A stretch of DNA of 28,858 nt from a virus (taxonomy: Duplodnaviria > Caudoviricetes), in IMG/VR virus record IMGVR_UViG_3300042207_000176, positions 1 through 28,858 of that record; one strand, 5' to 3'. Positions 1 through 28,858 of the stretch are shown one piece after another; the stretch's first letter is position 1, and each line of letters opens with the position of its first letter. The notes below the pieces were generated by a model. The model saw only the letters and a program-made list of their open reading frames with translations, was not told the origin of the DNA and ran no database searches. Both the position numbers and the translations under genes were made by a program.

Positions 1-216
1 ATGACTGCTTCATACAAAAACGCAATCGCCGCCAATATCAGCGCACTGAACGACATACTCGCACAGCTCGCTGCCACAGGGGCCGAGGCCGAAGAGGCGA
101 TACGGAATGATAACCAAAACGGCGCGGTCGGGGCGCTGGCGGATTTTGAAGGGCTGATCGGCACCGCCCAAAGCATTCATGGCACGGTTCTCGCCCTGCA
201 CAGGCAGCCCAATTAA
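1..216 (+). CDS. Hypothetical small helical protein (71 aa)
   Basis: ATG at 1, Ala-rich amphipathic helical sequence, followed directly by an intrinsic terminator. The RBS lies outside the window. Confidence 0.7.
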   Translation: MTASYKNAIAANISALNDILAQLAATGAEAEEAIRNDNQNGAVGALADFEGLIGTAQSIHGTVLALHRQPN

Positions 217-236
217 ACCGTTTCTTTTGGAGCCTG

Positions 237-260
237 GCCGGGGCATTGCCCCGGCTTTTT
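237..260 (+). terminator. Rho-independent terminator
   Basis: GCCGGGGC-ATT-GCCCCGGC followed by TTTTT, 20 nt after the stop of ORF 1-216. Confidence 0.85.
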
Positions 261-395
261 CGTCGCTTATCCACTCATTCACAGGATAAGCCAACTTCGC
301 AAATTCTTTGCTCTCTTTCGACTGGCAATCGGCGGCGAACGGAGCGGTACTGTCCTTACCGCAAATGATAAAGACCCGCGACCAGGAGCATAAAG

Positions 396-572
396 ATGAA
401 TGATTTGAACCAGCTTTTTGAACAGATCGCCCGCGACGAGCTGTTTATCAACACGCTCGAAACCAAAGGGCATGACAGCAAAGATTTTCATGATGTTGCT
501 GTATGGGGCTTAAAAGCGGCTTTGCGCCGCGCCTATGAAGCAGGGGCGCAGAGCACGGCCAAGGGCAAATAA
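396..572 (+). CDS. DUF6900-like small phage protein (58 aa; not in the supplied ORF track)
   Basis: AGGAG at 384-388, ATG at 396. Translation MNDLNQLFEQIARDELFINTLETKGHDSKDFHDVAVWGLKAALRRAYEAGAQSTAKGK carries the recalled 'TLET..DS.DFHDVAVW....AL..AYEAG' signature. Confidence 0.85.
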   Translation: MNDLNQLFEQIARDELFINTLETKGHDSKDFHDVAVWGLKAALRRAYEAGAQSTAKGK

Positions 573-596
573 GCAGATTTACAATGTTAAAGAACC

Positions 597-624
597 GCCG
601 GGGCATCATCGCCCCGGCTTTTTT
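597..624 (+). terminator. Rho-independent terminator between convergent genes
   Basis: GCCGGGGC-ATCATC-GCCCCGGC-TTTTTT; the stem is identical to that at 237-255. Confidence 0.85.
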
Positions 625-627
625 GTG

Positions 628-1428
628 TCAGGTGTTGGAAATGATCAGTTCACCAAAAGCACGACGGCTTTCGGCCTGACGGGCAATTGAATAATTGACC
701 TCGACAGTCTCGATTGAGAACCCGGCAAAGATTTCGCGGATCTCTGGCACGTCATTGAGAGATAGAATAAAACGCCCTGAGAGGCCTCTTAGAAGTTCTG
801 ACAGTCTCTCAAAATCAGCCCGTTCAAAGACATTCTTCCCATAATCATTCTCGCCGCCAAAATAAGGTGGATCGAGGTAAAATAATGTCTCTGCCCGGTC
901 ATAACGTTTGATGAAGTCACCATAAGGCAGGCATTCAATCACCACGCCCGACAGGCGCGAATGCAAATCGTCAAGCATCGGCCCGAGCTTCGTAATGTCA
1001 AACCGCCCCGGTCGCTCGACCGACACCCCGAAATTGCGACCCGAAACCTTGCCACCAAACGCTGTGCGCTGGAGGTACAGGAAACGGGCTGCGCGTTCGA
1101 GGTCGGTCAGTGTGGTCGGATCGGTTTTGACCAGGCGTTCAAACTCTGCCCTGGTCGTAATCTGGAACCTCATCATTTCCATAAACGGCACATAATGACG
1201 CTGGAGGATGCGATAAAAGGTGGCCAGTTCGCGGTTGATGTCGTTGATGACTTCGGCCTTGGGTTGGCGGATTCGGCGGAGAAAAACCCCACCCATACCG
1301 ACAAAAGGCTCTGCATAGGTGGCGTGATCGATCTGATCAATCATAACCACCAAACGCTTGGCAAGGTTGCGTTTGCCCCCAAGATAGGGAGCAACCGGAA
1401 GCACGGGTTTAACTATTTGAGTCGACAT
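628..1428 (-). CDS. DNA adenine methyltransferase (D12/Dam-like class) in the Mu mom position
   Basis: Motifs PYLGGK, YAEPFVGMGGVF (SAM binding), EVINDIN and FYLDPPY (catalytic motif IV). Confidence 0.95.
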   Translation of the reverse strand: MSTQIVKPVLPVAPYLGGKRNLAKRLVVMIDQIDHATYAEPFVGMGGVFLRRIRQPKAEVINDINRELATFYRILQRHYVPFMEMMRFQITTRAEFERLVKTDPTTLTDLERAARFLYLQRTAFGGKVSGRNFGVSVERPGRFDITKLGPMLDDLHSRLSGVVIECLPYGDFIKRYDRAETLFYLDPPYFGGENDYGKNVFERADFERLSELLRGLSGRFILSLNDVPEIREIFAGFSIETVEVNYSIARQAESRRAFGELIISNT

Positions 1429-1456
1429 TGGTTTTACAGGCTTTAATCTGGCCGCG

Positions 1457-1549
1457 CCGTTGCAACGGTGGCGGGGCGATTTAGTCGTGGGAGCTGATCT
1501 CTCCCGGTTCAGGGTGCGTCAACACCCTGACCCCCGCCTTTAAACGGGG
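1457..1549. promoter_or_regulatory. Structured non-coding element upstream of the methylase (5' leader or antisense RNA)
   Basis: GGCGGGG (1470-1476) pairs with CCCCGCC (1532-1538), enclosing hairpins GGGAG/CTCCC (1489-1505) and TCAGGGTG/CACCCTGA (1509-1530). A perfect palindrome CCGTTGCAACGG lies at 1457-1468. Confidence 0.55.
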
Positions 1550-1602
1550 ATAGTCTCGTCAGGCAATCATCAGGTTAAGGCGTTATCTGTCATCGCAGCC
1601 CC

Positions 1603-1857
1603 CTAAACCGTCCTCAGCCAGTGATAGACAGTGGTTTCGGTGGTGTCCTCGGCGGTAACGGTCGTGGTGCCGATTTTTTGCCAAGTGCCGGGAGAAGCTG
1701 GCGCGGTGTCGTTTACTGTCGCCAGTACCTGACCCGGTTCGGTCAGGACATTTGTCGCAAGTTTCGCAGTTGTGACCGAACCGTTTGGCATTAGCTCGGG
1801 AAAATAATCACTGACTTTTTCAAGCGCCTGATCAAGATAAAATTGCAGCTTAAACAT
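1603..1857 (-). CDS. Small tail-fibre-associated protein (84 aa)
   Basis: Start overlaps the stop of the upstream gene. The C-terminal 'P..PGTWQKIG...TVYHWLRT' resembles T4 gp10 C-terminal-like tail modules. Confidence 0.7.
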   Translation of the reverse strand: MFKLQFYLDQALEKVSDYFPELMPNGSVTTAKLATNVLTEPGQVLATVNDTAPASPGTWQKIGTTTVTAEDTTETTVYHWLRTV

Positions 1858-2170
1858 GTTGCCCTGCCCAAATCACTTGTGGGGTTTCCGGGGTCACGAT
1901 CAGTTCTTCCGGGATTGTTTCGGCAAAGCTGTCCCGCACGATCATGTTAGCGTGAAAGCCGGTTAACCAGCCTTGCGAGGTTAACTCATTTCCAGCGTCG
2001 TCAAACGTTGGCGGTTGCGTCGGGTCAGGCAGTCGGCCAAGGATGGCCAACGCCCAGACATTTCCACCAAGCGCCCACTCATCGTTACCCTGTTCATCTT
2101 TGGAATGAGCGAAAACCAAGCCCTCCCAAAGGGCCGCTTCATTATCTGCACGTAGGCAAATGTATTGCAT
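1850..2170 (-). CDS. Putative tail fibre assembly/chaperone protein (106 aa)
   Basis: Directly downstream of the tail fibre with a GAGGAG RBS. Acidic protein with a 'GFHAN...V.P.TP...W' pattern seen in fibre-adjacent genes. Confidence 0.75.
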   Translation of the reverse strand: MQYICLRADNEAALWEGLVFAHSKDEQGNDEWALGGNVWALAILGRLPDPTQPPTFDDAGNELTSQGWLTGFHANMIVRDSFAETIPEELIVTPETPQVIWAGQHV

Positions 2171-2183
2171 GATGATTGTCTCC

Positions 2184-3971
2184 TCAGGGGAACCGGCACA
2201 TGGCTTCGGCGTCAGTTACAGATATCGCGCCCGGTAAAGTTGCGCCCTGCACATGTCGAATAAAGCCAGCACGCGACATGTCGCTGCTGCGATTGCCGAT
2301 GGTTAGTGTTGTTATGTCACGGGGAATTTCGCAGTCGGTATCAATTACAGTAGTTACCGGCTCGTTTATACCATTACCCAGATTTAAACCAGAACCTGCG
2401 ACCGTCAGGAATGTCTTGTTTCGTTCAATAGACCAACAGGTTCGTAGTCTTTGGCGCCCTGTGACAACAGGCCCCTGCAATGTAACTACAAAAGTCCCTT
2501 CATTTAGAACGTTCAAGCAAATTTGCCCGGTATTAACACGAAAGACGGTAATCAGATTATTTGTCGACCCATCATCGAATGCACTTGCATACTGCGGCGT
2601 TGCACCCTGACCTATTGCTGTCCAGAAATCGTCAAACCGGGAAAAAGATTCTCTGTCTCGCCAGTCGGGGAGGTTAGACGTCAAGGTTCTTACCTTGTCC
2701 GCATCGCGTATTACTGGAAATGATCCTGTTGGCATATAGGACGATGGAAAATTTGCATCCGGTTCGACCTGAAAACCAGATGCAAAGAGTTTTGAAGAAA
2801 CGGTTTTATGCACGTCGCGGATAAGAACACCCCAGCCGCGTACTAAATTAGAAGTCGCGACAACTGGTATCCAAACGCGCATACTTCCGTCTTGATACGT
2901 CTCTTTCGTGAGTGATGCCCACGTTCTTGGAGCCCCGTCTGCCACTATACTGAAAGGGTTGATAGGTGAGGCTTCTGTCCCAGGACTTCCAAATTCCGCA
3001 TTAATATCCCTGCCGTCTTCATAGGCGAGGTAAATGCTGAATGTGTAATGTTTGTCCAAAACTGTCGCATAGTTTTGGCTATACCTGAACGTCAATCCTG
3101 TTTCAGCTTTGACCAAAGAAGCCGCAGTATCCAACGGGAATTTAAAGGACGTTGATTGGTTTGATGCCGTGTCACCACCCGCAGAAAACCCTGTGCCGCC
3201 AAGTGCAGTATTGCTGTTAATTGCAACGTTTTGGCGCTGTCCCTCAATCATCCAACCTATCAGGATATCCCTTTCGTATTCCTGGCGAAGTACATCGACG
3301 CTGACCTGTGATAGCTTGTCAAACTTATCCCTGCGATACGCCAGGGTACCGCGAATATCAGGCTGGATAATGCTATCAGTGCGTCGACCCGGGATTGGGA
3401 AAACAGCCCCTCGCGCCATAGGTTTTCGCGAAATTCTGTCGAGCGGGTCGAGTGTGCGGTTGATTGCATTCTCATAAAGCACCTCCCCAAGGGACGCCAA
3501 ACCAATCAGCACCGAGGACAGGGCTGGTGTCAGCAATGATTGCTGAAGGCTGACTGTCGTTTTGTCGGTCCCGGCCAAATAGGACGCGACCGACACCACG
3601 CTATGGATTTGCGTCGTGCCGTGCATCAGACGCAGCACAAGGCCTGACAGGTATTTGGCCGTCTGATCGCCCGGTACGGTAAAGCTCTGTGCGCTGACAT
3701 AGGTTGGTACATCACCAGACGCGATCCATGTCATGTTTTTCAAGCTCTCAAACTTGAGGCTGCCATCGTCGTTTATTGCCACTGCAAGCCGGTCCTTAAC
3801 TGTCGACTTAGACCCGCGCGCCGCCACAACCTCGTTTTTCGTGCTGGCCAGCGCAAGGTTCTCCTGCGCTTTCAGGCGGTCGTTAACATCATTAAGGTTG
3901 GATCGCGTCGCATCCAGTGCCTCGCCAAAGGTGCCCTCACTTGCACTGGGTTTTGTGGGATCAAAGGTCAT
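2184..3971 (-). CDS. Tail fibre / receptor-binding protein (595 aa)
   Basis: Position after the tip protein with an ATGA overlap. N-terminal coiled segment, 'GWMIEGQRQN' and 'QVE....PSSYMPT....R.AD' fibre motifs, beta-rich lectin-like C-terminus. Confidence 0.8.
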   Translation of the reverse strand: MTFDPTKPSASEGTFGEALDATRSNLNDVNDRLKAQENLALASTKNEVVAARGSKSTVKDRLAVAINDDGSLKFESLKNMTWIASGDVPTYVSAQSFTVPGDQTAKYLSGLVLRLMHGTTQIHSVVSVASYLAGTDKTTVSLQQSLLTPALSSVLIGLASLGEVLYENAINRTLDPLDRISRKPMARGAVFPIPGRRTDSIIQPDIRGTLAYRRDKFDKLSQVSVDVLRQEYERDILIGWMIEGQRQNVAINSNTALGGTGFSAGGDTASNQSTSFKFPLDTAASLVKAETGLTFRYSQNYATVLDKHYTFSIYLAYEDGRDINAEFGSPGTEASPINPFSIVADGAPRTWASLTKETYQDGSMRVWIPVVATSNLVRGWGVLIRDVHKTVSSKLFASGFQVEPDANFPSSYMPTGSFPVIRDADKVRTLTSNLPDWRDRESFSRFDDFWTAIGQGATPQYASAFDDGSTNNLITVFRVNTGQICLNVLNEGTFVVTLQGPVVTGRQRLRTCWSIERNKTFLTVAGSGLNLGNGINEPVTTVIDTDCEIPRDITTLTIGNRSSDMSRAGFIRHVQGATLPGAISVTDAEAMCRFP

Positions 3972-6900
3972 TTTTTTACTCCTGATGCGTGCCAGACAAA
4001 TTTTGATCCGGCAGTGCCTGTAATTTGAAAACCCGTTTTGGAAACCGATGCCGTCACCAGGGCAGCACTATCGCCGTTCTCCGCCGTGACTGTCACAGCA
4101 GGGACAACCGCAAAGGTGCGGTTAAATGTCACGGTATCGGGCGTTGTGCCGCTGATGGTACCGGTCCCGGCATCGATCTCGTCCGGGGCGTCGCAATGGA
4201 TGGTGATGTCCGACGCATAGGCCTCAATCACCCAGCTTTGTGCTGTGATCCGCACCCGAACCCGGCCATAGCGCGCGGTGCCATCCCAATGCCCGGCCAC
4301 GGCAGTAGCGTCTGAAAGATCGCTTTGCTGGCCAAGTTCCAGAACCACCCCGATTGTTGCCGCGCTATCCGCCCTTAAAAGCCGGTTATCGACATTCTCA
4401 AGCACGCTGGTCGGCACATCGTTCCAGTTGACGATAGCTGAATAATCAAGGATTTCGGCCTTTTGATCCGACCACCACACGCCGTGCAGGTCTTCACCAA
4501 AATCAACAATTTCTGATACCCATTCGGCGACTTCGGTTAATTGCGGCCCAACAAACCAGCTGACCGGCAAATCGGCCAGATCGCCGGTCGGCACATCGGC
4601 CAAATCCCAAAGCCCGTTAAACAGTTCAACATCATTGGCACTTTCCGGGTCCGACCAGGCGGCACCCACAATAGAAGGCCGCCTGATCTGCCCGCTATCG
4701 GTGCGCCCGATAGACCCGCTAAAGCTGCCCCCTGCGGTCGGCACCGCAAGAGACGCCACAGCGTTCGGTGCCCATGCGCGGTTTTGTGTCAGACGGCGCA
4801 TCACCGGTTCGGATCGCGTGCCCTGAAAGTTGGCGGCCTGAAGCGTAAAGACATATTCACCCTTAAGCGGCACTGAAACCGTGGTCGCCGATCCGGCAAA
4901 CTCGATCTCCTGATTAGCCGCAAGTGTGCCGCCAAGACTGGCACCTGCGCTTACTGGCGTTGCAATTGTCAGAACGAATTTATCGGCGTCATTCTGCGGA
5001 TCAGTCGCAATTGTCGCCATGCCAGAGGCAAAGGATAATTTGACATTGCTCGGGGTTGCGGGTGCGGCGAGCTTCCCCGAAACAAAGATGGTACCAAAGC
5101 TGCTATCGCTTACTGCGAGCCGGTTGCCCGATGGCGACACCGCCACCACCCAGACCTTGTATTGTTTGCCCTGAAGCTCGACAGGAATCGTAATGTTGTG
5201 CGCAATCACCGGGGCATAAAACACCGCGCTGTCATCACCCATCGCGATATGCACCTGATAACTCGCAACCAGCTGGCCTTCTGCCGGTCGCCACGACACC
5301 AGCAAAGTAGATTGGGTTTCATTGCCGATCCGCGTGACTTTTTCAGTAATTTCAAGGTCTGTCACCGGTCCCGGCGGTGCGGCTAGCCCCGGTGTTGGTG
5401 CCGGTTCGGCATCGGGGATCGCGACCTGATCGGCAAGGTGGATTTCGGGGGCGGCATCGACCAGTTCGACCAGGGCATGAAAATCATCCCGTCTTGCAAT
5501 ATTCTTGACCAGCATGTCGCGCAACTCATAGCCGACAATGCCGAACTGGAAGTAATTGCCTGGAGTTGGTGCGCTGTCCGAGTCAGCAAAATCGCGCGGC
5601 GCGACCGGGTTATCCAGCATTAGCGTCACATATTCACCCGCCTCATGCGTGACGGTGCTATAGGCCGTGCCGCCTTTGGACAGCCATATCCGCACGCAAT
5701 AATCATGCTCGCCGTCAAACGGTACGGGCTGATCGAGCGTGATGGCCGATACATTGCCGTCCTCGTCATGAGTAACAGCCTTAATCCGCCCGCTGGCCAC
5801 CCCGATTTTGGGCACCGGATGGCTTACGCCGACCATGCTGCCGAGCCCGAAACGCAAATGCTCATAGCCGACAATCGCGGTGGTGGTTTTTTGCCGCAAT
5901 TGAGCAACCGCAAACCAGTAGCGGCCTTCGCGCCAGGCAAGGTCTTCGCCGTCACACCCTTCCAGTTCAAGGGTTTCAAACAGGGTGGCATTCGCCGCAC
6001 TAAACCCGTCGCGATAAACAATCAGTTCACGGTCGTTTTCGGCTTCGTCGCGCCATTGCACCCGCAAGCCATGCGGTAAATTAACAAAGGTGCGCTTGCG
6101 CGTCAGCGACAGGCAGTTTTCTGGCCCCAGATAGGACACACGGACAGGATCAGGGTCTTCCCACACTACGGAATATTTGCCCGCCACCATCACCAGCTGC
6201 GCGCGGCAGGCCGATAAAATGTCCTGGGCGCGCTTGGTGGCCGCCCGCCGGTCGCGAAAATAACCGCTATAACGAAAATAGGCGGTGTCTTCCGATTCCG
6301 GATCAATCGCATCAGCCAAATCACTATGCGGGGGCTTGCGCGCACAAAAATCGGCCAGCGCCAGCCACATGGGAAGGTCAATTTTTTCCACCCCGCAAGG
6401 CTGCGCCACCGCTTCGCCCATCAGGCACCAAAGGGCTGCCCATGCCGGGTTTTTGGTTTCCTTCCAGTCCCATGCTTGTGTGTCGCGGTCATAAACCGGG
6501 AGCAAGCGCGACGCCCTGACACTGAAGCGATCCAATAGCCCCTGAAGCTGATCCCCCGCCTTGGCGCGAAAGCTGATCGTGGCAATACCCTTTTTGCTGA
6601 TTGGCTGTTTGTGCAGGATGCTTTTGACAGCGGTAATATAAAGATCATCGCGGACACGCGGGCTGTCACTATCGGCGGTCAATCGTCGCGTGCGGATCGC
6701 GTAGCGCCCGTGCGACGGGAGCGGTATCCGCACCGACCGACGCACGGCATTTTCACTGGCCGCCGTCATCGACAGGCTGATGCGTTCGATGTTGGGCGCT
6801 GACGTCATATAACTGATTTCGGGATCGTCATACATCATCCATGTCGGATCAGCGGCGGGGAAATTGTTCGGTATCCATTTTGCAGGTGTGCCACTAGGTG

Positions 6901-8353
6901 TTGACACCCAGTAATTGCTGATACACACCGCAATTTCGAGGCGCTGTCCGAGCGGCGGTGTAATCGTGCCGGTTTGCGAGGCGCCCGGCGCGATTACACC
7001 GCTTTGCCAATACAGGGCAAAGCTGTTCGGTGGCCAGGTTGACGACACCAGATCATCGCGCTCGGCGTCATAAGTGCGCACCGATACCTGGTATTCATAA
7101 CCTGATAGCGGGCTGGACCCGAAATAGGACCCTGCCCGCGAAAACAGCGTGATCGTAATTGGCCCGTTGACCGCATAATCGCTGCGATACACCACCCAGC
7201 GCCGACCGACCGGGGCAAAAATGCGCGTTAAAAAGCTGCTGGCTTCAAGCGGTGCCGCCGAACTGAGGGCCGAGACATATTCTTCGTCAACATCCAGCCG
7301 TTTGATATCAATCTTGGCCTCAACCGTGCGGTTCTGACGATTGCCATTATCGTCAAAATAAACCAGCCCGGTGCAGGCATAGTCAATCACCAGTTCGTCG
7401 GCCTCGCGGCTTTCAACAATCACCGGGCTTTGATTGGTAATCCTGATATTGTAGCTGTCGGTCTGCGGCTGATCGGCAAACAGGGTCGAGGGTGCATCAT
7501 CCATCCAGCCTTCGCGATATTCCAGCTCGACATTTTCAAAATTCGCCACCGGGGTTGTGCCAAAACGTGGCTCGCTAAAGCGCATTGGCCCATAGCCACA
7601 GCCCAGCGTGACGCGGGCATAGACGTCATCGCCGACATTTTCGGTATAAAATTCGGTCACCCGGGGCGGCGTGATGCGCTTGGTGCCATAAAGCTGCGGG
7701 ATCGGGCCGTATGGATCAGGGTCGTTCGCAATGCCGTCGAGCGACCAGGTCGGGCTGGCGCTGTCGCGCGCGTAATCACCACGCGCCGCCGATATATTGT
7801 TGGTCGGGGGTGGCACGATGGAATTGATCAACACATTGCCGATGGCCGTGACGGCGGCACCGGCGGCGGCACCGAGTGCGGTCGCAGCACTGGCACTCAA
7901 GCCTGCACCTTGTGCGCTCGCAGCCCATCCGGCAACGGCCCCGCCGGTATAGATTGAAACAACAATGACTGCGATGGTTAGCAAAATGCGTGCAGGGCTT
8001 TTACCACCACCGCCACCGCCACCGCGCGGTCGCAGCGTAATGGCCATCGACATGCCCGGTTTAACGCGCACACGATGCCACAGCTCGGCAGGGATCAGCA
8101 TTTGCACCCGGGATAGGCCCCAATCCCCCAGCCAGACCTGCACATCCAGCCCGCCGCGTGGGCGCGCCTGATCATCGATTAAAAGTTCGTCAATCTCGCC
8201 ACGCCCGCGCATCTCGCACAGCATTTGTGCAATGGTTTTTCCCTTTGCAGGCAAGACATATTCGACGGGCGTCGGGTTAAAAATCGACTGACCGGCAAGA
8301 ACGCGAATAGCCTGATTTTGCGGACTGTTCATCGGCAAGAGGATTTTAGACAT
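3968..8353 (-). CDS. Tail tip / host-specificity protein J-like with an N-terminal lambda gpI-like region
   Basis: About 1460 aa. Poly-Gly followed by hydrophobic helices, 'YGPIPQLYG', 'NPAW', FnIII-like segment, C-terminal H-lectin-like 'VTFNRTF...PAVTVT'. Start chosen at ATG 8353 behind GAGGG. Confidence 0.9.
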   Translation of the reverse strand: MSKILLPMNSPQNQAIRVLAGQSIFNPTPVEYVLPAKGKTIAQMLCEMRGRGEIDELLIDDQARPRGGLDVQVWLGDWGLSRVQMLIPAELWHRVRVKPGMSMAITLRPRGGGGGGGKSPARILLTIAVIVVSIYTGGAVAGWAASAQGAGLSASAATALGAAAGAAVTAIGNVLINSIVPPPTNNISAARGDYARDSASPTWSLDGIANDPDPYGPIPQLYGTKRITPPRVTEFYTENVGDDVYARVTLGCGYGPMRFSEPRFGTTPVANFENVELEYREGWMDDAPSTLFADQPQTDSYNIRITNQSPVIVESREADELVIDYACTGLVYFDDNGNRQNRTVEAKIDIKRLDVDEEYVSALSSAAPLEASSFLTRIFAPVGRRWVVYRSDYAVNGPITITLFSRAGSYFGSSPLSGYEYQVSVRTYDAERDDLVSSTWPPNSFALYWQSGVIAPGASQTGTITPPLGQRLEIAVCISNYWVSTPSGTPAKWIPNNFPAADPTWMMYDDPEISYMTSAPNIERISLSMTAASENAVRRSVRIPLPSHGRYAIRTRRLTADSDSPRVRDDLYITAVKSILHKQPISKKGIATISFRAKAGDQLQGLLDRFSVRASRLLPVYDRDTQAWDWKETKNPAWAALWCLMGEAVAQPCGVEKIDLPMWLALADFCARKPPHSDLADAIDPESEDTAYFRYSGYFRDRRAATKRAQDILSACRAQLVMVAGKYSVVWEDPDPVRVSYLGPENCLSLTRKRTFVNLPHGLRVQWRDEAENDRELIVYRDGFSAANATLFETLELEGCDGEDLAWREGRYWFAVAQLRQKTTTAIVGYEHLRFGLGSMVGVSHPVPKIGVASGRIKAVTHDEDGNVSAITLDQPVPFDGEHDYCVRIWLSKGGTAYSTVTHEAGEYVTLMLDNPVAPRDFADSDSAPTPGNYFQFGIVGYELRDMLVKNIARRDDFHALVELVDAAPEIHLADQVAIPDAEPAPTPGLAAPPGPVTDLEITEKVTRIGNETQSTLLVSWRPAEGQLVASYQVHIAMGDDSAVFYAPVIAHNITIPVELQGKQYKVWVVAVSPSGNRLAVSDSSFGTIFVSGKLAAPATPSNVKLSFASGMATIATDPQNDADKFVLTIATPVSAGASLGGTLAANQEIEFAGSATTVSVPLKGEYVFTLQAANFQGTRSEPVMRRLTQNRAWAPNAVASLAVPTAGGSFSGSIGRTDSGQIRRPSIVGAAWSDPESANDVELFNGLWDLADVPTGDLADLPVSWFVGPQLTEVAEWVSEIVDFGEDLHGVWWSDQKAEILDYSAIVNWNDVPTSVLENVDNRLLRADSAATIGVVLELGQQSDLSDATAVAGHWDGTARYGRVRVRITAQSWVIEAYASDITIHCDAPDEIDAGTGTISGTTPDTVTFNRTFAVVPAVTVTAENGDSAALVTASVSKTGFQITGTAGSKFVWHASGVKK

Positions 8354-8813
8354 GACAGCCCTCACAACCCTCAATAGAGTTAGCGAACCATTTCAGACGC
8401 TTCATCTTGGGGAGAAGATCATGCGAAAGACGCTTGCAGTATTTTGTGTACTGATGCTGACCGGCTGTGTTGGTTACGATACGCCAGAACAACTGAAAGC
8501 CTCGGTATATCATCGACAAGTGATTGTTGACGGCAATTACCAAGACATTTTTCGGTGTTACGATGTTAAAGAGCGTGTGCGTGGTAGACCCGTCACAGGT
8601 CAGATTTATTCTGAGTCCGGGTTGGCGGTAATGGACTATCTTCTCAAGCTCGTGACGGGCTTTTCGGTGCCCGGAGCCGATGGTTGGGATGGGCGAACGG
8701 AGCTGCGTAAAATTGACGCCACCCACACCAAGGTGGATGTCTGGCAGGGGAGTGAGCGCGAAGTTTCCAACGTTATTGGTGTTATTCAATCCTGTGCGGC
8801 ATCCTGAAACCAT
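8346..8813 (-). other. Candidate translational bridge ORF (155 aa) antisense to the lipoprotein gene
   Basis: ATG overlaps the NlpC stop (TGATG) behind GGGGGTGAG. TAA overlaps the J start (ATGTCTAA). The product has no recognisable family. Confidence 0.4.
8421..8807 (+). CDS. Accessory (moron) lipoprotein, 128 aa
   Basis: GGAG RBS, signal peptide MRKTLAVFCVLM with lipobox LTG-C, two further Cys in the mature part. Opposite strand to the tail operon. Confidence 0.85.
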   Translation: MRKTLAVFCVLMLTGCVGYDTPEQLKASVYHRQVIVDGNYQDIFRCYDVKERVRGRPVTGQIYSESGLAVMDYLLKLVTGFSVPGADGWDGRTELRKIDATHTKVDVWQGSEREVSNVIGVIQSCAAS

Positions 8814-9226
8814 CACTCACCCCCATAGGCATAAAAGCCCTCAATCCGGCTTTCCGGCCATGAGGGGGCGGAGAGCCGCTCACACACCACCATTCCGGCA
8901 TCGCTATCAGCGTGGATAATCAAACCATCGCCGCACACCACGCCGACATGCGAGGGCACGCCGCCGGTCAGCAGCATCACCACACAGCGATCTTGCGGCG
9001 CACCCAGCCTGCGCCACAGCGGCATTTCCCCGTTAAACAACCGGGAAATGCCGCGCACATCGCGCGGTTCGAAGGCATAATCAAGGATTGGCAATTCCCG
9101 CCCGGTTTCGGTCTTTTCCACCAGCCAGTGCAAACCGTAACAATCAACACCATCAAAACCCCGGCCCCGTTTGGCAAACCTGATCCCGACATATTTGCGC
9201 GCCCAGGCGCTAATCCCGACAATCAT
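8813..9226 (-). CDS. NlpC/P60-family tail tip protein (lambda gpK C-terminal-like)
   Basis: 'GR...GVDCYGL' catalytic Cys motif, 'HVGV' and 'IIHA'. Lies between DUF1833 and J. Confidence 0.92.
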   Translation of the reverse strand: MIVGISAWARKYVGIRFAKRGRGFDGVDCYGLHWLVEKTETGRELPILDYAFEPRDVRGISRLFNGEMPLWRRLGAPQDRCVVMLLTGGVPSHVGVVCGDGLIIHADSDAGMVVCERLSAPSWPESRIEGFYAYGGE

Positions 9227-9738
9227 CAAACCCTCCGCGTGAAAATATTGGGCGCAATCGAGGCATCCCAGCTGTCTTTAGGATGCGGTTCGCGCGTCAT
9301 ATGCGGGTCCATCACAAGGGTGCCTTTAATCTCGCCCTGGTCATAACTCGCATTTTCAAGTTCGAGCGCGATCGGTCCATATTCCGTCACATCGGGCCGT
9401 GAGGCCGAAAACACCGACAGCTCAAACAAAGGCGAGACCGACATGGTTTCCAGCGCATCGGCAATCGGGGTTTGACCATTTTCACCTGGGAAATTCGACA
9501 TCGCGAGATCAAGCCGGGGCATTTCGCCCGCAGTTTCATCGGGCAGGTTAAGGTCAAACGGCAAGGCGACATAGGTTTTGCCAAGGCGCTGCAAATTCTC
9601 GCTGTTATTGATCACATGCAGGGTCTCGGCCATTTCAGGATGCGAAATGTCAAGCGCGGTCAAAAAGACCTCGCCGATATCCTGTTGCTGGACTGCCTTG
9701 GTCGCCTCGGGGCTTAAACGACCGATCTGCTCTGTCAT
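9226..9738 (-). CDS. DUF1833-family tail tip protein (lambda gpL position)
   Basis: 'L.ISHP...', 'Y.ALPF...LP' and 'L..SN' pattern, plus synteny. Confidence 0.85.
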   Translation of the reverse strand: MTEQIGRLSPEATKAVQQQDIGEVFLTALDISHPEMAETLHVINNSENLQRLGKTYVALPFDLNLPDETAGEMPRLDLAMSNFPGENGQTPIADALETMSVSPLFELSVFSASRPDVTEYGPIALELENASYDQGEIKGTLVMDPHMTREPHPKDSWDASIAPNIFTRRV

Positions 9739-10100
9739 ATTTCAAACTCCAATTCATACATGACGCGCCAGTTCTGGCCATTTTTCTCCGGTGCCGGGTT
9801 CGGCGCGGCATCCGCCCGAAACCAGAAGGTCACAGGCTGCAACAGGCGCGGATGAAGCAGTGAAAAGGGCAAAATTCCGTCATCAAGTGTTTCTCGAAAC
9901 CATGTCTCAAATATCGCGACTTCCCCGCGCTTCATCGGCATGGCGAGTGTCAGCTTCTGACGTGGCGGTTTGGTGTATTTTTTAAAGCGCCGGGGGCGAC
10001 CGCTATCGGTCTGGCTTTCACCAATATTGCTGACCCACGTCTCGCGATAGGCATCGATCAGCGGGTCAGAAGGCAAGGATGCAGGATAAGGCGCGACCAT
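9735..10100 (-). CDS. Distal tail protein (lambda gpM-like)
   Basis: Immediately after the tape measure gene. 'SQTDSGRPRR' and 'FETWFRETL.DG.LPF' pattern. Confidence 0.8.
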   Translation of the reverse strand: MVAPYPASLPSDPLIDAYRETWVSNIGESQTDSGRPRRFKKYTKPPRQKLTLAMPMKRGEVAIFETWFRETLDDGILPFSLLHPRLLQPVTFWFRADAAPNPAPEKNGQNWRVMYELEFEI

Positions 10101-10105
10101 CTGCG

Positions 10106-12880
10106 CTACCTCCTGATCAGGGATTGCGAGGTATTGAATTGCGAACCGATCTGCTTGCCGAGCGAGCCATTGGCAATGTCATTCGAGATCATCGGTTTGA
10201 GCAGAATATAAAGCTGCTGGGCACCATTTTTGGTCCCACGGCTCTCCACCGTCGGCTGCGCCATGTCCTGCCCGGTCTGGTTTTCGAGCGTGATCTCGAA
10301 TTTCGGTTCCAGCATAATCATACCGGAATTGCCGCTGATCGACCCGCTGCGACCGGCATTGAAAATGTGGCGCGGATTGTTTCGTGTGAGGACTTCCTCG
10401 TCGTCCTTGAGCACCGCCGCAAGTTCACCGGGTTTCAGGGCGGGGATGCGCCCGTTATGAAAACGCGGGGCATTGTCAAATATCCAGTTCGGTAACATGC
10501 GCGGGTTTTCGCCACCGGTGCGCACCTGGCCCCCGGAATGAAAAGAGCCGACCGCCGACATGTTCACGCCCGTGCGACCACCACCATTGTAATGCGCGGC
10601 AGTGCTGTCAAAATTCGTGGTGCCAAAGCTGAAACCGCCGATAAAGCTGCTGAGAAAATCACTGGCAAAGCCTGCAATCGGCTTTGCGATTTGCTGCTGA
10701 TACATCATCCTTAAAATGTCGTTGATGATGGAATCGGCCATGTTGGAAAAAGCCGAGGATAGCGACGTCGTACCACGCATCAATCCGACAAAGGCGGTTT
10801 CACCAGCGCGGTTGAAATTTGTTAGCGCGCGTTCGGTCTGGCTGGCCATATCGCTGGCCTCTTCGCCAATCTCGCGCAGGCCACGCTTCAAACCCGCCTG
10901 CCAGTCAGTCGAGCCTTGCTCAATCAGGTGCTGGTAAACTTCGTCGGCTTCTGCCTTAAACTCGGCATAGCCTTGCTGATTGGCGTCAAGTCCTTTGATC
11001 GCTTCTTCATACCACTGCTTCGCAGCTTCAATGTTGCGCTCCTGGGGCGACAACAAATCGAGATAACCCTGCTTGATCTTTTTGATCGCATTGGCGTGCG
11101 CCGTTTGCTGCTGGGCGGTGATGACCGGCGCGCCGCTCCCGCCCCCCGGGTTGTTTTCAATGCCGACACCCGGCAAAGTCACCGGGGCGGGTTTTGCCGC
11201 TGCCAGACGGGCGCGGTAGAGCGCGCCAGCGTCAGCGGCAACCTTGTCAACCACCGGGGCTGCAAAATCCTGGGCGGATTGCCACCAGTTTGCAAGGAAG
11301 TCCTTCGGCATGTTGGTATCAAGCACATTTTTGATGCGCGCTGCCGTATCGGACATCCCGCTTTCAAAAGACTTCGATAGCGCGGCGCTGGCAAGATCGG
11401 CAGCTTCCTCAAAATCACCAGACAGCAACAGTTTCGTTGCCTTGCCAAGATCGGTGAAAAGGCCCAGGACATAATCAATGGCACTGTCAAAGGCATTGGC
11501 AAGGCCGCTTGCGCCGATCCTGGAAATCTCCGGGATGGAGACAAAAAAGCCGATCACCGAATTGTAGAAATCCTTATAAGCAGTCCCCACCTGTCGAATG
11601 GAGGTAAACAGCTCCTGATCCCAGTTGCTGCGAACATAGCTTTCAACCGCCTCCCACGCGGTCGTGACGGCTTCAGCAACATATCCCCAGCTTGCCGCGA
11701 GGTAATCTGTCACCGTTGCCGTCTGCCCGTGAACTGTCACCGTCTCGTTGCGAAACGCGACCAGTGCCGCCGTTGCCAGCCCCAGCGCAATGGTAATCGC
11801 CCCGACCGGGGTAAAGGCAAAGGCCGCCAGCCCTGCCGCTGCCCGTAAAGCCGCACTGCCAATGCTGATCAGGGTTGAGGCGGTTTTAACCGCTGCGATA
11901 CCCGCCAGCACCGCTAATACCTGATCCCCGTTGCGGATTACGAACTGCAACCCGTCACTGGCCAGTGCCGTGCCCTGTGCGAGCAATTCACCAAAATTGA
12001 CAGCGGCCTGTTCAAGCTCGGGACCTTTGAGCAAAGCCGTGATATCGCGAATTTCTTTGGCCAGTGTCTGACCAAAGCCCGATGTGTAGGCGGTATTGGC
12101 GCTATCCGTGATGACATTCATCATGCGGTTCCATTCGGAACTCGCCCGCCGCGTGGCCGATGGTAAAGCCTCCCCGTATGTCTTGCGCAATTCGCCCGCA
12201 AACTTGGGCAGAAAATCTTCTGCTGTCACCTGACCGAGTTCCAGCATCTTACCAAGCTCTTGCGTTGATACCCCCATCGCCCGCGATGCAATCTGAAACG
12301 CCCCGGGAATGCGCTCACCCAACTGGCCGCGCAGTTCTTCGGCCTGCACCGTGCCTTTGCTCATCACCTGGGTAATCGCGGTCAGCGCGCCCTGGGTATC
12401 GGTAGAGGATTTATTGAGCACCACCATCGATTCCGACACCGCTTCAAAAATGTCGCGTGCCGGTTGCCCTTGCAAAACGGTGCCTTTGGCCGCTGCCGCA
12501 ACCTGACTATATTGGTCGGTGGTGGATTTAAGCGCCAAGCCCAGCCGGTCTGCCTGGGCACGCACATAATCCATTTCAGCAGCGGCTTTTTGATGCGTCC
12601 CCGCAACCGAGAGCAAGGTGCTTTCATAGCCCTCAAACGCATTGCCGGTCTGATAGATATCGCGCACCAAAAGACCAAGGCCAAGGGTTGCAATCGCGTT
12701 GCGCATATTGAGGAACATGCCGCTCACATTGCTGCCCTGCGCGGACAAACGATTAAGGCCTCGCCCGGCGCGGCCAGAGCTATCGGTCAGCCGGTCAAGC
12801 TCGGCGCGCGACAGGCGCAAATCGCCGATAAACCCTCTGGCATCGGCGCGCAAACGTGCGGTGATGATCAGATCACTCAT
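10106..12880 (-). CDS. Tail tape measure protein (924 aa)
   Basis: N-terminal tape-measure domain 'QVMSKGTVQAEELRGQLGERIPGA', long Ala-rich helical body, C-terminal 'FHSGG...APRFHNG...GE..AVL..EEVL'. Confidence 0.95.
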   Translation of the reverse strand: MSDLIITARLRADARGFIGDLRLSRAELDRLTDSSGRAGRGLNRLSAQGSNVSGMFLNMRNAIATLGLGLLVRDIYQTGNAFEGYESTLLSVAGTHQKAAAEMDYVRAQADRLGLALKSTTDQYSQVAAAAKGTVLQGQPARDIFEAVSESMVVLNKSSTDTQGALTAITQVMSKGTVQAEELRGQLGERIPGAFQIASRAMGVSTQELGKMLELGQVTAEDFLPKFAGELRKTYGEALPSATRRASSEWNRMMNVITDSANTAYTSGFGQTLAKEIRDITALLKGPELEQAAVNFGELLAQGTALASDGLQFVIRNGDQVLAVLAGIAAVKTASTLISIGSAALRAAAGLAAFAFTPVGAITIALGLATAALVAFRNETVTVHGQTATVTDYLAASWGYVAEAVTTAWEAVESYVRSNWDQELFTSIRQVGTAYKDFYNSVIGFFVSIPEISRIGASGLANAFDSAIDYVLGLFTDLGKATKLLLSGDFEEAADLASAALSKSFESGMSDTAARIKNVLDTNMPKDFLANWWQSAQDFAAPVVDKVAADAGALYRARLAAAKPAPVTLPGVGIENNPGGGSGAPVITAQQQTAHANAIKKIKQGYLDLLSPQERNIEAAKQWYEEAIKGLDANQQGYAEFKAEADEVYQHLIEQGSTDWQAGLKRGLREIGEEASDMASQTERALTNFNRAGETAFVGLMRGTTSLSSAFSNMADSIINDILRMMYQQQIAKPIAGFASDFLSSFIGGFSFGTTNFDSTAAHYNGGGRTGVNMSAVGSFHSGGQVRTGGENPRMLPNWIFDNAPRFHNGRIPALKPGELAAVLKDDEEVLTRNNPRHIFNAGRSGSISGNSGMIMLEPKFEITLENQTGQDMAQPTVESRGTKNGAQQLYILLKPMISNDIANGSLGKQIGSQFNTSQSLIRR

Positions 12881-12883
12881 GAT

Positions 12884-13251
12884 CTACCTCGCCCGCAACT
12901 CCGCAAACCGGCCAATCGCCGCCTGTTCCATGATTCTCAAATCGGCGAACAGCTCGGGCGTGATCTTTAAGCCCGCAAACTTTGCCGCTGTCTCCACGCC
13001 GAGATAATCCAGCCCGTAAGGCGCGCCGTTTGCGGCCAACCGCCATTGCGTCGCAGCCACCAAAAACAACTCGACCGCAGGCCAGTTTTCGGGCCGCACG
13101 GCGAATTCGCTGTTCTGTTTTTGCTGCTGTGAAAGCCATTGGCTGATCTGGTCCTCTGACGCGCCCCAGGCGCGCATGTCATCAATTAAAGTGTCGGTAT
13201 CGATGCTGGAATGCTGCTCGCCCGCCGCCCAGTGGCGCGCAACATCAATCA
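12884..13251 (-). CDS. Tail assembly chaperone T segment (DUF1799-like), probably made as a -1 frameshift fusion with the upstream chaperone
   Basis: 'V.PENWPAV.LF....TQWR.....GLDY' motif. The frame is open upstream of ATG 13177 back to the slippery site (KLIDVARHWA...). Confidence 0.85.
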
Positions 13252-13584
13252 GTTTTTTGTTTTTTGCCCCGACAGTCCTTTCCAGAATTCGGTAATCAAG
13301 GGCAGAGCAACATAGGGGATTTTTGCCAGCATCTCGCGCAAGGATGCTGTGTCAGCAACATCGTTGTCGTCTTCGTCCTTGATGCCCTCGCAGGCGACAA
13401 AGACGCGATCGAGCAAGACGCGATCCTTGTTGGTATCTTCGCCTTCATAAAGCTCTTTGGCTTCATCGCTATTGATGGCAGCAAAGGTGGCGGTAAAGCT
13501 CTCGGCCTTGAAACCGGTATCGGTCGGCACCTTTACGTCAATTTTGCGTTTAAAGGTGTGGTTCTCGCGAAGCACAAAAGTCAT
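13249..13584 (-). CDS. Tail assembly chaperone G (111 aa)
   Basis: Between tail tube and tape measure genes. Acidic, ends ...GQKTKN-stop over the A AAA AAC slippery heptamer. Confidence 0.88.
   Translation of the reverse strand: MTFVLRENHTFKRKIDVKVPTDTGFKAESFTATFAAINSDEAKELYEGEDTNKDRVLLDRVFVACEGIKDEDDNDVADTASLREMLAKIPYVALPLITEFWKGLSGQKTKN
13252..13258 (-). promoter_or_regulatory. -1 programmed ribosomal frameshift site A AAA AAC
   Basis: In-frame X XXY YYZ heptamer directly before TGA. The -1 frame continues into the DUF1799-like ORF. Confidence 0.85.
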
Positions 13585-13615
13585 GGGAAAAACTCCGTTA
13601 AAGGCAGTCTGAGAC

Positions 13616-13639
13616 GGCTCTCACAGGGCAATGAGAGCC
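13616..13639. other. Hairpin after the tail tube gene (possible mRNA stability or step-down element)
   Basis: GGCTCTCA-N8-TGAGAGCC. No U-tract on the minus strand. Confidence 0.45.
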
Positions 13640-13646
13640 TGTTTAA

Positions 13647-14576
13647 TCAGGTGAATGTGAGGGTAATTTCGTCATCGCCCGCATCGGGTGTGGGCGTCAG
13701 CGCAACAGCCAGCAAAACCGTACCTTCCTCATTGCTCTGGCTCGGCGTCTTTAGCTGCACCTTGGGCATGTCGATGGTCACGACATTGCCTGCATTGGTT
13801 CCATGAACCAGTTGCAAGGCATCAAGGGTTGCGTTCTTGGAAGCCGCATAAAAGTTCCTGGTGGAAATCGCTGGTTCTTCAAAGGTCGCGGAACCGCTCA
13901 TCTTGCGATCCGAGAACTTCACTTCCTCGGAATTGACGCGGTCGCGATGATTGATGGTATTGCCAAGATTGAGGGTAAACGCGGTCATCACGGCGGCAAA
14001 GCCATGCAAAGTGAATGTCGGTGTATTGGCGTTATTGACCGGCAGCGCGGGAATAAAAGCCGAAAAATCACTTGTTGGTAGCGCTGCCGATGACGGCTCT
14101 GTCCAGAGCCCGGTAAAGCTGAATTTGAACACCGGCAGGGCATTGGAATTCAGCTCGGCGGTGACATTGCCCCGCGCCCCGATCAGCTTAAACAGGTTGC
14201 CGTCGCGATGAAAATAGATCGATGCCGACTCTTCGTCTTCTGACACAGGGTTGTACGCAACACTCACCCCGGCATCGATGATCTCTGCCATTGCGCAGGC
14301 GCGCAATAACGGGCCAAAACCCGGTGCTGTTCCCGCCGCCCCGGAACCGGCGATTTCGACCGTAAATTCACACGTCACATGCGACCCAACCGGGATCGAC
14401 GGGCTGGAGCCCAGCGTTTCACGCATCAAGCCACGATCCAGCTCGTCCCCGGCCAGCGGCGTAACTGTGGCTTCCGAAATCTGAATCGCATTGGCCGCCC
14501 CGGTCGGGCTTGCATCCGTGCCATAGGTGGTTTCCAGCTTGGCCAGAATAACTGTCTTGCGCCATTTGAGGCTCAT
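13647..14576 (-). CDS. Major tail tube protein (309 aa)
   Basis: 'LAKLETTYG.D..PT' start and 'G.AP..GPLLRAC' typical of siphovirus tube proteins. Position upstream of the chaperone and tape measure genes. Confidence 0.9.
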   Translation of the reverse strand: MSLKWRKTVILAKLETTYGTDASPTGAANAIQISEATVTPLAGDELDRGLMRETLGSSPSIPVGSHVTCEFTVEIAGSGAAGTAPGFGPLLRACAMAEIIDAGVSVAYNPVSEDEESASIYFHRDGNLFKLIGARGNVTAELNSNALPVFKFSFTGLWTEPSSAALPTSDFSAFIPALPVNNANTPTFTLHGFAAVMTAFTLNLGNTINHRDRVNSEEVKFSDRKMSGSATFEEPAISTRNFYAASKNATLDALQLVHGTNAGNVVTIDMPKVQLKTPSQSNEEGTVLLAVALTPTPDAGDDEITLTFT

Positions 14577-14582
14577 GGGGTG

Positions 14583-14708
14583 TTACTCCTTGTCCTTTGC
14601 AGGCTTTGCTACCGGCCTGGGTTTCTCGCTTTTGACCTGCTTGCCCATATGTTCGATGCGCGTCACAGCGCCGGTTTTGCTGTCTTTTTCGTAACGCCCA
14701 CCCTTCAT
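14583..14708 (-). CDS. Small basic hypothetical protein (41 aa)
   Basis: AAGGAGG RBS before ATG 14708. MKGGRYEKDSKTG..., fills the gap between the terminator and tube genes. Confidence 0.7.
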   Translation of the reverse strand: MKGGRYEKDSKTGAVTRIEHMGKQVKSEKPRPVAKPAKDKE

Positions 14709-14710
14709 GG

Positions 14711-15142
14711 TCAGGCCTCCTTTGCGCGCCATTGAGTTGCGGTGGCATAAACGTCCTGCCACCACACAATGCCGTTGGTAAAATCAAGCAAATCGCCTTG
14801 CACGAATGTGATCGGGTCGTAATCGGGCGTCGGTTGCCAGCCATGCAGGGCGGCTTTAATCGCATCGCGAACAGCACGGATTTCGGCTTCGGCCTTGTCA
14901 CCATGCCGGTCATTGCGGGATGTCAAACCAAGGATGACCCCGAATTGTTCGTTTACCGCCTGGCGCACGGCACCGACGGCGACATTGTTACCTTTGGCAC
15001 TTTCACGAACCGGCACCACAAAGGCGCAAGGGGCTTGCGGGGCCGATTTCAGTTTGGCGTAATCGAGCGCCCCGCCCAGGGTTCGCAGCACGGTGCGGTC
15101 GGTTTGCGATTTTAACCGCGTGATGACTTCGCTCATGATCAT
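14711..15142 (-). CDS. Tail terminator protein (Mu gp37-like)
   Basis: 'P.AFVVP..E', 'AL.GWQP' and 'WWQDVY' motifs, plus synteny. Confidence 0.85.
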   Translation of the reverse strand: MIMSEVITRLKSQTDRTVLRTLGGALDYAKLKSAPQAPCAFVVPVRESAKGNNVAVGAVRQAVNEQFGVILGLTSRNDRHGDKAEAEIRAVRDAIKAALHGWQPTPDYDPITFVQGDLLDFTNGIVWWQDVYATATQWRAKEA

Positions 15143-15630
15143 GAAATCAGCCCCGTAATGTGGTCGCGTAGAATGTCGCGGATTTCGCTCTGGTCATCCT
15201 CATTGATGCCCAAAAACGGGCGCGGCGGGATCGTGACCGACTGTTTGACAACCCAGCGATTGCCGATTTTAAACCGTAACCCGCGTGCTGTTTTCGCGCG
15301 GATGGTTGCACCAAACTGATGGGTCGGCGCGTAAATCTTGTTTGATCCCCATTCCGCACTGGTGGCGTCAAAGCGCGATGAAATGCTGTTTCGCAATTGC
15401 GCGCTATCGGTCAGGGTCTGGCCGTTTTCCTCGGTGGCGCGAAGCGATGGCCGCCAGGGGCTACCATCTGGTCCGGTTTCGGTTTCAAAGCGATGCAGGG
15501 TGGATGTTTCGCCTGCCTGGGCAATTTCCGCCATGGCAGGCGAAAGGTCCGCGCCGCGTCGAACCAGTTCGCCCAGCGCACGGGCAACAGTTTCGTCATC
15601 AAATTCAAGGGTGAAGCGCATACCGGCCAT
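15139..15630 (-). CDS. Phage virion morphogenesis protein (Mu gpG / tail completion S family)
   Basis: 'RFETETGPDG.PW', 'L.DS..LRNSI', 'YAPTHQFG' and 'IPPRPFLG'. Confidence 0.92.
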   Translation of the reverse strand: MAGMRFTLEFDDETVARALGELVRRGADLSPAMAEIAQAGETSTLHRFETETGPDGSPWRPSLRATEENGQTLTDSAQLRNSISSRFDATSAEWGSNKIYAPTHQFGATIRAKTARGLRFKIGNRWVVKQSVTIPPRPFLGINEDDQSEIRDILRDHITGLIS

Positions 15631-16043
15631 CACAGCCCCCGCAACTGATCAAAGCTGAAAACGGAGGCCGGTTTATAGGATTGCGCCGCTGCCGGGCGCA
15701 CCGTCATGCCCTGGTCAAGTTGTGCCTGACCGGAAGAGAGCGCACGCAGCTGGTTTCGTGCCCAGTTGGCACGTTTTTCAACCGTTTCCGTCAGTTCGTT
15801 GTCATAGAGAAAATATCGCGCCAGTTCGCAGGTCATGTCCGTGATCAGGGTCGGAACGGGATTAAGCGGCAGCGCATAGCGCGATGCCAGGGCGGCATTA
15901 ATTTCGGCCTCCGCCGAGGTTAGCGCGGTCGTGATGGCCGTGCCGTCAATCAGGCCGGTTGGCGGGGTGGCGCGATCCGTCAGGTCGATCAACTCGCGTT
16001 CGCCAAAACGTTCTGTCATTGCGGTTAAATCGGCATAGGCCAT
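15630..16043 (-). CDS. Head-tail adaptor (Mu gp36 / DUF1320-like)
   Basis: 'MAYA....M.ERFGERELI.LTD' and 'AEINA.LA.RY.LPL..VP......C.LARY.LY'. Confidence 0.92.
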   Translation of the reverse strand: MAYADLTAMTERFGERELIDLTDRATPPTGLIDGTAITTALTSAEAEINAALASRYALPLNPVPTLITDMTCELARYFLYDNELTETVEKRANWARNQLRALSSGQAQLDQGMTVRPAAAQSYKPASVFSFDQLRGL

Positions 16044-16061
16044 GTCATTACCTCAATTTGG

Positions 16062-16104
16062 AAAAAGGGCCGACCAGCACGGGGGAGGCGTCGCGCCGGT
16101 CGGC
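16062..16104 (-). terminator. Probable intrinsic terminator/attenuator after the capsid gene block
   Basis: On the minus strand, a 13-bp stem GCCGACCGGCGCG/CGTGCTGGTCGGC (two G-U pairs) followed by CCTTTTT. Confidence 0.6.
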
Positions 16105-16125
16105 AGTTCGGGATCAGTCAGCAGA

Positions 16126-16551
16126 TCAGGAGGTTTGTTGCTTTTGAAACTGATCCCATGCCTGGTCACGCAGGGCGGCAGATACCGGGAAGTCGATACC
16201 TTCGACGGCTTCGACGGCCTCGGTTTTCGGTTTGCCGGAACCGGTGAATAGTTCGGTTTTGGCCGGGTCGATCTTGCCGATGGCCTCGACCACCCGATCA
16301 AGCGGACTTGGTTGCTCGCCTTCGCCTTCGGCACCGGCCTGTTCCGATGCAAGAGCCTGTAGCGTTTCCTGGAGTTTGACGGCGGTATTGGCCACGGCAG
16401 CGAAATCCGTCTGCTCGGTATCGGCGGATTTAGCACCGATAAAACCGCTCCGGATCAGGGGGGCTGCCTGTTCGGCGGTCATATCAACCTTGCCGCCGGG
16501 TTTGTATTTTTTGCCGTCATGGTCAACGGCGATTAAAACCGGATATTCCAT
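16126..16551 (-). CDS. Hypothetical head-associated protein (Mu gp35 position, 141 aa)
   Basis: AAAGGA RBS. N-terminal 'V.HDGKKYKPG' and C-terminal 'FT.SGKP......VSAA.RD.AW' modules common after capsid genes. Confidence 0.8.
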   Translation of the reverse strand: MEYPVLIAVDHDGKKYKPGGKVDMTAEQAAPLIRSGFIGAKSADTEQTDFAAVANTAVKLQETLQALASEQAGAEGEGEQPSPLDRVVEAIGKIDPAKTELFTGSGKPKTEAVEAVEGIDFPVSAALRDQAWDQFQKQQTS

Positions 16552-16577
16552 TGGGAAATTCCTTTCGTTTTACCGGC

Positions 16578-17507
16578 TTAAACGACGTTGGACAGCAGGA
16601 ACCCAGCGTGATTTGCCACAATCAGTTCCTTGACTTCTTCCCCCGAGCGGATCAGTTCACCGCCACGAAGGCCCATCTGTGCCGCAATCGATCCGGCGAC
16701 TTTTGTGCCGTATTCTGCGGTCATGCCAAAGGTGATCCCGCCTGTGGTATCCGCACTTTCGTCAATGAACTGACCGGCAAGGATGTTGCCCCAGGCGCGT
16801 TCCATCACCGGCGTCTGACCCGGCTTGGTGGTGTTAACCCGTGATGCACCAATATGGATTTTCTGTACTTCATACAGTTCGGCGACAGCTTCCTTGGCCG
16901 CCGCCCCGGCATCGCCGGAGTTGCGGTTGGTCGCCTTGACGATTTTCGGGTGCTGGCGCAGGGCTGACCAGGCGACCTGCCCAATGGTAAGCTGGTTGGG
17001 CCGGACCAGACAGGCATCAAGCATGTCCGAGACTTCCTTGATCGGGTCGGAGCTTGTATCGGTGAACATCGAAGCGCCCGAAAGTGCTTTGACCAAACCC
17101 GCCGGATAGTTGGCAGGACTGGAAATCAGGTTGGCAACCCGCACTTCACGACCAAGCATAACAATATTGGTGGCGCGTTCCGTCGCACGGTCACGCGGGT
17201 TGTACCCGGCCTTTTCGGCTTCTTCGATGGTGGGCTGATCAAGCGGTATGTCGATGCCGAAATCCTCGACCTCGTCATTTTCTTTGGTGCCTTCGATCTC
17301 GACCCGGTTCGGGGCAGAACGACGCCCGACGCGGGTATCAGGAACCGAATAACCCTCGGCAAGATCGTATTTCTGCCACGAGAATTTACGGGCCGGAACC
17401 TTGATGCGCGGCAAAACCTGATCAGCGATCAGGGCGTAGGTCGGATTGCTGTACGCAATCGCGATGGCGGTCAGGATCGGATCGACCTGAAACTGTCCGG
17501 TAGTCAT
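16578..17507 (-). CDS. Major capsid protein (309 aa)
   Basis: 'DPILTAIAIAY.N....IADQVLP' N-terminus and 'RPN.L..G..AW..LR.HP'. AGGAG RBS and synteny. Confidence 0.92.
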   Translation of the reverse strand: MTTGQFQVDPILTAIAIAYSNPTYALIADQVLPRIKVPARKFSWQKYDLAEGYSVPDTRVGRRSAPNRVEIEGTKENDEVEDFGIDIPLDQPTIEEAEKAGYNPRDRATERATNIVMLGREVRVANLISSPANYPAGLVKALSGASMFTDTSSDPIKEVSDMLDACLVRPNQLTIGQVAWSALRQHPKIVKATNRNSGDAGAAAKEAVAELYEVQKIHIGASRVNTTKPGQTPVMERAWGNILAGQFIDESADTTGGITFGMTAEYGTKVAGSIAAQMGLRGGELIRSGEEVKELIVANHAGFLLSNVV

Positions 17508-17538
17508 AAAATAAAACTCCTGAATACGGGGGGATCAA

Positions 17539-17913
17539 TCAGCCCTGAAGGCTTGACGGAATGACGTGCACCTTGCCGATCACACCAATCGCGCCATCTT
17601 CCATCGCGGTGCCGACAATGCGGACATTGGCCCCGGCGGCAGGGGCCGCGATAACAGCGCGGCCTTGCGCGTCGCTGGTCAAAAGGTCGCCAAATTCAAC
17701 ATCCCCGCCATATTCGATGTCGCGGATGTCATCCATGCACACATCGATGCGCTTGTCGGCGGCATCGACACCGGCAACGCCGGTGCAACCAATGATCCTG
17801 TCGGTCGCTGCCGTGGCCTGTTTGACCACACCGCTTGATGCACCCGCCGCAACGATGCGGTATTTGGCAATCGCCCCCGCACTGGTGAAATTTTTGATCA
17901 GACCCAAATTCAT
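17539..17913 (-). CDS. Capsid cement/decoration protein (DUF2190-like)
   Basis: Small Gly/Ala-rich beta protein with 'GD.LTSDAQGRAV', between protease and capsid genes. Confidence 0.85.
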   Translation of the reverse strand: MNLGLIKNFTSAGAIAKYRIVAAGASSGVVKQATAATDRIIGCTGVAGVDAADKRIDVCMDDIRDIEYGGDVEFGDLLTSDAQGRAVIAAPAAGANVRIVGTAMEDGAIGVIGKVHVIPSSLQG

Positions 17914-17915
17914 GA

Positions 17916-18359
17916 TCAGGCCCCTTTCTGGAGTTTGCGCACGGCCTGCCCATAACCGACCGTAATGCCTTTCGAAGCCTGTTCGGCGACATGAGCACGG
18001 GCCGCATCGGCAAGGACGGCAGGATCGGAAAAATCAATCGTATTGCCCGGTACATCAGCGGAATGTTCGCCAAAATCGACAATCTTGGGCACAGACGAGA
18101 GAACCGCCTTGAGAGCATCAACCGGACGGGCCGGTTTGCTGCCTTCACCAAAGCTGATTTCACCTTCACCATGCACCGAAAGATGCGTGACCAGGGAAAC
18201 CACTGCGTCTTTCTGCGCAGGGATCAATTTGCCCTCCTTGATCAGGTTGTCGGCGAAGTTGATGGCTGCGGTACTCGCCTGTTTCTCTGCAAATACAGCT
18301 TCGGCAGCTGCGAGCGCTGTTTCTCGCTGTTTAATGGCTTCGATTTCCTTGGGGTCCAC
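17916..18359 (-). CDS. Scaffold protein (Mu gpZ-like) from an internal in-frame start
   Basis: AAGGAGG (18365-18371) 5 nt before an in-frame GTG at 18359, just after the Pro-rich linker. Confidence 0.7.
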   Translation of the reverse strand: MDPKEIEAIKQRETALAAAEAVFAEKQASTAAINFADNLIKEGKLIPAQKDAVVSLVTHLSVHGEGEISFGEGSKPARPVDALKAVLSSVPKIVDFGEHSADVPGNTIDFSDPAVLADAARAHVAEQASKGITVGYGQAVRKLQKGA

Positions 18360-19031
18360 CTTGTCCTCCTTCGGCGGGTTGGGATCGGGTACGGGTTTGG
18401 GGGCTGGATCGGCTGCCGGGTCCGCAAACATCGGTTGATTGACGGTTTCGGGATCGGGCTGTGCGGCCTGATCTGCGGCCCATTGGACGTCCCAGCCTGG
18501 CAGGGCTTTGTCTGCCTCTTCCTGGCCGAATTTGCCGAGTATCCAGTCACGCAAACCCCGGAACATTCCAGCCACGTTGCGTGGGTCGAGATCGGCGAAT
18601 TCCAGCGTGACAATGCCGTCTTCGGCTTCGTCAGCGAATTCGATGGCTTTCAGCCCTTTGACCGCAGGGGCCATCGCACCGAGAAAACCGACATGACGCA
18701 GATAGTAATGACCGGGTTTGGGATTATTCGGCGCGTCGGGTTGATAGAACGACGCGGAGATTTTCTTGAAGGCCCCGGTTTCAACCATTTCGGCGAATTC
18801 CGGATTGACTTGCTGCGGGATTGCGACAAGCCCACCATCGGCATATTCAAGCGACTTGACCCAACCATAAGCAGGGTTGTTGTGCTTGGGATGACCGATA
18901 ACCAGAGGGCTTTCATGAAGGGACGGATCGTAAACCGACGAAATATCCGACATATCGGTTTCGCCGAACGCAATCGTCCGTCCGCTCATGTCGGTATGTG
19001 TACCAGGTTTGAAAATATGAATACGCTTCAC
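17916..19031 (-). CDS. Mu gpI-like prohead protease/scaffold
   Basis: 'IHIFKPGTH', 'PLVIGHP...PAYGWV' and 'YLRHVGFLGA..PAVKGL'. GTG 19031 has a GGAGGG RBS; ATG 19046 is an alternative start. Confidence 0.92.
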   Translation of the reverse strand: MKRIHIFKPGTHTDMSGRTIAFGETDMSDISSVYDPSLHESPLVIGHPKHNNPAYGWVKSLEYADGGLVAIPQQVNPEFAEMVETGAFKKISASFYQPDAPNNPKPGHYYLRHVGFLGAMAPAVKGLKAIEFADEAEDGIVTLEFADLDPRNVAGMFRGLRDWILGKFGQEEADKALPGWDVQWAADQAAQPDPETVNQPMFADPAADPAPKPVPDPNPPKEDKVDPKEIEAIKQRETALAAAEAVFAEKQASTAAINFADNLIKEGKLIPAQKDAVVSLVTHLSVHGEGEISFGEGSKPARPVDALKAVLSSVPKIVDFGEHSADVPGNTIDFSDPAVLADAARAHVAEQASKGITVGYGQAVRKLQKGA

Positions 19032-19057
19032 GTCGCCCTCCGTCATGTGACAGAGGC

Positions 19058-19153
19058 ATCATGAAGGGTTCAAAGGGCGGGAATTAGCTGAAAACTTCAG
19101 GTAAATCGCCATTTTTTGCGATTTGAAGCAAGGGGAGCCTGAATTATTTCAGG
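19058..19153 (-). promoter_or_regulatory. Putative activator-dependent late promoter for the head operon (Mu PI-like)
   Basis: Palindrome CTGAA-AAC-TTCAG (19088-19100) 24 nt upstream of a CATGAT -10-like hexamer. A second palindrome CCTGAA-TTAT-TTCAGG lies at 19138-19153. Confidence 0.65.
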
Positions 19154-19418
19154 GGAGGCGTCAACAGATACAGGTCTGGTCCGGCCCGCAATGTTGTCTT
19201 GTCGCACTTCTAACGGGGGTCTAACGGCTTATGATGGGAGAACTCGCGACAACCGGACCTGACAGCCCCGTCATCGCGACAGTCGGCTAAAAATCGAACC
19301 GCTTCATTTTTTCGGGCAGGAGTGGTAAGATCAAATCTGCGGTTGCCGGAAAATCTGGTGAAATTCGTGAGCCCAGAGTGCTTGTCGGGAAATCGGCCAG
19401 TAGCAGCAAAGGCCCAAG

Positions 19419-19754
19419 TCACGTAAGGGGCGGCAACCGTTTCTCAATCTTCACCTTCAGGTCATCACCTGTCAAAATCATCGGTTGCGGTTTTTTCCAT
19501 AGAGGAAACTTGGTCTCTGCGGCCTTTGTGATCATGTCGATCTTTGACCGTACGAGTTCGTGTTCTGCTATGCGCTCAGAAAGCCGTTTTCCACCGGCGA
19601 CGTCTGTTAGGGCACCATCGTTTAACCGCACCCATAATATCAGTTCATCTTTTCCGAAACCGGGATCAAGCTCCAGATCAGCAAAAAACTCAATGTCCAT
19701 CCCGTCTTCTGGATGACAGTCGCAAAGGGTTTTAAATGTCAGTTTCGCCTTCAT
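19419..19754 (-). CDS. Hypothetical protein downstream of MuF (about 111 aa; candidate immunity or moron gene)
   Basis: Open frame with protein-like composition and visibly lower GC than its neighbours. Start uncertain (19754, 19766 or 19793). Confidence 0.6.
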   Translation of the reverse strand: MKAKLTFKTLCDCHPEDGMDIEFFADLELDPGFGKDELILWVRLNDGALTDVAGGKRLSERIAEHELVRSKIDMITKAAETKFPLWKKPQPMILTGDDLKVKIEKRLPPLT

Positions 19755-19837
19755 GTTTGTACCCATTGTCAGTTTACAGGGATCGAAAAACAACCGTATC
19801 GATCAGACTTTAACAGACTTGGAACAAAAGGTGAATT

Positions 19838-21151
19838 TTATAGGGTGCCATCCAGCAGTCGATACCGTTTTTGCAGAAGGTTTTCCGGTTTCACAATACC
19901 GGCGGTTCGCGCGGCATTGACGCGAATGTCGCGCCGTTTTCCATCACTGCCGCGCATGCGCTGGTAGTAATCGATGCGCACCACCAGTTTGCCTTTTTGT
20001 GCGTTCTCTGCATCGAAAACATAGATCAATGCCGGGTCGGTCGTATCAAACAGCACGGCTTTGGCATTGGCCAGTTCAGTTGGCAGATTGCGAATAAAGG
20101 ATTCCGGCAAGGTTTGATTTCTGGCTTTTTTGACATCGCGTAGCAAATGCAAAATATCGCGGTCGCCAATGGTAATCGCGGCATTTTCCGGGTAGCTGTC
20201 AAAATCAGACAATCGCTCAACCGTGCGCGGGCTAAATGCCCCAATCACGCGCCGTTCACCGCCAGCCCTGCCAGCGACAATCACATCATCAAAAAACAGG
20301 CCAAAGCTGTTTTGAATTTCAGCTATCACCTCCGGGTCTGATTTCAATGCCAGGGCGGCAATATCAGGCGGGGCGGTACGCAGCTTTTCGGCAAAGACGC
20401 GCCCGGCCTCGGCGCGGGTGGCCGATTTGCCAACATTATGGCCCCAGCCGGGATCAATACCGGTGGGGATGGTTTCAATTTCGCCGGTACGCCCGTTAAA
20501 CCAGTCGCGGGTTTCAATGGCGGGATCGGGGGAGATTTCATAGCCATAGCGGGCCAGTTGCCGGTCTGTCAGGATTTGTACCGTACAGCGGCAGCCCCAG
20601 CCATTGGGCGGGTAATGACTATCCCAAAAAGGATGGTCCACCGGCAAAACCGTGCCGTGCCAGTTGCGATGGCTTTGCCTTGTGCGTTCATCAAGCACCG
20701 CGACATAGCGCAGATAAACCTTTTGCCCGGATTGGCCCTGAAGCTGCTTGCCCAGGTCTTTGGCGCGCTGCCATTTCCCGGCAGCGTAAGAGGCCCGTAA
20801 ATTTACATCATAGATGGTGCGCAGGCGGTGAGGCGATCCCAGTTGAACCAGGCGTTCTTCGCCGGTTACAGGGTCTGTCATAATCTGTTTGCCCCACCAG
20901 CCTTTGGCTTGCAGGGTCGGGATCAGGTCTTTTTTGAATTGATCAAGGGTGGTGCCGTTGCGAAGCGCGCTATCGACCGCCGTGCGAATATCGCCCAGAA
21001 TGTCCAGGCGCATGGCTTTGGCAACGGTAAAGGTCCGCGCGTGCTGATCAGCATCCACATCGCGCCAGTCAAACGAAATCTCAAGGCCCTTGCGCGCGAA
21101 CAATTTGATGGCGGCTTCGGGGGCAACCGCCTGAAGGTCAATCACCGTCAT
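19838..21151 (-). CDS. MuF head morphogenesis protein with a C-terminal extension (437 aa)
   Basis: 'FTVAK', 'RLRTIYDVN', 'D.RTR.SH..W.G.VLPVDHPFW...PPNGWGCRC'. About 170 additional C-terminal residues. Confidence 0.93.
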   Translation of the reverse strand: MTVIDLQAVAPEAAIKLFARKGLEISFDWRDVDADQHARTFTVAKAMRLDILGDIRTAVDSALRNGTTLDQFKKDLIPTLQAKGWWGKQIMTDPVTGEERLVQLGSPHRLRTIYDVNLRASYAAGKWQRAKDLGKQLQGQSGQKVYLRYVAVLDERTRQSHRNWHGTVLPVDHPFWDSHYPPNGWGCRCTVQILTDRQLARYGYEISPDPAIETRDWFNGRTGEIETIPTGIDPGWGHNVGKSATRAEAGRVFAEKLRTAPPDIAALALKSDPEVIAEIQNSFGLFFDDVIVAGRAGGERRVIGAFSPRTVERLSDFDSYPENAAITIGDRDILHLLRDVKKARNQTLPESFIRNLPTELANAKAVLFDTTDPALIYVFDAENAQKGKLVVRIDYYQRMRGSDGKRRDIRVNAARTAGIVKPENLLQKRYRLLDGTL

Positions 21152-22631
21152 TGAGTTTCGCCCCGGCGCGTGTCGCGACTTCAACGCCAAAAGTCAGTTC
21201 TCGCAGCTTTTGCGCAAATGCCTGAATATCCATATCGGGATATGCCTTGCGCAGGCCGGTTTCGATGTCGGCAAAGGACGCCGCATCTTCAATCAGATCA
21301 AGCAAAGGGTCGATGATTGGGCGCATGAGTGGCTGCCAATCCTCAAGCTCCTGATCAAGGGCCTGATCAATGACGTCCCCGGCAGGATCGGCAAACGCTG
21401 TGCTGTCTGATGATGTAGCGTCATTGCCCTGGGCGGCAGGCGGTTTTGACTGGGCCTCGCTTAGGGTCCATTCGCCGCCATAGGTGTCGTTGATGTAAGA
21501 AAGTGCCGGGACAAAGCCCATGTCATAAATGAGTTTGTCGCGCTTGACCCGGCTATCCAAATCTTCCTCGTCATCAAGCACACGCCAGACACGGGGCGGC
21601 TTTGCGGTCGGGAAGTTCCATTGTGTCAGCCATTTGACCGGCCCGTTGTTAAATGTGCTGCACAAAAGGTCGGTATCGGCCTTGATGATTTCATCGCGCA
21701 CATCTTTATGCACATTCGCGGTGCCGCGCCATGATCCGCTATCGGTGGTGGAGGTTTGGCCGACAATCACTTTGGCGATCATGGCATCCAGATATTTGAC
21801 GAACTTCTCGTGATCGCCGCCCGATGCCCGAACGGCTTCCAGCAGGCTGATTTCCTGCCCCTGTGGTACGGTTACGGCAGCCTGTCCATGAATGGATGTC
21901 AAAATAGAAAGCAGCGTCCTGACCTCGTCATCGGTTGCTCCGGCATGGTGTTTGCCGATTGCTGTGGGCATCCCGAACTTTTCAAGCGCGACCGCCCAAA
22001 AGCGCACGCCATTGCGTTTCAAATAGACCGGCCAATACAGGAAATGCGCCAGGCCAAGCCCGTAAGGATCGTCGTCATTGTCGGTTTCGACCGTCGAGAC
22101 CCAGAACTTGCGTTCTGGCATGATCGTGCCCTTGGGCGCGGTTTTCGTTATCAGGCGCAGGCGACCCGCGCCGTCAAAACGGAAACGGTCAAACTTGCGC
22201 ACTTTGATGGCATCAATGACGATTTGCGTCCCGTCAAAAGCCCACAGCATTTCGGCGACCGCATAGCCGTAAAACTGGGCATAGGCCATTTTCCGGCAGG
22301 TCGCGTCAAAATCGATGGCATCAAGCTGGTTGCGGATGAATTCGGCGGCTTTTTTGTCCTGGAGCGACGTACCCCCGGCCTCGACCGTCACTTCCTTGCC
22401 GACCATCGCGTCCAGGCGCTGGCCGAACGCGGTCTTTACCTGATCATCGCGCAACAGGGCTTTATAAGCGTCATATCGATTGCCAATGCTTTTCAGCACC
22501 GTGTCGTTGGGGGTGGTGATTTCGTTGATCAGTTTGGCAAGGTCAAGATCGCTTTTAACTCCGGCCACTTCAGTGACAACCGGCTTTTCGATCCTGGCCT
22601 GTTTGTTGGTGTTTTTGTTCTTTCGCGCCAT
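21138..22631 (-). CDS. Portal protein (Mu gp29 / DUF935)
   Basis: 'YGYAVAE..W', 'PYGLGL...LYWP', 'LEKFGMP...GK' and 'IAKVIVGQT.T', plus synteny. Confidence 0.95.
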   Translation of the reverse strand: MARKNKNTNKQARIEKPVVTEVAGVKSDLDLAKLINEITTPNDTVLKSIGNRYDAYKALLRDDQVKTAFGQRLDAMVGKEVTVEAGGTSLQDKKAAEFIRNQLDAIDFDATCRKMAYAQFYGYAVAEMLWAFDGTQIVIDAIKVRKFDRFRFDGAGRLRLITKTAPKGTIMPERKFWVSTVETDNDDDPYGLGLAHFLYWPVYLKRNGVRFWAVALEKFGMPTAIGKHHAGATDDEVRTLLSILTSIHGQAAVTVPQGQEISLLEAVRASGGDHEKFVKYLDAMIAKVIVGQTSTTDSGSWRGTANVHKDVRDEIIKADTDLLCSTFNNGPVKWLTQWNFPTAKPPRVWRVLDDEEDLDSRVKRDKLIYDMGFVPALSYINDTYGGEWTLSEAQSKPPAAQGNDATSSDSTAFADPAGDVIDQALDQELEDWQPLMRPIIDPLLDLIEDAASFADIETGLRKAYPDMDIQAFAQKLRELTFGVEVATRAGAKLNDGD

Positions 22632-22634
22632 GAC

Positions 22635-24350
22635 CTAATAGCCCCGCCAGTTCAACGCGCCGCTTGCCGCGCCGTAGTTTCCATTTACTGAAATCGTGCT
22701 GTGATGTTCGCCGTAGGCATTCACGGATGCCCGCTGGCCACCTGTCCTGATGTCAAGCGGTGCGCCATAGGTAATTACAAGGTTCCACAGCATTTCAAGG
22801 GCGTCCGGCCCATCGTCATGGTCGCCGTTCGGCCATTGCTCAAGCTGGGTGCGCAAGACATTCTGACTCGGATGCAGCTTGATCCGCCCGTCACTGATCG
22901 GCACTTGCAGGCTTTCAATGCGCAAATCCTTGTCGGTGTTTTGTGGCACCGGAACACCATTGAGCGCGATGTGCTGACGAATCGCTTCGTCAATCAGTTG
23001 CGTGCGCAGGAATTCCTGAAACTGGACGGTTTCAATACCCCAGGCGACGCAACGATATTGTTTTTGAAATGCGATGATGTCGCTGATAATAACCTTGGGA
23101 ACCCGCTTGCGAATGGAAGCCTCCACCACGGCCAGTTCACCTGCCCGGCGATCAAATCCACCTACCAGAATGGCAGAGGGATCACGGTGATTGCCTTTCT
23201 TGCCCAGCGACGGGTCGCACGACCCGAAATAGACCCATTGCGGTTCAAACTGGACCCAATAGGTGAAGTTCTGAAAGGCGGCGTTTTCGTCGATTGCTTC
23301 GTTTTGCTGTTCGGAACTGAACGATTTGTGACCAATGCGCGCGCGTAATTCCATCAGATACAGGATCGGGCGTTTTTGCGGCCAACTGACAATCACGCCT
23401 TTTTCCATTTTGGCGCGGTTGTTTGCATAGAAATCCCGCGCGGCTTCACGCGACTGATTGCGCAGGATTTCTTCCCACGCATCCCACATATCCATGCGAT
23501 CCGGCCATTTCAGGATCGATTGGAACTTGATGCTTTGCCACATCGGATTGTTGAGCTTGCGCACCAATACCGAATCATAATGCAGCACGGTGCCGACAAA
23601 GATCAGGTCGAACTTTTCCCCGGCTTCGCCAAGGTTTGCCACACCCGTATCAATCCAGCTTTCCAGCTTGTCGCGCTGTTTGGGTGTTTTGACATTTTCG
23701 TCGTTTTCAATGTCATCAAGCACCGCAAGGTCCGGGCGGCGTGCGCCATGTTTCAGGCCACGAATGCGCTGCCCGGCACCGCGTGCGTGAAACTTGATAT
23801 TGTTACGTGTCACACACACGCCATCCTGCCAGACCGGGCCTTTGCCGATAATATCGGGGAAGTCGGTGCGCAGGCGCGGGTTGCTGTCAAATTCAACCTT
23901 GAAAGCCTCGACCACCACCGATGCCTGGTCAAACACATCCATGATGTAAATCATGTAATGTTTAAGCGCATATACCGCGCAATAGACGGTGAAAATCAGG
24001 GCATAGGTCGATTTAGCTTCACCGCGCGGGGCGGCAATCACTTCATTGACACTTTCGGGGTTTTCGATCAGGGCTGGGAAATGGTCGCAAAAATACCGAT
24101 GCAGGTTTGACAGATTGATCGGCTTTTCAATCCCGGTTTTGGGGTCTTTTTTGCCGCGAATATAATGCGGGAAATAGGTGCGCGCGAAATATTCAAAATC
24201 CTTGCGGCCTTTGTCGCGGCGGGTTTTGGCGGCAACCGGGTCGGGGTCAAACCCTGAACAGCGCGCTTCGAGATTACGCACAAACCCCTCGCGATATTCC
24301 GCAAGGGATTTCTCAAACTGCTTGGGGGTGAGGCGTTCGCGTTTAGCCAT
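22635..24350 (-). CDS. Terminase large subunit
   Basis: Walker A-like 'APRGEAKST', 'RPDLAVLDDIEND', 'VGT.LH.DS', nuclease 'DPSLG' and 'HDDGPDAL'. Confidence 0.95.
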   Translation of the reverse strand: MAKRERLTPKQFEKSLAEYREGFVRNLEARCSGFDPDPVAAKTRRDKGRKDFEYFARTYFPHYIRGKKDPKTGIEKPINLSNLHRYFCDHFPALIENPESVNEVIAAPRGEAKSTYALIFTVYCAVYALKHYMIYIMDVFDQASVVVEAFKVEFDSNPRLRTDFPDIIGKGPVWQDGVCVTRNNIKFHARGAGQRIRGLKHGARRPDLAVLDDIENDENVKTPKQRDKLESWIDTGVANLGEAGEKFDLIFVGTVLHYDSVLVRKLNNPMWQSIKFQSILKWPDRMDMWDAWEEILRNQSREAARDFYANNRAKMEKGVIVSWPQKRPILYLMELRARIGHKSFSSEQQNEAIDENAAFQNFTYWVQFEPQWVYFGSCDPSLGKKGNHRDPSAILVGGFDRRAGELAVVEASIRKRVPKVIISDIIAFQKQYRCVAWGIETVQFQEFLRTQLIDEAIRQHIALNGVPVPQNTDKDLRIESLQVPISDGRIKLHPSQNVLRTQLEQWPNGDHDDGPDALEMLWNLVITYGAPLDIRTGGQRASVNAYGEHHSTISVNGNYGAASGALNWRGY

Positions 24351-24843
24351 AGGCGCTTAAAACCTCCTTGCCGAAGGGTTCAAGGATTTCGATGAAGGCC
24401 TCACCGTGTTGGGGGAACCGCCCTGTCACGAAATCACCCAGCCGTTTGATCACGTCCTGGGCAACAGCAAGTTCGGAAATTTTGGGTGAGGCCCGCCCGG
24501 CGGCATTGATGGTTTTGTTAAACGCATCGGCCAGACCGGCAAGGGCTTCGGCTTTTTGCAGCGGTTTGATGTCTGTCGCTGCCTTCAGTTCTTCAATCAC
24601 CGTCAGGTGCAGTTGCACGTAATCTTCAATCAGCATGGCAACGATATCATCGGTGCCGCTTGCGGCCATGCTGGCCGCTGTGCGCGACTTGTCCCAAACA
24701 TCGCCTTCGGTTTCCGCCTGCGATTTCCAGCGCCGTACCGTGCCAGGCGAAACGCCAAGCCGTTCGGAAATCTTTGTCAGGTCAAGCCGGTCAAAAACAT
24801 AAAGCGCACGCGCCTGCGATTTGATTTCAGGGCTGTGCGCCAT
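24343..24843 (-). CDS. DUF1804-family HTH protein (putative terminase small subunit)
   Basis: 'MAHS.E....R.LYV', HTH 'LGVSPGTVRRWK', 'WDK.R.A'. Overlaps the terL start. Confidence 0.88.
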   Translation of the reverse strand: MAHSPEIKSQARALYVFDRLDLTKISERLGVSPGTVRRWKSQAETEGDVWDKSRTAASMAASGTDDIVAMLIEDYVQLHLTVIEELKAATDIKPLQKAEALAGLADAFNKTINAAGRASPKISELAVAQDVIKRLGDFVTGRFPQHGEAFIEILEPFGKEVLSAYG

Positions 24844-25065
24844 CTATGCCCCCCCGATATTGGCCTTTACGGCAGCCACAATCCCGGCAACGCTTGCTGA
24901 AATGATTCCGCCTGAAATAGCACCATTGATCGCGGCTTTCTTTTCAACATGGCGCAACCGGCCATCCATACCGTCAACCTTGCTCGAAAGTTCGGTCACA
25001 TTATTGCTGATGCCGTGCAAAAGGCCCTTGATCTCGCCAAGCTGATAGCTGATGTCATCCACCAC
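24844..25065 (-). CDS. Small coiled-coil protein with a C-terminal membrane anchor (73 aa)
   Basis: 'LGEIKG', coiled coil 'DGRLRHVE', hydrophobic C-terminus. Typical gene between Mu-like lysis and packaging genes. Confidence 0.8.
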   Translation of the reverse strand: MVDDISYQLGEIKGLLHGISNNVTELSSKVDGMDGRLRHVEKKAAINGAISGGIISASVAGIVAAVKANIGGA

Positions 25066-25657
25066 TTGTGTCCCCTTTTGTTTTTCCGTTGATTTTTGTG
25101 ATCACACCATTGACGAGATCATTGGCATTTCCCCATGTCGCCCCTTCAACCCGTGCCCGCTTTTCCTTGCCGCGATGCCAGGATGCAATGCCAAGCACGG
25201 CCAGCGGAATCAGCCAGAAGGTTTCGGGAACGGCGTTAAAAACCGACAGGGCAATGCCAACCCCGTCACCCCGCAAAATTGCGATGCCAAGGCACCCGGC
25301 CAAAAACGCCCAGGCGGTGGCACTGGCAAAGCCCCAAAAAGGTCGCCAACCCGATACCCACCAATGGTCGGATTGCGCTTCGGTTGTCATGGTACTGTTG
25401 ATCGCGGCAATGTCGGCTGTCCCGGCGGCAATCACCGCTTTGGTCAACTCGCTTTGATGTTCAATCTCGAACTTGCGCAGTTTCAGAACGGCAACGGGGT
25501 CGGCATTGATGGCCTGGGCGATTTTATCCGGGTCTGTATCGGTGCCAAACAGCGCGGCAAGGCCCGTACCAATAGCCCCGCCCGCCGGGCCAAGCAAGGC
25601 CGTGCCGACAAGCGGGGCCGATTGCGCCAGGGTTTTACCAAGGTCCGCCCACTTCAT
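25055..25657 (-). CDS. Putative holin (3TM/GTA-holin-like)
   Basis: ATGA overlap with the endolysin stop. 'EAQS..W....WRPF.G' followed by two hydrophobic helices and 'LG....R..EK'. Confidence 0.8.
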   Translation of the reverse strand: MKWADLGKTLAQSAPLVGTALLGPAGGAIGTGLAALFGTDTDPDKIAQAINADPVAVLKLRKFEIEHQSELTKAVIAAGTADIAAINSTMTTEAQSDHWWVSGWRPFWGFASATAWAFLAGCLGIAILRGDGVGIALSVFNAVPETFWLIPLAVLGIASWHRGKEKRARVEGATWGNANDLVNGVITKINGKTKGDTSGG

Positions 25658-26139
25658 GGCAACCCCCACGCATAGAATTTTCCGTTATAATGCAGGATTT
25701 CCCGGCGGTTCTCGGCTGCCGAAACATAGGATGCATGGACCCAGCCTGAATGTGGGTCGCCGGGCTGATAGCATTCCAGAATGAGCTGATCGAAATCGAG
25801 ATTTTGCGAAATCCACTGCGCGACATCAAAATTGGTCTGGCCGGGGATTTCAATATCAACCGCTTCCCCCTTGATATGCTGGGAGGTGTCCTGGCTGCCG
25901 ATTGCGCGGTTCAATTCAGGGCAGCGAAAAAAGGAGTTCGGTGAATACTTGACCCCGTAATGAGCACGGGCAGGTTCAAGGATGTGTTCCGCAACACGTA
26001 CAAGCTTGGGGATCACTTCAAGCGGCGGGGTATTGTCGATCCCAAGGCGCGATGCCGTTTGTGATTTTACCGCTTCGCGCAGGGTGAAATTCCGGGAAAG
26101 GCGCAAATTCAGATCATGCGGGGACATGGGCAGGGACAT
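25654..26139 (-). CDS. Endolysin, peptidase M15A family
   Basis: 'LS.NFTL.E...S.TA.R.GIDN.P', 'S.FRC..LN.AIG....SQH..GEAVD' and 'WVH.S' zinc-peptidase motifs. GAGG RBS before ATG 26139. Confidence 0.92.
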   Translation of the reverse strand: MSLPMSPHDLNLRLSRNFTLREAVKSQTASRLGIDNTPPLEVIPKLVRVAEHILEPARAHYGVKYSPNSFFRCPELNRAIGSQDTSQHIKGEAVDIEIPGQTNFDVAQWISQNLDFDQLILECYQPGDPHSGWVHASYVSAAENRREILHYNGKFYAWGLP

Positions 26140-26180
26140 TGGGGGCCTCAATGCAAAATACCGTTCGGTTCGTTGCAATG

Positions 26181-26223
26181 AGGGTGGCGGTTAACGCCGT
26201 CACAATTCAGCTGAAAGTTTCAG
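26181..26223 (-). promoter_or_regulatory. Putative activator-dependent late promoter for the lysis/packaging operon (Mu Plys-like)
   Basis: Palindrome CTGAAA-G-TTTCAG (26211-26223) 24 nt upstream of CACCCT, the same geometry as at 19058-19100. Confidence 0.65.
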
Positions 26224-26232
26224 GGGCAGGGC

Positions 26233-26607
26233 CTAGAAAAGCGAAGGTTGCCGGTCGTCCTGCACATTTTCCTGTTCAAGGATTTGATAAACCCGCCGTT
26301 CGGTGCATCCGGCGCGCAAAGCAATCTGCCGACGGCTGATATTCTCGGATGCGAGACGACAAATCAAGAGGCGTCTTTTCTCCCGCGATAGAATAGACAT
26401 TGGAACCTGAAGGTGGCACCCGCCAAAAACGCGTGACAGGGCATAGGCGTCATCAATGCCAATGACGCAAAGTTCATGGTCTTGCGTGATCTTTTTCGGG
26501 ATGTAAAGGACCGTGCCGGGAAAGGCTTCGACCAGGCGCATGGCCGCCCGCATCGAAACCAGTTCGGCAACGTCTTCAATCCCGTATGTCGATCCAGCAC
26601 GCGGCAT
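26233..26607 (-). CDS. Mor/C-family late transcription activator
   Basis: 'L.EAFPGT.LYIPK', 'FGG..L.VP', C-terminal HTH 'SRRQIALRAGCTERRVYQIL'. Position between gemA and lysis genes. Alternative GTG start at 26619. Confidence 0.85.
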   Translation of the reverse strand: MPRAGSTYGIEDVAELVSMRAAMRLVEAFPGTVLYIPKKITQDHELCVIGIDDAYALSRVFGGCHLQVPMSILSREKRRLLICRLASENISRRQIALRAGCTERRVYQILEQENVQDDRQPSLF

Positions 26608-26608
26608 A

Positions 26609-27040
26609 TCAGGCAGCACCTCCGTTTTTCATGCGGCGGTCCCAGTCTTTCAGGGCTTCAATCACAGGCGCGGCTTCGTCATAGGTCAGCCAGTCCAGTT
26701 GCCGCACATGGGCAAACTGGCGGGCTTTGAGGTGCTTGTTCACGAAGGCCAACAGCGCGGCATCGGTGTCGGTCGCACTAAGCGCCCCGGCCTTTTTAAG
26801 GCTGCCCCACAGCGCCCAAATCTTGCGCACATAGCCCTTCGCCGATTTCTTGAACCCCGCACGGGGGCCGTTCAGATGCGCGATAATCTGGTGCATTTCA
26901 GCGTCGGTGCATTGGCCTAGGCTGGTTTTGCCGGTGATATTTTGCACCATCGCCTCATGCGCATCCCGATCAATACCGCGTTCCTTCTCGGCAGCGCGGA
27001 TTTGGCGATTGAGCATTTGCCATTGTGGGGATTTAGGCAT
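26609..27040 (-). CDS. gemA: Mu GemA / gp16-like regulatory protein (DUF1018)
   Basis: 'ITGKTS', 'RKIWALW..L...G', 'AL.AFV', 'VIEALK.W..R'. GGAGGG RBS before ATG 27040. Confidence 0.9.
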   Translation of the reverse strand: MPKSPQWQMLNRQIRAAEKERGIDRDAHEAMVQNITGKTSLGQCTDAEMHQIIAHLNGPRAGFKKSAKGYVRKIWALWGSLKKAGALSATDTDAALLAFVNKHLKARQFAHVRQLDWLTYDEAAPVIEALKDWDRRMKNGGAA

Positions 27041-27725
27041 TGTATCCCTCCAGTGCTTTGCCGATACTCGGTTTGGTACCAAAGGTTCGTACGAGGATGG
27101 AATGCGAGAAGGTAAGTATTTTGCAGTTGTCTTGTGTACGCTGGTGACCGGATTTGGCATCGGTTTTGCTGCGGGATTGAGCGAACCAATTAAGCATGAA
27201 ATTCAGTGGGAAACTTTGCTGGCGGGTGCCGCCGCGATTATTGGTGGCTGGATGGCTTATCGAGGTGCAATGGCTCCGTTTCTGGACGAGAAGCAGAGAA
27301 TCACCGAACTCTATCTCCATACTTTTCGAGAAGAAATTAATCAATTTCTTCGTAGCACTGATGAAAAAAGTAAATCTGGAAAGCTCTGCCTGGATATGTT
27401 TCGCGCAAACAAAACTCATAGGCGTGATGATATGATCACAGCGATGGCTATGGAAATATTGACATGCATGCCTGAAATTCCAGAAAAAATAAACACTGCC
27501 CCTCTCCGGCAAAAACTGGTTAATATTCGATATCTCCTCGCGAGATTCAACCCCGAAGATCGAAAGTTTCTGGGTGATTTTCTCCCCCCAGACCCAATCG
27601 AAACAAGGAATGCAATTCTTGAATATGCAGTAATGGTCGAAAGTCTCTGTTAGTATCGATTTTGATGACGACTGCTCAAGCTGTTTCCATTTATCTGCCA
27701 ATTGGACATTCATTTCCGATGTCAT
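27033..27725 (-). other. Candidate translational bridge ORF (230 aa) antisense to the membrane-protein gene
   Basis: Strong GGAGGT RBS and ATGA overlap with the DUF2786 stop. TAA overlaps the gemA start (ATGCCTAA). The product has no recognisable family. Confidence 0.45.
27102..27653 (+). CDS. Accessory (moron) membrane protein, 183 aa
   Basis: GAGGA RBS, two N-terminal hydrophobic helices followed by a helical soluble domain. AT-rich (22/60 G+C at 27301-27360). Opposite strand to the operon. Confidence 0.8.
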   Translation: MREGKYFAVVLCTLVTGFGIGFAAGLSEPIKHEIQWETLLAGAAAIIGGWMAYRGAMAPFLDEKQRITELYLHTFREEINQFLRSTDEKSKSGKLCLDMFRANKTHRRDDMITAMAMEILTCMPEIPEKINTAPLRQKLVNIRYLLARFNPEDRKFLGDFLPPDPIETRNAILEYAVMVESLC

Positions 27726-28435
27726 GACCGGTCACCTCCACCGGTCAGCGCCTGCTGGCCCTCACCTGCAACACCCTGGCGAAAATCAACCTTGCTGCCA
27801 TCGGCCAGACCATCCACCAACGCCCCGTAATCATGGTTCCGCGCCTTGGTGCTAAGGTCTCTGCCTTTCAGGCTCTGTAAACTGTCGCCAAATTGCTTTG
27901 CCTCATAGGCTTCAATGGCTTTGGTTTCCGCCTCTGTCGCGCAATGCGATGTGACTTTTTCGGCAACCGCGCGAACCCAGCCACTGGCATACATATCGCC
28001 CCGGCGCACTTTGGTGCTGCGTTTCAGACGTTTATTCAGGCTGCCAATATAGGCCGTGCGGCTTTTTGTCAGCTGGCGCTCAAGCACTTCATAGGTATAG
28101 GCCGCGACCTTGGGGCTGGCATCAAGTCCATAAAACTCGAAACGCGCCCGCCATTTGTCACTTTGATAATAGGGGCGATATACCGTTTCGACACCGAAGG
28201 CCCGCGCCACCATATTGGCAAGTATCACGACATGCTTCGGTGGCACCCTGCCAGCACGGCTGTTCGCGGTGCTGCTGTTAACATCGCTGATCGCAACATC
28301 GTCATGGCTAACCCCGTATTTTGCCATCAGCTCCTGTGCGCGCGACAGTGCCGCAGCAGCCTCGTTCGGGTTGTCGGACTGCGCCAGCGCCAGACAGGAT
28401 TTGATTTTGCGCAGGATGTTTTCATGCTCGGCCAT
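27722..28435 (-). CDS. DUF2786-domain protein
   Basis: 'ILRKIKSCLALAQS.NPNEAAAAL.RAQELM.KY' N-terminal signature and 'A.Y.YEVL.RQL...R..Y'. Confidence 0.9.
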   Translation of the reverse strand: MAEHENILRKIKSCLALAQSDNPNEAAAALSRAQELMAKYGVSHDDVAISDVNSSTANSRAGRVPPKHVVILANMVARAFGVETVYRPYYQSDKWRARFEFYGLDASPKVAAYTYEVLERQLTKSRTAYIGSLNKRLKRSTKVRRGDMYASGWVRAVAEKVTSHCATEAETKAIEAYEAKQFGDSLQSLKGRDLSTKARNHDYGALVDGLADGSKVDFRQGVAGEGQQALTGGGDRS

Positions 28436-28712
28436 TGTTATCTCCTGACGTCCCGGAATGAATTGATGTTTCGATGAACTGCTCTAACGGGGTCAAAGGC
28501 AGGTTTTTCGGCCTCGTGTCTGCCGTCACAAACCGCGTCAGATAGTCCCGCTGTGCTTTGCACCACGCCTTGTAAGGCCAGCGCCGTCGCTCGCCGTAGG
28601 GATAGGCATCGCGCACCGCTTTAACGCGCTCGGGAAAAGGCAAATCCGCCGGAAGCGTTGCGTGGAGCTCGGCAATCACTTGGCGCGCATCGTCGTACCA
28701 GGTACCGCTCAT
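28422..28712 (-). CDS. Hypothetical phage protein (96 aa)
   Basis: TGATG coupling to the upstream gene and overlap with the DUF2786 start. 'AYPYGER..WPYKAW' motif. Confidence 0.8.
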   Translation of the reverse strand: MSGTWYDDARQVIAELHATLPADLPFPERVKAVRDAYPYGERRRWPYKAWCKAQRDYLTRFVTADTRPKNLPLTPLEQFIETSIHSGTSGDNNGRA

Positions 28713-28858
28713 CACACCCTCACTTTCAGCAGGGCAAAATCAATGTCCGGCGTAAAAAAACCGAGCTTTCCTTTGCAGGGCACAAAATCCAGCGGTTTCG
28801 GGTCGGTCAGGACAAAGCCGTAGGGACCATGAAACCACTTGCTATCGAGCGACGTGAC
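28712..28858 (-). CDS. ASCH-domain-like protein, C-terminal part (truncated by the window edge)
   Basis: Translation ...SKWFHGPYGFVLTDPKPLDFVPCKGKLGFF... matches the recalled phage ASCH C-terminal motif. Confidence 0.8.
   Translation of the reverse strand, partial: VTSLDSKWFHGPYGFVLTDPKPLDFVPCKGKLGFFTPDIDFALLKVRV

Follow-up and report, generated by a model that had tools for sequence, protein, structure and literature searches.

A stop-free frame opposite a backward accessory gene is likely held open by selection in a Mu-like prophage operon

An accessory gene located between DUF2786 and gemA of a Mu-like prophage points against the direction of its operon and is crossed on the operon strand by a long uninterrupted reading frame, hereafter called the bridge. 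Comparison with related loci indicates that this feature is real and that the frame is likely held open by selection, because relatives of the backward gene avoid three codons, TTA, CTA and TCA, inside phage operons but rarely elsewhere. In a codon-aligned register these three codons are read as stops on the opposite strand.

The analyzed stretch of DNA (the window) is a virus record of 28.9 kb that covers the middle and late regions of a Mu-like prophage, with nearly all genes located on the minus strand. Genes for DUF2786, gemA, a Mor/C activator, endolysin, holin, terminase, portal, head protease, capsid and tail are present, and gemA, the Mor/C activator and the Mu-type head genes follow the Mu order typical of a transposable prophage, the transposase region lying outside the window. 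A public contig, X4, is identical to the whole window with zero differences and is possibly its own source. Thalassospira prophages are the nearest relatives, as judged by DUF2786 (88-92% identical) and by the names of homologs, and the host therefore likely belongs to the genus Thalassospira. Upstream of the bridge lies the DUF2786/DUF7168 gene (27722..28435, minus strand; Pfam E 1.7e-30 and 9.8e-16). Downstream lies gemA (26609..27040, minus strand; Pfam GemA E 1.7e-18), the end of which is overlapped by the gene of a Mor/C-family transcription activator (26233..26619, minus strand; Pfam Mor E 5.2e-08; phrog_836, late transcriptional activator, E 2.8e-23). Two genes within the phage gene run of the window are oriented in the opposite direction, 27102-27653 and 8421-8807. 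The non-coding gaps at 19047-19418, 5' of the head protease gene, and at 26179-26232, 5' of the endolysin gene, share the short motif TGAA(A/G)(C/T)TTTCAGCT and are candidates for Mor/C-dependent late promoters. At the mom position of another record (G041, L073:18084-19663), a com-like gene is followed by genes for a DNA methyltransferase and a threonine-dehydratase-like protein, which perhaps form a DNA modification pair.

The bridge occupies positions 27033..27725 on the minus strand and comprises 230 codons without an internal stop, in register with the backward gene. A Shine-Dalgarno sequence, GGAGGT (27734..27739, minus strand), is positioned 8 nt 5' of its ATG within the last codons of DUF2786, and the DUF2786 stop codon (27722-27724) forms an ATGA overlap with the bridge start. 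The frame begins with 24 codons of 5' flanking sequence, covers all of the plus-strand gene 27102-27653 in exact codon register, continues through 23 codons of 3' flank and ends with a TAA at 27035-27033 inside the gemA start, ATGCCTAA. The coordinates, the Shine-Dalgarno site, both ends and the tripartite layout given in the original prediction, which had been made from the window alone, were all recovered on the sequence. The final codons of the bridge also contain a Shine-Dalgarno sequence of gemA itself, GGAGG (27047..27051, minus strand), 6 nt 5' of the gemA ATG, and the same site is found in L003, L004 and L005. A plus-strand gene is thus placed between two minus-strand genes that are directly coupled in insert-free relatives, which is the layout of a noncontiguous operon. 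Among the 24 sequencing runs listed for the stretch, none was an RNA run. A hairpin around the Shine-Dalgarno sequence of the bridge (8 pairs, -13.7 kcal/mol) was rejected as a feature, with a z score of -1.4 and no counterpart in 4/4 related junctions.

The backward gene (27102..27653, plus strand) encodes 183 amino acids, has homologs at 37-39% identity and is preceded by a GAGG at 27093..27096 (plus strand) that is likely its ribosome binding site. The protein was predicted to be all-helical (model pLDDT 89.6), with an N-terminal membrane segment indicated by hydropathy. On the basis of its homologs and the structural model, this gene is taken to encode the real protein of the locus, a member of a conserved family of membrane-anchored helical proteins. 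It matched no Pfam, PHROG or PADLOC family. Among 24 family members no Pfam family exceeded the cut-off and PADLOC gave only weak single-member hits, the protein atlas held only unnamed clusters of the family, and neither PDB nor BFVD contained a fold matching the model at E <= 0.001. Scanning with an E. coli-type consensus revealed no plus-strand promoter next to 27102 and neither a promoter nor a terminator of the gene's own, counts being near the shuffled expectation. A perfect 12-bp palindrome at window positions 27074-27085, just 5' of the gene start, is possibly an operator or part of a promoter. Morons are accessory genes with their own promoter and terminator that are located between conserved genes. 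The backward gene resembles them in base composition and in its patchy occurrence, the site being empty in L002, L006, L011 and L044 and occupied by another gene in L001, L004 and L005. It had been described as AT-rich, and although it does fall below its surroundings, the difference is modest (44.6% GC, GC3 0.41, versus ~55% GC around it).

The junctions of the bridge are older than the insert. Loci at the gemA site were compared in 10 viral sequences (found via gemA), two genomes (via DUF2786) and six sequences of the genus (via a GemA profile). Where the site is empty, in L002 (= L012), L006, L011 and L044, an identical Shine-Dalgarno sequence and ATGA run straight into gemA, and two public contigs with a near-identical DUF2786 end diverge from the window at 27721 into another gemA type. 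In front of gemA, L001, L004 and L005 carry a real gene (phrog_5671, 134-137 aa), the end of which shows the identical 8-nt overlap. Residues 10-19 of the bridge (27670..27700, minus strand) were recognized by blastn and in translations as a stub of this older gene, matching its N-terminus over 26/26 nt in L001 and with 93.5% identity over 31 nt in L005. As both the stub and the 8-nt overlap agree with the phrog_5671 gene of the relatives, these alignments show that an older coupled gene lost its body to the insert, which landed in frame and left the start stub and the gemA junction in place. The landing of a moron in frame within a pre-existing coupled gene, which had been offered as an alternative to a purpose-built bridge, is therefore how the bridge originated. 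The strong Shine-Dalgarno sequence, the ATGA and the 8-nt overlap had been counted in favor of the bridge. They are present in insert-free relatives or in the older gene and therefore provide no evidence of a designed bridge; as inheritances from the DUF2786 end and the older gene, they were rejected as such. The junction does match that of a second bridge before gene J, as had been noticed, but this likeness arises because both downstream genes start with ATG-NNT-AAA. Exact coupling at the 3' end is dispensable, as the bridge of L003 stops 30 nt early and that of G038 about 80-100 nt early. In L002 (3971-4001) a gemA lacking its usual start is linked to the DUF2786 ATGA by an extension of 10 codons, a miniature of the joining by bridges. 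A zinc-finger-like CxxC..CxxC stub begins the bridges over three different inserts (L003:3248-3379, L007:3274-3396 and L055:17403-17519), downstream of two different genes, and may represent a portable entry piece.

The backward gene of the window contains none of the codons TTA, CTA and TCA among its 20 leucine and five serine codons. The probability of this is ~0.09 under the phage's own codon usage and ~0.001 under that of family members located outside operons, and the open flanks of the bridge add ~0.06. A fully open antisense frame also occurs in 3/31 core genes of the window. A crude base-composition null (P 3e-5 to 2e-3 for the single gene) was set aside because it ignores codon bias. 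The single locus is thus suggestive, and the case for selection rests on comparison.

A profile of six homologs was searched against contigs of viruses and metagenomes and against 37 genomes of the genus and yielded 25 genes, counted without the five duplicates L019, L020, L022, L033 and L042 and without P0002, P0003 and P0005, for which there was no nucleotide sequence, and including one member added by hand. With a grouping that was set from genomic context after the counts had been seen, and in which the neighbors of L030 had no PHROG match, nine of the 11 copies inside prophage or satellite gene runs were stop-free in the antisense register, versus one of 14 elsewhere (Fisher p 2.4e-4); leaving out the hand-added member, the former count is 8/10. 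TTA, CTA and TCA occur 0, 0 and 0 times in the stop-free group and 45, 39 and 20 times in the outside group. The other 11 codons ending in A are used to a similar extent inside and outside (GTA 0.17 vs 0.22, ACA 0.35 vs 0.33, CCA 0.34 vs 0.31), and the remaining two antisense frames hold 2-17 stops each. On a weakly resolved tree, with synonymous sites saturated, the zero state requires 10 changes for 10 zero rows; it was not inherited as a block. With nulls chosen as generously as possible, 0.75-1.0 of the 11 genes are expected to be stop-free, compared to the nine observed, and the probability of nine or more is 7e-10 under core-phage codon usage and 5e-9 under that of outside copies with high GC3. 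The GC3 of the stop-free genes is only 0.40-0.59 and outside copies of equal GC3 carry stops, so that GC3 and avoidance of A-ending codons do not account for the openness.

Several members of the family deserve separate mention. L040a and L040b lie backward between same-strand phage genes with three and 18 stops, have no bridge and are followed by an antirepressor gene; eight promoter-like sites are located behind them, compared to 4.8 expected. The same prophage has a third unbridged AT-rich backward gene (L052 613-1302) with 14 stops. Each of these three genes of G013 (L051:17531-18919 and L052:613-1302) is followed by an antirepressor-like or endonuclease-like gene, and they possibly mark transcription-unit boundaries. 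The one stop-free copy in the outside group, L041, has no visible operon around it. A further member found later, in G045, is stop-free and bridged. Divergent members (L024, L025, L026, L035 and L036) occupy one chromosomal spot in several genomes beside a pyrC-like gene, presumably encoding dihydroorotase, which suggests an insertion hotspot. Three others (L057:9684-10553, L058 and L059, from G030, G037 and G014) are located beside HicB-like genes near mnmA and have 1-3 antisense stops; in G030 the frame starts on the HicB-like stop, is broken once and restarts 16 nt later. The frames of these three may be decaying bridges of satellite remnants.

Homologous inserts precede gemA in L003, L007 and L023. 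They are 28-47% identical to each other and to the gene of the window, with saturated synonymous sites. Each is crossed by an open in-register frame. This frame starts in an ATGA overlap in every case, with both the stub and the upstream gene being different. The frames of L007, ending in ATGTATAA, and of L023, ending in TGATG, are joined at both ends, and that of L003 ends at the distance given above. In L021, a decayed remnant in which the gemA start reads ACG, the frame contains two stops. Orthologous loci thus do not contradict the original prediction, as 3/3 intact prophages with the insert keep the frame and the one decayed remnant does not. The second bridge of the window comprises 156 codons (8346..8816, minus strand), starts with a GTGA on the stop of an NlpC/P60 gene and ends with ATGTCTAA in the start of J. 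Below it lies a lipoprotein-like backward accessory gene of 128 aa (8421..8807, plus strand), which has 0 TTA, CTA or TCA codons and is under purifying selection in its own frame. At the J site the frame is open and joined at both ends in 6/6 relatives, which carry two insert types that are 33-41% identical (156 vs 139 codons). Of the proposal that selection keeps the operon continuously translated, one part is borne out: an open in-register frame recurs well beyond chance at the gemA and J sites over diverged or unrelated inserts and is mostly lost off operons. The part that relied on the junctions is not.

A blind survey with a simple amino-acid-based gene caller, covering the window and eight related prophage records, gave 32 minor-strand calls. 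Fifteen of these were set aside, namely seven on the repressor side (3-10 stops), six at record ends (one with 0 stops) and two that are false or doubtful (G041 36530, the antisense of a real methylase, with 0 stops, and G044 13515 with three). Nine of the ten backward genes in mid-operon positions were stop-free, compared to 34/222 ordinary genes of 100-300 aa, although the survey rows overlap the family set and share ancestry, and the four J-site rows represent two insert types. The tenth gene (87 aa, one stop) is spanned by a pair of consecutive ORFs, separated by 20 nt and joined to both neighbors. None of the seven backward genes at likely promoter boundaries was stop-free, neither the four before the head protease gene (1, 2, 2 and 7 stops) nor the three near the right end (5, 7 and 9 stops). 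These promoter positions were taken from phage Mu, whose late promoters include PI and Pmom according to the relevant part of PMC2582627. New transcripts would start at both places, and cover would therefore not be needed there. This boundary control is blurred by a backward gene before the protease gene of G043, which is accompanied by an open frame of 279 codons in another register.

Longer frames occur elsewhere in the genus, where other prophages have single frames of 518, 635 and 1132 codons spanning two, three and four tandem backward genes, and in the longest of them 542 codons outside the backward genes are still open. As these frames were picked for their length, they serve as illustration and not as a test. 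The frame of 1132 codons is located in a P4-like satellite (G020, L053:15384-18782) and runs in one register over four backward genes, including a HicB-like gene and its HicA-sized neighbor; its 5' start inside an Ogr-like gene is uncertain. Replication operons of lambdoid type in G013 (L052:3525-5432) and G019 (L049:13951-18893) contain three or four backward genes, all free of TTA, CTA and TCA, with bridges joined to primase or methylase genes.

The protein encoded by the bridge resembles no family, in agreement with the original prediction. Its one match in Pfam, DUF6756, stayed below the threshold (E 0.006, 17 bits, cut-off 27) and was rejected as an identity; no family was found in PHROGs, and a homolog search gave 0/90 candidates at E <= 0.001. 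At the gemA site the identity between bridges is 13-26%, compared to 28-47% between the backward genes below them. In three close pairs from the J site the dS of the insert (0.44-0.63) is not below that of the neighboring NlpC/P60 gene (0.29-0.48), and the residues of the bridge therefore appear to change freely. The composition is that of antisense translation, with 3.5-6.1% cysteine, 6.6-9.1% phenylalanine and 4-5% alanine versus 0.6, 3.8 and 10.8% in core proteins. Purifying selection on both frames, by which overlapping protein genes are recognized, was not seen, as bridge identity is lower and synonymous sites are unslowed. Since its sequence is unconserved, the open frame rather than the product likely matters, and the product likely has no function of its own.

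The explanation that we favor, and hold to be rather probable, is that the open frame was selected as ribosome cover, which would keep transcripts from terminating too early, probably through Rho, ahead of gemA and the Mor/C activator. Ribosomes finishing DUF2786 would restart at the ATGA, run through the bridge and cover about 600 otherwise untranslated bases across the backward gene. The resulting protein would be junk and the benefit would be that the operon is transcribed without a break in the lytic phase; in the lysogen, the backward gene would be expressed from a promoter of its own. Use of the in-register frame would be explained by the fact that synonymous changes alone clear the stops there. 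The selected trait would be an open frame that reaches both neighbors, and small gaps, at most some tens of bases, would be tolerated. As described in part of PMC12360218, internal sites are shielded from Rho by translating ribosomes, and the targets of Rho include antisense and AT-rich foreign DNA. The rho gene was present in 5/5 genomes of the host genus searched, and the last third of the window's bridge is C-rich, with a skew of up to 0.46 versus 0.19 for the 95th percentile of the operon. This C-over-G skew is absent in 5/11 bridges examined (three of L049, and those of L052 and L055), and the Rho step is therefore the weakest of the explanation. Since gemA has its own Shine-Dalgarno sequence, it may not need coupling.

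The same frame could also be selected and translated for another benefit, such as the delivery of ribosomes to the gemA start, protection of the RNA from decay or from pairing with the RNA of the backward gene, or polymerase collisions that silence the backward gene at induction. All codon statistics fit these possibilities equally well, most bridges end in a true stop-start overlap, the C-rich skew is missing in the bridges named above, and antisense suppression has been shown for tha-1/ith-1 in a phage noncontiguous operon, as reported in a section of PMC11087260. Covering nevertheless fits better than delivery, given the 30 nt and about 80-100 nt by which the bridges of L003 and G038 fall short of the next start and the Shine-Dalgarno sequence of gemA itself. 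Taken together, we regard these other benefits as rather unlikely.

It is much less likely that the bridge encodes a working protein as a true overlapping gene, for example a protein that inhibits the backward product or serves as a second factor of exclusion. Such arrangements do exist. In the Mu-like phage Fc02, the overlapping genes 10 and olg1 lie on opposite strands and each confers exclusion (PMC9936078, in part), Ith inhibits Tha (PMC11087260, in part), and some bridges (L003, L007, L055) begin with the CxxC..CxxC stub. The bridges are, however, less conserved than the genes below them, and synonymous sites of the backward genes are unslowed. Their N-terminal stubs vary by locus, their composition is of the antisense type, homologs are lacking and their lengths range from 139 to 1132 codons. 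Slightly less credit still is given to a shadow ORF with inherited junctions, open by codon bias or chance and not selected. This would agree with the P of ~0.09 under phage usage, with the 3/31 window genes and 34/222 surveyed genes that are open by chance, and with the inherited Shine-Dalgarno sequence, ATGA and 8-nt overlap. It does not agree with nine stop-free genes where 0.75-1.0 of 11 are expected at a GC3 of only 0.40-0.59, with the stops in copies of equal GC3 outside operons, with the small effect on other A-ending codons or with 542 open non-coding codons in one bridge. The family contrast, the nulls and the blind survey have already largely refuted it.

Ribosome cover at the gemA site may be one instance of a general insertion rule for temperate phages and satellites of bacteria that couple transcription and translation, a generalization to which we assign an even chance. 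According to this rule, a backward accessory gene could persist in an operon only after codon editing that rids the opposite strand of stops. The translated but meaningless bridge would carry ribosomes and polymerase across and replace an antiterminator protein, the loss of TTA, CTA and TCA would map transcription units, and translated random proteins of up to 1,100 residues would be supplied. If true, this constitutes a new selection pressure on synonymous codons, by which the codon choice of a gene is set by the operon on the opposite strand, and a sequence mark for the beginnings and ends of phage transcription units. It would explain a class of long 'hypothetical' ORFs, possibly called in place of a real accessory or defence gene, would provide a route to new genes, and suggests that cargo could be placed backward in engineered phage operons without polar effects. 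The full-text literature, with most subscription papers and supplements outside the scope of the search, yielded no account of stop-free coupled frames across backward genes in phage operons, and the accessible part of PMC8410138 contained nothing on antisense stop avoidance.

Among known systems, phage morons share with the backward gene an atypical GC content, the absence from close relatives and the insertion between conserved genes, but here the host operon constrains the opposite strand. In satellite phage P4 (eta/kil), translation of eta prevents termination, as described in part of PMC10111431. P4 eta is a same-strand nested gene over the region of the CI immunity RNA and, in that account, a single evolved switch; unlike the bridge, it does not lie opposite a protein gene and reflects no recurring rule for inserts. 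In the Mu-like Pseudomonas phage Fc02, a transposable phage, gene 10 and olg1 likewise overlap fully in antisense within the early operon. Each of the two yields a product that confers superinfection exclusion, and no covering role is proposed in the parts of PMC9936078 consulted, whereas the operon-strand product of the bridge shows no constraint. In ambigrammatic narnaviruses a codon-aligned reverse frame is kept open by avoidance of UUA, CUA and UCA, and according to portions of 10.1101/761890 and PMC8316113 the reverse product has no homologs and translation itself was proposed as the function. These are eukaryotic RNA viruses whose reverse ORF extends over the whole segment and is proposed to protect the viral RNA. 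The bridge shares the avoidance of TTA, CTA and TCA beyond codon bias, but neither the RNA genome nor a reverse ORF over nearly the whole segment: it is local, resides in operons of DNA phages, is joined to its neighbors and is gained or lost with the gene context. It thus works like ambigrammatic coding and is not a member of it. The closest layout is that of the noncontiguous operons of Staphylococcus aureus and phage 80alpha (PMC11034616 and PMC11087260, both in part), in which an opposite-strand gene is likewise located between two co-oriented operon genes, also in temperate phages. In the sections available, the region opposite the antisense gene is called untranslated, whereas here it is a full-length open frame that is likely selected, in an alphaproteobacterial phage. 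How transcription persists across the long untranslated stretch of such operons has been an open problem explained for Gram-positive bacteria only, where read-through is attributed to uncoupled 'runaway' transcription (PMC11034616, in part). The bridge would answer this question for proteobacterial phages. To the noncontiguous operon with proposed translational cover, this locus adds a contrast within one gene family and a control at promoter boundaries.
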